Of a DNA stretch of 64,000 nucleotides, positions 1 to 64,000 are shown piece after piece. Source of the DNA: Phycisphaeraceae bacterium (GTDB lineage Bacteria; Planctomycetota; Phycisphaerae; Phycisphaerales; Phycisphaeraceae); contig OY771506.1 in the NCBI GenBank assembly GCA_963674705.1, forward strand, positions 5,152,001-5,216,000, written 5' to 3'. Numbering within the stretch: position 1 is the stretch's first letter; each line of letters opens with the position of its first letter. The translations under genes and the position numbers were made by a program. The notes under the pieces were generated by a model, which did no database searches, was not told where the DNA came from, and saw only the letters and a list, made by a program, of their open reading frames with translations.

Positions 1-2081
1 GCAAGTTCGTACCACTTCGCCGCCTGTGCGAAGTCGACCGGTGCGCCTTTGCCGGTCTCGCAAACCGTTCCCATGCAGACCTGCGCATCGGCGATCCCTT
101 GCAGCGCCGCCTTGCGGATCCACTTCACGCCCTCTTCCAGGTCACGCGACCTGCCATCTCCCGAATAATAAACCTTGCCCAGATTGAGTTGCGATGCGGG
201 GTCGCCCTGTTCAGCAGCCATGCGGAACCATTTGATAGCCTCATCGACATCCTTGCGGACTTTCTTCCCGTTCGCATACAACACGCCCAACTCGGCCTGG
301 GCGGCGACATCCCCACTCTGGGCGGATTCGATCAGCAGTTCGACCGCTGCAACGGTGTCCTGCATCACGTCATCGCCGGTAAGCCCGATCATCGCGAGTT
401 TGGTTCCGGCTTCTGGGTGTCCTTGTTCTTTGGCTAGCCGATACCAACGCGCCGCCTCCTGTTGGTTCGCTGTAACGATTTGGCCATTGTGATATATCTC
501 GCCCAATATGAACTGGGCTTCCACCTTACCGGAGGTGGCGGCTTTGCGCAACCAGCGGATCCCTTCATTGACATCGCGCTCGACTCCGATACCTGCCAGG
601 TAAAACTTACCGAGCGATAGCTGAGATATCGCTAAACCTTGCCTAGCCGCTAGTTGGTAATATTCGACCGCTTTGGTCATGTCCGCTGGAACAGTGATAC
701 CTTTCATATACATGACCGCCAGATTGTGTTGAGCCGAGGCGTCGCCCTGCTCGGCAGCCAGGGTGTACCATTTGAAAGCTTGCTTATAGTCCTGCTTCGT
801 GCAATGGCCATTGTAAAAATGATCGCCCAAGATGGATTGCGATGGCGCGTAACCTCCCTCGGCGGCCAGCAGGTACAGGCGATGCGCTTCGGCTTCATCC
901 TTGGGAACGTCATGCCCGTTTGCATAAGCATTAGCCAGATTATTCTGAGCGATCGGATACCCCTGCGCCGCGGCCAACCGATACCACTTAAGCGCTTCGG
1001 CGTGGTCCTTTTTGATCCCCCAGCCCATGTGGTATCGGTAACCGAGGTTGTGCTGACCTTCCGCATCACCTAATTCCGCCGCCTTCCTGTACCAGTACAC
1101 GGCCCGTTCATCATCACGCTTGACACCTATACCCGTGCCGAACATCACACCTAAGCAATTCATCGCGACCGCGTCGCCTTGCTCCGCGGCACGCAGATAC
1201 CACTGCATTGCCTGCTGATTATCTACGGCAACACCGACACCTTCCTCGTACATCATCCCCATCTGTGTCTGGGCCTTGGCTAAGCCGTTCGTTGCTGCCA
1301 GTTGTATCCAGGTGAATGCGAGTGTTTCATTCTTCGGCACCCCTTCACCGTGCAGATACATGATCCCTAACATGTTCTGCGCTTCGGGCAACTGCTGGCC
1401 CGCAGCCAACTGGACCAGCCTCAACGCTTCGGCCAGGTCTTTGTCTACGCCCCGACCTTCGAGGTACAGCCTGCTTAACAGGTATTGCGCAACCGGGTCA
1501 TTCTGTTCTGCCGACAAGCGGAATAAACGCACCGCCTCGTCGTCGTCTTGCGGGACGCCCAGCCCTTGGAGATATAAGCCGCCCATCCGCACCAGTGCCG
1601 GGGGGTACTTCTGCTTGGCGGCCCGCTTCAACCAGGTGATCGCTTCAAGCGGGTCCGCTTCAACGCCCAAGCCCATCCAATACATCATGCCGAGCTGATA
1701 TTCCGCCTCGGCGTAGCCTTTCGCAGCCGCGAGTTTAAACCACTTGAGCGCCTCTTCATGATCCGCTTCACGCTCCCAGCCGCTGAAGTAGATCCAACCC
1801 ACAAAGAACTGGGCTTTAACGTCGTCCTTCTCGGCCGCGAGCTTCCAGTAACGCAGCGATTCATCAGAATCGGCCTTGACGCCGTCGCCGACCGAGTAGC
1901 GCACCGCCAGCGCTTTCATCGCCTCGACGTCACCCGCCTCGGCGCGCGTTTGTAGCTCTTCAGCCGAAGCTAACGCCAATGAACCTGTCGTGGAAGTATC
2001 TTGCGCGTGAACTACGATGCCGGGCAACAACAAGACAAGCAAAGCCCAACAACAAACCGTACGACAAAACCAATGAGACAT
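1..2081 (-). CDS. Sel1-like repeat protein with signal peptide (3' end outside window)
   Basis: Not in the ORF track because it runs off the window. GGAGG precedes the ATG at 2081. N-terminus reads MSHWFCRTVCCWALLVLLLPGIVVHAQ, followed by ~36-aa repeats such as EGVKWIRKAALQGIADAQVCMGTVCETGKGAPVDFAQAAKWYEL. The frame at both ends is consistent; roughly 18 repeats by length. Confidence 0.9.
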   Translation of the reverse strand, partial: MSHWFCRTVCCWALLVLLLPGIVVHAQDTSTTGSLALASAEELQTRAEAGDVEAMKALAVRYSVGDGVKADSDESLRYWKLAAEKDDVKAQFFVGWIYFSGWEREADHEEALKWFKLAAAKGYAEAEYQLGMMYWMGLGVEADPLEAITWLKRAAKQKYPPALVRMGGLYLQGLGVPQDDDEAVRLFRLSAEQNDPVAQYLLSRLYLEGRGVDKDLAEALRLVQLAAGQQLPEAQNMLGIMYLHGEGVPKNETLAFTWIQLAATNGLAKAQTQMGMMYEEGVGVAVDNQQAMQWYLRAAEQGDAVAMNCLGVMFGTGIGVKRDDERAVYWYRKAAELGDAEGQHNLGYRYHMGWGIKKDHAEALKWYRLAAAQGYPIAQNNLANAYANGHDVPKDEAEAHRLYLLAAEGGYAPSQSILGDHFYNGHCTKQDYKQAFKWYTLAAEQGDASAQHNLAVMYMKGITVPADMTKAVEYYQLAARQGLAISQLSLGKFYLAGIGVERDVNEGIRWLRKAATSGKVEAQFILGEIYHNGQIVTANQQEAARWYRLAKEQGHPEAGTKLAMIGLTGDDVMQDTVAAVELLIESAQSGDVAAQAELGVLYANGKKVRKDVDEAIKWFRMAAEQGDPASQLNLGKVYYSGDGRSRDLEEGVKWIRKAALQGIADAQVCMGTVCETGKGAPVDFAQAAKWYEL

Positions 2082-2235
2082 CACGGCCTCCCGGTGAAAA
2101 ATAACAACATACATCTATCATCTTGCATCCGGCCCGGGATCGCAAGCATAAAGAGGCAATAGAGGCTTTATAGCTATGTTATTGGACGCTGATGATATAC
2201 AGAAATATGAAAAACAGGACGTACACAGTACTGTA

Positions 2236-3252
2236 TCAATCTTCCGTCTTTTCCTTCCATATCACATCCGCGACGATCGGCAGGTGATCTGAAAGATCGC
2301 TCTGTTTCACTTCGAGCCGATCGATCTGCAAAAGTGAACCGACGAGTATCCAGTCGATCGTGCGGTGCGGCTGCCACGAGGGGAAGGTCGGTTCAAAGGT
2401 GTACTGTTCGTCTTCACCCGGTGCAGCGGAGAAGCTGCTGACTGTCATCAATGTGCTCACGCTCGTAACGCCGGTATCCGTTACCCGTGCCCCGGGCAAT
2501 CCTGGCAACGTCGCATTCAGATCACCCGCGATGATCGTTGGGATGTATGGATACTTCAGTGCCAAAACGACTTCCTTTACCGACCTCACACGAAAAGCTT
2601 CTTCACCGCGTGGCTCAAGATGTGCACCGACTACGCGGAACCGCGATCCGTCTTCACGTTCAATCACACACACCACCGCTCGTTTCTTACCACCCAGAAC
2701 CGTCTCCCAGCCGGCGAATCCCGTTAGATTGATCACCTCCGCTTCGACAATCGGATACCGACTTAACACCGCGTTACCGAACCGCAATGATACGAACGGC
2801 AACGACGCATCGATATTGACCTCCTCCGCGCGATACCGATAGCCCGCCGCCGTGGCGATTGTGTCTGCCTGATTCTCGTGCCCGCTCCAGATGCTGGAAA
2901 AATCCACCTCGTTCAGCACCACCACATCCGCATCCAACTCCCGCAACAGCTTCCCGATGTCATCAAGGCGTTGCCTGCGTTCAACCTTATCACTGAAGTT
3001 CGATCTGGCCGTCCCCCTGCCGTGCGCGATGTTGTACGCAGCGATACGAAGTGGCCGATCATGCTCGACCGTCAAAGTCATCGCGTTCTGCCCGGCATCC
3101 ACCACCTTGAGCGCCCGCCACGGACTGATCAACCTGACCACACCGTACCAACCAACCAGAAAGATAAACACAACGACACACAGCCGTAGCAGCAACCTGC
3201 CCCGCTTCGGTCGATGTATTTTCTCCGGATTGGCCCCTGAAGCGTCTGACAT
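2236..3252 (-). CDS. Endonuclease/exonuclease/phosphatase (EEP) family protein, N-terminal membrane anchor
   Basis: Motifs YNIAHG, LNEVD, GDLN, IDWI, SDHLP. Confidence 0.9.
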   Translation of the reverse strand: MSDASGANPEKIHRPKRGRLLLRLCVVVFIFLVGWYGVVRLISPWRALKVVDAGQNAMTLTVEHDRPLRIAAYNIAHGRGTARSNFSDKVERRQRLDDIGKLLRELDADVVVLNEVDFSSIWSGHENQADTIATAAGYRYRAEEVNIDASLPFVSLRFGNAVLSRYPIVEAEVINLTGFAGWETVLGGKKRAVVCVIEREDGSRFRVVGAHLEPRGEEAFRVRSVKEVVLALKYPYIPTIIAGDLNATLPGLPGARVTDTGVTSVSTLMTVSSFSAAPGEDEQYTFEPTFPSWQPHRTIDWILVGSLLQIDRLEVKQSDLSDHLPIVADVIWKEKTED

Positions 3253-3259
3253 ACAACAA

Positions 3260-4243
3260 TCAATCTTTCACAAAGTGTTCCAGCCGGTCGCCGTACTTCA
3301 TAAGAGTACCGTCGTTAGTACTGGTCGCATGGAAGTTATCCCACAACTTGTAGAACCACTGCGAACCGTTTGGTGGCGGCTCCATTACACCCAATTGGGA
3401 TGGATCTTCCATGTATGTAGCCAACAGTTTCGCGTTCTCCGAATTCTCCGTCGTATCTATTAAGTGCTTCATATACGTCTTGAACGCATCGGGATTTGAT
3501 CTTACGCGCATAATTAATAAAGCGGTCGACATGGCCTCATCAAACTCTCCATTGAGATTTGCTTCGATATAGCCCCGGATCCAGTCGGCCGCCTGCTTGT
3601 TATCGAAAGCCGAGATCGCACACAGGATGTCTTCCCGCATCTCTTCGTGTTGAGTCAGCCGCAGAATCGGCTGGAGTTTCTCAATCATGGCATCTGACTG
3701 TTTTGCCGCTGCGATCAGGCAGAGCGTGTGTACGTGGATCGGCCTGACATGTGCATCCTTGGCGACGTTCGGATCTGACAATTCAATCAGCGTCGGCTGC
3801 GCCGCCTCCCAGTTCAGTATCGCGGCAAGCATCAGTGCATCGGCCGAGACTAATGCATCCTTACCGAGATTCTCCTTAGCCATCACCAGTAGTTCAGAAA
3901 CATCCGTATCCGAATCCAACGACTGCATCGCCTCCAGGTATTGCTTTTTGTGCCAGTGAAATATGTCGAGATAACTTCGTTCAGCGTGGACATGCACAAA
4001 ACCCACAAACGCCAGCCAGTGCTGCTCCGTGATCACACGGAAACGCTTGACCTTTTCGGGTAAATCCAGATCTGCATCCACCCATAATGCCTGAACCTCG
4101 TCCGCCAGCACGGGTTCTTGCTGCTTTACCTCTTCGGTTCCAAATCCTTCTTCTGTGGCCGCGCCTCGCGCATCGAACGGAGCATACAGGATTACCACAA
4201 CAACCAGTAATAACCAACGATTCAATTTGCATTCCCGAAACAT
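3260..4243 (-). CDS. Hypothetical secreted alpha-helical (HEAT-like) protein
   Basis: 327-aa ORF, signal-peptide-like N-terminus, 7 nt from the EEP gene. Confidence 0.7.
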   Translation of the reverse strand: MFRECKLNRWLLLVVVVILYAPFDARGAATEEGFGTEEVKQQEPVLADEVQALWVDADLDLPEKVKRFRVITEQHWLAFVGFVHVHAERSYLDIFHWHKKQYLEAMQSLDSDTDVSELLVMAKENLGKDALVSADALMLAAILNWEAAQPTLIELSDPNVAKDAHVRPIHVHTLCLIAAAKQSDAMIEKLQPILRLTQHEEMREDILCAISAFDNKQAADWIRGYIEANLNGEFDEAMSTALLIMRVRSNPDAFKTYMKHLIDTTENSENAKLLATYMEDPSQLGVMEPPPNGSQWFYKLWDNFHATSTNDGTLMKYGDRLEHFVKD

Positions 4244-4304
4244 CGATGTGCTCCCGAAGTGTGTTGGCCTGTATTCTTACCGCTAAAGGGCTGAATTACA
4301 AGCC

Positions 4305-4336
4305 AAAATAAAAACACCCGCCAAAACAGCGGGTGT
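4305..4336 (-). terminator. Rho-independent terminator of ugd
   Basis: ACACCCGC/GCGGGTGT stem followed by a T-tract on the minus strand. Confidence 0.75.
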
Positions 4337-4361
4337 CATCAAGTAGATGTCTAATTTGCGA

Positions 4362-5738
4362 TCAGCTTTGCGTTACTGTCCCCGGGATAACCGCATGCCT
4401 TCCGACGCTGTGATACACGAAGCCCATTTCCTGCATCATCTCGGGACGGTACAGGTTTCGGCCATCGAAAATGACCGGGTTCTTGAGCTTCTGCTTGATC
4501 TCATCAAAGTCGGGGAATTTGAACTCATCCCAGTCCGTGCAGATCACAAGTGCGTCCGCTCCGTTCAGTGCGTCCATCGCATCGGTCACATAGCTGACCT
4601 TGTCTGCCAGCACTTCCTTGCAGGTTTCCTCAGCCACGGGATCGTACGCAACAACTTCCGCGCCACGATCCATGAAGTGGCGCATCAGTGTGATCGACGG
4701 CGCTTCACGCACGTCGTCTGTCCCGGGCTTAAAGGCGATGCCCCAGACAGCGATCTTCTTGCCGTTCAATCCGCCGGCCTCAGCAAAGTGCTTATCGAGT
4801 TTGGACATGAATGCGTCGCGCTGCGCCTGGTTGACCTGGTGCACCGCTTCGAGCAGCTTCGCCGGCGTATCGCTCAGCTCACCCATCGAGATGCACGCGA
4901 GCACATCCTTCGGGAAGCACGACCCGCCGTAGCCCAATCCCGGATAGAGGAACTGGTTGCCGATGCGCCTGTCCGAGCACATCCCGCGACGCACTTCATC
5001 CACATCCGCCCCGTATGATTCACACAGATTGGCGATCTCATTGATGAACGAGATCTTCGTCGCAAGCATCGCGTTCGAGGCGTACTTGACCATCTCGGCG
5101 CTTGGGATATCCATGATGAAGATCGGGTTGCCCTGGCGTACGAAAGGTTCGTACAGGTCGCGCATCCGATCGCCCGTGCCCTTGTCGTTGGCGCCGATGA
5201 CGACACGGTCGGGCTTGTTGAAGTCGTTGATCGCGGCGCCTTCCTTGAGGAACTCAGGGTTCGACGCCATATGGAAAGGCTTGCTCGTCTTCGATGCGAT
5301 CTCGGCCTGGACTTTCTGATTGGTCCCCACCGGCACGGTCGACTTGACCACGACAATCTTGGCCCGACGTTCATCGGCATCACCACCGGTAGTACCCGGC
5401 GCGGCCTCGATCGCGTTGCCGATGTCTGACGCAGCGCTCAACACGTACTTCAGGTCGGCGTGGCCCTTCTCGTCGCTGGGTGTGCCGACGCAGATGAAGA
5501 TGATTTCGGCCGACTGGTAGGCCTTGACCTTATCGGTCGTGAAAGTCAGGCGGCCGGCGGTGGCGTTGCGCCGGATCATTTCGTCCAGCCCCGGCTCGTA
5601 GATCGGACTGATCCCCTTGTTCAGCTTGTCGATCTTGGTTTGATCTACGTCCAGGCAGACCACGTCATTACCCGTATTGGCCAGGCAGGTTCCTGTAACC
5701 AGCCCGACGTAGCCTGTACCGACCATCGTGATACGCAT
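4362..5738 (-). CDS. ugd: UDP-glucose 6-dehydrogenase
   Basis: GTGYVG Rossmann motif, CVGTP, KSTVP, NPEFLKEG, GYGGSCFPKD. Confidence 0.95.
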   Translation of the reverse strand: MRITMVGTGYVGLVTGTCLANTGNDVVCLDVDQTKIDKLNKGISPIYEPGLDEMIRRNATAGRLTFTTDKVKAYQSAEIIFICVGTPSDEKGHADLKYVLSAASDIGNAIEAAPGTTGGDADERRAKIVVVKSTVPVGTNQKVQAEIASKTSKPFHMASNPEFLKEGAAINDFNKPDRVVIGANDKGTGDRMRDLYEPFVRQGNPIFIMDIPSAEMVKYASNAMLATKISFINEIANLCESYGADVDEVRRGMCSDRRIGNQFLYPGLGYGGSCFPKDVLACISMGELSDTPAKLLEAVHQVNQAQRDAFMSKLDKHFAEAGGLNGKKIAVWGIAFKPGTDDVREAPSITLMRHFMDRGAEVVAYDPVAEETCKEVLADKVSYVTDAMDALNGADALVICTDWDEFKFPDFDEIKQKLKNPVIFDGRNLYRPEMMQEMGFVYHSVGRHAVIPGTVTQS

Positions 5739-6028
5739 CTGTATACCTTCTCGTTATCTGGGTTTAAGGCTGACCCATTCTGCAAGATCGGCCTGGAAAA
5801 ATAATTATCGTCATGTTTCCGGCGGGAGTATACCCCGATCCGCACCCCCTGTCCCACAAATCAAGGCCCGCTTCCCCCTGAACTTCGCAGGATAACACAC
5901 ATAATTACGCCCGATAGCCCAAGTGAGTTTGAATATGTTGTGAGTGGATCACTATAGTGTCCGACCCAGAGCCTATTGTAGTAACAAGATAAACAAAAGA
6001 CTTTTAAAACCTAACAGGCGGGCGCCCA

Positions 6029-7666
6029 ATGTCAGCACGTGTGAACAAAGCCGAAGAAGTGAAACAAGCCAAGGACGGTTTCGACGTCCTCCAGGACATC
6101 CTACGCTACGCCGAGCAAGGCGATTACAGCGCGATCGCAGAGGACGACCTGTCCGTCCGCTTCAAGTGGTTCGGCGCTTATCGTCAGAAACCCAACACCG
6201 GACACTTCATGTTGCGTATCAAGGTGCCCGGCGGCCAACTGTCGCCCCACCAGCTCAAAACGATCTCCCAGATTGCAGATAAATACGCCCGCGGCTTCGG
6301 CGACATCACCACACGCCAGACCATCCAGATGCACTGGCTTACCATCGCGGACCTCAAGCCGATCTTCCAGACGCTATGGGACATCGGCATGACGACGCAG
6401 TTCGCCTGCGGCGACGCTCCGCGTAACGTCGTCGGTTGCCCGCTTGCCGGTGTGCTCGAAGACGAGATCATCGATTCGTCCGAGCACGCCCGCGCGATCA
6501 ATCAGCACTTTATCGACACCGGCCGCGAGTTCTCGAACCTGCCGCGCAAGTTCAAGCCTTCCATCGGCGGTTGCCGGCTGCACTGCCATCAACCGCAGAT
6601 CAACTGCTACGGGCTTTACGGCGTGAAGCGCCCGAACGGTGATGTGGGTTACGGCCTGGTCGTCGGCGGCGGCTTATCTTCAACGCCTCACTTCGCACAG
6701 GCCCTGCGTGTCTTTGTGAAGCCTGAACAAGTGGTCGATGTTTCCAACGCGATCGCCACCGTCTTCCGAGACCAGGGCTACCGTGAAAAACGCACACGTG
6801 CTCGCTTGAAGTTCCTCGTTGCCGACAAGGGTTGGCAGTGGATGCGCGACGAGATCGAGAAGGTACTCGGATATAAACTCGAACATGATGACACGCTGCG
6901 CAATCCCCCCGCGGTGCATTCCGATCACATCGGCAAAGGCAAGCAGAAGGACGGCAACTACTACGTCGGCGTGCCGATCAGCCGCGGCCGATGGACCGCA
7001 CGCAACATGGCCGACATCGCCGACCTGGCTGAGAAGTACGGCACGGGTGACAAGCGTATCCGCACCACCGGTAAGCAGAACGTCATCCTGCTGGATATCC
7101 CCGAAGCCCATGTCGCAGCGCTCGAAAAAGAGCTTGCCGACAAGGGCCTGCCCACCAACACGCACTCCCTGCGCGGCAGCCTGATCTCCTGCACGGGTAG
7201 CGAGTTCTGTAACCTCGCCGTCGTCGAAACCAAGAACCGTGCAGGCCGGGTGCTTCAGTGGCTCGAACAGAACGTCGAGGTCGACTTCCCCCTGTTCATC
7301 AGCTTCACCGGTTGCCCCAATGCCTGCGCTCAGTACCAGATCGCCGACATCGGCCTGACCGGCATCCCCTACGTCCTCAAGGATGAAAAGGACGAGGACG
7401 GCAAGCCCAAGAAGATCGACGGCTACAAGGTCCTGCTCGGCGCCGGGCTGGGTATCGAGCCGAAGTTCAACGAGCTGATCGCCAAGAAGGTCCCGGGTGA
7501 TCTGATTCACCTGTCGATCAAGAGCCTGATCGAGACCTTCAAAACCGAGCGTGTCGACGAGGAAGACACCTTCCAGAGCTGGGTGACACGAAGCGACCCG
7601 GAGTACCTCCAGAAGCTGATCCTCGAGCCAACCGAAGCTGAGGGTGCCGTGATGTTGACTGCATAA
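6029..7666 (+). CDS. Ferredoxin-dependent nitrite/sulfite reductase hemoprotein (Sir/NirA family)
   Basis: MLRIKVPGG, TTRQTIQ, LPRKFK, siroheme/4Fe-4S ligands CTGSEFC and GCPNAC. Confidence 0.92.
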   Translation: MSARVNKAEEVKQAKDGFDVLQDILRYAEQGDYSAIAEDDLSVRFKWFGAYRQKPNTGHFMLRIKVPGGQLSPHQLKTISQIADKYARGFGDITTRQTIQMHWLTIADLKPIFQTLWDIGMTTQFACGDAPRNVVGCPLAGVLEDEIIDSSEHARAINQHFIDTGREFSNLPRKFKPSIGGCRLHCHQPQINCYGLYGVKRPNGDVGYGLVVGGGLSSTPHFAQALRVFVKPEQVVDVSNAIATVFRDQGYREKRTRARLKFLVADKGWQWMRDEIEKVLGYKLEHDDTLRNPPAVHSDHIGKGKQKDGNYYVGVPISRGRWTARNMADIADLAEKYGTGDKRIRTTGKQNVILLDIPEAHVAALEKELADKGLPTNTHSLRGSLISCTGSEFCNLAVVETKNRAGRVLQWLEQNVEVDFPLFISFTGCPNACAQYQIADIGLTGIPYVLKDEKDEDGKPKKIDGYKVLLGAGLGIEPKFNELIAKKVPGDLIHLSIKSLIETFKTERVDEEDTFQSWVTRSDPEYLQKLILEPTEAEGAVMLTA

Positions 7667-7930
7667 AAAGCCGCACCCGTGCTTAGCGTTGTTACATCAA
7701 ATTTTCATTTACTTATATAGATGGCTTGCGTAAACAACCATTGTTATACGTGCATCCCATCAGAATCACGCCGCAACACGCACCAAACTCCTTTAAAAAA
7801 TGGACTTATAATATAAAATCGCAATGGTTGTTCTGGGATCGCGATATTCCAGGCCTATACCATATCTATTCACCCTAAGTTGTCTTGTTTTACATATTTA
7901 GGACTTATTTAGAAATGTTATGAATTTCGT

Positions 7931-7959
7931 TTGACTTTCCGGGAATCGCTCTCTAATCT
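7931..7959 (+). promoter_or_regulatory. Sigma70-like promoter of the PEP-CTERM gene
   Basis: TTGACT-17nt-TAATCT in an AT-rich intergenic region. Confidence 0.55.
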
Positions 7960-8027
7960 AGTTTATATAATAGGTTTACAGCCTGTTTTAGAATTATGTT
8001 ATGCATTCAACAAATGGAGGAGAGAAA

Positions 8028-8606
8028 GTGAAAGCCCGTCATCTGTTATCAGTAATTGCTTGCCTGGGTCTCACTGCCGGGGCCGCATCCGCCAGCACCC
8101 TCACGCTCAGCATTCCGGATATCACCGGATTCGCGCAGATCAGCGCTTCTGATGCCGCTACTATCACCGTGAACAACGGCATCATCCCCGCCGGTACAGC
8201 GGTTACCTTCACCACCATCTTCGTCCCCCCGCAGACGGGTGTTCAGTCAGCAGACGTCGGCCTGACCGGCATGGGCGTCGCGTTCGCTGCTGGTGACGAT
8301 CTCAGCCTCGAACTCAAGAACACCAACGAGAACCCCTGGACGTTCCAACTCGTCGCAGTGACCGACCAAGGCACCTTCTCCTCGCTGCCCCAAACGCTCG
8401 CACCCGACGTGGCCAGTTCCTTCAGCGTCGACCTCGGCGCCGCGGCAGGCACCATCAGCTCCGCCTACTTCGTCGTCAGTGGCGACGTCCCGCATCCGGA
8501 CGGCGACCGCACCCCTGAATACGAAATCGCCCCCATCCCCGAGCCCGCCTCCCTCGCGCTGCTCGGTCTGGGCGCCGCCTGCCTGGCAAACCGCCGCAGG
8601 AAGTAA
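8028..8606 (+). CDS. Small PEP-CTERM sorting-domain protein
   Basis: GTG start after GGAGG, signal peptide, C-terminal IPEPASLALLGLGAACLANRRRK. Confidence 0.9.
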   Translation: MKARHLLSVIACLGLTAGAASASTLTLSIPDITGFAQISASDAATITVNNGIIPAGTAVTFTTIFVPPQTGVQSADVGLTGMGVAFAAGDDLSLELKNTNENPWTFQLVAVTDQGTFSSLPQTLAPDVASSFSVDLGAAAGTISSAYFVVSGDVPHPDGDRTPEYEIAPIPEPASLALLGLGAACLANRRRK

Positions 8607-8644
8607 AAACGCATAACAGACCTTTCCGGGGACAAGCTAACAGG

Positions 8645-8676
8645 CCGGCGTGCTTTTAACAGCACGCCGGTTTTTT
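8645..8676 (+). terminator. Rho-independent terminator
   Basis: CCGGCGTGCT/AGCACGCCGG stem + T6. Confidence 0.85.
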
Positions 8677-8766
8677 ATGCCTGTGATGTATGCAGCATCG
8701 GATCTTTGCGATATCCTGCATCGTCTGTTTGTTCGTATACCGGGAACAATCCTGGAGCCGTAAAGC

Positions 8767-9348
8767 TTGACCGCCATCGAAGCCATCGCGACCGTGGCCG
8801 GACTCATCTGTGTACTGCTGACCATACGCCAGAACATCTGGTGCTGGCCCGTCGGGCTATTGATGGTCGTGCTGTACATCTACATCTTCTATCAGGCCCG
8901 GCTCTATTCTGATATGGGCCTGCAAGTCATATATGTCTTCCTACAGTTCTACGGCTGGTACCAATGGCTGCACGGCGGTAAGGACCACAGCAAACTGAAC
9001 GTCCGAAGGATATCACCGCCAATGGGCATCGCATGGATCATTACAGGCATTGCCGGCACCTTTGTGCTCGGTTACGTCATGGCACGATACACCGACGCCA
9101 GCCTGCCCTATTGGGACGCCGCCACCACCGTCCTCAGTCTGATCGCGCAGTACCTCATGGCCAAAAAACTGCTTGAAAGCTGGGCGTTCTGGATCGTTGT
9201 CGACGTGATGGCGGTCGGAATCTATCTGGCAAAATCCCTCTACCTGACTTCCGGTCTGTATGCTGTATTCCTCGGTCTGGCGATCACAGGATTCTTCGCG
9301 TGGCACAAGAGCATGAAACAACCAGAGCCCGAGGCGGCAGCGGCCTGA
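8767..9348 (+). CDS. pnuC: Nicotinamide riboside transporter PnuC
   Basis: Multi-TM protein, NIWCWPVG, YGWYQW, DAATTVLSLIAQYLMAKKLLESW; adjacent to nadR. Confidence 0.92.
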   Translation: MTAIEAIATVAGLICVLLTIRQNIWCWPVGLLMVVLYIYIFYQARLYSDMGLQVIYVFLQFYGWYQWLHGGKDHSKLNVRRISPPMGIAWIITGIAGTFVLGYVMARYTDASLPYWDAATTVLSLIAQYLMAKKLLESWAFWIVVDVMAVGIYLAKSLYLTSGLYAVFLGLAITGFFAWHKSMKQPEPEAAAA

Positions 9349-10337
9349 TCCTCGGCAAGTTCATGCCGCCACACCGCGGCCACCTCTTCCTTGTCGACTT
9401 CGCACGTCACTATGTCGACAAACTCACGGTCCTGGTCTGCTCAATCGAACGTGAACCTATACCGGGCGAATTACGTTACCAGTGGATGTGGCAGCTATGC
9501 CCTTATGACAACGTCGAACTCATCCACATCACAGACGAATTGCCGCAGGAGCCCGAAGAACACCTCGACTTCTGGCAACTCTGGCACGACACCATACGAC
9601 GCACCATCCCGACCGGCCCCGACTACGTCTTTGCCTCCGAAGACTACGGCTGGAAGCTTGCTGAGGTACTAAGCTCAAAGTACATCCCCGTCGATCACGC
9701 AAGACAGATCGTTCCCGTCTCCGGCACAATGATCCGAAACGACCCGATGCGCTACTGGGAAGCAATGCCCGAATGCGTCCGCCCCTACTTCCTCAAACGC
9801 GTCTGCATCTTCGGCCCGGAATCAACCGGCAAAAGCACACTCACCCAACAGCTTGCACAGCACTTCAATACCGCTTACGCGTGGGAGTACGCCCGCCCCC
9901 TGCTCAACTTCAACAACGGCGCATGCACACCCGAGCACATCCCACAAATCGTACGTGGGCAGATCGCCACCGAAGAATCGCTTGCCACGCAAGCCAACCG
10001 TGTGCTCTTTTGCGATACGGACGTACTCACGACCACTATCTGGAGCGACATCCTCTTCGGCAACTGCCCGCAATGGATTATCGATGAAGCCGATCGGCGA
10101 ACCTACGACCTCACATTATTGCTCGACATCGACGTTCCCTGGGTAGACGACAACCAACGCTTCTTCAAAGAAAACGAACAACGGCAAGCTTTCTTCGAAA
10201 GGTGCAGACAGGCACTGGAAACCCGTGGTCGTCCTTACGTCATGATCCACGGGGATTGGAACGAGCGCAAGAAACAAGCGATCCAAGCGGTCGAGTCACT
10301 TATCGCAAATGCCAATACTCACACAACCGGGCGTTAA
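9300..10337 (+). CDS. nadR: Bifunctional NMN adenylyltransferase / ribosylnicotinamide kinase (NadR without HTH)
   Basis: GKFMPPHRGH (HxGH), SGTMIR, Walker A GPESTGKS, CDTD, PWVDD. Confidence 0.9.
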   Translation: MAQEHETTRARGGSGLILGKFMPPHRGHLFLVDFARHYVDKLTVLVCSIEREPIPGELRYQWMWQLCPYDNVELIHITDELPQEPEEHLDFWQLWHDTIRRTIPTGPDYVFASEDYGWKLAEVLSSKYIPVDHARQIVPVSGTMIRNDPMRYWEAMPECVRPYFLKRVCIFGPESTGKSTLTQQLAQHFNTAYAWEYARPLLNFNNGACTPEHIPQIVRGQIATEESLATQANRVLFCDTDVLTTTIWSDILFGNCPQWIIDEADRRTYDLTLLLDIDVPWVDDNQRFFKENEQRQAFFERCRQALETRGRPYVMIHGDWNERKKQAIQAVESLIANANTHTTGR

Positions 10338-10443
10338 CCTTGTTAACCCATAAAAAGAACCACTTTCTTGCACAAGAAAGGCGTGAAATCAAACCACAGC
10401 AGCCTATGATAAGGATAAACGCCTACTGACTTGGAGAAGTGTC

Positions 10444-11973
10444 ATGCCGTGTAGATGCCTGCTGTGGTTGATTGTTCTTATCATTGCAGCGCCCGCCACA
10501 AACTACGCCCAATCCCCGCCGGACCCGGACTACGTGCGCGGCACGGTTTACGCGAGTTACGCCGACTTCAAGATCGACCTCAACAACATCGCCGCTATGC
10601 CCGCAGGCGCCGCGCGCGAAACGGCTTTCGATGACTTTTTCAATACCCTCGAAGCCGTCGGCCAGGTGCCCTACGCACAAGGCAACCAGGTCGCTTTCCT
10701 CTATAGAAGTTCAAGCGCCTCCAGCGTTTCGTTCCCGGGCGATCACACCGGCTGGAGCGCATCATCGTCATCCGCCGTCGCAACAGAACTCGGCGACACC
10801 GGCGTGTGGATTAAAGAACTCACTTACCCAACCGATGCACGCCTCGACTACAAGATCGTCACCAACGGCAGCAACTGGATACTCGATCCAAAGAACCCGC
10901 TTCAACAATGGGGCGGCTTCGGGCCCAACAACGAACTTCGCATGCCGGATTATGTCTTTGCCCAGGAAACCGTCCGTCACACGGGTGTCCCGATGGGCAC
11001 GCTCACCTCCAACATCCGCACCACCAGCACGAACCTCGGCTACGACGTCAACTACCGTGTCTATACCCCCGCGGGCTACGACACAAACAGCCTGCACAAC
11101 CTGCCCGTGGTCTACATCACCGACGGCCACGAGTTCGCTGCCGACTACCTCGGTTCGGTCACAGTCACGCTCGATAACATCATCGACTCGGGCGAACTGC
11201 AACCCACGATCGCGGTGTTCATCGATCCGCGCGATCCGGATACGGGTACAAACCGTCGAGCCAGCGAATACACCGGCAACCTTGACTTCGCCAACTTCGT
11301 CGCCGATGAACTGGTCGCCGAGGTGGACGCCGCGTACCGCACGAATCCGACGCCGACCGGCCGCACGATCCTCGGCACGTCCTACGGCGGTGTGAATTCG
11401 GCCTACTTCGGCCTCACCCAGTACGACACATTCGAAAACATCGCTCCACTCTCGCCATCGAACTTCCCCAGCATTTACAACAACTACATCTCCGCCGGAC
11501 TGCAGGACGAACTGGACTTCTACCTGACCTATGGCACGATCGGTGACGGCAGCGGCGGCCCTAACCTCTACAACATCCTTTCATCCAACGGCTACAACGT
11601 CACACGCAAAACGGCCAATGAAGGACATTCCTGGGGAAACTGGCGCGCCCAGATCAAAGACATCCTCACCGGCCTGATCGGCGCACCACTACCCGGCGAC
11701 CTCAACTTCGACGGCTTCGTCGGCCTGGACGACCTGGACCTCATTCTCAGCAATTGGAATCAAACCGTCACCCCGGGCGACACCTTCATAGGCGACCCAT
11801 CCGGTGACGGCTTCGTCGGCCTTGACGATCTGGATATCGTTCTGAACAACTGGAACGCCGGCACGCCACCCATTAACGATGCACAATCAGTACCCGAATC
11901 CACGACCCTATTACTCATCCTGCCTTTCACATTCAGACTAATCTACCGTCCCCAAAAGCCGCTTGCGGCTTAG
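10444..11973 (+). CDS. Secreted esterase (Fes-like alpha/beta hydrolase) with dockerin-like module and degenerate PEP-CTERM tail
   Basis: Signal peptide, CBM48-like N-domain, GTSYGG nucleophile, GHSWGNW, GDLNFDGFVGLDDLD x2, VPES + hydrophobic/basic tail. Confidence 0.85.
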   Translation: MPCRCLLWLIVLIIAAPATNYAQSPPDPDYVRGTVYASYADFKIDLNNIAAMPAGAARETAFDDFFNTLEAVGQVPYAQGNQVAFLYRSSSASSVSFPGDHTGWSASSSSAVATELGDTGVWIKELTYPTDARLDYKIVTNGSNWILDPKNPLQQWGGFGPNNELRMPDYVFAQETVRHTGVPMGTLTSNIRTTSTNLGYDVNYRVYTPAGYDTNSLHNLPVVYITDGHEFAADYLGSVTVTLDNIIDSGELQPTIAVFIDPRDPDTGTNRRASEYTGNLDFANFVADELVAEVDAAYRTNPTPTGRTILGTSYGGVNSAYFGLTQYDTFENIAPLSPSNFPSIYNNYISAGLQDELDFYLTYGTIGDGSGGPNLYNILSSNGYNVTRKTANEGHSWGNWRAQIKDILTGLIGAPLPGDLNFDGFVGLDDLDLILSNWNQTVTPGDTFIGDPSGDGFVGLDDLDIVLNNWNAGTPPINDAQSVPESTTLLLILPFTFRLIYRPQKPLAA

Positions 11974-12106
11974 CGCTTTTCCACTCACATATTCGTCATT
12001 GCCAGCTCATCTAATCCCACGCCAGCTATCTCCTCGGTGATGCAAGTTTTCGAGCCACCGGCATCTCTACGTAAATGCTGTTGAATGCCTATCGCAGCGC
12101 ACCCAA

Positions 12107-12529
12107 TCAATCCATTACAAGCATAACTAGCACGTAGATCGTGCCGAAGATGGCGAGCGCGAGTCCATAAGTGACCAATGTCACGAGTATGGCCCGTCCG
12201 TACTTCAGCGATAAACCCATGCTTATCACACCGGCCGCAGCCGGCAGACCTAGACCCAGTGACACGGGTAAAATGATGGCTAAAAGCACCCCCATCCCCG
12301 GGTCCCAATCCAACGCCGCTGAGAGAGCACCGAGAAACAGGCCTCCGATGATTACGAGTGTGCCGATGATCAGGTGGTTCACAAAATAAAGCCCGTATGC
12401 GGTTCCATACGGGACATCTTTCTTGGCAACCCATTCCGCAGCCGCACGGAGGAATACCGCTCCGATGAGTGATCCAACAGCCGCACGCAGTAACATCTTC
12501 CCGAAAAGACCGACAAAAACCTCAATCAT
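12107..12529 (-). CDS. Hypothetical 4-TM membrane protein
   Basis: 140-aa hydrophobic ORF. Confidence 0.65.
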   Translation of the reverse strand: MIEVFVGLFGKMLLRAAVGSLIGAVFLRAAAEWVAKKDVPYGTAYGLYFVNHLIIGTLVIIGGLFLGALSAALDWDPGMGVLLAIILPVSLGLGLPAAAGVISMGLSLKYGRAILVTLVTYGLALAIFGTIYVLVMLVMD

Positions 12530-12639
12530 GCAGCAATACCCCTGGTAAGAAGTTTAGAAAACTGATGCCTCTATATAGAGGATGTGAATTCTGATGTAAA
12601 CTAAAAATGAAAGCTTGATGAAAAAGATACGGTAAGCAG

Positions 12640-13518
12640 TCATCCCACCACTTTCGCCATCGCTTGGGTGCCCAGCTTCCCGCCGCCCTGTTTTGCAACC
12701 GTCTTGAATTTGCCCTGTGCTAATTCCGTCGCTTCCAGGTCGATACCCAAACGCCGCGCAACGTCTTGCAGTATCCCAAGGTCTTTGAGCACCATATTGA
12801 CCGCAAAACCCGGTGCGAAATCGCCGGCCAGGATCTTCGGCCCGAGATTCGATAACTGCCAGCTCCCGCCTGCGCCGCTGCCTAACACTTCGATCATCTT
12901 ATGAGCATCGAGTCCACACTCGCGCGCTAACAGCAACGCTTCACAAACCCCCATCAGGTTGCACACGACGGTGATCTGGTTGCACGCCTTACACGTCTGG
13001 CCGGTGCCGGATTCGCCGAGGTGCACGATGTTCTTGCCCACCGCTTCAAAGACAGGCATCGCACGCTGCACTGCCTCGGCCTTCCCGCCGATCATGATGC
13101 TCAGCGTCCCCGCCTGCGCCCCGACATCACCGCCCGAAACCGGCGCATCCAGCAGCGTCACGCCTTGCCTTGCCAACCTCGATGCAAAGTCTTTCGTCGC
13201 GACCGCGCTGATCGTCGAGTGATCGATCACGATCAGCCCATCCTTCGCGCCGTGTGCAACACCCTGCTCCCCAAACAAGACCGCCTTGACGTCCGGCGTA
13301 TCCGTCACGTTCACGCAGATCACATCAGGCCCGGCCGCCGCCATCGCCGCGGGCGAATCCGCGACCTTCGCGCCAAGCTTCACAAACGCATCGCACTTTT
13401 CCGGGCTGCGATTCCAGACCGTGACATCAAACCCGGCCTTGATCAGGTTCGCCGTCATCGCCCGACCCATAATCCCAAGCCCGATATAACCGATTGTCTT
13501 GATAGCTGCTGTATTCAA
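12640..13518 (-). CDS. NAD(P)-dependent beta-hydroxyacid dehydrogenase (3-hydroxyisobutyrate / tartronate semialdehyde reductase family)
   Basis: GYIGLGIMG, DAPVSGG, KACNQ, KDL; likely TTG start at 13518. Confidence 0.9.
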   Translation of the reverse strand: MNTAAIKTIGYIGLGIMGRAMTANLIKAGFDVTVWNRSPEKCDAFVKLGAKVADSPAAMAAAGPDVICVNVTDTPDVKAVLFGEQGVAHGAKDGLIVIDHSTISAVATKDFASRLARQGVTLLDAPVSGGDVGAQAGTLSIMIGGKAEAVQRAMPVFEAVGKNIVHLGESGTGQTCKACNQITVVCNLMGVCEALLLARECGLDAHKMIEVLGSGAGGSWQLSNLGPKILAGDFAPGFAVNMVLKDLGILQDVARRLGIDLEATELAQGKFKTVAKQGGGKLGTQAMAKVVG

Positions 13519-13551
13519 CTTTAATTCGCCTCGATAAATGCAAAAGAATCT

Positions 13552-13678
13552 GCCACGAAAAAGCGCAAAATACACAAAAAAGAAGAAGCAGGTGGCGTTC
13601 TTGGGTATTCAATATATTGGGAAACCAAGTGATTCAAAACACCAGCCCTTTTGTGTCTTCTGTGCCTTTTCGTGGCTA
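13552..13678. repeat. 9-nt-period inverted-repeat element
   Basis: GCCACGAAAAAGCGCAAAATACACAAAA ... TTTTGTGTCTTCTGTGCCTTTTCGTGGC; right end overlaps the moaC stop codon. Confidence 0.8.
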
Positions 13679-14158
13679 ACAAATCTGCCTTGGTACTTCC
13701 TTATGCTTGCGCACGAGATAGATGTTTTCGATGCGCAGTTCCTTGTCAATCGCTTTGGCCATGTCGTACAACGTCAGGCAGGCAACACTCACCGCTGTCA
13801 GCGCTTCCATCTCGATACCTGTTTTCGCAGTGATCGAGGCGCTTGCGGTCACGCGCAGCCGGTCTTCTGCCGTGCGTTCAAAGTCGACCTGCACGTGATC
13901 CAATGGCAGCGGATGGCACAACGGGATCAACTCCCCGCACTTCTTCGCCGCCATCACCCCCGCGACGCGCGCCACCGCCAGCGCCTCACCTTTGGGTAAT
14001 GGATCACTTCCGGGCACGTTCATCAACCGATCAAGCGTGTCCGGACAAGCGACAAACTCCCCCGCCGCCAAAGCCGACCGCTTCACCGCCGGCTTATCCC
14101 CCACATCCACCATCCGCGCCCGCCCCGCCTCATCCAGATGACTCAGGTCTTTGCTCAT
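13676..14158 (-). CDS. moaC: Cyclic pyranopterin monophosphate synthase MoaC
   Basis: LSHLDEAGRARMVDV, LIPLCHPL, TGIEMEAL, LYDMAKA. Confidence 0.95.
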   Translation of the reverse strand: MSKDLSHLDEAGRARMVDVGDKPAVKRSALAAGEFVACPDTLDRLMNVPGSDPLPKGEALAVARVAGVMAAKKCGELIPLCHPLPLDHVQVDFERTAEDRLRVTASASITAKTGIEMEALTAVSVACLTLYDMAKAIDKELRIENIYLVRKHKEVPRQIC

Positions 14159-14185
14159 GGGTTTATTCTACGGGAAGACGGGAAT

Positions 14186-14382
14186 GGAACAGGGATGAAC
14201 ACAGATGGACACGGATATATGACGAATAAGAGGTGTTAACCGCAGATTGCGCAGATTTGGATTCATGTATTCTTGTTTTTAAATCTGCGCCATCTGCGGG
14301 CTAACCCTCCTATCTGTGTTCATCCGTGTCCATCCCTGTTCCACCTCTTTCCCCTCTGTGTCCTCTGCGTCCTCTGCGGTGA
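14186..14382. repeat. Nested 9-nt-period inverted elements
   Basis: Outer GGAACAGGGATGAACACAGATGGACACGGAT / ATCTGTGTTCATCCGTGTCCATCCCTGTTCC; inner CCGCAGATTGCGCAGATTT / AAATCTGCGCCATCTGCGG; half element CTCTGTGTCCTCTGCGTCCTCTGCGGTGA. Confidence 0.85.
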
Positions 14383-14391
14383 AAATTCTTA

Positions 14392-14434
14392 TTGACTTTC
14401 ACCCCGCTGCCCGATACTATGTAATACATAGTAT
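14392..14434 (+). promoter_or_regulatory. Promoter with overlapping palindromic operator (probable PadR autoregulation)
   Basis: TTGACT-17-TACTAT; perfect inverted repeat ATACTATGTA-A-TACATAGTAT at 14414-14434. Confidence 0.75.
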
Positions 14435-14458
14435 GTGTCACACGAAAGGTGGTTCGCC

Positions 14459-14803
14459 ATGAAAATCGAGCGGGAACTGATGCGGGGCGCCGGGCCGGTC
14501 GCTGTCCTCAAACTCCTGGAACGCGGGGAAATGTACGGCTACGAGATCGTCAAGGCCCTCGATCAACGCAGCGAAGGCGTCCTGGCGATGGGCCAATCCA
14601 CCCTCTACCCCATGCTCTACAACCTTGAAGCCAAGGGCTTGATCCAGAGCCGGATGGACGCCGCCGACAACGGCCGACCCCGCAAGTACTACCAACTCAC
14701 CGGCAAAGGCAAAAAACGCCTCGCCCACGACACCCAGCAGTGGCAGGCCGTCACCGCCGCCATGAACGCGCTGGGCGTCACCCAATGCATCCAGGGGGCA
14801 TAA
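14459..14803 (+). CDS. PadR family transcriptional regulator
   Basis: MYGYEI, TLYPMLYNLE, RKYYQLTGKG winged-helix motifs. Confidence 0.92.
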   Translation: MKIERELMRGAGPVAVLKLLERGEMYGYEIVKALDQRSEGVLAMGQSTLYPMLYNLEAKGLIQSRMDAADNGRPRKYYQLTGKGKKRLAHDTQQWQAVTAAMNALGVTQCIQGA

Positions 14804-14805
14804 CC

Positions 14806-16770
14806 ATGACGACCGCCACACTCAAACGCAGGCTTTTCAAAACCCCCATGCGCGACCTGATCCGCGGCCGCGTCACCGGCAGGCTGGACATCGATGCGCT
14901 GCTCGAAGATTCAGACCTGCCCAAAAACGCCGCCGACAAAGTCCGCCGCGTCGTCAAACGCACGCGACTGTGGCGTCTGGAAAAAGTAGATGTCGCCAAC
15001 GAACTGATCGCCCACTTCCAGGACGGCCTCGAAGCAGAAACCCCCATAGAAGAACTGCTCAAATCCTTCGGCAACGAAAAACAAACCGCCAAACTCATCC
15101 GCCGCGCCAAAAAACGCCAACGCCCTCTCGCCTGGCACATCTTCGCATGGGCGAGGCTGACAGTTGTCTGTTTCCTTGGGTTCTACATCGTCTCAGCGCT
15201 CTACCTGCTTACAGGTTCGCCTTCGGTCAAGACCGATTACGTTGCCGTCATCAACAAACAGGCCAACCAGATTCCCGAAGACCAAGCCGCGTGGCCGTTG
15301 TATCGGCAAGCCATGCTGGAGTTGAATCTCTGGCAGGAGCGTGAATGGGACACGCCGATCCCGTATTTCGCCGAGTTGCCTGAACCCGAGCGCGAAGATA
15401 TTGATCCCAGTTACTATGAACCGCCGTACGTCATGGATCAGATGACAAGGCTTTTTTACTCCCTGCATCCGAATGATCCGGGCTGGGACCAGACCGTGCA
15501 ATTCCTGCGTGAACATGCGCAATCCATTAGCCTGATCCGAGAAGCAACGGACAAGACCGGCTTTGGGCTCAAAATAGGATTCGCAAGTGATTATTCTTCC
15601 GAGGACCTTGAAGCGTGCAACTATCATCCGGAACCCGAAACACTTGCTGCCATGACGGACAAGACGTTTCGAGATCCGGAACGGGCGTTAATTGGCATAG
15701 CGATCCCTCATCTTTCGCGGATACGTGACATAGCTCGTCTGCTTTGCGCCGATGCATTGCGTGCTGCCGAAGCAGGCGACGCCGATACCGCGATACGGGA
15801 TGTCATCGCAATACAACGACTCAGCAAACAAGCGGAAGAACAACCACTGCTTTTTAATGGTCTTGTGGGCATCTCAGCGCGAACCCTCGGCTTTGAAACG
15901 ATCCAAGACATCCTCATCAACTATCCTGACCTTTTGACACAGCAGCAACTCCGCGACCTCGCCCATGTACTAGCATCCACACAGATCGATCACGAACCGT
16001 GGTACAACGGCGAGCGATTCTGGTTCTACGACTTCCTTCAACGCACCTATACTGATGATGGTGAAGGTGGTGGTTACATCACGAAAAAAGGGATCGAAGA
16101 CCTGAAGTCGTATGACAGCGGTGACTCACCTTTCAACCGATATGATGGACCCTTCACAGGCGCGCTGATCACAGCAAGTTTGCCGGCCGCCGCAATCTTG
16201 ATTGCTCCACGCGAAGAGATGCGCTGTGTATACGATGACTTCATCGATCAGGCTATCCTCGATTCAAACAAACCGCTGTGGGAGTATGATTACAAAGATG
16301 GTCTGCACGCAAAGTATGACCAACTTATGTCTTCATCGGGTAATAGGCTACGTTATCTACCGCTTGACGTATTCATGCCAGCCTTGTCTGCAGTGAATAA
16401 GACTATCCATAGATATTACGGCTCACGCGACGGCATCCTGATCGGGATCGCGCTTACCCTTTACCAGCAAGAGCACGGCAATTGGCCCGATTCACTCGAC
16501 GATCTATCCCCCACTTATCTCCCAAGTGTGCCGATCGATCGCTTGACCGGAAAACCGCTTCACTACCGCATCACCGATGAAGGCCCATTGGTCTACAGCG
16601 TCGGCGTGGATGGAGATGACGATGCGGGACGGGTACCTGTAGACACTGACGGGAAGGTAAACAATGGTATGGCTTCACCCACACAATTAAATGGGCCCCT
16701 GTCGGATCGGTTGGCAGACCCAAATTGCGATGGCGACTGGGTGCTCTGGCCTCAGCCTCATAAGCAATAA
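14806..16770 (+). CDS. PadR-associated single-pass membrane protein (HAAS-like N-terminus, large extracytoplasmic domain)
   Basis: DVANELIAHFQDG..LLKSFG motif, one TM, C-terminal WPDSLDDLSP..PID...YSVGVDGDDD. Confidence 0.75.
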   Translation: MTTATLKRRLFKTPMRDLIRGRVTGRLDIDALLEDSDLPKNAADKVRRVVKRTRLWRLEKVDVANELIAHFQDGLEAETPIEELLKSFGNEKQTAKLIRRAKKRQRPLAWHIFAWARLTVVCFLGFYIVSALYLLTGSPSVKTDYVAVINKQANQIPEDQAAWPLYRQAMLELNLWQEREWDTPIPYFAELPEPEREDIDPSYYEPPYVMDQMTRLFYSLHPNDPGWDQTVQFLREHAQSISLIREATDKTGFGLKIGFASDYSSEDLEACNYHPEPETLAAMTDKTFRDPERALIGIAIPHLSRIRDIARLLCADALRAAEAGDADTAIRDVIAIQRLSKQAEEQPLLFNGLVGISARTLGFETIQDILINYPDLLTQQQLRDLAHVLASTQIDHEPWYNGERFWFYDFLQRTYTDDGEGGGYITKKGIEDLKSYDSGDSPFNRYDGPFTGALITASLPAAAILIAPREEMRCVYDDFIDQAILDSNKPLWEYDYKDGLHAKYDQLMSSSGNRLRYLPLDVFMPALSAVNKTIHRYYGSRDGILIGIALTLYQQEHGNWPDSLDDLSPTYLPSVPIDRLTGKPLHYRITDEGPLVYSVGVDGDDDAGRVPVDTDGKVNNGMASPTQLNGPLSDRLADPNCDGDWVLWPQPHKQ

Positions 16771-16959
16771 ATACGCCGCACACCCTTCGCCATACAGAGC
16801 CGCGTCGCCCTCGACGCGGTCCGCCGTGGGGGCACGGCGGCTCGGATAATAAAATGCTACGTCTCTACATCGCCCTCGACGCGGCTCGGATAAGTGGAAT
16901 CGCCACGTCTCTTCTTCGCTCCCTGACGCGATCCGCCCCGGTCGATTACAATCTCCGGC

Positions 16960-17442
16960 ATGAAGCCCACCCCCCCGCTGCTGCTTGTGATCGGCTGCCT
17001 GATGTCGGTCGGCTGCGTCCAACGCACGATCTCCATTACCAGCGAACCCACCGGGGCGCTGGTCTATCTCAATGACCGTGAGGTCGGGCACACGCCGGTG
17101 ACTGTGCCGTTCACGTTCTATGGGATCTACGACGTCCGCATGGAGGCCGACGGTTATAAACCACTGTGGACACAGCAAAAAGCTAAGGCCCCATGGTGGG
17201 AGACCCCCGGAATTGACCTCTTTGCGGAGGCGGTGCCCAACGGTAAGGCGGAGCTGCACTGGCACTTTGCCATGGAAACCCAGCCCTCGGCTGAAGAGAC
17301 TGATGTCGACATGCTGATCGACCACGCCAGGCAACTGCGGGCGGCCACCGTGGATCAGGAACCTGCCAACACGGCGGAACAACCCCCGGAACAAACCCCG
17401 GAACAAACCCCGGAACAAACCCCGGAGCAAGCCCCAGAATAA
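16960..17442 (+). CDS. PEGA-domain lipoprotein
   Basis: Lipobox SVGC, ITSEPTGALVYLND..G.TP. Confidence 0.85.
   Translation: MKPTPPLLLVIGCLMSVGCVQRTISITSEPTGALVYLNDREVGHTPVTVPFTFYGIYDVRMEADGYKPLWTQQKAKAPWWETPGIDLFAEAVPNGKAELHWHFAMETQPSAEETDVDMLIDHARQLRAATVDQEPANTAEQPPEQTPEQTPEQTPEQAPE
17377..17436 (+). repeat. 12-nt coding tandem repeat (EQTP-like) x5
   Basis: GAACAAACCCCG units. Confidence 0.9.
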
Positions 17443-17491
17443 ATCTACCCTCAGCCCCCGGCCTATCCGGCGGACAATCCCATACAAAGCC

Positions 17492-17950
17492 ATGCACGAG
17501 CCGATTAAGTACCATCAAAACCCCACCCCCGCCCCCGGAAGCTCCCCGGCCCCGGAAGGTGACCCCGAAGCCACGCCCGGCGCGATCGGCGACAGTGCGC
17601 CCGTCACCAAAGTCCGTCCCACGCACATCGACCTGCAAAAGGACAAGCAACTGACCATCCGCTGGTCCGACGGCCACGAATCGGTCTATTCGATCGGCCT
17701 GTTACGTAAGCTTTCGCCCTCGGCAGACGCCCGCGAGTTACGAAAGGAAATGGATCGCAATCCCCTGACCGTCCTGCCCTCGGGGCACGGCAGCCACGGT
17801 CCGTTAACCGCTCTAGGTGTTGAAATGGTCGGCAATTATGCAATACGCATCAACTTCTCCGACGGCCACAACACCGGCATCTACACCTGGCACTACCTAA
17901 GACACATTGATCCCAATGACCCGGATCGCGTAATCGATCAGGACGGTTGA
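17492..17950 (+). CDS. DUF971 / GBBH-like N-terminal domain protein
   Basis: IRWSDGH, LRKLSPSA, VGNYAIRINFSDGHNTGIY. Confidence 0.85.
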   Translation: MHEPIKYHQNPTPAPGSSPAPEGDPEATPGAIGDSAPVTKVRPTHIDLQKDKQLTIRWSDGHESVYSIGLLRKLSPSADARELRKEMDRNPLTVLPSGHGSHGPLTALGVEMVGNYAIRINFSDGHNTGIYTWHYLRHIDPNDPDRVIDQDG

Positions 17951-18006
17951 CGTCACTACCCATCCCCTATAAAAACTCTAACGTATTTTTAACATAAGGC
18001 CCCACC

Positions 18007-18684
18007 ATGCGAACCATCGCCAAACTGTTCGGTCAATCTCCGATCGTCCCGCTGCAGGCTCACATGGAAGTCGTGACCAACTGTGTTGAGAAGGTCAAGC
18101 AGCTATTCGAGGCTCTGTATCGCACCGATCAGGACGCGATCGAGAAACTGGCGATCGAGACCTCCAAGCTGGAACTCGAAGCCGACCAGCTCAAGCATGA
18201 CATCCAGAGCCACCTGCCTAAGCGGATGTTCCTGGCGATCGATCGCGGCCGCATCCTCGATATCCTCGCCGCCCAGGACAACCTCGCCGACAAGGCCGAG
18301 AACATCGGCGTGCTGCTCACGCTCAAACCCCTGACGATGCCCGATTGGCTGAAGGAGGACTTCAACGCCTTCCTCGCCACAAATATCAAGGCGTTCGAGG
18401 GCGCACGCGGCATCATCAACGAACTGGACGAACTGCTGGAAAGCGGCTTCGGCGGCGACGAGGCCGAACGCGTCCTGCGCATGGTTGAACGTGTCGCCCA
18501 GACCGAGCACGAGGTCGATCTGCTACAACGGCAGATGCTCAAGAACCTCTTCGCCAACGAGACCGCCCTCACCACCGGGGAATTCTTCCTCTGGACCAAG
18601 CTCTTCAAGCAGGTCGGTGACCTGTCCAACCTTTCCGAACGGCTGGCGAACCGGGTCCGTCGGACGCTGGAGTTGAAGAAGTGA
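18007..18684 (+). CDS. DUF47/TIGR00153 PhoU-like phosphate transport regulator
   Basis: LELEADQLK..I...L, QDNLADKAE, EHEVD; upstream of PiT. Confidence 0.88.
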   Translation: MRTIAKLFGQSPIVPLQAHMEVVTNCVEKVKQLFEALYRTDQDAIEKLAIETSKLELEADQLKHDIQSHLPKRMFLAIDRGRILDILAAQDNLADKAENIGVLLTLKPLTMPDWLKEDFNAFLATNIKAFEGARGIINELDELLESGFGGDEAERVLRMVERVAQTEHEVDLLQRQMLKNLFANETALTTGEFFLWTKLFKQVGDLSNLSERLANRVRRTLELKK

Positions 18685-18748
18685 CCGACTCACGGGCCGA
18701 GCCACACACCCGATTCATCAAACTTCCCAAGGAATAGACCGGATACTT

Positions 18749-20254
18749 ATGGGCACTGAAGCGATGATTCTGACCGGGCTGGCCCTGCTTTTCGGGCTGT
18801 ACATGGCCTGGAACATCGGCGCCAACGACGTCGCCAACGCCATGGGCACCAGCGTCGGCTCAGGCGCGCTGACACTCAAACGTGCGGTCATCCTCGCCGC
18901 CGTCATGGAGTTTGCCGGCGCATTCTTCATCGGCCCGCACGTCACCGAAACCGTGCGCAAGGGCATCATCGACATCAGCATGTTCTCCGGCGAGGAAGGC
19001 GCGCGCATGCTCTGCTTCGGCATGCTTGCCGCGCTGCTCGCTGCTGGCGCCTGGCTGCAGATCGCGTCCTACTTCGGCTGGCCCGTCTCCACGACACACT
19101 CCATCGTCGGCGCGATCGTCGGATTCGGGTGTGTCTACGGCGGCATCCACACCGTCGACTGGTTCGGCGGCAACGGCTTTAATGTCGTTACCATCCTCAG
19201 CGGCAAAGGCGGCGTCGCCTCCATCGTCGCCAGTTGGGTCGTCTCACCGCTGATATCCGGCGTCATCGCCTACTTTGTCTTCCGCTTCATCCTCCGCAAG
19301 ATCTTTTACAGGCCCGACCCCGTCGTCGCTGCGCGCAAGTGGACGCCGATCCTGGTTTTCGCCGTCCTCGTGACGATGATGCTCGTGCTCTCCTTGAAAG
19401 GGCTCAAGCCTTTCTGGCACGATAACTTCGGCTTGAAACCCACGGATAAGTGGCCTTTAACCATCGGCCTGGGCGCATCAATCCTGAGCGGCATCGTCGG
19501 CGCACTGGTGTCCCGCAAGCTGGTCGTCAAAGTCAAAGACGACGACCCCGCCTTGGCGCGATTGCAGGCCGACCTCTACACCGCGCGGGCGATGAGCAAG
19601 GCACTCATGCACCTGCGCCGCGTACACAGCACCGCCATCGACGACCAGGCACGCGCCCAGGCGCAACGGGCTCTGGATGAATCCGAAAAGCTCTACAAGG
19701 AAGTACGCGACCGCACACGCGGAAACACCGACAGCCACATCTACCACAATGTCGAACGCATCTTCATCTATCTGCAGATCATCAGCGCCGCGTTCGTCGC
19801 ACTCGCACACGGCTCCAACGACGTTGCCAACGCGATCGGCCCGCTCTCTGTCGTCGTTGAAACCGCAAAGACAATGTCGATCCCGGAAAAAACTTCCGTC
19901 CCGCTGTGGGTGCTCGGTGTCGGCGGCGTCGGCATCGTCATCGGCCTGGCTGTCTGGGGCTGGCGCGTCATGCAGACCGTCGGCAAACGCATCACCGAAC
20001 TCACCCCCTCACGCGGCTTCTGCGCCGAGTTCGCCGCCGCCATCACCATCCTCATCGCCAGTGTCTACAAGCTGCCCATCTCAACCACGCACACCCTCGT
20101 CGGCGCCGTCTTAGGTGTCGGCCTGGCACGCGGCATCGGCGCCCTGAACCTCAACACCATCCGCGACATCGTCGCCTCATGGATCATCACCATCCCCGCC
20201 GGCGCAGGCCTCGCCATCCTCTTCTTCTACGGCCTGCAATTGATCTTCGGCTGA
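18749..20254 (+). CDS. Inorganic phosphate transporter (PiT family)
   Basis: GANDVANA, PVSTTH, HGSNDVANA, PISTTH. Confidence 0.95.
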   Translation: MGTEAMILTGLALLFGLYMAWNIGANDVANAMGTSVGSGALTLKRAVILAAVMEFAGAFFIGPHVTETVRKGIIDISMFSGEEGARMLCFGMLAALLAAGAWLQIASYFGWPVSTTHSIVGAIVGFGCVYGGIHTVDWFGGNGFNVVTILSGKGGVASIVASWVVSPLISGVIAYFVFRFILRKIFYRPDPVVAARKWTPILVFAVLVTMMLVLSLKGLKPFWHDNFGLKPTDKWPLTIGLGASILSGIVGALVSRKLVVKVKDDDPALARLQADLYTARAMSKALMHLRRVHSTAIDDQARAQAQRALDESEKLYKEVRDRTRGNTDSHIYHNVERIFIYLQIISAAFVALAHGSNDVANAIGPLSVVVETAKTMSIPEKTSVPLWVLGVGGVGIVIGLAVWGWRVMQTVGKRITELTPSRGFCAEFAAAITILIASVYKLPISTTHTLVGAVLGVGLARGIGALNLNTIRDIVASWIITIPAGAGLAILFFYGLQLIFG

Positions 20255-20341
20255 TGTTCAATGTTCGATCTTCAATGTTCAATCTGAATGAGAAGGTACG
20301 GTTTTTTATACATTGAACATTGAACATTCCACATTGAACAT
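20254..20341. repeat. Inverted heptamer arrays (ATGTTCA)n / (TGAACAT)n
   Basis: Visible tandem heptamers in opposite orientation. Confidence 0.85.
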
Positions 20342-20355
20342 CTACCCTATTTCCC

Positions 20356-20847
20356 ATGCAGGTCTACGTCTTCCGACACGGGATCGCTGAGCCACGCGAC
20401 ACGGATAAACCCGACGCCGCCAGGGCTTTGACGTCGGTTGGCATCGAACGCACCACCGCCGCCGCCAAGGGTCTCGCCCGGTTCGCCGACCGCCCGCAGG
20501 TCATCCTCACCAGCCCCAAAATCCGCGCCAAGCAGTCCGCCGCGATCCTCGGCGACATCCTCGACCTCACCCCCATCCTCGCCGACGAACTGGCCGACGG
20601 TCCTGCAATCGACGTGATCCACATGCTCCGAAGACGCGACGAACAGCGCGTCCTGATCGTCGGCCACGAGCCCACGCTCAGCGAGGTCATCGAAAACCTC
20701 TGCACCCACAAAAACCTGCCAAGCTTCATCGAACTCAAAAAAGCAGCCTGCGCCCTGGTCGAAGCCCCCCTCCACCCCGAAGACCCCCCCGGCCCCGGCG
20801 TACTCAAGTGGCTGCTCCCCCCGCGAGCACTGAGGGCGCTGGGATGA
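20356..20847 (+). CDS. sixA: Phosphohistidine phosphatase SixA
   Basis: RHGIAE, SPKIRAKQS, VGHEP. Confidence 0.88.
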   Translation: MQVYVFRHGIAEPRDTDKPDAARALTSVGIERTTAAAKGLARFADRPQVILTSPKIRAKQSAAILGDILDLTPILADELADGPAIDVIHMLRRRDEQRVLIVGHEPTLSEVIENLCTHKNLPSFIELKKAACALVEAPLHPEDPPGPGVLKWLLPPRALRALG

Positions 20848-20859
20848 CCATACGACATA

Positions 20860-21003
20860 TAGCCCGACCATCCTGGTCGGGTCTGAATTATTAAATTTAC
20901 ATAACACCCGCACATAATAAACACGTTTACCGGACGAGCGCTGATCGCGGTCTCTCACTTGCCACGTAAACATCCCCACCCGCGTTGCATCGCAACGCGG
21001 CTA
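20860..21003. repeat. REP-like doublet with TAGCC ends
   Basis: TAGCCCGACCATCCTGGTCGGG ... CCCGCGTTGCATCGCAACGCGGCTA. Confidence 0.8.
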
Positions 21004-21085
21004 TTAAAGAAACAAACACGGATGCACTTGAATCCGCATCCGTGTTCATCTGTGTTCATCGGTGGCTAATCTCTTCCGCAGAAGA

Positions 21086-21724
21086 TCACCCCTGCTTTGC
21101 ATGCGCATCGATTTCTTCCCGCGTCACCTGTAACCATTCAAGCATGTACTGCTCGTAGATGTCCTGGTGTGCATCGTTCGAGAAGTCCAGCCGTAGTTCG
21201 TTGATCACCTTCGTGCCCTGTCCGATCCACGCACGCCACGTGTCCTGGCCGAAGTGGTCGTAGATGAACTTACCCGTCGCCCCGCGCATCGGCGGATCGG
21301 GCAGACGCGGCTGAGGCGTCCCAGTCCGTCGGTCCAGCACCATGTCGCCCGACGATTCGACCTCCGCCTTACGAGCCGACGCATCCTGCACCTCCGGTAA
21401 AGGCTTTCCGATCTTCTCAAGCAGCGAGCCGATCGCCTTCTGCGGCATCACGTCCCCGCGCTCGGCCGAGATCTTGTACCCCTCGGTCAGGACGGCGGCC
21501 GCATCATCATCCCGACCCATCTGGATCAGGACCTGCCCACGCAACTGATACGCCCGGCTCATCCCGGGATTCAGCTCGATCGCCTTGGCGTATGCGATCT
21601 GGGCATCCTCGTGGCGGTCACCTTCCTTGTAGGCGTTTGCGAGGCTGAAAAAGGCCATGTCGTCCGGCGCCTCGCGGGCCATCTGCTCCCACTGGGCGAT
21701 ACGTTCTTCAATCGTTGTGCTCAT
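21086..21724 (-). CDS. TPR + YggX-like (Fe(II)-trafficking) fusion protein
   Basis: N-terminal TPRs; C-terminal GKFIYDHFGQDTWRAW..GTKVINELRLD resembles YggX. Confidence 0.8.
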   Translation of the reverse strand: MSTTIEERIAQWEQMAREAPDDMAFFSLANAYKEGDRHEDAQIAYAKAIELNPGMSRAYQLRGQVLIQMGRDDDAAAVLTEGYKISAERGDVMPQKAIGSLLEKIGKPLPEVQDASARKAEVESSGDMVLDRRTGTPQPRLPDPPMRGATGKFIYDHFGQDTWRAWIGQGTKVINELRLDFSNDAHQDIYEQYMLEWLQVTREEIDAHAKQG

Positions 21725-21795
21725 ATGCGATAGCATAGACAACTTATCCCGCCCGCCAAGTCGGGGGGCACATAAAATCCGGATACACTGGATAT

Positions 21796-21892
21796 GCCGC
21801 AAATGAACGCCAATTAACGCGAATAAGTAAGATAAATCCGATCATCTGCTTTCTTCTTTTCCTATTTGCGTTTATTCGCGTCCATTGGCGGC
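21796..21892. repeat. 9-nt-period inverted element
   Basis: GCCGCAAATGAACGCCAATTAACGCGAATA ... TATTTGCGTTTATTCGCGTCCATTGGCGGC. Confidence 0.8.
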
Positions 21893-21926
21893 AAAATAAG
21901 ATTTGTTCTTGGGTATAACTGATTCA

Positions 21927-24774
21927 ATGCCGATCACGCGACACTTCCTGGGATGGGATGGACCCGCACTACCGCGGGCGGCCGCCTACCTGCGCGATCA
22001 TCTCGGCCAGGGTGATGACGGCTCCGACCTCAGCCACCTTTTCGCCGTACTCCCCGCTCAGCGCGCCGGGCGTCGGTTGCTGGAACTGCTTGTTGTCAAT
22101 GCACAGGCCCGAGGCGCTGCGCTCAACCCGCCGCAAATTGTCACCGCCGGCAAGCTCCCCGAACTGCTCTATCAACCGCAACACCGACAGGCCGGCGACA
22201 TCGATGCACAGCTCGCTTTCATTGATGCGATGCGCAACCTGCCGACCGAAACGATGGCCGACCTGCTGCCGCATCCGCCCGGCCCGGATGACCTGCCCGG
22301 CTGGTGGGCCTATGCAACGCAGCTCCGCCGGCTGCGCGACGACCTTGCAGCGCACCGTATGACCTTCGCTGATGTGCCACGCCTCTGCGCCGACCGAGGC
22401 ATCGATCTACGCGGCGAACAGCGATGGACCGTGCTCGAACAAGTAGAACAGGCGTACCAGGAAACACTGCGTTCGCTGCAACTTTCCGATCGCGACACCG
22501 ACCGCCTCGATGCGATTACCTCCAAACGCTGCGCACTTGATGAAGATAAACACATCCTCCTCATCGCAGCACCCGACCTCAATGACACCGCCACCGCGAT
22601 GTTGCGACTTATCGGCGACCGGATCACCAGCCTGATCATGGCCCCGGATCAACACGCCGATGGCTTCGATGACCTAGGCTTGCTCCGCGCAGAATACTGG
22701 GCCAAACAACAAATCGACCTGCAGGCTAAACAACTCGCCTTCGTCGGCAGAAACAGCGATCAGGCCGGCGCTGTCATCGACGCCGTCGCCGAAGCGCAGC
22801 AAACCTTTAAACTAACCCACAACAACCTCAGCGCAGATCAGATCACCGTCGGCTTGGGTGATGAACGCTTCGCCGGCCCGGTCCGTCGTCGGCTCGACCT
22901 CGCCGACATCCCTTGCCGCAGCGCCGCCGGCTCGCCGACTGTCCAGTCTCGCCCCGCACTGCTCTTACGTGCCTTAAGCCGGTTCATGGAATCGCACCGC
23001 CTCGATGCACTGGCTGAATTGCTGCGCCACCCGGACATCCAGACGTACCTTCAGCGCGATCACGACGATGCACAGCAAACCATCGACGACTGGCTCACAC
23101 TGCTCGATAAATACGCCACCGACCACTTGCAAGGCCAACTCACCAGTACCTGGCTGGGTGATCCCGACCGCATCGCGCGATTAAAAACGCTGCACAACAA
23201 GATCACCACGCTCCTGCCCGAGCACTTCGCCACGCGCAAACCGCTGCCGAAGTGGAGCGAAACGATCGCCGCTGCGCTAAAAACCGTCTACGCTGATGCG
23301 CCGCTGCGCGAACACGTTCGAGAAGAACACCAGCTCGCCCTGGCGCTCGAACAGATCGCCGATCGGCTGCGTGAGCAAGCTGAATTCAAAGAAACCAATC
23401 CGACGTGCCCGAATATCACCGCTTCGCAAGCGATCGCACTGACGCTTCGCCGCCTTGTCGACAGCATCATCCCCGATGAACACGACGGCCCGGCCGTAGA
23501 ACTGCTCGGTTATCTAGAACTCCCGCTCGACGATGCTCCCGTACTGACCATCACCGGCCTCAACGAAGGGCTCATCCCCTCTTCGCGTAACGCCGATGCG
23601 TTCCTGCCCGATTCCATCCGAACAAAACTGTCCATGCACGACAATGCCCGCCGCTTCGGCCGCGACCTGATGCTGCTTAGCGCCATCATCCACTCACGCC
23701 CATTCGTCCGCCTGATCGCATCGCGCAGAACCGATGAGGGCGATCCGCTTACGCCAAGCAGGTTGCTGCTTGCCTGCGACGACGCGACGCTCGTCAAACG
23801 CGTCCAATCGTTTTTCAGCGATGATGAAACAAGTACCCCCGCCGACGCTGCCCATCAAGCCCGCCGGGACAAACCGTTTCCTTATCCCCAAACCCATCGT
23901 CGCGCCCGAGCCGCTCGATAAGTTATCCGTCACCGCTTTCCGTGCGTACATCGCATGCCCCTACCGGTTCTACCTGCGGTATGTCCTGAAACTCGCTTCG
24001 CTGAACGACCGGGCGATCGAGATGGACCCGATGTCCTTCGGCTCGATCACGCACACCGTCCTCCAAACCTTCGGCCAAAGCGACCTGAAACACGAAACTA
24101 ACGAAACAAATATCAAAAGCTTCCTCAATAGCTCTCTCGACAACACCATCGAAGCGCAGTTCGGCGAGGACCGCCGATCCGTCATCCGCATCCAGACCGA
24201 ACAACTGCGCGAACGCCTAAACGCCTTCGCTAAGCAGCAAGCCATACTCACGCAAGAAGGCTGGCTCATCCAGTACGCCGAGCAGGAACTATCCACCACC
24301 ATCACCGTCGACGGCACCCCATTCACCATCAAGGGCAAGGTCGACCGCATCGATTATCACGAACAGCACGGCTACCGTGTCTTTGATTACAAAACGGGCG
24401 ACACCGACCACAAACCCGACCAGACGCACCGCACCGGTCGCGGCGATGAACGCATATGGGTCGACCTGCAACTGCCGCTCTATCGCGACCTCTGCAAAGA
24501 ACTGAAAATCACCGGCCCGATCGAACTCGGTTACTTCAACCTGCCTAAAAAATGCGACCGCGTCGGGCCGAGCCTCGCCGACTGGAGCGATGACGACTTT
24601 ACCGACGCAACCCAAACGCGCGACACGGTCATCCGTGCTATCCGCGATCAACACTTCTGGCCGCCCAATCAAGCCCCCGGCCTGCCCGACGGTTACGAAC
24701 GCATCTGCGCCGACAACGCCATGCAGCGCGACGAACTCATCGTCGCAAGCTTCAAGCAAGGGGGCGCATCATGA
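21927..24774 (+). pseudogene. AddB/RexB-like PD-(D/E)XK nuclease subunit split by a one-base frameshift (real or sequencing artefact)
   Basis: ORF 21903-23921 (inactive helicase-like; GLNEGLIP, PSRLL) continues in the +1 frame as 23734-24774 (SVTAFRAYIACPY, GKVDRID, DYKTG, QLPLY); C5 run at 23836-23840. Confidence 0.7.
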
Positions 24775-27700
24775 ACCCACTCTCCCCCCTGCAAGCATGG
24801 CAACACGAACCGCCACACCTGCTCATCCGCGCCTCGGCCGGGTCGGGCAAGACCTATCGACTCAGCGCGCGATACCTGAAACTGCTGCGCCTTTTCGATC
24901 AGCCCGAATCCATCCTCGCCACCACATTCACGCGCAAAGCCGCCGGCGAAGTGCTCGGTCGCGTCGTCACCTGGCTCGCAAACGCGACCACCGACGATGC
25001 CGCACGCGAAGCGCTTGCGATCAGCACGATCAGGGCTGAACTATCTCACGATGATTGCCTTGCGATGCTGCGCCGACTCACCGATCAGATGCATCGGCTG
25101 AGCATCTCCACCATCGACGGCTTCTTCAACCGCGTCGCCCAAAGTTTCGCCCACGAACTCGACCTGCCGCCCGAGCCGACGCTCGTGGATGAATCGCACC
25201 CAAGCGTGAAGCAGTTGCGTCAGGACGCGGTCGAAGCGATGCTCGCCGACGCCGACCTGCCGGACATGGTCACGCTGTTAAGGCAGTTCCACCACGACCA
25301 CGCCGCACGCAGCGTCACCGAAGCGATCGACAAGATCATCAACGATACTTACGAGGTCTACCGCGAAGCCCCACAGCAAGAAGCCTGGGCGAAGTTGCAG
25401 CCGACGGGCAAGCTCGATGATGATGAACTGCAAAAGGCGATAGAAAAACTCCAGGATGCCGCGGCCTTGCTGCCGGATAACGGCCACTGGAAAAAAGCGT
25501 ACGCAGCAAACTGCGCCGCGGCGCTCACTGGACAATGGGAAGTCTTCATCAGTAAAGGCTTGGCCGGCTCGATCGTCAACGGCAAAGAAAGTTTCCAGCG
25601 TCATGACATCACCGCCGACATCCAGGCCGCTTACGTCCCGCTCATCGCCCATAGCAAAGCCATGTTGATCGAGCGCGTCGCGCTACAGACGCTTGCCACG
25701 CACGACCTGCTGCGCCGATTCGACACACACTACACCAGCCTGCGCCGCCGTCAAAGCATCCTGCTGTTCAGCGACCTGACGCACAAGCTCGCGCGTGAAC
25801 TACCCGCGCTCGGTGATGGGTTGGCTGAAGACATCTACTTCCGCCTCGACGGCCGGGTCACGCACCTGTTGCTCGATGAATTTCAGGATACAAGTCTGGC
25901 GCAGTGGGACGTGTTGCGCCCGTTCGCGCAGGAAATCGCTGCGACCGCCGACGGCGACCGCAGCCTTTTAGTCGTCGGTGATGCCAAGCAAGCGATCTAC
26001 GGATGGCGCGGCGGCGTCGCGGAACTGTTCGACCAGATCGAAGAAGAACTGAACCTGCCGCCTGAAAGTGTGCAATCACTTTCACTCAGCTACCGCTCCA
26101 GCGGGGTCGTGCTTGATGCGGTGAACAAGGTCTTTTCAAAGCTGGGATCAAACGCTGCGCTGGATAAAGACGCGCAAACCGCTGCACGCTGGCAGCGCAG
26201 TTTTGACGACCACGCATCCGCAAAAGACCTGCCGGGCCATGTCACGCTCGAAACCTCCGTCGCCGGCTACAACGCCGACGATGATGATGATGATGACGAG
26301 AGCAACGACGATGAACCCGTCACGATCACGCACAATGTGCACGAGCCTTACATCGCCCTGCGCGTTAAACAACTCTACGAGCGCAAAGGCGGCGCTGGCT
26401 CGATCGGCGTGCTCGTCAGCACGAACAAAGCCGCATCGCGCCTGATCTTTGAGATCGGCAAACTCGGCCTGCCCGTCAGCGGTGAAGGCGGCGGGTCCGT
26501 CACTGATTCACCCGCGGTCGCGGTGGTCCTTTCCGCGCTATACATGGCAGACCATCCAGGCGACACCGCAAGCGTCTTCCACGTCATGAACTCTCCACTC
26601 GCTGAAGTGGTCGGTCTTGAATCCACGAAGCCCGCGCATGTCCAACAGATTGCGATGCGCATCCGTCAAACGCTGCTTACCCAAGGCTACGCACAAACAC
26701 TCGCCGACTGGACGCGGGCCGTGGCAGACAGTCTCGATCAGCGCGGCCTGACGCGCCTGACGCAACTGATCGAACTTGCCGACAAATTCGAACCCGCCGA
26801 TGCGTTGCGTCCATCGCGTTTCGTCGCGCTCGCCGAATCGCAGCGCGTTGCCGAGCCGAACCCCGCGGCGATCCGTGTCATGACCATCCACGGCGCGAAG
26901 GGCCTTGAGTTCGACACAGTCGTACTCGCTGAGCTTGACCGGACGTTTAGAGATAATCCCGCGCTATTGATCGAACGCGAACACCCCACCGCCCCGATCG
27001 ACAGCGTGTATCGCAACGTCAAAAAAGAAGTCCGCGCTCTTGACGACAGCCTGGTAAAAGCATCCGAAGCCCAGCGCGCCACACGCCTGATGGACGACCT
27101 CTGCGCGCTGTATGTCGCCATGACCCGCCCGCGTCAGGCGCTGCACATGATCGTCAAGCCCAGAAAGCTCACGCCTAAAGGTGACAAACTCGCAAGCCTC
27201 GGCCTGTCCTACGCCGCCATCTTGCGCGATGCGCTCAGCGAAGTCGAAGAATCACTCGACGGCAAGCAAATCCTCTATCAACATGGCGACCCCGACTGGT
27301 CCTTCAAAGGCAAAATACAGACCGTTGCCGCGCTAACCACACATCAACCCATCGCGCCGATTGCGCTGAGCACAAGCCAATCCGCATCGCGCCGCTTCTG
27401 GCCGACCGTCTCGCCCTCTGCGCGCGCCGGCGGCGTCAAGCTCGCATCCGACCTGCTCGATATCTCGTCCGACTCCACCGGCGCGAAAAACTACGGCACG
27501 CTCATCCACGCCTGGTTCGAACACGTCGGCTTCATTGATGAAGATGAATTACCCGACGTTGAGATACTGCGCCAACTTGCGATCCGCGCGCTACCGCATC
27601 TGGACGACGCATGGATCGACAGCCGTATCGATTGGTTCGCGAACTTACTCAATAGCCCAACCGCTAAACAATTGCTCGCACGCAACGGCGCGACCAACCT

Positions 27701-27992
27701 CTGGCGTGAACGTGCATTCGCGGTGCAGGTCGGCAAAGAACTGGTGCGCGGCTGCTTCGATCGCGTCTCGATCTATCGTGATGACAGCGGCCAAATCGAA
27801 CGCGTCGAACTGATCGACTTCAAGACCGACCGCCTCGGTCCCGACGGCGTCGCCCCCCTGATCGAACACTATCGGCCGCAGATCCAGACCTACCAGCGCG
27901 CCCTGACCAAGCTGCTTCCGGTCGATATCGACGCCATCCGAGCCCGGCTCTGGTTCGTCGGCGATGATGTCCTGGCAGATGTTGAAACCTGA
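24771..27992 (+). CDS. AddA/RexA-like UvrD helicase-nuclease
   Basis: ASAGSGKT, TFTRKAA, DEFQD, VGDAKQAIY, TIHGAKGLEF, YVAMTR, C-terminal D..IDFKTD. Confidence 0.92.
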   Translation: MNPLSPLQAWQHEPPHLLIRASAGSGKTYRLSARYLKLLRLFDQPESILATTFTRKAAGEVLGRVVTWLANATTDDAAREALAISTIRAELSHDDCLAMLRRLTDQMHRLSISTIDGFFNRVAQSFAHELDLPPEPTLVDESHPSVKQLRQDAVEAMLADADLPDMVTLLRQFHHDHAARSVTEAIDKIINDTYEVYREAPQQEAWAKLQPTGKLDDDELQKAIEKLQDAAALLPDNGHWKKAYAANCAAALTGQWEVFISKGLAGSIVNGKESFQRHDITADIQAAYVPLIAHSKAMLIERVALQTLATHDLLRRFDTHYTSLRRRQSILLFSDLTHKLARELPALGDGLAEDIYFRLDGRVTHLLLDEFQDTSLAQWDVLRPFAQEIAATADGDRSLLVVGDAKQAIYGWRGGVAELFDQIEEELNLPPESVQSLSLSYRSSGVVLDAVNKVFSKLGSNAALDKDAQTAARWQRSFDDHASAKDLPGHVTLETSVAGYNADDDDDDDESNDDEPVTITHNVHEPYIALRVKQLYERKGGAGSIGVLVSTNKAASRLIFEIGKLGLPVSGEGGGSVTDSPAVAVVLSALYMADHPGDTASVFHVMNSPLAEVVGLESTKPAHVQQIAMRIRQTLLTQGYAQTLADWTRAVADSLDQRGLTRLTQLIELADKFEPADALRPSRFVALAESQRVAEPNPAAIRVMTIHGAKGLEFDTVVLAELDRTFRDNPALLIEREHPTAPIDSVYRNVKKEVRALDDSLVKASEAQRATRLMDDLCALYVAMTRPRQALHMIVKPRKLTPKGDKLASLGLSYAAILRDALSEVEESLDGKQILYQHGDPDWSFKGKIQTVAALTTHQPIAPIALSTSQSASRRFWPTVSPSARAGGVKLASDLLDISSDSTGAKNYGTLIHAWFEHVGFIDEDELPDVEILRQLAIRALPHLDDAWIDSRIDWFANLLNSPTAKQLLARNGATNLWRERAFAVQVGKELVRGCFDRVSIYRDDSGQIERVELIDFKTDRLGPDGVAPLIEHYRPQIQTYQRALTKLLPVDIDAIRARLWFVGDDVLADVET

Positions 27993-28248
27993 CACGCCCC
28001 ACACTTCCAATTCAATCAACTCACCACAGATTACCTGGATTGACATAAATGCAAGGCACAAGCGGGCATAGGTTCTACCCTCGGAAGCAAGAACCGCTTT
28101 TAAACGCTGTAAATGCCGTTTTAATAGGATTTTGCCTTGACTTCCAGGGGCCTGACGCCTTACTGTGTATACGCATGGGCGTTCTGCGCCCATTCCCTGA
28201 AGTGACCGGCCCCGGCATCCAGCAGGGCGCCAACATGGATACAACCCA

Positions 28249-29976
28249 ATGAAGAAGTACTCCCTCCGCGAGAGTTTTTGCGTGGTATTGGTGATGGCTC
28301 TGCTCTGCTGCGCCGCCGGTGCCGCCAAAGCACAAACCATCCAGGGCGATCTCGACGGCGACGGCTTCGTCGGCGCGCTCGATATCCAGATCATCCTAAA
28401 CAACTGGAACCAACTGGTCCCCGTCGGCGACCTGTCTCACGGCGATCTACTCCCCGACGGCTACGTCGACCTCAGCGACCTCACCTTCCTGCTGCTGAAC
28501 TGGGGCCAAGGCACCATCCCAACACCCGGCGGCGACGCCTCGCTCGGTATCAACCTTAACGAACTCACCTACTACACACGCGAACTCGCCTTCGTCGACG
28601 CGGTCAAAAGCGCCAGGCCATGGGTCTCAACCAATCCCAGCGGCCAACCCTTTGATACCGGCCAAACCGTCAACACCGACGCCAACGGCTGGCCCATCCT
28701 CCAATCCGGCCAGGCCGCGCAAACCCTGATGCTCGTCGATAAGCCCGGCGCTTACCCCACCGGCACCTACACCGTCACTTTCGACGGCGACGGCGAACTC
28801 GACTTCGAGTTCGACGCCTCCAACGTACAACTCGTCAGCACGGGAAGGATGACCTTCCAGGTCAATAGCGCCTCCTCCAGCGGGATCCTCATGCGGATCA
28901 GTCGCTCCAATCCCAGTGATCACGTCCGCAACATCAAGGTCTGGATGCCCGGCTACGAGGGCGCGACTTCATCCTTCCACGACCTGTTCATCCAACGCCT
29001 TCAGCCCTTCGGTGTTATCCGCTTCATGGACTGGCAGCACACCAACGGCTCGAAGCTCGTTAGCTGGTCCGACCGCACCGAGCCCGATGACTTCAGCATG
29101 GATACAACCAACGGCGTCGCGCTCGAATACATGATCGAACTCTGCAACGAACTGGGCGCTGATGCCTGGTTCTGCATGCCCCACCAGGCCGACGACAACT
29201 TCGTCACCCAGTTCGCCACCATGGTCCGGGACAACCTCGATCCGGAGTTGAAGGTCTACATCGAATGGTCCAACGAAGTCTGGAACTCGCAGTTCTCCCA
29301 GAGCAAGTGGGTCAACCAGCAATCCGGCTCCAACATCTTCTCCGACGCCTGGTTCCAGACCATGGCCGGGCATGTAGCAAACGACTTCGGGATCTGGCAG
29401 AACGTCTTCGCCGGGCAAACGGACCGCCTTTTCCGTGTCGCCGCAGGCCAGCAGGCCAACGTCTGGGTCACGCGACGGCTTACACAGGAACTGGATAACC
29501 TCGGCAGCCCGTATGACGCGATCTCCTGTGCCGCCTACTTCGACCACTGGAACGCTAAATTCGACGCCAGCACCACTGTTCAGGACATCCTCGACAACGC
29601 CATCAACCACACCATCCCCGACATCTACACCGGCTTCTACCAGGACCACGGCGACCTCTCGCAGGAACTGACCAACCGCCTGGGGCGTAATATCCCGCTG
29701 CTGGCTTACGAAGGCGGGCAGCACTACACCGTCCACGGCAACTCGGCCGCGCCGTACTACCAGGCGTTCAAGGATGTGCAGGAAGCCGACGGGATGTACG
29801 ACGCCTACACGGCGAACATGGAGGCCTTCGACCAAGCCGGCGGGTCTCTTTTCATGGCCTATAACTACATCCGCAAGCAGGATCAGTACGGCTCGTGGGG
29901 CCACCTTCAGTACCAGAACCAGGACCCCAACACGTCGCCCAAATACCGGGCATTACTGGACTTCAATAGCGAATAA
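28249..29976 (+). CDS. Secreted protein with N-terminal dockerin-like module and putative clan GH-A-like glycoside hydrolase domain
   Basis: Signal peptide, GDLDGDGFVG repeats, RFMDW, WFCMPH, EWSNEVWN, YEGGQH. Confidence 0.75.
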   Translation: MKKYSLRESFCVVLVMALLCCAAGAAKAQTIQGDLDGDGFVGALDIQIILNNWNQLVPVGDLSHGDLLPDGYVDLSDLTFLLLNWGQGTIPTPGGDASLGINLNELTYYTRELAFVDAVKSARPWVSTNPSGQPFDTGQTVNTDANGWPILQSGQAAQTLMLVDKPGAYPTGTYTVTFDGDGELDFEFDASNVQLVSTGRMTFQVNSASSSGILMRISRSNPSDHVRNIKVWMPGYEGATSSFHDLFIQRLQPFGVIRFMDWQHTNGSKLVSWSDRTEPDDFSMDTTNGVALEYMIELCNELGADAWFCMPHQADDNFVTQFATMVRDNLDPELKVYIEWSNEVWNSQFSQSKWVNQQSGSNIFSDAWFQTMAGHVANDFGIWQNVFAGQTDRLFRVAAGQQANVWVTRRLTQELDNLGSPYDAISCAAYFDHWNAKFDASTTVQDILDNAINHTIPDIYTGFYQDHGDLSQELTNRLGRNIPLLAYEGGQHYTVHGNSAAPYYQAFKDVQEADGMYDAYTANMEAFDQAGGSLFMAYNYIRKQDQYGSWGHLQYQNQDPNTSPKYRALLDFNSE

Positions 29977-30148
29977 GCAATTTTTAACAAAACTTCTGTA
30001 CAATACTCACTCCCGGGCGGATGATATCGGCTTGTGAAAAAATCTTGACAAGGCAGTTACGAGCGGTAAGTTCAATAGCTTGCAAGGATGCATAGACGGC
30101 TACTGTCTCAAGTGCCTGCTATGTGTTTTTCCAGATTGAGGGCGAGAG

Positions 30149-31870
30149 ATGTTAAAGAATAATCTGATTCTTGCGTTGTGTCTTTTGTCGTGCGTAGCCG
30201 TGATCGGGCCATGCTACGCGCAGGTGAATGACACGGTCGCGCCGATCACCGGCGATCTGGATGGTGACAGCTTCGTCGGACTTAGCGACCTTGGCATCAT
30301 TATCGAGCACTGGAACCAAAAGGTCACGCCCGGCGACCTGCTCTTGGGTGATCCTTCAGGCGATGGCGAGGTCGGCCTCGCTGACATCGACATCCTCGTC
30401 AACAACTGGAACCTCGGCTACCCCATCCCCGCTGAGCGCAACCTCAATCTCGGTATCAACCTCTCACAACTCAACTACTACAGCCGTGAATGGGTCTTCG
30501 TCGACGCCGTCAAGCAAGCCCGGGAATGGGTGATGACCACGCCCACCGGCAACCCGTTCGACACCGGCGAAACCGTCATCACCGATCGCAACGGCTGGCC
30601 GTTATTGCAGGAAGGCCAGGCCGCGCAAACGATCATGTTCAACGGGATGGAAGGCGCTTACCCCGCCGGACAGTACGTCTGCACCTATGAAGGCACGGGC
30701 GAGATCATCCTGACATGGGACGCCGACGTCGCTTCTAAGGAGACCGGCCGCATAGTTGCCAATGTCACGCCCAGCGACAACGGCATCCTCATGCGCATCG
30801 CTTCCTCCGACTCTGCCGATCCCATCCGCAACATCAAGCTATGGATGCCGGGCTTCGAAGATGCGCAGTCTTCCTTCCACCCGCTCTTCCTGCAAAGGCT
30901 CGCCAAGTTCAAAGTCCTGCGCTTTATGGACTGGCAACACACCAACGAAGTCGACGACACCGTGTCATGGTCAAACCGTTCACGGCCCGTCTACTACACG
31001 CAAGGCACGCTCCGCGGCGTCTCGATCGAACAGATGATTGAACTGTGTAACGAACTACATGCCGATCCTTGGTTCTGCATGCCGCACACCGCCAGCGACG
31101 CCTACATCGCCAACTTCTCCGCGCTCGTGCAGGAGCTGCTGGACCCCGATCGCAAGATATATATTGAGTGGTCCAACGAGGTCTGGAACTCTCGCTTTGA
31201 TGTCCACCAGTATGTCAAGACGCAATCGGGTGGATCGAGCTTTTCAGATGAATGGTTCGACTTCTGGGCCGACCGCGTCTCCAACACGTTCACGATCTGG
31301 GAAAACACGTTCTACGGCGAAGAGGACCGGCTCGTGCGCGTCGCCGCAGGCCAGGAAGCAAACGTCTGGGTCACCCAGAACCTTGCCAACCGATTGAACG
31401 GCCAACTCGATGCGATTGCCTGCGCCGCCTACTTCGGCGAAGACGGCGCCGACTTCGACGAAAGCACGACCGCCGAGCAGATCCTGCTCGACGCGATCAA
31501 CCGAGCGATCCCGCAGAAGTCCGCCGTCTTCTACCAGAAGCACGGCGACCTGGCCGGAAAACTCTCCAATGAGTTAGGCCGAACCATCCGCTTCATCGGT
31601 TACGAGGGCGGCCAGCACTACGCCGACGACAACCGACACGTGCCCTACGAGCAGGCGCTGCTGGATATGCAATACCTGCCCAGGATGTTCAGCGCGTATC
31701 TGCAAAACCTCGACGCCTTCGAGCAGGCCGGCGCCGACCTCGTCTGCCCCTTCAACTACGTCGACCGCCCCGGCAACCACGGCGCCTGGGGACACCTCGA
31801 GGTGCAGGACGCCTCACTCGATACCTCCGAAAAGTTCCACGCCTTGATGTACTACATCAAAGATCAGTAA
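30149..31870 (+). CDS. Tandem paralogue of 28249-29976
   Basis: Same architecture and motifs; TTGACA at 30045 upstream. Confidence 0.75.
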   Translation: MLKNNLILALCLLSCVAVIGPCYAQVNDTVAPITGDLDGDSFVGLSDLGIIIEHWNQKVTPGDLLLGDPSGDGEVGLADIDILVNNWNLGYPIPAERNLNLGINLSQLNYYSREWVFVDAVKQAREWVMTTPTGNPFDTGETVITDRNGWPLLQEGQAAQTIMFNGMEGAYPAGQYVCTYEGTGEIILTWDADVASKETGRIVANVTPSDNGILMRIASSDSADPIRNIKLWMPGFEDAQSSFHPLFLQRLAKFKVLRFMDWQHTNEVDDTVSWSNRSRPVYYTQGTLRGVSIEQMIELCNELHADPWFCMPHTASDAYIANFSALVQELLDPDRKIYIEWSNEVWNSRFDVHQYVKTQSGGSSFSDEWFDFWADRVSNTFTIWENTFYGEEDRLVRVAAGQEANVWVTQNLANRLNGQLDAIACAAYFGEDGADFDESTTAEQILLDAINRAIPQKSAVFYQKHGDLAGKLSNELGRTIRFIGYEGGQHYADDNRHVPYEQALLDMQYLPRMFSAYLQNLDAFEQAGADLVCPFNYVDRPGNHGAWGHLEVQDASLDTSEKFHALMYYIKDQ

Positions 31871-31981
31871 GCGACCAAACGCGATCAAGACGTGACACCG
31901 GTTGCGCCGTACATCAATCCATAATAGCCGCGAACCGCCGGCTCGCGCGCCAGCCACACACAATCAAACGCCTTGACGTCT

Positions 31982-32058
31982 TGTAACACAGAACCGATCT
32001 GTTACACATAACACAATCGAGCTTCAAACATGTATCAATGTTTCTCGAAACGGTTTCG
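31982..32058. promoter_or_regulatory. Two palindromic operator candidates upstream of the sugar transporter
   Basis: TGTAACA-N11-TGTTACA (31982-32006) and LacI-like CGAAACGGTTTCG (32046-32058). Confidence 0.45.
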
Positions 32059-32097
32059 CCCTCTACTTACTTGGTGTAGACCCACTTATGAGGGATC

Positions 32098-32179
32098 GGG
32101 TGCCACATCTTGATCGCGCAGCGACAAGGTGTGCTGGTACTTGCACACGTTGCTCCTGCGGAGTCAAAGTGTGGCACCC
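32098..32179. repeat. REP-like inverted doublet GGGTGCCACA...TGTGGCACCC
   Basis: Perfect 10-bp terminal inverted repeat, each half an imperfect hairpin. Confidence 0.7.
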
Positions 32180-32344
32180 ATCATACTATTCGCTTCCAGT
32201 AACAATGTTTCATCTCTTGCCGTGCAAAACCTGCATGACGTAATGCGATCACGCGTGTCCGCAACGCAAAGATAACCTTCAAAACAAGGGAAATGCCACT
32301 ACGTTTTCGCTGGTGCTGTTTATTCAGATCGATTAATATCTGCG

Positions 32345-33892
32345 TTGGTTTCTTTACGTATTCATGTCCAGGAGCTTACGTTGTCTACGACATCGACACC
32401 GGCCGCGGATCAATCGCGTGTTCCCCTTTTTCAAAAAATCGCCTTCGGCATAGGCATGCTCGGTAACCAGATGTTCCCCGCCGCGCTGGGCATCTTCATG
32501 GTCGTGCTCGTTCAAAGCCTGGGCATGAACACGGTGCTATGGGGCATCCTCTTTTTCCTGCCCCGCCTATCGGATGCGCTGACCGACCCGGTGATGGGCT
32601 ACATCTCGGACAACACCAAGTCACGCTGGGGGAGACGCCGGCCGTACATCTTCATCGGCGCGATCATCGCAGGTCTGTCCTACATCTTCATGTGGCAACT
32701 AAATCCTGATCCCGAAGTCAGCGAATGGTTCATCTCCCTAATGGAGAAGTTGAATCTCAAAGACAGCGATTTGTACCCGATGTATTACAACTTCACCTAC
32801 TTCCTGTTGCTTTCTTTCGTCTTCTATCTCGGCCTCACCATCTTCGCCACGCCTTACGTCGCGATGGGATACGAGATGAGCGACGACTTCCACGAACGCA
32901 CGCGCCTTATGGCCGTCGCTCAGTGGATCGGCCAATGGGCCTGGGTCATCGTCCCCTGGTTCTGGGTCATCCTCTATGACCAGCGCATCTACCCCGACGC
33001 GGTCGCGGGGGCTCGCAACCTCGCGATCTGGGTCGGCCTCGGCTGCATGATCATGGCGATGATGCCCGCCCTGTTCTGCAAGACCCAGCCCGTTGACCCG
33101 AGCACACAGGAAGAGCTTTCGCTGCGTAAAGCGGGCGACAGCTTGGCGAGCCTGTTCAAAGGCTTCGGCGCGACCTTCCGATGCATGCCGTTTGTTCGGT
33201 TATGCCTCGCGACGTTCTTCGTGTTCAACGCTTTCAACACCGTCGCCGGCTTCTCCTTCTTCATCATCGTCCACTACATGTTCCACGGCGTCACCGGGCC
33301 GGAGGGTTCGGACATGTGGCCTACCTGGTTCGGCTGCATCAGCGCACTCACGACCGCCTTCCTCGCCATCCCCATCGTTACCTACCTGTCAGGAAGGTTC
33401 GGCAAAAAAATCGCCTTCATCATCTCGCAGTCGCTGTCCGTCATCGGGTACATCAGCTTCTGGTGGTGCTTCAATCCGAACAATCCCTGGCTGCTGTTCC
33501 TGCCCCTGCCGCTGTTCTCCTTCGGCATCGGCAGCCTCTTCACACTGATGATGTCGATGACCGCCGACGTCTGCGACCTGGACGAACTGAACACCGGCGC
33601 ACGACGTGAGGGCGCGTTCGGGGCCGTCTACTGGTGGATGGTCAAGTTCGGCTTCGCCATCGCAGGCCTCGGCGGCGGGCTGATCATGAAGTGGGTCGGC
33701 TTCGACTCGGGTGCCGCCACGCAGACCCCCGAAGCTATGACCGGCATGCGACTGGCGTACATCATCCTACCGGCCCTGGGCACCCTCATCGCCATCATCA
33801 TCATGCTCGGTTACGACCTGACCGAACAACGCAGCCACGAAATCCGCGAACAGATCGCCGAGCGAAAGAAGGCCGGTGCTGTCGAAGCTTAA
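32345..33892 (+). CDS. MFS glycoside-pentoside-hexuronide (MelB-like) sugar transporter
   Basis: DALTDPVMGYISDNTKSRWGRRRPY, ERTRL, ADVCD...G.RREG; start approximate. Confidence 0.9.
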   Translation: MVSLRIHVQELTLSTTSTPAADQSRVPLFQKIAFGIGMLGNQMFPAALGIFMVVLVQSLGMNTVLWGILFFLPRLSDALTDPVMGYISDNTKSRWGRRRPYIFIGAIIAGLSYIFMWQLNPDPEVSEWFISLMEKLNLKDSDLYPMYYNFTYFLLLSFVFYLGLTIFATPYVAMGYEMSDDFHERTRLMAVAQWIGQWAWVIVPWFWVILYDQRIYPDAVAGARNLAIWVGLGCMIMAMMPALFCKTQPVDPSTQEELSLRKAGDSLASLFKGFGATFRCMPFVRLCLATFFVFNAFNTVAGFSFFIIVHYMFHGVTGPEGSDMWPTWFGCISALTTAFLAIPIVTYLSGRFGKKIAFIISQSLSVIGYISFWWCFNPNNPWLLFLPLPLFSFGIGSLFTLMMSMTADVCDLDELNTGARREGAFGAVYWWMVKFGFAIAGLGGGLIMKWVGFDSGAATQTPEAMTGMRLAYIILPALGTLIAIIIMLGYDLTEQRSHEIREQIAERKKAGAVEA

Positions 33893-33957
33893 ACGCTTAA
33901 TAACAGCAAAGACGTGATTAGAAAGTAGCCCACGCGAGTGTGTGGGTTTCAATCCTG

Positions 33958-34335
33958 TTAATCATGGTCGGATAGTTGAATATCACTGCCCACACGCTGC
34001 GACACCTCATCGAACTTCGCACGCACCGCATCCGAAAGATCGATCCCCAATCGATGCGACAAGAGGTCGGCATAGATCACCACGTCCGCGATCTCCTTGC
34101 CGATCTCTTCAAGGTCAATCTCATCGGTCCCTCGCTGAAGCTTCTTGGTCAGGTTGCACACCCCGCCTGTCTTCGCGATTAAAGGCAAGAGCACCTCAAC
34201 CAACTCCCCCGCCTCCCCCGCCATCGCATTCGACCAGTCCGCCGGCGACCAGTTACGACAACTGCCAAACGACTGCTCGCACCGCTTCACATTCGCTTCA
34301 CGCAACGTTCTCAGGTTCAAACCATTATCTTTCAT
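33958..34335 (-). CDS. MazG-like nucleotide pyrophosphohydrolase (single domain)
   Basis: GEAGE...KEIADVVIYADLL, DAVRAKF. Confidence 0.8.
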   Translation of the reverse strand: MKDNGLNLRTLREANVKRCEQSFGSCRNWSPADWSNAMAGEAGELVEVLLPLIAKTGGVCNLTKKLQRGTDEIDLEEIGKEIADVVIYADLLSHRLGIDLSDAVRAKFDEVSQRVGSDIQLSDHD

Positions 34336-34384
34336 AGCATCCTCGTCTAAGCTAAATATCTGCTTTCAGTCTACCACAACAATC

Positions 34385-34424
34385 GCGCAAAAAAGAAGCC
34401 CACGTTGTATCAACGTGGGCTCCG
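34385..34424 (-). terminator. Terminator of pckG
   Basis: GAGCCCACGTTG/CAACGTGGGCTT stem + T6 on the minus strand. Confidence 0.85.
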
Positions 34425-34450
34425 GTTTGGTTGTAATGTGGGAAACGAGT

Positions 34451-36268
34451 TTACGCCTTGAGACGCGCTTCCAATGCATCCAGCTCATCAGCGAGCGCCT
34501 TGGGCAACTTGCTGCCGAACTTCGCGTAGTGTTCACGCATCGCGGGGATCACGTCGAGCCATTCCTTGTTGTCGACGGCCAGCAACTGCTTGAGGTCTTC
34601 ATCATCGATGTCCAGACCGTCGAGGTCCAGGCTGTCGGGTGTGGGCAGGTTGCCGATCGGTGTTTTGACGACTTCGCCCTTGCCGTCGACGCGGTCGCAG
34701 ACCCACTTGAGGACGCGGCTGTTGTCTCCGAAGCCGGGCCAGAGCCACTTGCCTTCGGGGCTCTTGCGGAACCAGTTCACGTAGAAGACCTTCGGCATCT
34801 TGGCGCCGTCTTTCTTCGCCATGTTCAGCCAGTGCTGCCAGTAGTCGCCCATGTTGTAGCCACAGAACGGCAGCATCGCCATCGGGTCGAAACGCAGTTG
34901 GCCTAATCCACCGGCGGCGGCGGCGGTCTTCTCACTGGCCATCACCGAGCCGAGGAACGTGCCGTGCGTCCAACTGAACGCTTCCATCGCCAGCGGCTGC
35001 GTGCTCGCACGTCGGCCGCCGAACAGGATCGCGTCGATCGGCACGCCGGCCGGGTCTTCCCAGTTCGGCGCGATGACCGGGCACTGATCCGCACGCGCTG
35101 TAAAGCGGGCGTTGGGGTGCGCGGCCTTGACATCCGTGCCGGGCTTCCAGTCGTTGCCGTGCCAGTCAACAAGATGATCGGGCGTCGGGCCGTCGATCTC
35201 TTCCCACCAGACATCGCCGTCGTCGGTCTTGGCGACGTTGGTGAAGATGGCGTTTTCCTTCAGCGATTCCATCGCGTTGGGGTTCGAGGCGTAGTTGGTG
35301 CCCGGCGCGACGCCGAAGAAACCGGCTTCGGGGTTGATCGCGTAGAGCTTGCCGTCCTTGCCGAACTTCATCCAGGCGATGTCGTCGCCGACGGTCTCGA
35401 CCTTCCAGCCGTCCAGCGTCGGGTTCATCATGGCCAGGTTCGTCTTGCCGCAGGCACTCGGGAACGCGGCGGCGATGTACTTGACCTTGCCTTCGGGGCT
35501 CGTGAGTTTGAGAATGAGCATGTGCTCAGCCATCCAGCCCTGCTCCTTGGCCATGATCGAAGCGATACGCAGCGCGAAGCACTTCTTGCCGAGCAGCGCG
35601 TTGCCGCCGTAGCCCGAGCCGAAGCTCCAGATTTCCTTGGTTTCCGGGAAGTGCGTGATGTACTTGTTGTCCGCGTTGCACGGCCAGGGCACATCCTTCT
35701 GTCCGGGCTCAAGCGGCGAACCGACGGTATGCACGCAAGGCACGAACACGCCGGCATCACCCAACACATCCAGAACACTCTGTCCCACGCGCGTCATGAT
35801 GTGCATGTTCGCGACGACGTACGCGCTATCCGTCAGTTCCACACCGATGTGAGCGATCGGCGAGCCGACCGGGCCCATCGAGTAAGGGATGACATACATC
35901 GTCCGGCCCTTCATGCAGCCGTCGAACAGCGGCATGAGGATCGACTTCATCTCGTCCGGCGCTTTCCAGTTGTTCGTCGGGCCGGCGTCTTCTTCCTTCT
36001 CGCAGCAGATGAACGTGCGGTCTTCGACGCGCGCCACGTCCGCCGGGTCGGAGCGGATCAATACGCTGTTGGGCTTCTTGTCTTGAGACAGCCATTCAGC
36101 GGTCCCCCCTTCGACCATCAGGTCGAGCATCGCCTGGTATTCTTCCGTCGAGCCGTCGCACCAATACACCTTATCCGGCTTGGTAAGCTGGGCGATCTGG
36201 TCGACCCAGTCAATGAGTTTCTTATGGCTTGTGTTCACCACGCCCGCAGCCTGATTGGCCTGTGTCAC
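34451..36268 (-). CDS. pckG: Phosphoenolpyruvate carboxykinase (GTP)
   Basis: [42 protein letters not shown]. Confidence 0.97.
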
Positions 36269-36469
36269 GGTAGTCTCCTAATCATCAGGGGGTTACGCTT
36301 TCCAACCCGTGCCCGCAACAACCACGCGAGGCACGCGTACAGCAAGGTCGGCGGTAGTATAGCGAATAACCGCTCAGCGTTCCGACAATACTATCTTATT
36401 GCCTCAATTCCTTGCACTCTCTTGATCTACGCTAGACTATAAACTTAAACGTTATATCGGTTAGCAAAC

Positions 36470-36811
36470 ATGCCTAATAAACTTTGGAAAATTATAGGGC
36501 CCACTGATCGCTTCGAGCCCGGCTCGCACACATGTCTGACCATTGGATACGAACCGGTCGTCCTGGTCAACAATGACGGCTCCTTTTTCGCCTTCGAAAA
36601 CCGCTGCCCTCACGCCGGCAGGCCCCTCGATCAGGGCGAACGCACCGGCCTGATCCTCACCTGCCCCTTCCACGGCTGGACCTACAACATCAAGACAGGC
36701 AAAAACATAGATGATCCCTATGATGAGCAGACCCTGAAAACCTACCCCGTCCGGATCGAGGACGGACAGGTACAGATCCAGACCAATCAAGACCCCGGAA
36801 ACCCAGAGTAA
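36470..36811 (+). CDS. Rieske 2Fe-2S ferredoxin
   Basis: CPH...CPFHGW. Confidence 0.9.
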   Translation: MPNKLWKIIGPTDRFEPGSHTCLTIGYEPVVLVNNDGSFFAFENRCPHAGRPLDQGERTGLILTCPFHGWTYNIKTGKNIDDPYDEQTLKTYPVRIEDGQVQIQTNQDPGNPE

Positions 36812-36814
36812 CCC

Positions 36815-38194
36815 ATGAGTGACCACCCGATCCTGACCATACTCGAAAACGACCATGACGCCGCCGTCCAGCGGCTTTGCGATCTACTGAAAATCCCCAG
36901 CGTCAGCACCGACCCCGCCTATAAGCAGCACATCGACGCCGCCGCCAACTGGGTCGCCGACCACATCAAACAGTCCGGCCTCGACGCCGAGGTCTGCCAG
37001 ACCGCCGGCCACCCCGTCGTCCTCGCCAAGACCACCGATGACGATGTCGAAAACCCCAATGCCAAACGCATCCTGTTCTACGGCCACTACGATGTACAGC
37101 CCCCGGACCCGCTCGACAAATGGACCACCGGCCCGTTCGAGCCCACTATCCGTGATGGCAAGCTCTACGCCCGCGGTTCCTCGGATGACAAGGGCCAGGT
37201 CGCCTGCTTCCTCGAAGCGCTGCGCGCATACAAAAAAGCCGGTCGCAAACTCCCCTGCCACGTCACCGTCATGATCGAAGGCGAAGAAGAATGCGGCAGC
37301 GTCGGACTGCCCGGCTTCCTCAAGGAATACCACGACCAGCTCAAGGCGGATGTCGTCGTCGTAAGCGACACCACCATGTGGGACCCCGACACACCCGCCA
37401 TCACCTACGCCATGCGCGGCCTGGTCTACTTCGATATCAAACTGTACGGGCCCAACCGAGACCTGCACTCCGGCGTCTATGGCGGAACCCTCGCCAACCC
37501 CGCCACGCTCCTGCCTCGCACACTCGCCAAACTCTTCGGCGACGATAACCGCATCACCATCCCCGGCTTCTACGACGACGTGGCCCCGCTCGATCCGGTC
37601 GAAACCAAACGCTGGGCGGACCTCGGCTTCAAGGATGAGCTGTTCCTCAACCCCATCGGCGCAACGCCCTTCGGCGAAGCGGGTTTCACAACACTCGAAC
37701 GGCGCTGGGCTCGACCGAGTTGCGATGTCAACGGCATCTATGGCGGATACATGGGCGAAGGCGCTAAGACGGTTATCCCAAGTTTCGCTGGTGCTAAAGT
37801 CAGCTTCCGCATCCCCGCGAACATGGATCCGAAGAAGGTCGCCAAGCAGTTTATCGACTGGCTCAAGTCGCAGGACGTCGCCGGCTGCCGATGGAAAATC
37901 GAACAGCACGGCGAAGCCTACCCCGTCGCCGTCTCGATCGATTCACCTTACATCGCCGCAGCAGGCCGCGCGATTGAAAACGCCAAGGGACGACCGCCCG
38001 TTCTCGTCCGCGATGGCGCAACCATCCCCATCATCGCCGAGTTCAAACAACAGCTAGGCCTCGACACCCTGCTCATCGGCTTCGGCCTCAACGACGACAG
38101 CATCCACTCCCCCGACGAATGCTTCGGCTTAGACCGCTTCGCACTGGGCTGCAAAACCCACGCGCTACTCTTAGAAGAAGTCGCAAAGTTGTAG
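36815..38194 (+). CDS. M20 family dipeptidase
   Basis: YGHYDVQP, RGSSDDKGQ, EGEEE, DLHSG, HSPDE. Confidence 0.93.
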   Translation: MSDHPILTILENDHDAAVQRLCDLLKIPSVSTDPAYKQHIDAAANWVADHIKQSGLDAEVCQTAGHPVVLAKTTDDDVENPNAKRILFYGHYDVQPPDPLDKWTTGPFEPTIRDGKLYARGSSDDKGQVACFLEALRAYKKAGRKLPCHVTVMIEGEEECGSVGLPGFLKEYHDQLKADVVVVSDTTMWDPDTPAITYAMRGLVYFDIKLYGPNRDLHSGVYGGTLANPATLLPRTLAKLFGDDNRITIPGFYDDVAPLDPVETKRWADLGFKDELFLNPIGATPFGEAGFTTLERRWARPSCDVNGIYGGYMGEGAKTVIPSFAGAKVSFRIPANMDPKKVAKQFIDWLKSQDVAGCRWKIEQHGEAYPVAVSIDSPYIAAAGRAIENAKGRPPVLVRDGATIPIIAEFKQQLGLDTLLIGFGLNDDSIHSPDECFGLDRFALGCKTHALLLEEVAKL

Positions 38195-38349
38195 CCAACG
38201 CCGGTCCTGAGCAAAGCGAAGGGCCGGGTATCTTCTGAATGATTTGTTGTATAGCCGCGACCATCGGTCGCGCCGCTTTGTCAGCGCTGCTTCAACAGCG
38301 CTGCTTTGCCATTCCCGCTCGTTCAGAGCGCGACCACTGGTCGCGGCTA
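38195..38349. repeat. 36-nt hairpin repeat plus TAGCC REP doublet
   Basis: CCAACGCCGGTCCTGAGCAAAGCGAAGGGCCGGGTA; TAGCCGCGACCATCGGTCGCGC ... GCGCGACCACTGGTCGCGGCTA. Confidence 0.85.
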
Positions 38350-38536
38350 AACATTGAATCTACCCACAAGAAATCCCAAACCGGTATAACAACTCTCTTT
38401 ATCAACAATTAACCATAAGCATAACAACACTTTACCCGCAATACGTGCTACAATAGCCCAAATGGCTTAAACCACTCACCGCGGCCGCTGCTTGTCGGCC
38501 CGGGGCGTAAATCACTACATAAAAAGGTCTTACACC

Positions 38537-40426
38537 ATGGCCGTGATCACGATGCCCAACGTCACACTCTCGCGCTCCGCCGAGAACGTCCTCGCTGAGG
38601 CCAAGTCCGTCACTTTCGTCGGCAGCGTCGAAGAACTCGTCAAACTCGCCGTGCCCGAAGGCCAGACCGATCCGCGCGGCGTCTACACCGTCGGCTACGA
38701 CGTGCCCGGCAAAGGCTTCGTTGAAGAGATGAAAGTCAATCGCGTACGCAACGGCATCTGCGCCAACTACGTCGAAGCCTACATGCGACGGCGCGATCCC
38801 GACTGCATGGTCATCGCTGACGATCGACCGACCGGCAAGGCCAAGTGGGAGAGCCGCTTCCCCGATATGAAGTGGGAAGACGTCCGCCAGCAAACCTTCG
38901 ACTGGCTCAAGACACAGGACCTCGCCTGCTTCTTCTTCAATGTAGGCCTCGAAGGCAAAGGCACCTCCGCCGTCGCTATCTGCCCCGCCAACGCCGCTTC
39001 CTTCGCGCTGGGCCTGGCCATGCTCCAGGGCATCATCCCGCTTGAAGAAGTCGATGAAGACTTCTACCACGAAGCCATCGTCTACGTCGCGCCGCCCTTC
39101 CGTCATTCGCACTTCGGCGGCAAACAGGTCGTCGTGCACAACCGACGCGAACCGCTGCACGAACTGTTCAGCTACAACCTCTACCCCGGTCCGTCCGCCA
39201 AGAAGGGTATGTACGGCGTCCTTCTTACACGCGGCGAACAGGAAGGCTGGATCACCGCACACTGCTCCACCGTCCAGGTCATCACCCCTTACGACAACGT
39301 CTGCACCATCATGCACGAAGGCGCATCCGGCGGCGGCAAGAGCGAAATGCTCGAACAGATGCACCGCGAACCGGACGGCCGACTCCGGCTCGGTACCAAC
39401 ACCGTCAATGGCGACTCGCGCCACCTTACCATCCCGCGCGGCTGCGCTTTGCATCCGGTGACCGATGACATGGCGCTGTGCCATCCCGACTACCAGAAAC
39501 CCGAAGTCGGCAAACTCACGCTCTTTGACGCGGAAAACGCATGGTTCCTGCGCGTCAACCACATCACACGCTACGGCACGGACCCGCACCTCGAAGCGAT
39601 GACCATCTCGCCGCCGGACCCGTTGTTGTTCCTGAACATCGACGCCGCGCCGGACGCCACCGCGCTGATCTGGGACCACATCATGGATGATGAGAAAACC
39701 CCCTGCCCCAACCCGCGCGTCATCGTCCCGCGTAAGGATTATCCCAACATCGTCAGCAAGCCCGTCACCATTGATGTGCGAAGCTTCGGCGTGCGTACGC
39801 CACCATGCACGCGCGAGAAACCAAGCTACGGCATCCTCGGCATGCTCAACATCCTGCCCGCGCCGCTCGCCTGGCTCTGGCGACTCGTCGCGCCGCGCGG
39901 CCACGCCAATCCTTCGATCGTCGACACCGGCGGCATGACCAGTGAAGGCGTCGGCAGCTACTGGCCATTCGCAACAGGACGCGCCGTCGACCAGGCAAAC
40001 CTCCTGCTCGATCAGTTCATGAAGACCGGCGACACCCTCTTCGTCCTGCTGCCCAACCAGCACATCGGCTGCTGGGAAACCAGCTTCGCCCCGCAGTGGA
40101 TCGTCCGCGAATACCTCGCACGACGCGGCTCCGCCGTCTTCCCGCCCGACCGCATCAGCCCCACACGCTGCCCACTGCTCGGTTACGCGCCCAACAGCAT
40201 GCAGGTCGAAGGCAGCGAAATCAGCCAATGGTTCCTGCGTGTCGAAACCCAACCCGAAGTCGGCGAAGACGGCTACGACGCCGGCGCCAAGATCCTACAA
40301 AACTTCTTCACCGAACAACTCACGCCGTTCTTAAACAACCCCGACCTGCACAAGCACGGCAAACAAATCATCCAAGCCTGCCTCGACGGCGCAACCGCCG
40401 AACAATACGAGGCGCTGATTAAGTGA
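38537..40426 (+). CDS. DUF4914 family protein, PEP-carboxykinase-like
   Basis: ~630 aa; YMRRRDPD, YPGPSAKKG, TAHCS, HEGASGGGKSEM, TDDMA, AENAWF, CPNPR, SEGVGSYWPF. Confidence 0.85.
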   Translation: MAVITMPNVTLSRSAENVLAEAKSVTFVGSVEELVKLAVPEGQTDPRGVYTVGYDVPGKGFVEEMKVNRVRNGICANYVEAYMRRRDPDCMVIADDRPTGKAKWESRFPDMKWEDVRQQTFDWLKTQDLACFFFNVGLEGKGTSAVAICPANAASFALGLAMLQGIIPLEEVDEDFYHEAIVYVAPPFRHSHFGGKQVVVHNRREPLHELFSYNLYPGPSAKKGMYGVLLTRGEQEGWITAHCSTVQVITPYDNVCTIMHEGASGGGKSEMLEQMHREPDGRLRLGTNTVNGDSRHLTIPRGCALHPVTDDMALCHPDYQKPEVGKLTLFDAENAWFLRVNHITRYGTDPHLEAMTISPPDPLLFLNIDAAPDATALIWDHIMDDEKTPCPNPRVIVPRKDYPNIVSKPVTIDVRSFGVRTPPCTREKPSYGILGMLNILPAPLAWLWRLVAPRGHANPSIVDTGGMTSEGVGSYWPFATGRAVDQANLLLDQFMKTGDTLFVLLPNQHIGCWETSFAPQWIVREYLARRGSAVFPPDRISPTRCPLLGYAPNSMQVEGSEISQWFLRVETQPEVGEDGYDAGAKILQNFFTEQLTPFLNNPDLHKHGKQIIQACLDGATAEQYEALIK

Positions 40427-40430
40427 TTGA

Positions 40431-40744
40431 GTGTAGGGTGTAGGGTGTAGGGTGTAGGGTGTAGGGTGTAGGGTGTAGAAATTGTATTGCTAATAGCTAA
40501 AGGCTATTGGCAAATGGCTAATGGCTTCTGAACCCCAACGCCGGTCCTGAGCGCAGCGAAGGTCCGGGTATATTCAAAACTCTTACCCCCTCTCCCCGCG
40601 GGAGACTTCCGGGGGGGGCTGGGGTGAGGGCCGTAGCGTATTAACTGCTCAGTGTTATAAGCACGACAAAAAGTGATTAATCGAACTACAACAACCCATC
40701 TTCATACACAATCCATCCGCCCGCATTGCGTCGCAATGCGGCTA
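40431..40744. repeat. Composite repeat cluster
   Basis: (GTGTAGG)x~7, GCTAAT-type heptamers, 36-nt hairpin (40535), CCCCCTCTCCC..GGGGTGAGGG (40586), TAGCC REP (40720). Confidence 0.88.
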
Positions 40745-40791
40745 GGAAAGAAAAACAATCAACATACCCCCACTAATCACTAACCACCCAC

Positions 40792-41910
40792 TCACGCCCC
40801 GAACAGGTTCGCTTGCGAGAACATCCCCTGTTTATCGAAGTATTGCAACGCTTCTTCGGTGCTCTTGAAGACCTGTGTCGCGGTCTCGGTGATGAACGGG
40901 CTGGGTGATCGTTTGGGTTTCCAGACGACGTACACCTCGCGGCCGTGCTCGAAGGCGTGGTGCAGTTCGCGCTCGACGCCGCTGGATAAACCGGGCATCC
41001 CGTCAGGCAGTTCAGGCACGAGCGAAACGATCATGTCGCTTTGGCGCACCATCTTGAAGTCGCGCGAATAGATCTGGCCGTCCACGTCGCCGGCGATATC
41101 CAATACCTGCTTGACCGACACACGGATCTTATCCTTGCCGCCCGAGAACGAACCCGCATCAAGTTCGACGAATTCCTTGCCTTCCTTCGCCGCGGCGATC
41201 GCGGCATCCAGCAGGATCTTCTCATCCACATCCGCCGGGTCGAACGCGATGAAGTGCTTGGCGAGTTCAGCGCGGAACGCATCGATCTCCTTGAGCGTCT
41301 CCGGCAAACCGACCACGTGCGTCATCGGGAACGACGGATACACCGTCTTCATGTCAGGCCGACAGATCAAGCGGTAAGCCGTCTCGTAAGTGTCCTTATG
41401 CCTGCCGCGCGACAGGACATAAAAACGGTTCGGGATCTTCAGCGCCTGAGCCAGCAGCTCCGTCGCCATGATTTCTTCTTCACGCCAGACCATCAGGTCC
41501 TTGAGCGTCGCGTCGGAAACGTGGTCGCGATGCAATCGCTCCGCGACGACCTCAATATTGTCCAGCAGGCAGATCAACACGTCCGGGTTCATCGCTTCGA
41601 TCTGGTCGAAGTCGAACGCACTGAACAGCCCGTGCCGCCAGCGGAACGTCGCGTGGGTGTTGACGATGATGTTTTCCTTGCCCTCCGAATCGCGGATCAC
41701 ATCCTTGAACGCCGCACGACGCAGCGAGTTGAGCCGGCTCAGTTGCAGGTCCAGGATCCGCCCGGCCTTCACGTCCGGGCTCTCGGCGTACATCATGTCG
41801 CCGACGTTATATAGATCGATCCGCTCCCCCTGCTGACCCGCAAAATCGACCACCTTCTGCAGGTATTCCTTCTTGTCCATACCGACCTGCCCGGTCACGA
41901 TCGCTCGCAT
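40792..41910 (-). CDS. Nucleotide-kinase-like P-loop domain fused to nucleoside 2-deoxyribosyltransferase (NDT)-like domain
   Basis: IVTGQVGMDKK, IVNTHATF (archaeal AdkA-like); YPSFPM, RDFKMVRQSD, SSGVERE (NDT-like). Confidence 0.7.
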   Translation of the reverse strand: MRAIVTGQVGMDKKEYLQKVVDFAGQQGERIDLYNVGDMMYAESPDVKAGRILDLQLSRLNSLRRAAFKDVIRDSEGKENIIVNTHATFRWRHGLFSAFDFDQIEAMNPDVLICLLDNIEVVAERLHRDHVSDATLKDLMVWREEEIMATELLAQALKIPNRFYVLSRGRHKDTYETAYRLICRPDMKTVYPSFPMTHVVGLPETLKEIDAFRAELAKHFIAFDPADVDEKILLDAAIAAAKEGKEFVELDAGSFSGGKDKIRVSVKQVLDIAGDVDGQIYSRDFKMVRQSDMIVSLVPELPDGMPGLSSGVERELHHAFEHGREVYVVWKPKRSPSPFITETATQVFKSTEEALQYFDKQGMFSQANLFGA

Positions 41911-42207
41911 GTGCTGTTCCTTCTAAATCAGATAGCTGCCTTGTTCGCCGCAGATTATAACGGTAACGCGCGATATCCGTATGCCTGTTAAAGCCGGTAG
42001 TCTGCGAACGGGAGTCAGGCATTCACTCGATCCACACACAATTCGTTGATGTCCACGCCGGCAGAAGCGTCAAATCTTCCACAACTTCGGGATAAATGCA
42101 CCAATCGCACCCCACTTCAGGGACATCCAGGACACATCCGCTTGTGTAACCGGCCACAATCGGGCATCATGTTGGGGTCAACTTCAACTTGTTCTAGAGG
42201 GACCGCC

Positions 42208-43248
42208 ATGAACTCGCTCACTCCGATGCTGACACTTGCTGATATCGGGACCGTCATTGTTTCCGTCATCGCCATTTTTGCCGTACTGATCGCCCTGATC
42301 GTGATCGGCTTCCTGATGCGTTTCCTGGGACTGTGGTTCCAGGCGAAACTGTCCAGCGCATCGGTCTCGATGATGTCGCTGGTGGGGATGTGGTTCAGGA
42401 AGGTCAACCCGCGTGTGATCGTGCTCTCGCGCATCCAGGCGGTGAAGGCCGGGTTGCACATCTCCTCCGACCAACTTGAAACACACTACCTCGCCCGTGG
42501 TAACGTGCCGCGCGTCGTCAACGCGTTGATCGCCGCCGACCGCGCGAAGATCGACCTTGCGTGGGACACCGCCTGTGCGATCGACCTCGCCGGCCGCGAC
42601 ATCCTCGACGCCGTGCAGACCTCCGTTAACCCGAAGGTCATCGACTGCCCGCATGCAGGCGGCGGCCGCAACACCATCGACGCCGTGGCGCAAGACGGCA
42701 TCCAGTTGCGTGCACGTGCACGTGTCACCGTCCGCGCCAACCTCGCCCGCTTGATCGGTGGTGCAACAGAAGAAACCATCATCGCGCGTGTCGGCGAAGG
42801 CATCGTCACGACAATCGGTTCGTCTTCATCGCACAAGGCTGTGCTCGAGAACCCGGATAAGATTTCAAAGGTCGTGCTGGCTAAGGGACTGGATGCAGGC
42901 ACCGCGTTTGAAATCCTTTCGATCGATATCGCCGACATCGATGTGGGCGACAACATCGGCGCGAAGTTGCAGAGCGATCAGGCCGAAGCAGACAAGCACC
43001 GCTTCCAGGCCGAAGCAGAGAAGCGTCGCGCGATGGCGGTTGCACAGGAACAGGAATACCGCGCGGAAGTCTCGAAGAACCGCGCGCTGGTCGTGCTGGC
43101 CGAGGCCGAAGTGCCCAAGGCAATGGCCGAAGCGTTCCGCAATGGGAACCTCGGGATCATGGACTACTACCGGATGAAGAACATCCAGGCCGACACCTCG
43201 ATGCGCGACAGCATCGCCGGCCCGGGCGCTGAGAAGCCGAACGAGTAG
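42208..43248 (+). CDS. floA: Flotillin-like protein FloA (YqfA)
   Basis: [47 protein letters not shown]. Confidence 0.92.
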
Positions 43249-43383
43249 GTCCATCGTGTGTGATTAGTGGGTAGTGAATAGTGCTTTGTGGTTGCACTGC
43301 GCTGAAAGTACCCGCGGCGTCAAATCTGCCATCTTCAGACTTGCAGTTATCCACCATTATTGGTGCGCGCGGTATTGTCGTGT

Positions 43384-44544
43384 TTACGGGCTGTGCGCAT
43401 GTTCGCGGAGCCTCGGGCTGAACGCCCACAGCGCATCGGGCGCGACCTGGTCCAGACCCAGCACGCGCACAATCGCGCGATGCAGTTGATCCACGCCACG
43501 ACCGGTTTGTGCGCTGATCGTCAACGCGCCGCCCCACTTGGAATCATCAGCTTCTTCATCAATCTTGTTGACCACGCGCAGGTCAGGCTCGCGCGGCAAT
43601 ACCCCCCGCTCCGGCCAGTCGGTAACCGGATCGCGCATCGCGATCAACACCTTCGCACTTGCGATCACCTCACGCGCAATCACGATCGCGCGCTGTTCGA
43701 TGTTGTCATCGCTGTCGCGCAGGCCGGGCGTGTCCATCCAACGGACGGAGATGATGGGGCTTGGGGATTGGGAGTTGGGGATTAGGGCAGAAGTTGAAGG
43801 TGCAACACCATTGGCGTTGAGTTCATTGTTTGTTCGTGCATTCGAGCATTCGTCATTCGCACATTCAGTTTCATCCCCAATCCCTAATCCCCAACCCCCA
43901 ATCCCAACCACCCCGCCCACCCAGTCGCGCGTTGTGCCGGGCAAGTCCGCAACAAGACTGACTGTTCGGCCCATCAAGCGGTTCGTTAATGTGCTCTTGC
44001 CGACGTTGGGTTTGCCGACGACGACAACGGTCGGCGGATCGATCAACTGATCGAGGATGGTTGAATCACGTTTAAGTTGGTCGCGATCGATTCGATCGAC
44101 GTTCTGTAATACTTGCTCCCAGATTTTGGATTGCGCAAGCAGGCGATCGATCGCTGCAGGGCTTGCGGCCTGTGAGATCGCGTAAAGCGCTTCGGCTTCG
44201 GTTTGCGATTCGGCTTCGGGATAGAGCGTTAGCGGATCGGGTTGTTGATCGACTTGAACACCCAGCGATGCGAGTTTCTGCAGGATTAACTGTACGACGC
44301 GCGGTCCGCCGTGCGGCATAAGTTGCGCTAAACCGCTGTCACCATCACGGATCAACACGGCAAGACCACGATCAACACCAGCGATATCCGCAAGCAATAT
44401 CCGGCCGACCCGCCACTGCGTTTGGCCGGTTATCTGCTGTAAAACAGCTAAAACATCTCTTCCATGCAGTTGCAGCACAGCAACCGCACCGCTGCGTGTA
44501 GCGGTCAAAAGATTGACGTGTGTAGCGGCTTGCCTGATCGTCAC
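43384..44544 (-). CDS. Truncated MnmE-like GTPase with in-frame repeat insertion
   Basis: [10 protein letters not shown] and PHGG N-domain; G1 GKPNVGKS, G2 GTTRD, G3 DTPG, G4 NKID; no C-terminal FCIGK; GTG start overlapping the upstream stop. Confidence 0.8.
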
Positions 44545-45011
44545 GGCCCATTCTGCGCAAAGTCCGGCGGCGACTGCTGCATCGGCATGCCGGACGGGAA
44601 GTTCGCACACTGGATCGCAAGCGACGCGACCGCGGGCAGCACCATCGGGAACACCTGCCCGCCGAGCATCACCATCACCAGCGAAACGAATGACGCGGTT
44701 TCAAGCAGCGCAAGCAGGATGAGGTTACCCATGAAGAACCCGGCCGGTGTCACGGCATGCCCCTGCCAGTGCCGTTTGTACGCCTGGTTGCGAGCGAAGT
44801 AACCGATCCCCACCGCGCCGATCAACACACCGATCGCGATCGCAAGCATCTGAATCTGCAACTGGTTCTGCTGCCCCGCTTCCATATTCAACACACGCAG
44901 GATCGCGACGAAACCGAACGCCACCTGCCCCATTACCAGGCCAAACCAGATGATCCGCACCATCATCAGCGTCCCGCGTCGGTCAGCATCGGTGTAAGTT
45001 TGCTCGTTCAT
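44541..45011 (-). CDS. Hypothetical 4-TM membrane protein
   Basis: Hydrophobic 156-aa ORF, GTGA-coupled to the GTPase. Confidence 0.7.
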
Positions 45012-45055
45012 GGCATGTGATGGTAGAGGGTTGGTGTTGGAAGTTCAAAGGGATT

Positions 45056-45207
45056 GGGTGGGGTGTAGCGATGCAATCGCTAATGTCTAATCGTTAATCG
45101 CTAATATCTAAACCCCCAACGCCGGCTCTGAGCAAAGCGAAGGGCCGGGCCTCTTCGGGTGTAGGGTGTAGAGATTTTGAATCGCTAACGGCTAACGGCT
45201 AACGGCT
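45056..45207. repeat. Composite repeat cluster
   Basis: GTGTAG, (GCTAATC)-type heptamers, 36-nt hairpin at 45116, GTGTAGG, (GCTAACG)x3. Confidence 0.85.
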
Positions 45208-45383
45208 CTACGCGGTTCGGTTTTGAATACATATTCAACAAAAACGTGTAATTATGCGTGAATTTCCGGCATGCGGGCATTAGAATAGGGCACATACTAC
45301 TCGGGGGGCTATTCCCGAGGCGATGGGGTGAAGCCGGGGATTCCGGCTGGACTATATTTATACTTTTATAAGAGAGACATGCT

Positions 45384-48300
45384 GTGCAACAGAAAAATCG
45401 ATCGTACACTGTCCGTACGCACTCACTGAATCCGGGGCTTCGATTTAAAACGATACGGTTGATTGCGGCGCTCGGGGTTGCCGCGGGTGCGGGGGTGCTG
45501 CCGGGGTTTGATGCGTCGGCTGTTGAGGCGAGCATTATCCCGTCGGGTGATGTCAGCCCCAGCTATGGGAGTGCTGATCCCTGGAATATCACCAGTAGCT
45601 ACCTTGATGTCGGCAATACCGGCACAGGTTCGCTTGTGATCAACAACGCAAGCATCATCAACAGCTACATCGGGCGCGTCGGGTACAAAGCGGGGTCCAA
45701 CGGCACGGTCAGCATCAGTGATCCGGGCTCGCAATGGAATAATCAATACAACCTGGTTGTCGGCGATGAAGGTGTTGGCGAACTGACCATCAGCAACGGT
45801 GCGTATGCTGCCAACACGATGGGTGATATCGGTGCTTCCGTGGGTGGCAGCGGGACCGTCACCGTGACCGGGACCAATTCGACATGGAACAACACCAGCA
45901 CGCTGTACGTCTCGCGCCGTGGTGAAGCCGAGTTGACAATCGAATCCGGCGCGTCGGTTAACAATACCTCGTGCTACATCGGCTACTACTCGGAGGGCAG
46001 CGGCACGGTCACGGTCCAGGGCAATGGCAGCGCGACCCATTGGAATAACGATGGCAACCTGACCGTAGGCCGAGCGGGCTCGGGCGAGATGAATATCCTA
46101 AGCCGGGGCATGGTTTACAACCGCACCGGTATTGTCGGCGATCTGGCGGGATCGAGCGGGACGGTTGTGGTCGGCGGGACGGACACGTTCTGGATCAATG
46201 ATTATGCGTTGACGGTGGGCCAGGCCGGCAGCGGTACGGTGCAGGCATCAGCAGGTGCAGCGATCTACAGCAACGGCGCTTACCTTGGCGCGGAGGCAGG
46301 TTCGGATGGCACGGTCATCATCGGCAATGGCGCGATATGGAATAACACCGGGTCTTTAACGATCGGCACGGCGGGAACGGGCCTGCTGGACTACGGCAAC
46401 GGCGGCACCGTCAACGTCACGCAGGACACGATCGTCGATGAAAACGGCGAAGGCAACGGCACGATTGAATTCAACAGCGGCGTGCTGAATACCGGCGGAT
46501 TGCGGGCATCCTCAAGCGATCTATTGGGGATCGGGACCATCAACACGGGTTCGATCGTCAGTGATATCGACCTTGTATTCGATGCTGGCTCGGGACTTCA
46601 GCGGGATATCGTATTGAACAGCCTGCCCGGCCAGGATGTCACGATCCATATTGATGCTTCGGGCAACACCGGCGAAATGGGCGCGGGCTACAAGGGAACG
46701 GGGACGCTGGCGATCCGGGATGGTTTGAGCGTTTCTTCGACCACGGGATATCTCGGTTACTTCGCGAGCGCGGACGGCACGGCGACGGTCAGCGGCGGCG
46801 GTTCGACGTGGGACAACAGCGGCGACCTGTACGTCGGCCGAGCGGGCAGCGGCACGCTTGTTGTCGAGGACGGCGGGACCGTCATCAATACGACGGCTTA
46901 CCTGGACTCGACCTCCGGGTTAACAAGCACGGCGACGGTTACGGGGGCGAACTCGTTGTGGCAGAGTTACGGTGAGTTGTACATCGGGCAGGAAGGGACG
47001 GGCACGCTGACGATCGCCAACGGCGGGACGGTGGAAGTGGCTTACAACACGGTTGCGGGCCGGTATGAATACGGCACGGGCGTGATTCACTTCGATCAAG
47101 GCACGTTGAACACGGGCGGACTGCTTGCTTCGCCGGAAGAGTTAACGGGCGTCGGGACGATCAACAGCTCGGGATTGGTCAGCGATGTGAATCTGCGTTT
47201 TGATGCGAGTACGGGTTATCAATCGCAGGTAGTGCTGGACAGTCTGCCGGGCCAGAACATTACTATTAATGTGGATGCGAGCGGATTGACCGATGGGATT
47301 CTGTTGGGCGCCGGTTGTCGTGACTCGGGCACGTTGTCGATCGCCGACGGGATCGACGCTTCATCGGCTTACGGGATTCTCGGTTACTACGCCGGTTCCA
47401 ACGGGACGGCTAACATCAGCGGCAACGGTACTGGCTGGAGCATCAGCGAGGACATGTTTGTCGGGCTGTTCGGGACGGGCACGCTGAACATTTCGGGCGG
47501 CGCGAGCGTCAGCAATTACTACGGCATCATCGGTTCGGAAGTCGGATCGTTCGGAACGGTGACGGTCCACGGCGCATCTTCATCATGGGACAGCAGCGGC
47601 GATCTGCTTGTGGGTTTATCCGGGACGGGCACGCTGAACATCGTGGACGGGGCCTCGGTAAGCAGTGGTTCGAGCTTAATCGGCGCAACAACAGGATCGG
47701 TCGGCACGGTCAACGTGCGGGGCGCGGGATCGATCTGGGACAGCAGTATTGTGCTATCGGTAGGCAGTTACGGGATGGGCGTCGTTCAGATCAGTGACGG
47801 CGGTACGGTCATGGCAGACTTCGGGCAGATCGGGTCGGAGGTGGAATCGATCGGCGTGGTGACCGTTCAAGGTGCCGGCAGTTCATTAGACCTGGCAAAC
47901 ATGCTTACCGTCGGCGGCAACGGGGCGGGCTCGCTTATCATCAATAGTGGTGGTGAGGTCAGCAACAGTACGGCGTTTGTAGGACAGGCCGTGGGATCGA
48001 GCGGTACGGTCAGCATCTCCGGCGAAGGGTCCACGTGGACCAGTTCACAATCTATCTATGTCGGGCTCTATGGCGTCGGTACGCTGAACATCCAGAACGG
48101 CGGGACCGTCAGTGTGATTGACGGGCTTACCATCGGTCAGCGGGCCAGCAGTATCGGTACGGTGAATCTTGCTGACGGTTTACTCGATCTTAATGGGAGC
48201 GATATCCAAGCAGGCGCGGGTGTTGCGACGTTCAACTTCCATGGCGGCACGCTCAAGAACGCGGCAACGATCGACCTGGGCGAAGCGCTGGAGCAAAGCG

Positions 48301-48899
48301 GCGGAACGCTAGCGCCGGGCGGTTCGGTCGGGCAGACGGATATCGTGGGTGGTTATATCTTGAATGGCGGCGCAGTCGAGATCGAAGTCGGCGGCGACGG
48401 TAACACGCACGATGTTGTGAATGTGAGCGGCGGCGATGTTGTGATCGCTGACATCGGCACGACGCTTGAGCTGTTGCCATTAGGTTCGATGGCGGCCGGG
48501 ACGTATACGCTGATTGAAACGGATCAGGTATTGACGGGGATGTTTGAGAGCGTGACGGGCATCGGCGCGTTCGATGGGATGGTCGATGTGCTGTACGGCA
48601 GCAACGCGGTGCAACTGGTATTGAATTGGGATTATGTTTATGGCGACATCGACGGCGACGGGTTTGTCGGTCTGGCGGACCTGGATGTCGTACTGAGTCA
48701 GTGGAACCAGGAAGTGACGCCGGGCGATTTAGCGGCGGGCGATTATTCAGGCGATGGGTTTATCGGTTTGGATGATCTGGATGTTGTATTAAGCAACTGG
48801 AATCAGGGGACGCCGCCGATGGATGTTGTTGTGCCGGAGCCGGGGAGTGTGGTGGTGTTGGCCGGTGGGCTGTTGGGTGTGATGCGTCGGAAGCGATAG
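45384..48899 (+). CDS. Large surface protein with T5SS/PEP-CTERM-associated beta-strand repeats, dockerin-like module and PEP-CTERM
   Basis: Many W.....L.VG..G.G.L.I..GG.V repeats; GDIDGDGFVGLADLD x2; VPEPGS..LLGVMRRKR. Confidence 0.9.
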   Translation: MQQKNRSYTVRTHSLNPGLRFKTIRLIAALGVAAGAGVLPGFDASAVEASIIPSGDVSPSYGSADPWNITSSYLDVGNTGTGSLVINNASIINSYIGRVGYKAGSNGTVSISDPGSQWNNQYNLVVGDEGVGELTISNGAYAANTMGDIGASVGGSGTVTVTGTNSTWNNTSTLYVSRRGEAELTIESGASVNNTSCYIGYYSEGSGTVTVQGNGSATHWNNDGNLTVGRAGSGEMNILSRGMVYNRTGIVGDLAGSSGTVVVGGTDTFWINDYALTVGQAGSGTVQASAGAAIYSNGAYLGAEAGSDGTVIIGNGAIWNNTGSLTIGTAGTGLLDYGNGGTVNVTQDTIVDENGEGNGTIEFNSGVLNTGGLRASSSDLLGIGTINTGSIVSDIDLVFDAGSGLQRDIVLNSLPGQDVTIHIDASGNTGEMGAGYKGTGTLAIRDGLSVSSTTGYLGYFASADGTATVSGGGSTWDNSGDLYVGRAGSGTLVVEDGGTVINTTAYLDSTSGLTSTATVTGANSLWQSYGELYIGQEGTGTLTIANGGTVEVAYNTVAGRYEYGTGVIHFDQGTLNTGGLLASPEELTGVGTINSSGLVSDVNLRFDASTGYQSQVVLDSLPGQNITINVDASGLTDGILLGAGCRDSGTLSIADGIDASSAYGILGYYAGSNGTANISGNGTGWSISEDMFVGLFGTGTLNISGGASVSNYYGIIGSEVGSFGTVTVHGASSSWDSSGDLLVGLSGTGTLNIVDGASVSSGSSLIGATTGSVGTVNVRGAGSIWDSSIVLSVGSYGMGVVQISDGGTVMADFGQIGSEVESIGVVTVQGAGSSLDLANMLTVGGNGAGSLIINSGGEVSNSTAFVGQAVGSSGTVSISGEGSTWTSSQSIYVGLYGVGTLNIQNGGTVSVIDGLTIGQRASSIGTVNLADGLLDLNGSDIQAGAGVATFNFHGGTLKNAATIDLGEALEQSGGTLAPGGSVGQTDIVGGYILNGGAVEIEVGGDGNTHDVVNVSGGDVVIADIGTTLELLPLGSMAAGTYTLIETDQVLTGMFESVTGIGAFDGMVDVLYGSNAVQLVLNWDYVYGDIDGDGFVGLADLDVVLSQWNQEVTPGDLAAGDYSGDGFIGLDDLDVVLSNWNQGTPPMDVVVPEPGSVVVLAGGLLGVMRRKR

Positions 48900-48932
48900 T
48901 GTTGTTCCGTGCGAATATCGTGGGTGTGTTTA

Positions 48933-49133
48933 CCCCCTCTGCTCCTGGGAGAGGGCCGGGGTGAGGGCCGTTGCGCTTTGCGCGATCAGAATGACATAAG
49001 TACACACAATCAATCCGGCCCTCATCCTAACCTTCTCCCTGGGTGAGAAGGTACCGGAAATAATAAAGCCGGGGCCATTGGTCGCGCGGTATTTGTTTGC
49101 ATGTGCGGAAGAGCGCGACCGATGGTCGCGGCT
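48933..49133. repeat. Two REP-like inverted doublets
   Basis: CCCCCTCT..GGGGTGAGGG / CCCTCATCC..GAGAAGG; AGCCGGGGCCATTGGTCGCGC / GCGCGACCGATGGTCGCGGCT. Confidence 0.75.
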
Positions 49134-49198
49134 TTACACTTGTAGATCGGAATGCATGGATTACTGAAGCAACCACGCCGGATGGCGAAGCGGTTTGA

Positions 49199-49981
49199 TC
49201 AGTTGTCGGTTTTGCTTTGTTCTTCGGTGGCGATGCGGAGGGTGGTGTAGAGGCCGATCATGGTGAGGTTGGGGACGATGCGGTCGATGAGTTCGTAATC
49301 GCGGAACAGCAGGTTGCCGTCGCCGCCGGTGACGACGATGATGGGAAAGGAGCCGATGCGTTCGGCGTATTGTTCGACCAGTTCGCGGACCATACCGCGC
49401 AGGCCGTAATAGACGCCGGAGCGCATGGCTTCGATGGTGTTGTGGCCGATAGCTTCGATTGGTTTTTTCAGTTCGGTTTCGGGCAACAGGTCGGTGCGTT
49501 CGAACAGCGCATCGAGTTGGAGCTGCGCGCCGGCGGCGATGGCTCCGCCATGGAACGTGCCTGCGCCATCGACAAAGTCGACGGTGATGGCGGTGCCGGC
49601 GTCAACGACGACGCAAGCCTGTTTGAGGATGTCGTAAGCGGCGGCTGCGTTGAGCAGGCGGTCTTCGCCGACCTTGGTCTCGTCGTCGACCTGTCGGCCG
49701 ATCGGGATGATAAAGTCGCGTTCGACGCGCTTGGGTGTGATGCCGACGCGTTCGATGATGAGTCGTTCGACGACTTCCGCAGCCGGTTTGTTGACCGAGG
49801 ACATCAGGACGCCGGCGTCCAGTCGGTCTTTGATGAGAGCGTAAGCGTGTTCGATCGCTTCGCCGATGGAGTCGTGCCGATCGTTACGGAACGTGGCACA
49901 TTCCTGAAGTTCCCCGTTGATGAACGCACCGATGCGCGTGCGTGTATTCCCGACACTGACGCCGAGCATGTTCATATTCAT
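49199..49981 (-). CDS. coaX: Type III pantothenate kinase
   Basis: VGNTRT, SSVN, GEDR, VDAGTAITVD, GGAI, TGGDG. Confidence 0.92.
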   Translation of the reverse strand: MNMNMLGVSVGNTRTRIGAFINGELQECATFRNDRHDSIGEAIEHAYALIKDRLDAGVLMSSVNKPAAEVVERLIIERVGITPKRVERDFIIPIGRQVDDETKVGEDRLLNAAAAYDILKQACVVVDAGTAITVDFVDGAGTFHGGAIAAGAQLQLDALFERTDLLPETELKKPIEAIGHNTIEAMRSGVYYGLRGMVRELVEQYAERIGSFPIIVVTGGDGNLLFRDYELIDRIVPNLTMIGLYTTLRIATEEQSKTDN

Positions 49982-50014
49982 GCTTTCTACCTCACGTTAG
50001 ATCGGACCGGACCT

Positions 50015-51237
<1,223 letters not shown>

Positions 51238-51250
51238 CCCTCCCCCATAG

Positions 51251-51279
51251 AAAAACGGACGCTCAAGTTTGAGCGTCCG
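51251..51279 (-). terminator. Terminator of rpmA
   Basis: CGGACGCTCA/TGAGCGTCCG stem + T5 on the minus strand. Confidence 0.8.
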
Positions 51280-51308
51280 CTTGAGTATTTCAACGTAGGA
51301 ATCGCTCT

Positions 51309-51554
51309 TTAAGCCTCGGCGGGTCGGATATTGACCTTGCGGCCCTGGAACTCGACGACGCCTTCAGCCATGGCGAAGAGCGTATCGTCGTTACCACGGC
51401 CGACCTGGTAGCCGGGCTTGAAGTGCGTACCGCACTGGCGGACGATGATCGAGCCGGCCTTGGCTTTCTGGCCGCCGTAGAGCTTGATACCGCGGAACTG
51501 GGCGTTGGAGTCGCGACCGTTCTTGGTCGAGCCTTGTCCTTTTTTATGAGCCAT
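51309..51554 (-). CDS. rpmA: 50S ribosomal protein L27
   Basis: [16 protein letters not shown]. Confidence 0.97.
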
Positions 51555-51983
51555 CACTCACCTCATCGTTTTGGGGTGTCTTGGTTGATCGGTTCACAGC
51601 GTCGGGAGCAGCCCGGTGCGCTGGGTAGAGCCTCGCATTATAGACAATCAAACGCCACTGGCAAACCCTCCGGTCCGTGAGCGCCTAGCGGATCGTCGGG
51701 GGCTTGTCCAGCGGATGTGCAGAAAAATGGTAACTATAGATCGGACCCACCTTACCTATACTGACAGGCCCATTGGGGGACCTTATCGGACAGAATAAAA
51801 GAGTCCAAGGCGAGGGGGGCAAGATACTTGCAGGCGGGGTCGCCACCCTTTACACTTCCGGGTCGGTGGGAACCATACCGTATCCGGCCGGCGTCCAGAA
51901 GTCGCCCGCCATGCACCCCGCGTTCCCGCTTCCTGATGCAGCGCTAGTTTGGCGCAAGATGTAATTACTTGGGAGGCTCCGCT

Positions 51984-54900
51984 TTGTTCACCCGTCATTA
52001 TCTTGCTGTAGCTGTGGTGGTCTGTGGTCTGGCTGCGGGTCTGCCCGCCCTGCTCGCCGATGAGGGAGAACCGACCGCTTCAGAACTCTACGAACAGGGA
52101 ATACTTCTTTACGAAGGTGGTCAGTTAGAAGCCGCAAGAGATGTATTCCATCGCGTCGATGCGATGCAGCTTCCCAAAGACGCGCGGCTGAAGTTCTACG
52201 ACGCGCTCAAGAGCATCGACATGGCTCTCGGCGCCGCACCGCAGGATGCTACTGAAGCAGAAGCCGCCGAAACCAAGGTCGAATCAAACGTCGCTGAATC
52301 GGCGGAAGAAGTTGCCGCGACCGAACCTGTCGAAGCCAAGCCCGTCGCTGCTGAACCGATCGAAGACATCAAGCACCCGACACAGCTTCTGTGGGAAGCG
52401 GACATGGCGATGTCTGACAACCCGGCCCAGGCCGCGGTGCTTTACCAGGCCGTGATTGATGATTCACGCAGCGATGCGTTGACCGTCTCGCAGGCCAAGG
52501 CCCGCATCAAGCAGGCCCAGCGTCTGGCGACGCCGAACATCGAAGCCGCCCGCACGCATCTGGATCAGGCGGAAGCCGCGGTCAAGGCCAAGAAGTATGC
52601 CGAAGCAAAATCACTGGTGAACATGATTCAAGCCAGCGATGTCGAGCTTGGCTGGCGTGAAGCGGCCCGTCTGGATCGCCTGGCTGCCACGATCGAAAAG
52701 AACGCCGACAAGATTCAGCCCGCCCCCCGCGCAGAAGCGGTGACTGAAGAGAAGGATCTGGCCTCCGTGCCGGTCGCGACAGTGGTGGATGCAACCGAAG
52801 ATGTCGCACCCCCGGCCGAAGAAAAGATGGCTGAAGCCGAAACCGAATCGCAGATGCCGTCGGACGACCTGCTGCGTCAGGTGCGCTTAGGCTACGCCCA
52901 GCAGAAGGCTGTCGAAGCCGACAAGGCCCAGACGGAAGGTCAGCTGCGTCTGGCGATCGACCTGTACAAGCAGGCGATGGAACTGGACCCGGAAAACAAG
53001 ACCTATCAGCAGAAGCACGCCAGCGCGGTAGCGCTACAGAACAAGAGCCTGGTGCCGCAGGGTCTGGTTGAAGACATCCGTCATCGTGACATGATCAAGG
53101 CCCAGGAAGTCAAGGCCGAGTTCGAGGCCTCGATGAATCTGGCGCGTAGCCGTATGGCTGAGAAGAACTTCGCCGCGGCGTTTGATGCCGCCGCCGACGC
53201 GAAGGTGATCCTGGACCGCAACCAGCGGTTCCTGGCCCCCACCGAGTACAGCAGCCTGCGTAGCGATGCCGAATCGCTGAGCGCCCAGATCGAATCCGCC
53301 CGCGCTTCGGCTACCACCGATGCGATCAAGGCTCAGGAAGATGAGCAGGCGAAGAAAGAAGAGCAGGCCCGTATCGAAGCTCAGGCGAAGAAGGACAAGG
53401 AAATCCAGTCGCTGCTCAAGCGTGCCCTGGAACTACAGCGTGACATGAAGTACGACCAGGCCTTGGACCTGCTGGATCAGGCCCTGTTCCTGGACCCCAA
53501 CGATGTGGCCGTCAACGCGATCAAGGAAATGATCGAAGAGACGCAGATCATTACGCATGCCCGTGATGTGTATCGTCGCCGTGACCTGGGCATCGCACGC
53601 CAGAGCGTCATCAATGACGAAGCATCAATCCCGTACGAAGAAATCCTGACCTACCCGGCCGACTGGCCCCAGATCACCTACACCCGCCTGTCCGACCTGG
53701 ACAGCTCCGGCGGTGAGTCCGAAGCGGACCGTCAGGTCTCCGCCAGCCTCAAGAACCCGGTGCCGATCAACTTCGAAGCCAACCGGCTGGCCAACGTCAT
53801 TGACTACCTGCGTAACACCACCGGTGTGAACTTCTTCGTGAACTGGCCGGTGCTCGAACAGGCCGGCGTCGATCAGGACACCCTGATCTCCCTGCGTTTG
53901 AACAACGTCCCGGCCGAGCAGGCCCTGCGTCTGGTCCTCCAGCAGATCGGCAGCGAGTTCGATCCGATCGGCTTCTCGATCATCGAAGGCGTGGTCAACA
54001 TCTCGACCGTCCGTGACCTGGCACGCACCACCGACACACGCGTCTATGACATCCGCGACCTGCTCGTGCAGGTGCCGAACTTTACCAACGCCCCTCGCTT
54101 CGACCTGTCTGAAGCTCTGAACAGCTCCGGCGGCGGCGGTGGTGGCGGTGGCGGCGGCGGTGGCGGCGGCGGTGGCGGCGGCCAAGGCATCTTCGGCGAT
54201 ACCAATGAAGATGAAGAAAATGCCGCCCCGACACGTGAAGAGTTGATCACACAGATCACCACCCTCATCACCGAAACCGTCGGCGACTACAACGAGTGGT
54301 CCATCAACGGCGGCGACGTCTCCAGCCTCGACGAACTCAACGGCAACCTCGTCGTTAAGACCACCCCGGACAACCACCGCAACATCGTCGGGCTGCTCGC
54401 CCAGTTGCGAGAGATCCGTTCCGGTCAGATCTCCGTCGAAGCACGCTTCCTGCTTGTAGATGAGAGCTTCCTTGAAGAGACCGGTTTCGACTTTGACTTC
54501 CAGATCAACGACATCGGTTCGAGCTTCGGCCCGATCCGCTTCGCTCAGGACAGTGTCTCCCTCGCAGATGCCCCGACGACATCCGTCGGATCAAGCCCCT
54601 TCTCGACCATTCAATCGGGCGCAACCGGTCCGGGCACCTTTGTCCCCGGCCTCGGCTTCCAGCCGTCCACCGGGCGGGCCATGGACTTCAGCGTTTCGTT
54701 CCTGGAAGACATTGAGGTCAACCTGTTGGTCAAGTCCACACAAGCGAACCAGCGCTCTCTGACGCTGACCGCCCCGCGTGTGACGATCTCCAACGGCCAG
54801 CGAGCCTACGTCGCGGTCGCGACCCAGCGTTCGTTCATCAGCGACCTCGAACCCGTGCCTGACGCCGCAGGCTTCGACGCCACCCTCAGCTACTTCCAGA

Positions 54901-55385
54901 CAGGTGTGGTGCTGGATGTGGAAGGCACCATCAGCGCCGACCGCCGCTATGTGACCCTGACGCTGCGTCCGAGCCTGGCAAACCTCGTCGCGATCCGTGA
55001 GACCAGCATCATCGGTACGCAAACCAATACCGGTAATGATAATAATAATAATACAGACAGTAATACGTTCTTCGGCACGATTGAACAGCCTGAAATCGAA
55101 ATCACCATCGTCGAAACCACCGTCACGATCCCGGACCAGGGCACGCTGCTGATCGGTGGCCAGCGTCTGGTGGGTGAAGTCGAGATCGAAGCGGGCGTGC
55201 CTGTGCTGTCGAAGATCCCCGTGCTCAGCCGCTTGTTTGCCAACAACGCGACCGCCAAGGATCAACGCACCCTGCTGATCCTGATCAAGCCCTCGATCCT
55301 GCTGCAGTCGGAGATCGAAGACGAACAGTTCCCGGGCCTGATGCAGGACCCGACACGGTTCAACATCAGCAATCAACTTCGCTGA
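51984..55385 (+). CDS. Large secretin-domain outer membrane protein with TPR/coiled-coil N-terminus
   Basis: TTG start after GGAGG; QISVEARFL, APRVTISNGQ, TIPDQGTLLIGG, VPVLSKIPVLSRLF; Gly18 tract. Confidence 0.88.
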   Translation: MFTRHYLAVAVVVCGLAAGLPALLADEGEPTASELYEQGILLYEGGQLEAARDVFHRVDAMQLPKDARLKFYDALKSIDMALGAAPQDATEAEAAETKVESNVAESAEEVAATEPVEAKPVAAEPIEDIKHPTQLLWEADMAMSDNPAQAAVLYQAVIDDSRSDALTVSQAKARIKQAQRLATPNIEAARTHLDQAEAAVKAKKYAEAKSLVNMIQASDVELGWREAARLDRLAATIEKNADKIQPAPRAEAVTEEKDLASVPVATVVDATEDVAPPAEEKMAEAETESQMPSDDLLRQVRLGYAQQKAVEADKAQTEGQLRLAIDLYKQAMELDPENKTYQQKHASAVALQNKSLVPQGLVEDIRHRDMIKAQEVKAEFEASMNLARSRMAEKNFAAAFDAAADAKVILDRNQRFLAPTEYSSLRSDAESLSAQIESARASATTDAIKAQEDEQAKKEEQARIEAQAKKDKEIQSLLKRALELQRDMKYDQALDLLDQALFLDPNDVAVNAIKEMIEETQIITHARDVYRRRDLGIARQSVINDEASIPYEEILTYPADWPQITYTRLSDLDSSGGESEADRQVSASLKNPVPINFEANRLANVIDYLRNTTGVNFFVNWPVLEQAGVDQDTLISLRLNNVPAEQALRLVLQQIGSEFDPIGFSIIEGVVNISTVRDLARTTDTRVYDIRDLLVQVPNFTNAPRFDLSEALNSSGGGGGGGGGGGGGGGGGGQGIFGDTNEDEENAAPTREELITQITTLITETVGDYNEWSINGGDVSSLDELNGNLVVKTTPDNHRNIVGLLAQLREIRSGQISVEARFLLVDESFLEETGFDFDFQINDIGSSFGPIRFAQDSVSLADAPTTSVGSSPFSTIQSGATGPGTFVPGLGFQPSTGRAMDFSVSFLEDIEVNLLVKSTQANQRSLTLTAPRVTISNGQRAYVAVATQRSFISDLEPVPDAAGFDATLSYFQTGVVLDVEGTISADRRYVTLTLRPSLANLVAIRETSIIGTQTNTGNDNNNNTDSNTFFGTIEQPEIEITIVETTVTIPDQGTLLIGGQRLVGEVEIEAGVPVLSKIPVLSRLFANNATAKDQRTLLILIKPSILLQSEIEDEQFPGLMQDPTRFNISNQLR

Positions 55386-55410
55386 ATCAGCGATTGATAA
55401 TTGGAGATTA

Positions 55411-55450
55411 CGGAGCCCACGTTTAACAAACGTGGGCTTCTTTTTTGCGC
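55411..55450 (+). terminator. Terminator of the secretin gene
   Basis: GAGCCCACGTTT/AAACGTGGGCTT stem + T6. Confidence 0.85.
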
Positions 55451-55500
55451 CCCACTTTTTTATCACTGCCAACATATCGCTCTAACGTATGTCTGTTTAT

Positions 55501-56545
55501 TAGAGCATCTTCCACGCCTCTGTAGCGCCCTTGTACACAAGTGATTATGCTGTGCCTTCAAGCAAGGAGGCTTTGATGAAGGCATACTCGATGGACTTGC
55601 GCAAGCGGGTGTTGGCGGCGTGCGATGCCGGGCACGGCACGCGTGAGGTGGCCGAGCGGTTCTCGGTCAGCGCCTCGTGGGTGCGTCGGCTCAAGCAACG
55701 GCGTCGTGAAGGCGAGGGGATCGCGCCGCGGCCTCAGGGCGGCGACTACGTCAGCCGGTTCGCCGGCAAAGACCTGCAGCGTGTACATGCGATGCTCAAG
55801 CAGAAGCCGGACACGACGCTGGATGCGTTGCGTGTGCGTTGCGAGCGTGAGTTGGGCATCCGTTGCGGGCTGGGCACGATGTGGCGGACGGTGCGTTGGA
55901 AGCTGGGGTGGACGTTTAAAAAAAGTCATTACGGCCCAGCGAGCAGGACCGCGCGGATGTGAAGCGTCAGCGTGTGAACTTCCGCATCGCCACGCGGTTC
56001 ATCGAGCCTAAGCAGCTTGTGTTCCTGGATGAATCGGGCGCGAGGACGAACATGACCCGCCTGCGGGGCTGGGCCGGACGCGGTTGCCGGCTGGACGCCG
56101 CGGCGCCGCACAGCCACTGGCGTACGACGACGATGCTCAGCGCGATCGGTTGTGAGGGTGTGATCCAACGGGCGACGCTGGCCTTCGACGGCGCGACGGA
56201 TGCGGCGCTGTTCCGCGGCTACGTCGAGCGTTGCCTGGCCCCGGCACTAAAGCAAGGCCAGATCGTCGTGATGGATAACCTGGCGTCGCACAAGGTATGC
56301 GGGGTGCGTGAAGCGATCGAAGCGGCGGGCTGTGACCTGTGGTACTTACCGCCGTACTCACCGGACTTCAACCCGATCGAGAAGATGTGGAGCAAGGTCA
56401 AAGCCCTGCTGCGTGCCGCCGCCGCGCGGACCAGCGACAAACTGATTGAGGCGATCGGTCGGGCGTTGCGTGCGGTATCACTGGACGAGTGCCGCAACTA
56501 CTTCCGCAGCTGCGGGTATGCTACATGAGATTGGAAGACGCTCTA
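55501..56545 (+). mobile_element. IS630-family insertion sequence
   Basis: Terminal IRs TAGAGCATCTTCCA..TGTAGC / GCTACA..TGGAAGACGCTCTA with TA at both ends. Confidence 0.93.
55576..56528 (+). CDS. IS630 transposase (orfA+orfB, programmed -1 frameshift)
   Basis: MKAYSMDLRKRV HTH; slippery TTTAAAAAAAG at 55915-55925; FLDES, MDN, YSPDFNPIE DDE triad. Confidence 0.93.
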
Positions 56546-56632
56546 GCCGCATTGCGACGCAATGCGGGCAGTGTAGATGCACTGAATTGAAGCACGCAGG
56601 CTTGCGCCGACCCGACCAGGATGGTCGGGCTA
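56544..56632. repeat. TAGCC REP doublet
   Basis: Halves are exact reverse complements of 40720-40744 and 20860-20881. Confidence 0.88.
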
Positions 56633-56671
56633 TACGGGGGAACGGACACACCGTAATGATCAGGCGATATG

Positions 56672-57799
56672 TCAGTGATACATCCGGCGTCGGCCGCGGC
56701 TGTCCATGGCGGCCAGGAGGATGATGATCGAGAGGGTTTGGCCCGCGGCGAGTAGCGCCTGCCATTGTTCGAGCGAACCAAGCATCACGCCGCTTAACCC
56801 ACAAGACAAGGTGCAGCACCAGACGACCAGTACAGCCCTTCTCTGACTCAGGCCCCTGCGGACCAGACGGTGCGAGAAGTGGTTGTGATCGCCTTTGAAC
56901 GGGCTGAGGCCCTTGGATAAGCGGATAAGCGTGACACTGGTCAGGTCATACAAAGGAATCGCCATAACCATCAAGGGCATCAACACGCCGTACCAGTGCC
57001 CCACCGTGTCGGCAGACGAAGTGGGGTCGAAGTAGGTCGTGCGGATGGAGATGACGGCGAGCGTTCCGCCGATGACAAGTGAGCCTGCGTCGCCCATAAA
57101 GAGTCTTGCGGGCGGGAAGTTGAAGGCCATGAAACCGAGCAAAGAACCGGCCAGCAGCGCCGCCAGCGCGGCGACGAACCACTGTCCGCCGATGAGCGTG
57201 GCGGCCAGGTAAAGGCTGGCAATGATCAGCCCGACCCCCCCACTCAGGCCGTCCATGTTGTCCAGGAAGTTCATGGCGTTGATGATGACGACGATCCAGG
57301 TGACGCTGATCGCGACACTGGCTGCCATGCCGAGTTGGCCATAGGAATCGAGGAATCGCAGTGCGCGGATGTTGCAGAGGGTGGCAAGCGCCAGCGCGAC
57401 CAGCACCTGCACGCAGAGCTTGATGCCGGGGCCCAGCGATCGGCGGTCGTCGATCAGGCCCATGACATGCAATACACAGATCGCGGTCAGCACGCCGCCG
57501 CCCATGGAAGTCGTCGCCCGCAGGCCCGGCAGGTGTGCGGCGACGGCGGGCATCCGGGTTTCCCACCACTCGAAAGGCACGAGCCAGACGCCCAGCAGGC
57601 ACGCCGCCATCGGAAATACGAGACCCGCAAAGATCGCGACGCCACCCGTGTTCGGCACCAGACGCCCATGACGTTTGTGCCTCTCAGTGCCCGATTCGTC
57701 GACCAGCCCGAGCTTACGGCTGGCGGTCAGCATCAGACCCGCCAGGGGGAAACTGACCACGAACGACACGCCGATCATTAACAGGCAAATCCAGACCAT
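56672..57799 (-). CDS. MraY/WecA family undecaprenyl-phosphate GlcNAc-1-phosphate transferase
   Basis: GLIDD, NAMNFLDNMDG, FNFPPARLFMGDAGS, DHNHFSHRL. Confidence 0.9.
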   Translation of the reverse strand: MVWICLLMIGVSFVVSFPLAGLMLTASRKLGLVDESGTERHKRHGRLVPNTGGVAIFAGLVFPMAACLLGVWLVPFEWWETRMPAVAAHLPGLRATTSMGGGVLTAICVLHVMGLIDDRRSLGPGIKLCVQVLVALALATLCNIRALRFLDSYGQLGMAASVAISVTWIVVIINAMNFLDNMDGLSGGVGLIIASLYLAATLIGGQWFVAALAALLAGSLLGFMAFNFPPARLFMGDAGSLVIGGTLAVISIRTTYFDPTSSADTVGHWYGVLMPLMVMAIPLYDLTSVTLIRLSKGLSPFKGDHNHFSHRLVRRGLSQRRAVLVVWCCTLSCGLSGVMLGSLEQWQALLAAGQTLSIIILLAAMDSRGRRRMYH

Positions 57800-57864
57800 A
57801 CCCTATTGGATACGCGCGCAGGCTAATAAGCAAACCGGACCCCAATATGCGATAAACTCTTGGG

Positions 57865-58413
57865 ATGGCAGAATACAAAAACAAGCACGGGCGCAAGCCC
57901 GGACGGGGGCTGAGGCCCTGGATCCTGATCCCGAAAGTGTTGTGTGTCGGCGCTGTGTTCGGCGGTTTTTTAGCGGCGGGAACGCTGCTGCATGCAAGCG
58001 ACCCGCAGACCGCAGAGCAGTGGCAAGACCTGATTCGTTCGATGGAGGCGCTGTTCCTGCGGCTGATCGTCCCGGCGGTGTTCGGCGTGGTCGTCTTCGG
58101 CATCCTGCTGCTATGGATGCATTGGCGTGCGTTTCTCGGGATGCGCTGGGTCTGGACAAAGCTGATCCTGCTGTTGATCGCCCTGCCGCCGCTGCATCTG
58201 AGCGGTCGATGGCACCTGCTGCACGCAAGGGCCGCGCTGGGGGAGGGCGATCTGAACCGCGTCGCCACACTGATGGGCCGATTCACGATCACGGTCGACA
58301 TCACGATATTGGCCTTAGCGTTCGTGATCGGGTTCGCCAGGCACAAACCGAGACTCGGTCAGAAGCCGAAGACGGTGAAGCAGCAGCGGGAAGCGAAGGA
58401 AGCCGACGAGTAA
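57865..58413 (+). CDS. Hypothetical membrane protein
   Basis: 4 hydrophobic segments, W..TKL motif. Confidence 0.7.
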   Translation: MAEYKNKHGRKPGRGLRPWILIPKVLCVGAVFGGFLAAGTLLHASDPQTAEQWQDLIRSMEALFLRLIVPAVFGVVVFGILLLWMHWRAFLGMRWVWTKLILLLIALPPLHLSGRWHLLHARAALGEGDLNRVATLMGRFTITVDITILALAFVIGFARHKPRLGQKPKTVKQQREAKEADE

Positions 58414-58563
58414 TCTTTACCGCCTGCGAATATCTTGCTTTTAGCACCAAAATCCTTGATTTATCTGGCATTACAGCCCTTCTCGGTTATTATGTAATAA
58501 GGTGGGGTATGGTCGGTTTACCGGCCAGCGACCTGCTGCGTACCACGATCGCGAGGAGGAATA

Positions 58564-60552
58564 ATGTCTGGAAGGCGTGTTGTCATTGTCGGCCTGCTGG
58601 CCGGGGTATGTCTGTGGCTGTCGGCTGATATCGCGCGGGCGGATAACGGCGGGGACTTCGCCGACTTCCGGGCGCTTTGGGTGAGTCGGTACGAGTACAG
58701 CACGAGTAACCCTGCGGATGTGCAGCAGGTCGTGGCAAACGCGGCGAGCATGGGGATTACGGACCTTATCTTCCAGGTGCGCGGCTCGGGTGATGCGTAT
58801 TACGACTCGAACTTTGAGCCGAGATCGGAACGACTGAGCGGGACGTGGGACCCGCTGCAGACGGCGATCGATGCGGCGCATGGCTACGGCATGAACGTGC
58901 ATGCGTGGATGAACGTGGTGCCGATCTGGAACGGGTCGGATTTACCCGAGGACCCGAGCCATATCTTTTACAACACCGATCCAAGTTTCCGGTTGTATGA
59001 CATCAACGGCGTTGTTGAAGACCCGGCCGATCCTGACAGCGGCGGTTACGCGGCGGCGAACCCGATCCTGCCGGAGTTTCACACGCACATCAACAACGTC
59101 GTCCAGGACATCGTCAGCAACTACGACGTGGATGGGATCCACCTGGATTACATCCGCTGGTTAGGCACGGACAACTTCGACACGCTGCCGCATGATGCGT
59201 ATTCGCATCAGCTTTTCAACCAGGCGACGGGGCTTGATGCGTCGAATTCTGCGAACGCGGATGCGTACATGGATTACATCCGCGATCGGATCACGGATTT
59301 AGTTGCGTCGATCGACAGCACGATCGGCTCGACGGACCCGTCGGTGAAACTGTCGGCTGCGGTGTGGCGTGATGTGGATGTTGGATACAACGATCGGTTG
59401 CAGGATTACAAGACCTGGCTCGAGAACGATTATCTCGACATCGTGATGCCGATGATGTACTTGAGCGAAGAAAACAACATGCTGTACCCCATCAGCATGG
59501 ACAAACTCATGGCGATCGAGACGAACGCCTTGATCGCGCCGGGGATCGGGCTGCCGCGCTATGACAATCCGGATGTGGCGGTAAGCCAGCTATCCAGCGC
59601 CCACGTGCGCGGCGCGAACGGGTCGACGGTGTATTCATATACGTCACTGTTCGAAAACGGACAGGTCGGCGTCGATATGCGCAACGCGATTGTGAACTTC
59701 ATCGATTCGACGGCGCAGCCCGCGGCAATACCGCCGGTGGGCGGGACGATCGTTTCGCTGGTGGATTTTGAAACCGATGAAGGCACGTTCGATAAAAGCC
59801 CGACGTTTGCGGGTACGAACTACGGGATCATCTCCGGCACGGCCGACCGCGTAACGAGCGAAGCGCATGACGGCATCGCATCACAGCGCATCAACATCAT
59901 CGGTGATGAAGACGGTTGGGAATTGAGGCATGTTTCAGGCAGCGCGAATCCCGCGAACAACGTAGTGATCGATGCGGAAGGCTGGATCGGATTCTGGTTG
60001 ATGACGGAGACACCCGGGCTGACGGTGCAGATCGGTCTGGATGATCCATCGTCGGCGGACCGCGGCAGCCCGCTTGAAGTGATCGCGGACGGGCAGTGGC
60101 ATCTGTATCAATGGGACCTGGAAAATCCCGCGCACTGGGAAGGCTGGATCAGCGGCACGGGCTTGATCGATGGACCGACGCTGACGATCGATTCGATCTT
60201 TTTCAAGGGCGCAGGCAACGCGACGTTCTACCTGGACGGCGTGGCGTACAACAATGACGGTTCGCTGACGCCTGAGATTCTCGGCGACATCAACGGCGAC
60301 GGATTCGTCGGTTTAGCCGACCTGGATGTGATCCTTACGAACTGGAACCAGACGGTGCCGGTCGGCGACAAAAGCCAGGGCGATCTCGCGGGCATCGGCG
60401 ACGGGTTTGTGGGCCTCAGCGATCTGGATGTGGTGCTGAACAACTGGAACCTCGGCACGCCGCCGAGCGATCTGGTGTTCATCCCGGAACCGGGCATGCT
60501 TGCGATCTGCTTGCCTGTTTTAACGGCGTTTTCCCTGCGTCGTAGCAGGTAA
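58564..60552 (+). CDS. GHL10 (DUF187) glycoside hydrolase-like protein + jelly-roll domain + dockerin-like module + PEP-CTERM
   Basis: FQVRGSGDAYY, WDPL, HAWMN, GIHLDYIR, PMMY; IPEPG tail. Confidence 0.88.
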   Translation: MSGRRVVIVGLLAGVCLWLSADIARADNGGDFADFRALWVSRYEYSTSNPADVQQVVANAASMGITDLIFQVRGSGDAYYDSNFEPRSERLSGTWDPLQTAIDAAHGYGMNVHAWMNVVPIWNGSDLPEDPSHIFYNTDPSFRLYDINGVVEDPADPDSGGYAAANPILPEFHTHINNVVQDIVSNYDVDGIHLDYIRWLGTDNFDTLPHDAYSHQLFNQATGLDASNSANADAYMDYIRDRITDLVASIDSTIGSTDPSVKLSAAVWRDVDVGYNDRLQDYKTWLENDYLDIVMPMMYLSEENNMLYPISMDKLMAIETNALIAPGIGLPRYDNPDVAVSQLSSAHVRGANGSTVYSYTSLFENGQVGVDMRNAIVNFIDSTAQPAAIPPVGGTIVSLVDFETDEGTFDKSPTFAGTNYGIISGTADRVTSEAHDGIASQRINIIGDEDGWELRHVSGSANPANNVVIDAEGWIGFWLMTETPGLTVQIGLDDPSSADRGSPLEVIADGQWHLYQWDLENPAHWEGWISGTGLIDGPTLTIDSIFFKGAGNATFYLDGVAYNNDGSLTPEILGDINGDGFVGLADLDVILTNWNQTVPVGDKSQGDLAGIGDGFVGLSDLDVVLNNWNLGTPPSDLVFIPEPGMLAICLPVLTAFSLRRSR

Positions 60553-60681
60553 GCACCGACCTGCCGCTCGGTTTTCCGTGCGTTAAGTGGAATTTCCTTG
60601 CATTCCCAAGGCCTCCATTTATTATGTAATTATGGGCCGACTGGGTAATCCGGCCTGTCAGATGATGGCAACGACACACTT

Positions 60682-62691
60682 ATGGATAGGGCTGTAACCA
60701 TGCGACGTAACCCTTTACTGTTGGGGCTGATGGTGATTCTGTCGGGCTTGTCTTGTGCGACACACAGCGCACTGGCGGCGGTGGACACGAACTTCGCGGA
60801 CTACCGCGGGATCTGGATCGACCGGTTCGACTACCGCAATCTCGGTACCTCGGGCGTGCAGCAGATCATGGCCAACTGCGCTGCGGCGGGGTTCACGGAT
60901 GTGATCTTCCAGGTGCGCGGCCAGGGTGATGCGTATTACCAATCGAACTACGAACCACGGGCCGAGGCGCTGAGCGGGAGCTGGGACCCGCTACAGGTGG
61001 CGGTCGATGCGGCGCACGCCAACGGGTTGAAGATCCATGCGTGGATGAACTCGATGCCTTTGTGGAACGGCACGACCCCGCCGAGCACGACGACCGCGAT
61101 CGAGCATCCGTTCTATCACGACCCGAGCTACCGCGTGATGGACCTGAACGGCAACTATCAGCCGCTGCAGTCAGGTTACGTGATCGCCAACCCGATCAAT
61201 CCGGACTGGCAGACGCACATGAATAACGTCGCCGGCGACATCGTTGCCAACTACAACGTGGACGGGCTGCACCTTGACTACATCCGGTACGTCGGCAGCA
61301 TCGACCACGCTTCCTTGCCGCACGATCCACAGTCGCATGCGATGTTCCTTGCGGCAACCGGTTTGGACGCGGCGAATCCCGCGAACGAAGCAGCGTACCA
61401 GCAGTACATCCGCGGCCGCATCACCGACCTGGTGGGTGACATCCGCACGACCATCAAAGCGATCAATCCGGACGTGACGTATTCCGCCGCGGTTTGGCGC
61501 GACCCGGATGTGGGCAGCACGTATTACCTGCAGGACTACCGCACGTGGTTGGAGAACGACCTGCTGGACAACGCGCACCCGATGATCTACCTGCATGAGT
61601 CGAACAACTACCTGCTCGAGCCGAACATCAACAACACGATGAGCATCAACACGAATACGCAGGTCATGCCGGGGCTCGGGCCATACCTGCACGAGGTGTA
61701 CGGCGACAGCACGGACCTGATCACGCAGCAGTTGCAGACGATCTACGACGCCGGCGCCAACGGTTCGGTGATGTACGACTATGGGCACCTGTTCAAAAAC
61801 ACCACGTACACGAACACGCAATTGTCGAACATCATGAACTTCATCGACTCGACAGTTGTTGAGGAACCGCCGGTCGGCGGCGAGATCGTCGTGCTGGATG
61901 ATTTTGAAGTCGATGAAGGCCACTTCTCCGCCAGCCCGACATACTCCGGCAGCAACCGAGGCATCCTCAGTGCGACGGCTGAAAGGGATACGTCAGAAGC
62001 ACACACGGGTATCGCATCTGAGCGGATCGATGTTGAGTTCGACCCGAGTGCCACGGATCGCATGTTGCGCTTCCTGTCTGGTATAGGCGACCCGGCTCAA
62101 AACGTCGTGATCGATGCGGACGGCTGGATCGGTTTCTGGATGATGACCGAGACGCCGGGTCTGACCGTGCAGATCGCGCTGGACGATCCGGACTCAGCCG
62201 ACCGCGGCCTCGCGCAGGAAGTGATCGCGGACGGCGAGTGGCATCTGTACCAGTGGGACCTGGATAACAACGCACAATGGGAAGGCTGGGCCTACCAGGA
62301 CGGCATCATCACCGGCCCGACGATCACGATCGATTCGATCTTCCTGTTCGGCAGCGGATCGGCGACGGTGTATCTCGATGATGTCGCCTACAACAACGGC
62401 GGCTCACTGATCCCCGGCGGCCTACCGGGCGATCTGAACGGCGACGGCTGGGTGGGATTGGATGACCTTGACATCATCCTCGCGCACTGGAACCAGACCG
62501 TCACGCCGGGCGACCTGTTGTCAGGCGATGCCAACGGCGACGGCTTCGTCGGCCTGGAAGACCTGGACTACGTGCTGGGTCCGTGGAATACAGGTACGCC
62601 ACCGAGTGGTAGCGTGATCCCTGAGCCGACGACGCTGGCATTGCTGGGATTTGGCTTGTTAGCATTCAACCGGCGCAGGTCGGCTGCCTGA
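60682..62691 (+). CDS. Tandem GHL10 paralogue + dockerin-like module + PEP-CTERM
   Basis: Same motifs; IPEPTTLALLGFGLLAFNRRR. Confidence 0.88.
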   Translation: MDRAVTMRRNPLLLGLMVILSGLSCATHSALAAVDTNFADYRGIWIDRFDYRNLGTSGVQQIMANCAAAGFTDVIFQVRGQGDAYYQSNYEPRAEALSGSWDPLQVAVDAAHANGLKIHAWMNSMPLWNGTTPPSTTTAIEHPFYHDPSYRVMDLNGNYQPLQSGYVIANPINPDWQTHMNNVAGDIVANYNVDGLHLDYIRYVGSIDHASLPHDPQSHAMFLAATGLDAANPANEAAYQQYIRGRITDLVGDIRTTIKAINPDVTYSAAVWRDPDVGSTYYLQDYRTWLENDLLDNAHPMIYLHESNNYLLEPNINNTMSINTNTQVMPGLGPYLHEVYGDSTDLITQQLQTIYDAGANGSVMYDYGHLFKNTTYTNTQLSNIMNFIDSTVVEEPPVGGEIVVLDDFEVDEGHFSASPTYSGSNRGILSATAERDTSEAHTGIASERIDVEFDPSATDRMLRFLSGIGDPAQNVVIDADGWIGFWMMTETPGLTVQIALDDPDSADRGLAQEVIADGEWHLYQWDLDNNAQWEGWAYQDGIITGPTITIDSIFLFGSGSATVYLDDVAYNNGGSLIPGGLPGDLNGDGWVGLDDLDIILAHWNQTVTPGDLLSGDANGDGFVGLEDLDYVLGPWNTGTPPSGSVIPEPTTLALLGFGLLAFNRRRSAA

Positions 62692-62795
62692 AAATATTGT
62701 GGCTATCCAAGCGATGAACAGGTAAACTTGCCCTGTGTTTTGTTGCATCAACAAACAGGCTTCGGGTCGTTAATCCGTTCTTTGGGAGTGGTAAA

Positions 62796-64000
62796 ATGGG
62801 TAAGTCTCCGGGTGCAGTTTTACTTTGTATTCTTCTTGCAGGTTCGGGGTTTTACGCTGATAGGTCGTGTGTCGCCGCGGTCGGAACGACAGAGATCGTC
62901 GCGGCGACCGGCGACCCGTTGCCGGACGGGTCGGGTACGTTCACCCAATTCGAGGGTATCTGGTCCTACCCATTTGCCTTTTATCGTGGTCCCACGATTA
63001 ACGATCTGGGGCAGGTGGCATTTATGGCGCTGACGGATTCCCCGGACGGCGGAGGGGTGGAAGTCTATCGAGGCGACAACGGCAGCTTGACGCAGATTAC
63101 TTACCCGGGACTCGCCACACCGGACGGCAACGGTACGTTTCCGGATACCGCTGGTTACATGTCCTGCAACACACTGATCAATAATCAGAACCAAGTGTTA
63201 TTCAGTGCTATTTTAAGTGATACAGCGAATGAACCATCGGATGCGACAGGCATATTCCTGTCAGATGGCACGGACATGATCCAGATCGCTCGAGCGGGCC
63301 AGGTCTTACCCGGAGGCGACACGCTTGACCATACCTATGTTTACACGGCATCGAACGCCGCCTTGAATGATGCCGGACAGGTCGCGTTCTATACCCACAC
63401 TATTGGTGAATCCACGAATCTGACAACCGGCTTGTACCTGAGTGATGGGTCTACCATCACAACGATCATGGAGATGGGGGATACCGTTCCAGGAGGCAAC
63501 GGTACATTCATGCCCTTCAAGCCGAATTTCATAGGTCCAACTCCCGTGATGAATAACCAGGGGCAGTTTGTATTTTCGACCTGGCTTGAGAATACAGCCG
63601 GCGGAGAAGCGGACGATTCGGGGATCTTCTATTGGGATGGATCAGTACTTACCGAAGTGGTGCAAGAAGGCGATGCAGCGCCCGACGGGAACGGTCTGTT
63701 CGGCGAGATTTCCATCGCCTGTGCCAAAATCAACGATACGGGATCATTCGCGTTCAACGCTGACTTGACCGGGACGATCGGTGGCGAAGATTACGAACGC
63801 GCGATCTTCCTGAGCGACGGTTCAAACATCTCTACCATTGTCCGTGACGGTGATAATGCACCGGACGGCAATAGCGTTTTTGCGCATATTTATCTACGGG
63901 ATATGAGTAGTACGGGCCAGATCACTTTTAGCGCCAGACTGGCTGATGCTAACGGCACAGAAGCGATTGGAGATGGTATCTACCGCTACGATGGCGGATC
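62796..64000 (+). CDS. Secreted NxxGxxAF tandem-repeat protein (3' end outside window)
   Basis: Not in the ORF track. ATG 62796 after GGGAG; MGKSPGAVLLCILLAG...; repeats INDLGQVAF, LNDAGQVAF, INDTGSFAF. Confidence 0.85.
   Translation, partial: MGKSPGAVLLCILLAGSGFYADRSCVAAVGTTEIVAATGDPLPDGSGTFTQFEGIWSYPFAFYRGPTINDLGQVAFMALTDSPDGGGVEVYRGDNGSLTQITYPGLATPDGNGTFPDTAGYMSCNTLINNQNQVLFSAILSDTANEPSDATGIFLSDGTDMIQIARAGQVLPGGDTLDHTYVYTASNAALNDAGQVAFYTHTIGESTNLTTGLYLSDGSTITTIMEMGDTVPGGNGTFMPFKPNFIGPTPVMNNQGQFVFSTWLENTAGGEADDSGIFYWDGSVLTEVVQEGDAAPDGNGLFGEISIACAKINDTGSFAFNADLTGTIGGEDYERAIFLSDGSNISTIVRDGDNAPDGNSVFAHIYLRDMSSTGQITFSARLADANGTEAIGDGIYRYDGG

Follow-up and report, generated by a model that had tools for sequence, protein, structure and literature searches.

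A DUF4914 protein encoded near pckG in a Phycisphaeraceae bacterium is a candidate compact pyrophosphate-type PEP carboxykinase

In the 64,000-nucleotide stretch of Phycisphaeraceae DNA analyzed here (the window), a gene for a DUF4914 protein starts 2,269 bp from the start of pckG, which encodes a GTP-dependent PEP carboxykinase (PEPCK; NCBIfam equivalog PRK04210, 990.8 bits against a cut-off of 504; Pfam PEPCK_N and PEPCK_GTP), raising the questions of what the DUF4914 protein does and whether its neighbor matters to it. A preliminary description had placed the two open reading frames about 2.3 kb apart, and their positions were verified (Table 1). The protein matches PF16260 (DUF4914) over its full length (residues 12 to 628, E 7.7e-295, 979 bits against a cut-off of 25.7). 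The family, labelled "unknown function," contains no fewer than 8,000 clusters at the 90% identity level and is apparently a widespread bacterial family without a published study.

Table 1. Features of the DUF4914 locus (positions within the window)
Feature	Position	Strand	Description
Terminator-like hairpin	34395-34423	-	13 pairs and T run; directly downstream of pckG
pckG, canonical GTP-dependent PEP carboxykinase	34451-36268	-	605 aa; separate gene, divergent from DUF4914
Rieske-type ferredoxin	36470-36811	+	113 aa; Pfam Rieske E 1.4e-18; genus-level block member
M20-family dipeptidase	36815-38194	+	459 aa; Pfam M20, NCBIfam PRK08201 above cut-off; same genus-level block
Intergenic region	38195-38536	+	342 bp; A/T-rich patch ahead of DUF4914 start
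DUF4914 protein gene	38537-40426	+	629 aa; PEPCK fold predicted in full; candidate PEP carboxykinase of a compact PPi type
DUF4914 key residues			R86, Y216, K222, K223, H242, P-loop S264-E270, D310/D311, E333/F337/R339, N392/R394, lid N458-F478
Adenylate-kinase-like gene	40792-41910	-	372 aa; adk-like N-terminal domain; convergent; right border of variable slot

The DUF4914 protein gave no match to the GTP-PEPCK models PF00821 and PF17297, to the ATP-PEPCK model PF01293 (at E≤1), or to NCBIfam models. Pairwise BLAST against the neighboring PckG was borderline (E 0.05), so this pair alone is insufficient for homology. At the level of sequence profiles, homology to PEPCKs is demonstrated: all 20 of the 20 PDB matches to the family profile are PEPCKs (best E, 2.9e-8), and hhalign relates DUF4914 to both ATP-PEPCKs (97.4%, E 1.3e-11) and GTP-PEPCKs (91%, E 1.1e-6). 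The motif pairs from which the preliminary description had proposed kinship all occur in both translations in identical order, and those from YGG..KK through HPNARF/CPNPRV are recovered in the hhalign alignment to GTP-PEPCKs; the pair DVARVE/YMRRRD falls outside the local alignments and was anchored by hand on R86=R80. Fold prediction, proposed earlier as a check, agrees, with a two-domain PEPCK fold spanning the whole predicted chain in the model (pLDDT 95.2, pTM 0.93) and only PEPCKs among the Foldseek matches listed. Query-normalized TM scores are 0.72 to 0.73 for PPi-dependent enzymes versus 0.59 to 0.65 for ATP and GTP enzymes. By VIA, 582 of the 629 model residues are aligned to the PPi-PEPCK structures 6k31 and 8e1u at 17 to 18% identity, with 483 to 508 residues aligned to ATP chains and 511 to 528 to GTP chains (14 to 17% identity).

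The PEPCK superfamily is defined by the PCK-specific motif Y.G..KK, the kinase-1a P-loop xK[TS], and the kinase-2 motif xDD (PMC2684135), and all three are present in DUF4914. Among 226 DUF4914 sequences, Y216, G218, K222, K223, K268, D310, and D311 are each invariant, as are R84, N392, R394, and the substrate arginine R86 (its equivalence being hand anchored); position 269 is always S or T, and the metal histidine H242 is found in 225. The most conserved positions of the family are the catalytic residues, and the protein is inferred to be catalytically competent.

To compare phosphoryl-donor signatures, 226 DUF4914, 19 PPi, 35 ATP, and 14 GTP sequences were used, with the ATP and GTP pockets defined according to PMC2684135 and the PPi-class signatures derived within this analysis rather than from a curated definition. 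The P-loop SGxGKSE is found in 222/226 DUF4914 and 19/19 PPi sequences (ATP, 0/35; GTP, 0/14), and the lid [ST]EGx5PF in 220/226 and 19/19 (0/35; 0/14). ExxxFxR (204/226 and 19/19; ATP, 2/35; GTP, 0/14) and NPR (225/226 and 19/19; ATP, 4/35; GTP, 0/14) are distributed similarly. All four signatures are present in the two PPi enzymes with solved structures (6k31 and 8e1u), and SGGGKSE, also named as the PPi-PEPCK P-loop in the preliminary description, is the P-loop of each. The GTP motif [WY]PG[FY] and the GTP-type P-loop [CS]GKT[NS] occur in 0/226 DUF4914 sequences, GK[TS][TS] in 1/226, and the ATP adenine-pocket motif RX5TR, itself present in only 16/35 ATP-family sequences, in 0/226. The phosphate-side motifs of DUF4914 point to the PPi class, and, because a glutamate follows the P-loop KS and the ATP and GTP base-binding motifs are absent, the sequences suggest that no nucleoside is bound. 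A maximum-likelihood tree (140 motif columns, 42 sequences) groups DUF4914 with PPi-PEPCK (SH-aLRT 89.9, UFBoot 97), with alternatives left unrejected by the AU test.

PPi-PEPCK (EC 4.1.1.38; Actinomyces israelii 6k31, Propionibacterium freudenreichii 8e1u) is among the closest known systems, but it is a chain of about 1,130 to 1,200 aa with 170 residues between the P-loop lysine and the Asp pair, whereas DUF4914 has about 630 aa, a spacing of 42, no large insertions, and different surroundings of the N-terminal motifs. A profile search, whose positive control found true members, detected no full-size PPi-PEPCK in this genome; the profile, which does not pick up DUF4914 in genomes, had no match there at E≤0.001. 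Compared with ATP-PEPCK (PckA, EC 4.1.1.49, PF01293; Thermus thermophilus 1j3b/2pc9, Escherichia coli 1aq2, Trypanosoma cruzi 1ii2), DUF4914 has GKSE instead of GKTT in the P-loop, lacks the NTG..RX5TR adenine motif (0/226), and has a different lid and about 100 extra residues. GTP-PEPCK (PckG, EC 4.1.1.32, PF00821/PF17297; rat 3dt2, Mycobacterium tuberculosis 4r43, and the neighboring gene product) is farther from DUF4914 than either of the other classes (block score 22.8, identity 19.6%), and its CGKTN P-loop and WPGF guanine motif are missing from DUF4914. HPr kinase/phosphorylase lacks the N-terminal PEPCK domain and acid-binding site, whereas the match of DUF4914 to PEPCKs covers its entire chain.

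We tentatively read DUF4914 as a compact (630-aa) pyrophosphate-type carboxykinase of the PEPCK superfamily, a reading with slightly less than an even chance of being right. The predicted reaction is PEP + CO2 + Pi <-> oxaloacetate + PPi, probably running in the CO2-fixing direction; carboxylation is the preferred direction of PPi-PEPCK (PMC12547629). Also in favor of this reading, purE, purK, pyruvate-carboxylase-B-like, carbonic anhydrase, or SbtA genes are found within 6 kb of DUF4914 in 12 of the 80 loci surveyed (870 kb in total), with consecutive DUF4914-purE-purK genes in G114, and DUF4914 occurs alongside ATP- or GTP-PEPCK in 27/32 genomes, just as most PPi-PEPCK hosts carry an ATP or GTP enzyme (PMC8100219). 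Going by the residue roles of known PEPCK chemistry, given in part in PMC2684135, K223, H242, and D311 would be ligands of the catalytic Mn2+; R86, Y216, K222, and N392 would form the binding site for PEP or oxaloacetate; K268/S269 of the P-loop, D310, R339, and R394 would hold a second metal and two phosphates; and the lid (458 to 478) would close over the enolate. In this cell, DUF4914 may supply anaplerotic oxaloacetate, with the separately transcribed GTP enzyme serving the gluconeogenic direction.

The closeness of the gene to pckG on the chromosome is probably incidental. The intergenic region ahead of DUF4914, which contains neither a sigma-70 consensus site nor an Rfam match, is likely its own promoter region. 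The two genes are divergent, with two others between them, and pckG is followed by a terminator-like hairpin of its own; only position and strength speak for this hairpin, because the total of such sites in the region (6) equals the shuffle mean (6.8). The pckG-Rieske-M20-...-adk-like block is present in a same-genus genome where an unrelated gene of 736 aa takes the place of DUF4914, and the Rieske gene is retained in G010, a genome without DUF4914. Proximity to pckG is found in 7/8 DUF4914-bearing genomes of the genus but in only 2/13 other genomes with both genes. The partnership with pckG suggested in the preliminary description is therefore the weak part of its interpretation; superfamily membership, the intact catalytic constellation, and the lack of a class assignment stand, and the donor, which it had left open, can be narrowed toward the PPi class.

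A noncatalytic sensor or dedicated partner subunit of the neighboring GTP-PEPCK is very improbable: conservation is highest at the catalytic residues, 11/32 DUF4914 genomes lack pckG, and in 11/13 genomes outside the genus the two genes are distant or on separate contigs, although a degenerate PEPCK fold is known as a structural subunit (8j9h_E2) and G019 and G038 have pckG immediately upstream of DUF4914 in the same orientation, their DUF4914 genes belonging to another clade than the present gene. It is unlikely that DUF4914 is a true PEPCK, of a fourth, nucleotide-dependent class, using ATP, GTP, ITP, or several of these through a new base-binding pocket, since known base-binding motifs are absent in 226/226 sequences and the signatures of the P-loop and lid, together with ExxxFxR and NPR, agree with the PPi class rather than with the nucleotide classes.

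Retained PEPCK chemistry (metal-stabilized enolate and phosphoryl transfer) on another substrate, such as some other 2-oxo acid, or in a PEP/pyruvate phosphotransferase that works without CO2, is likewise rather unlikely. DUF4914 occurs alongside a known PEPCK class in 29/32 genomes, so it need not duplicate the PEPCK reaction. The family-specific invariants R84, R189, and the Y-P-G-P-S-A-K-K spacing ring the acid site, and 11 of the 80 loci surveyed have a conserved downstream partner outside any Pfam family. Against a changed substrate, all mappable PEPCK substrate-contacting positions are retained, and DUF4914 is the sole PEPCK-like gene found in G014, G015, and G097 (95, 88, and 90% complete). 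CO2/bicarbonate genes or other PEP/oxaloacetate-node enzymes also adjoin it in several lineages.

Few areas of metabolism are as well studied as the PEP-pyruvate-oxaloacetate node. Three carboxykinase classes are recognized there (PMC8100219, PMC10441589), and the literature disagrees on how phosphoryl-donor choice evolved in the PEPCK fold (PMC10441589). It is possible, at somewhat less than an even chance, that DUF4914 forms a fourth class of half-size, nucleotide-independent, CO2-fixing enzymes, sister to the giant PPi-PEPCKs and linking them to the ATP class, spread over many phyla, working in some lineages together with bicarbonate transport and carbonic anhydrase, and serving as the sole carboxykinase of some bacteria. 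These possibly include Thermotoga maritima, which among the control genomes has a match to PF16260 and none to PF00821 or PF01293. Were DUF4914 a fourth class, metabolic models of Planctomycetota, Verrucomicrobiota, Thermotoga, and others would change; if it uses PPi, this 630-aa protein would fix CO2 while sparing ATP and would offer a natural test of phosphoryl-donor evolution within the fold.

The DUF4914 protein received no name in the NCBIfam search, and its closest named homologues are of Phycisphaeraceae origin. The PEPCK likeness claimed for this ORF in the preliminary description is real and was read correctly; all of the motif pairs quoted from it and from PckG were found, in the same order. 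Direct pairwise comparison of the two proteins gave a borderline match (E = 0.05), and homology was therefore tested by profiles and a model. Among 226 distinct full-length DUF4914 homologues, a set weighted toward close relatives (divergent members, n = 11), no variation is observed at R84, R86, R189, Y216, G218, K222, K223, S264, G265, K268, E270, D310, D311, E333, N392, R394, G418, F478, P506, G511, and R524, while H242 and R339 are each kept in 225. By the motif definitions of PMC2684135, the conserved positions take in the kinase-1a, kinase-2, and PCK-specific motifs. Because the catalytic residues are kept down to about 26% identity, the alignment argues for an active enzyme, and a noncatalytic role appears very improbable. 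The remaining conserved residues presumably play the roles that we assigned to them after PEPCK structures.

Features in the window and at compared loci (positions are those of the window unless a locus or genome is named)
Feature	Positions	Strand	Remarks
DUF4914 protein	38537-40426	+	629 aa; Pfam DUF4914 along its length, E 7.7e-295
pckG, canonical GTP-PEPCK	34451-36268	-	Pfam and NCBIfam
Protein with adenylate-kinase-like N-terminal domain	40792-41910	-	372 aa; archaeal-type; below NCBIfam cutoff; C-terminal nucleoside-deoxyribosyltransferase-like match faint (E 0.16)
Small MazG-like nucleotide pyrophosphohydrolase	33958-34335	-	Just downstream of putative pckG terminator
Tandem paralogues	28249-29976, 30149-31870		~575 aa; secreted-looking; dockerin-like N-terminal repeats (by eye)
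Divergent PF01293 protein	L108 1360-2937	-	Further loci: L198-L209, L213-L216
Full-size PPi-PEPCK	L146 921-4397		Set L140-L159; no Pfam-A match in library copy searched
Follower of DUF4914	L096 7876-8796		300 aa; no Pfam or NCBIfam family; directly after DUF4914 (11/80 loci)
Homologues of this follower, source genome	G000:C1:478190-478990, 973918-974700		Elsewhere in the genome
Aconitase locus of genome G168 (L240)	G168:C13:20600-27300		

To compare phosphoryl donor classes, 20 PPi-class proteins were gathered by P-loop pattern (19 full length, 1,122 to 1,202 aa), one of which, compared with the PDB, matched 8e1u and 6k31 with an E value of 0; ATP-family (n = 35) and GTP-family (n = 14) sets came from the same phylum. 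DUF4914 shares four signatures with the PPi-PEPCK class, and all four also occur in both solved PPi enzymes (6k31, 8e1u): SGxGKSE (222/226 DUF4914, 19/19 PPi, 0/35 ATP, 0/14 GTP), ExxxFxR (204/226, 19/19, 2/35, 0/14), NPR (225/226, 19/19, 4/35, 0/14), and the lid motif [ST]EGx5PF (220/226, 19/19, 0/35, 0/14). This motif-level link, drawn from sequence comparison, originates in the present analysis. With 11 blocks anchored by hand (140 columns in all), DUF4914 reached a BLOSUM sum of 70.6 against the PPi class, 62.0 against ATP, and 22.8 against GTP; the PPi lead arises from the P-loop onward, whereas the substrate-Arg and KK blocks favor the ATP class and the His and Asp-pair blocks the GTP class. 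DUF4914 groups with the PPi class in the maximum likelihood tree (support 89.9/97), but the AU test retains all three topologies (p = 0.61, 0.42, and 0.42). PPi use is thus no more than the leading reading.

The most likely reading, to which we give somewhat less than an even chance, is that the DUF4914 protein would run PEP + CO2 + Pi <-> OAA + PPi by a PPi-type, two-metal, lid-gated PEPCK mechanism serving oxaloacetate supply. PPi-PEPCK is described as favoring carboxylation and the ATP/GTP enzymes decarboxylation (PMC12547629), and most PPi-PEPCK hosts as also keeping a nucleotide enzyme (PMC8100219). A fourth, nucleotide-dependent PEPCK class is unlikely; none of the 226 DUF4914 proteins has the adenine or guanine pocket motif known from nucleotide-dependent PEPCKs, although even within their own classes just 16/35 (ATP) and 8/14 (GTP) proteins carry these motifs. 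Action on another substrate is doubtful to much the same degree, and, all readings taken together, the protein probably interconverts OAA and PEP.

The family comprises at least 8,000 clusters and is present in 18/41 near relatives, in 17/251 genomes of the phylum, and, among 14 control genomes, in T. maritima. GTP-PEPCK accompanies it in 21 of 32 carriers and ATP-PEPCK in 7 (6 clear, 1 divergent); 27/32 have at least one of the two. Two of the remaining five (G114, G172) have a full-size PPi-PEPCK, and none of the three PEPCK classes was found in the others (G014, G015, and G097; 95, 88, and 90% complete), of which G014 holds two DUF4914 copies of different clades (L003, L019). Of these families, the source genome carries GTP-PEPCK and DUF4914 only. 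The PPi-PEPCK P-loop motif occurs in 15/17 genomes of family f11. One DUF4914 gene lies at the edge of an IMG/VR contig (L101), which may be flanking host DNA. Divergent PF01293 subfamilies of the phylum (E 1e-24 to 1e-84), some 600 to 740 aa long, with altered P-loops (e.g., LSANGKT) and QDD replacing GDD, are possible further uncharacterized PEPCK-like groups. ESM Atlas neighbors of 38537-40423 form clusters of 447 to 586 aa without a Pfam family (score 0.91 versus the DUF4914 protein), two of them auto-named PEPCK-like; other unclassified superfamily branches may thus exist.

Two genes separate pckG from the DUF4914 gene, one for a ferredoxin of the Rieske type and one for a peptidase of the M20 family. 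The partnership of the two suggested in the preliminary description is reduced to a weak tie: pckG lies within about 4 kb in 7/8 carriers of the source genus, but outside that genus the two are adjacent in only 2 of the 13 genomes that have both (G019 and G038, where they form a tandem in the same orientation); in the remaining genomes, whose assemblies are fragmented, they fall on separate contigs. Of the 80 best DUF4914 loci from all genomes, 2 have pckG no farther than 6 kb away, both near-identical to source-genus members. The DUF4914 proteins of G019 and G038 share 62% identity with the window protein and belong to a separate clade; adjacency thus arose or was retained on more than one occasion, which hints mildly at a metabolic kinship. 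In G010 (same genus, 95% complete), pckG-Rieske-M20 and the adk-like gene are kept and a 736-aa PEP-CTERM protein fills the slot. The adk-like protein is 69 to 89% conserved in 5/5 family genomes tested. In G168 an aconitase gene stands between the adk-like gene and pckG, so gene content next to pckG varies. We read the arrangement as a variable slot within a block of greater age rather than as a module of two genes.

The gene-neighborhood survey proposed earlier was run on the 80 best DUF4914 loci. Regulators nearby are PocR-type AraC (14) and NhaR-type LysR (7), and a partner without a Pfam family occurs at 11; this 300-aa follower is seen at several Verrucomicrobiota and Tepidisphaerales loci. 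Also found were purE (8), purK (2), a pyruvate-carboxylase-B-like gene (6, one distant), carbonic anhydrase (3), and SbtA (3); LysR, DUF4914, purE, and purK are consecutive in G114. At least one CO2/bicarbonate gene is present at 12/80 loci (870 kb in total; about six lineages, several loci being close kin), where about 1 is expected by our own estimate if each gene is single-copy in a 4-Mb genome. These neighbors fit a CO2-using enzyme, but they occur at a minority of loci, to which the window locus does not belong.

The literature check likewise proposed found no mention of DUF4914, "DUF 4914," or PF16260 in the papers searched; members may be mentioned by locus tag in supplementary tables or subscription journals, and automatic fold-level InterPro labels may exist. 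One paper on a PEPCK-like protein deals with a heliobacterial gene whose membership in DUF4914 is not established. The DUF4914 protein of the window is a typical member of an uncharacterized family, a variant of the PEPCK kind whose donor is most likely PPi, and the PPi-type reading is cheap to test.
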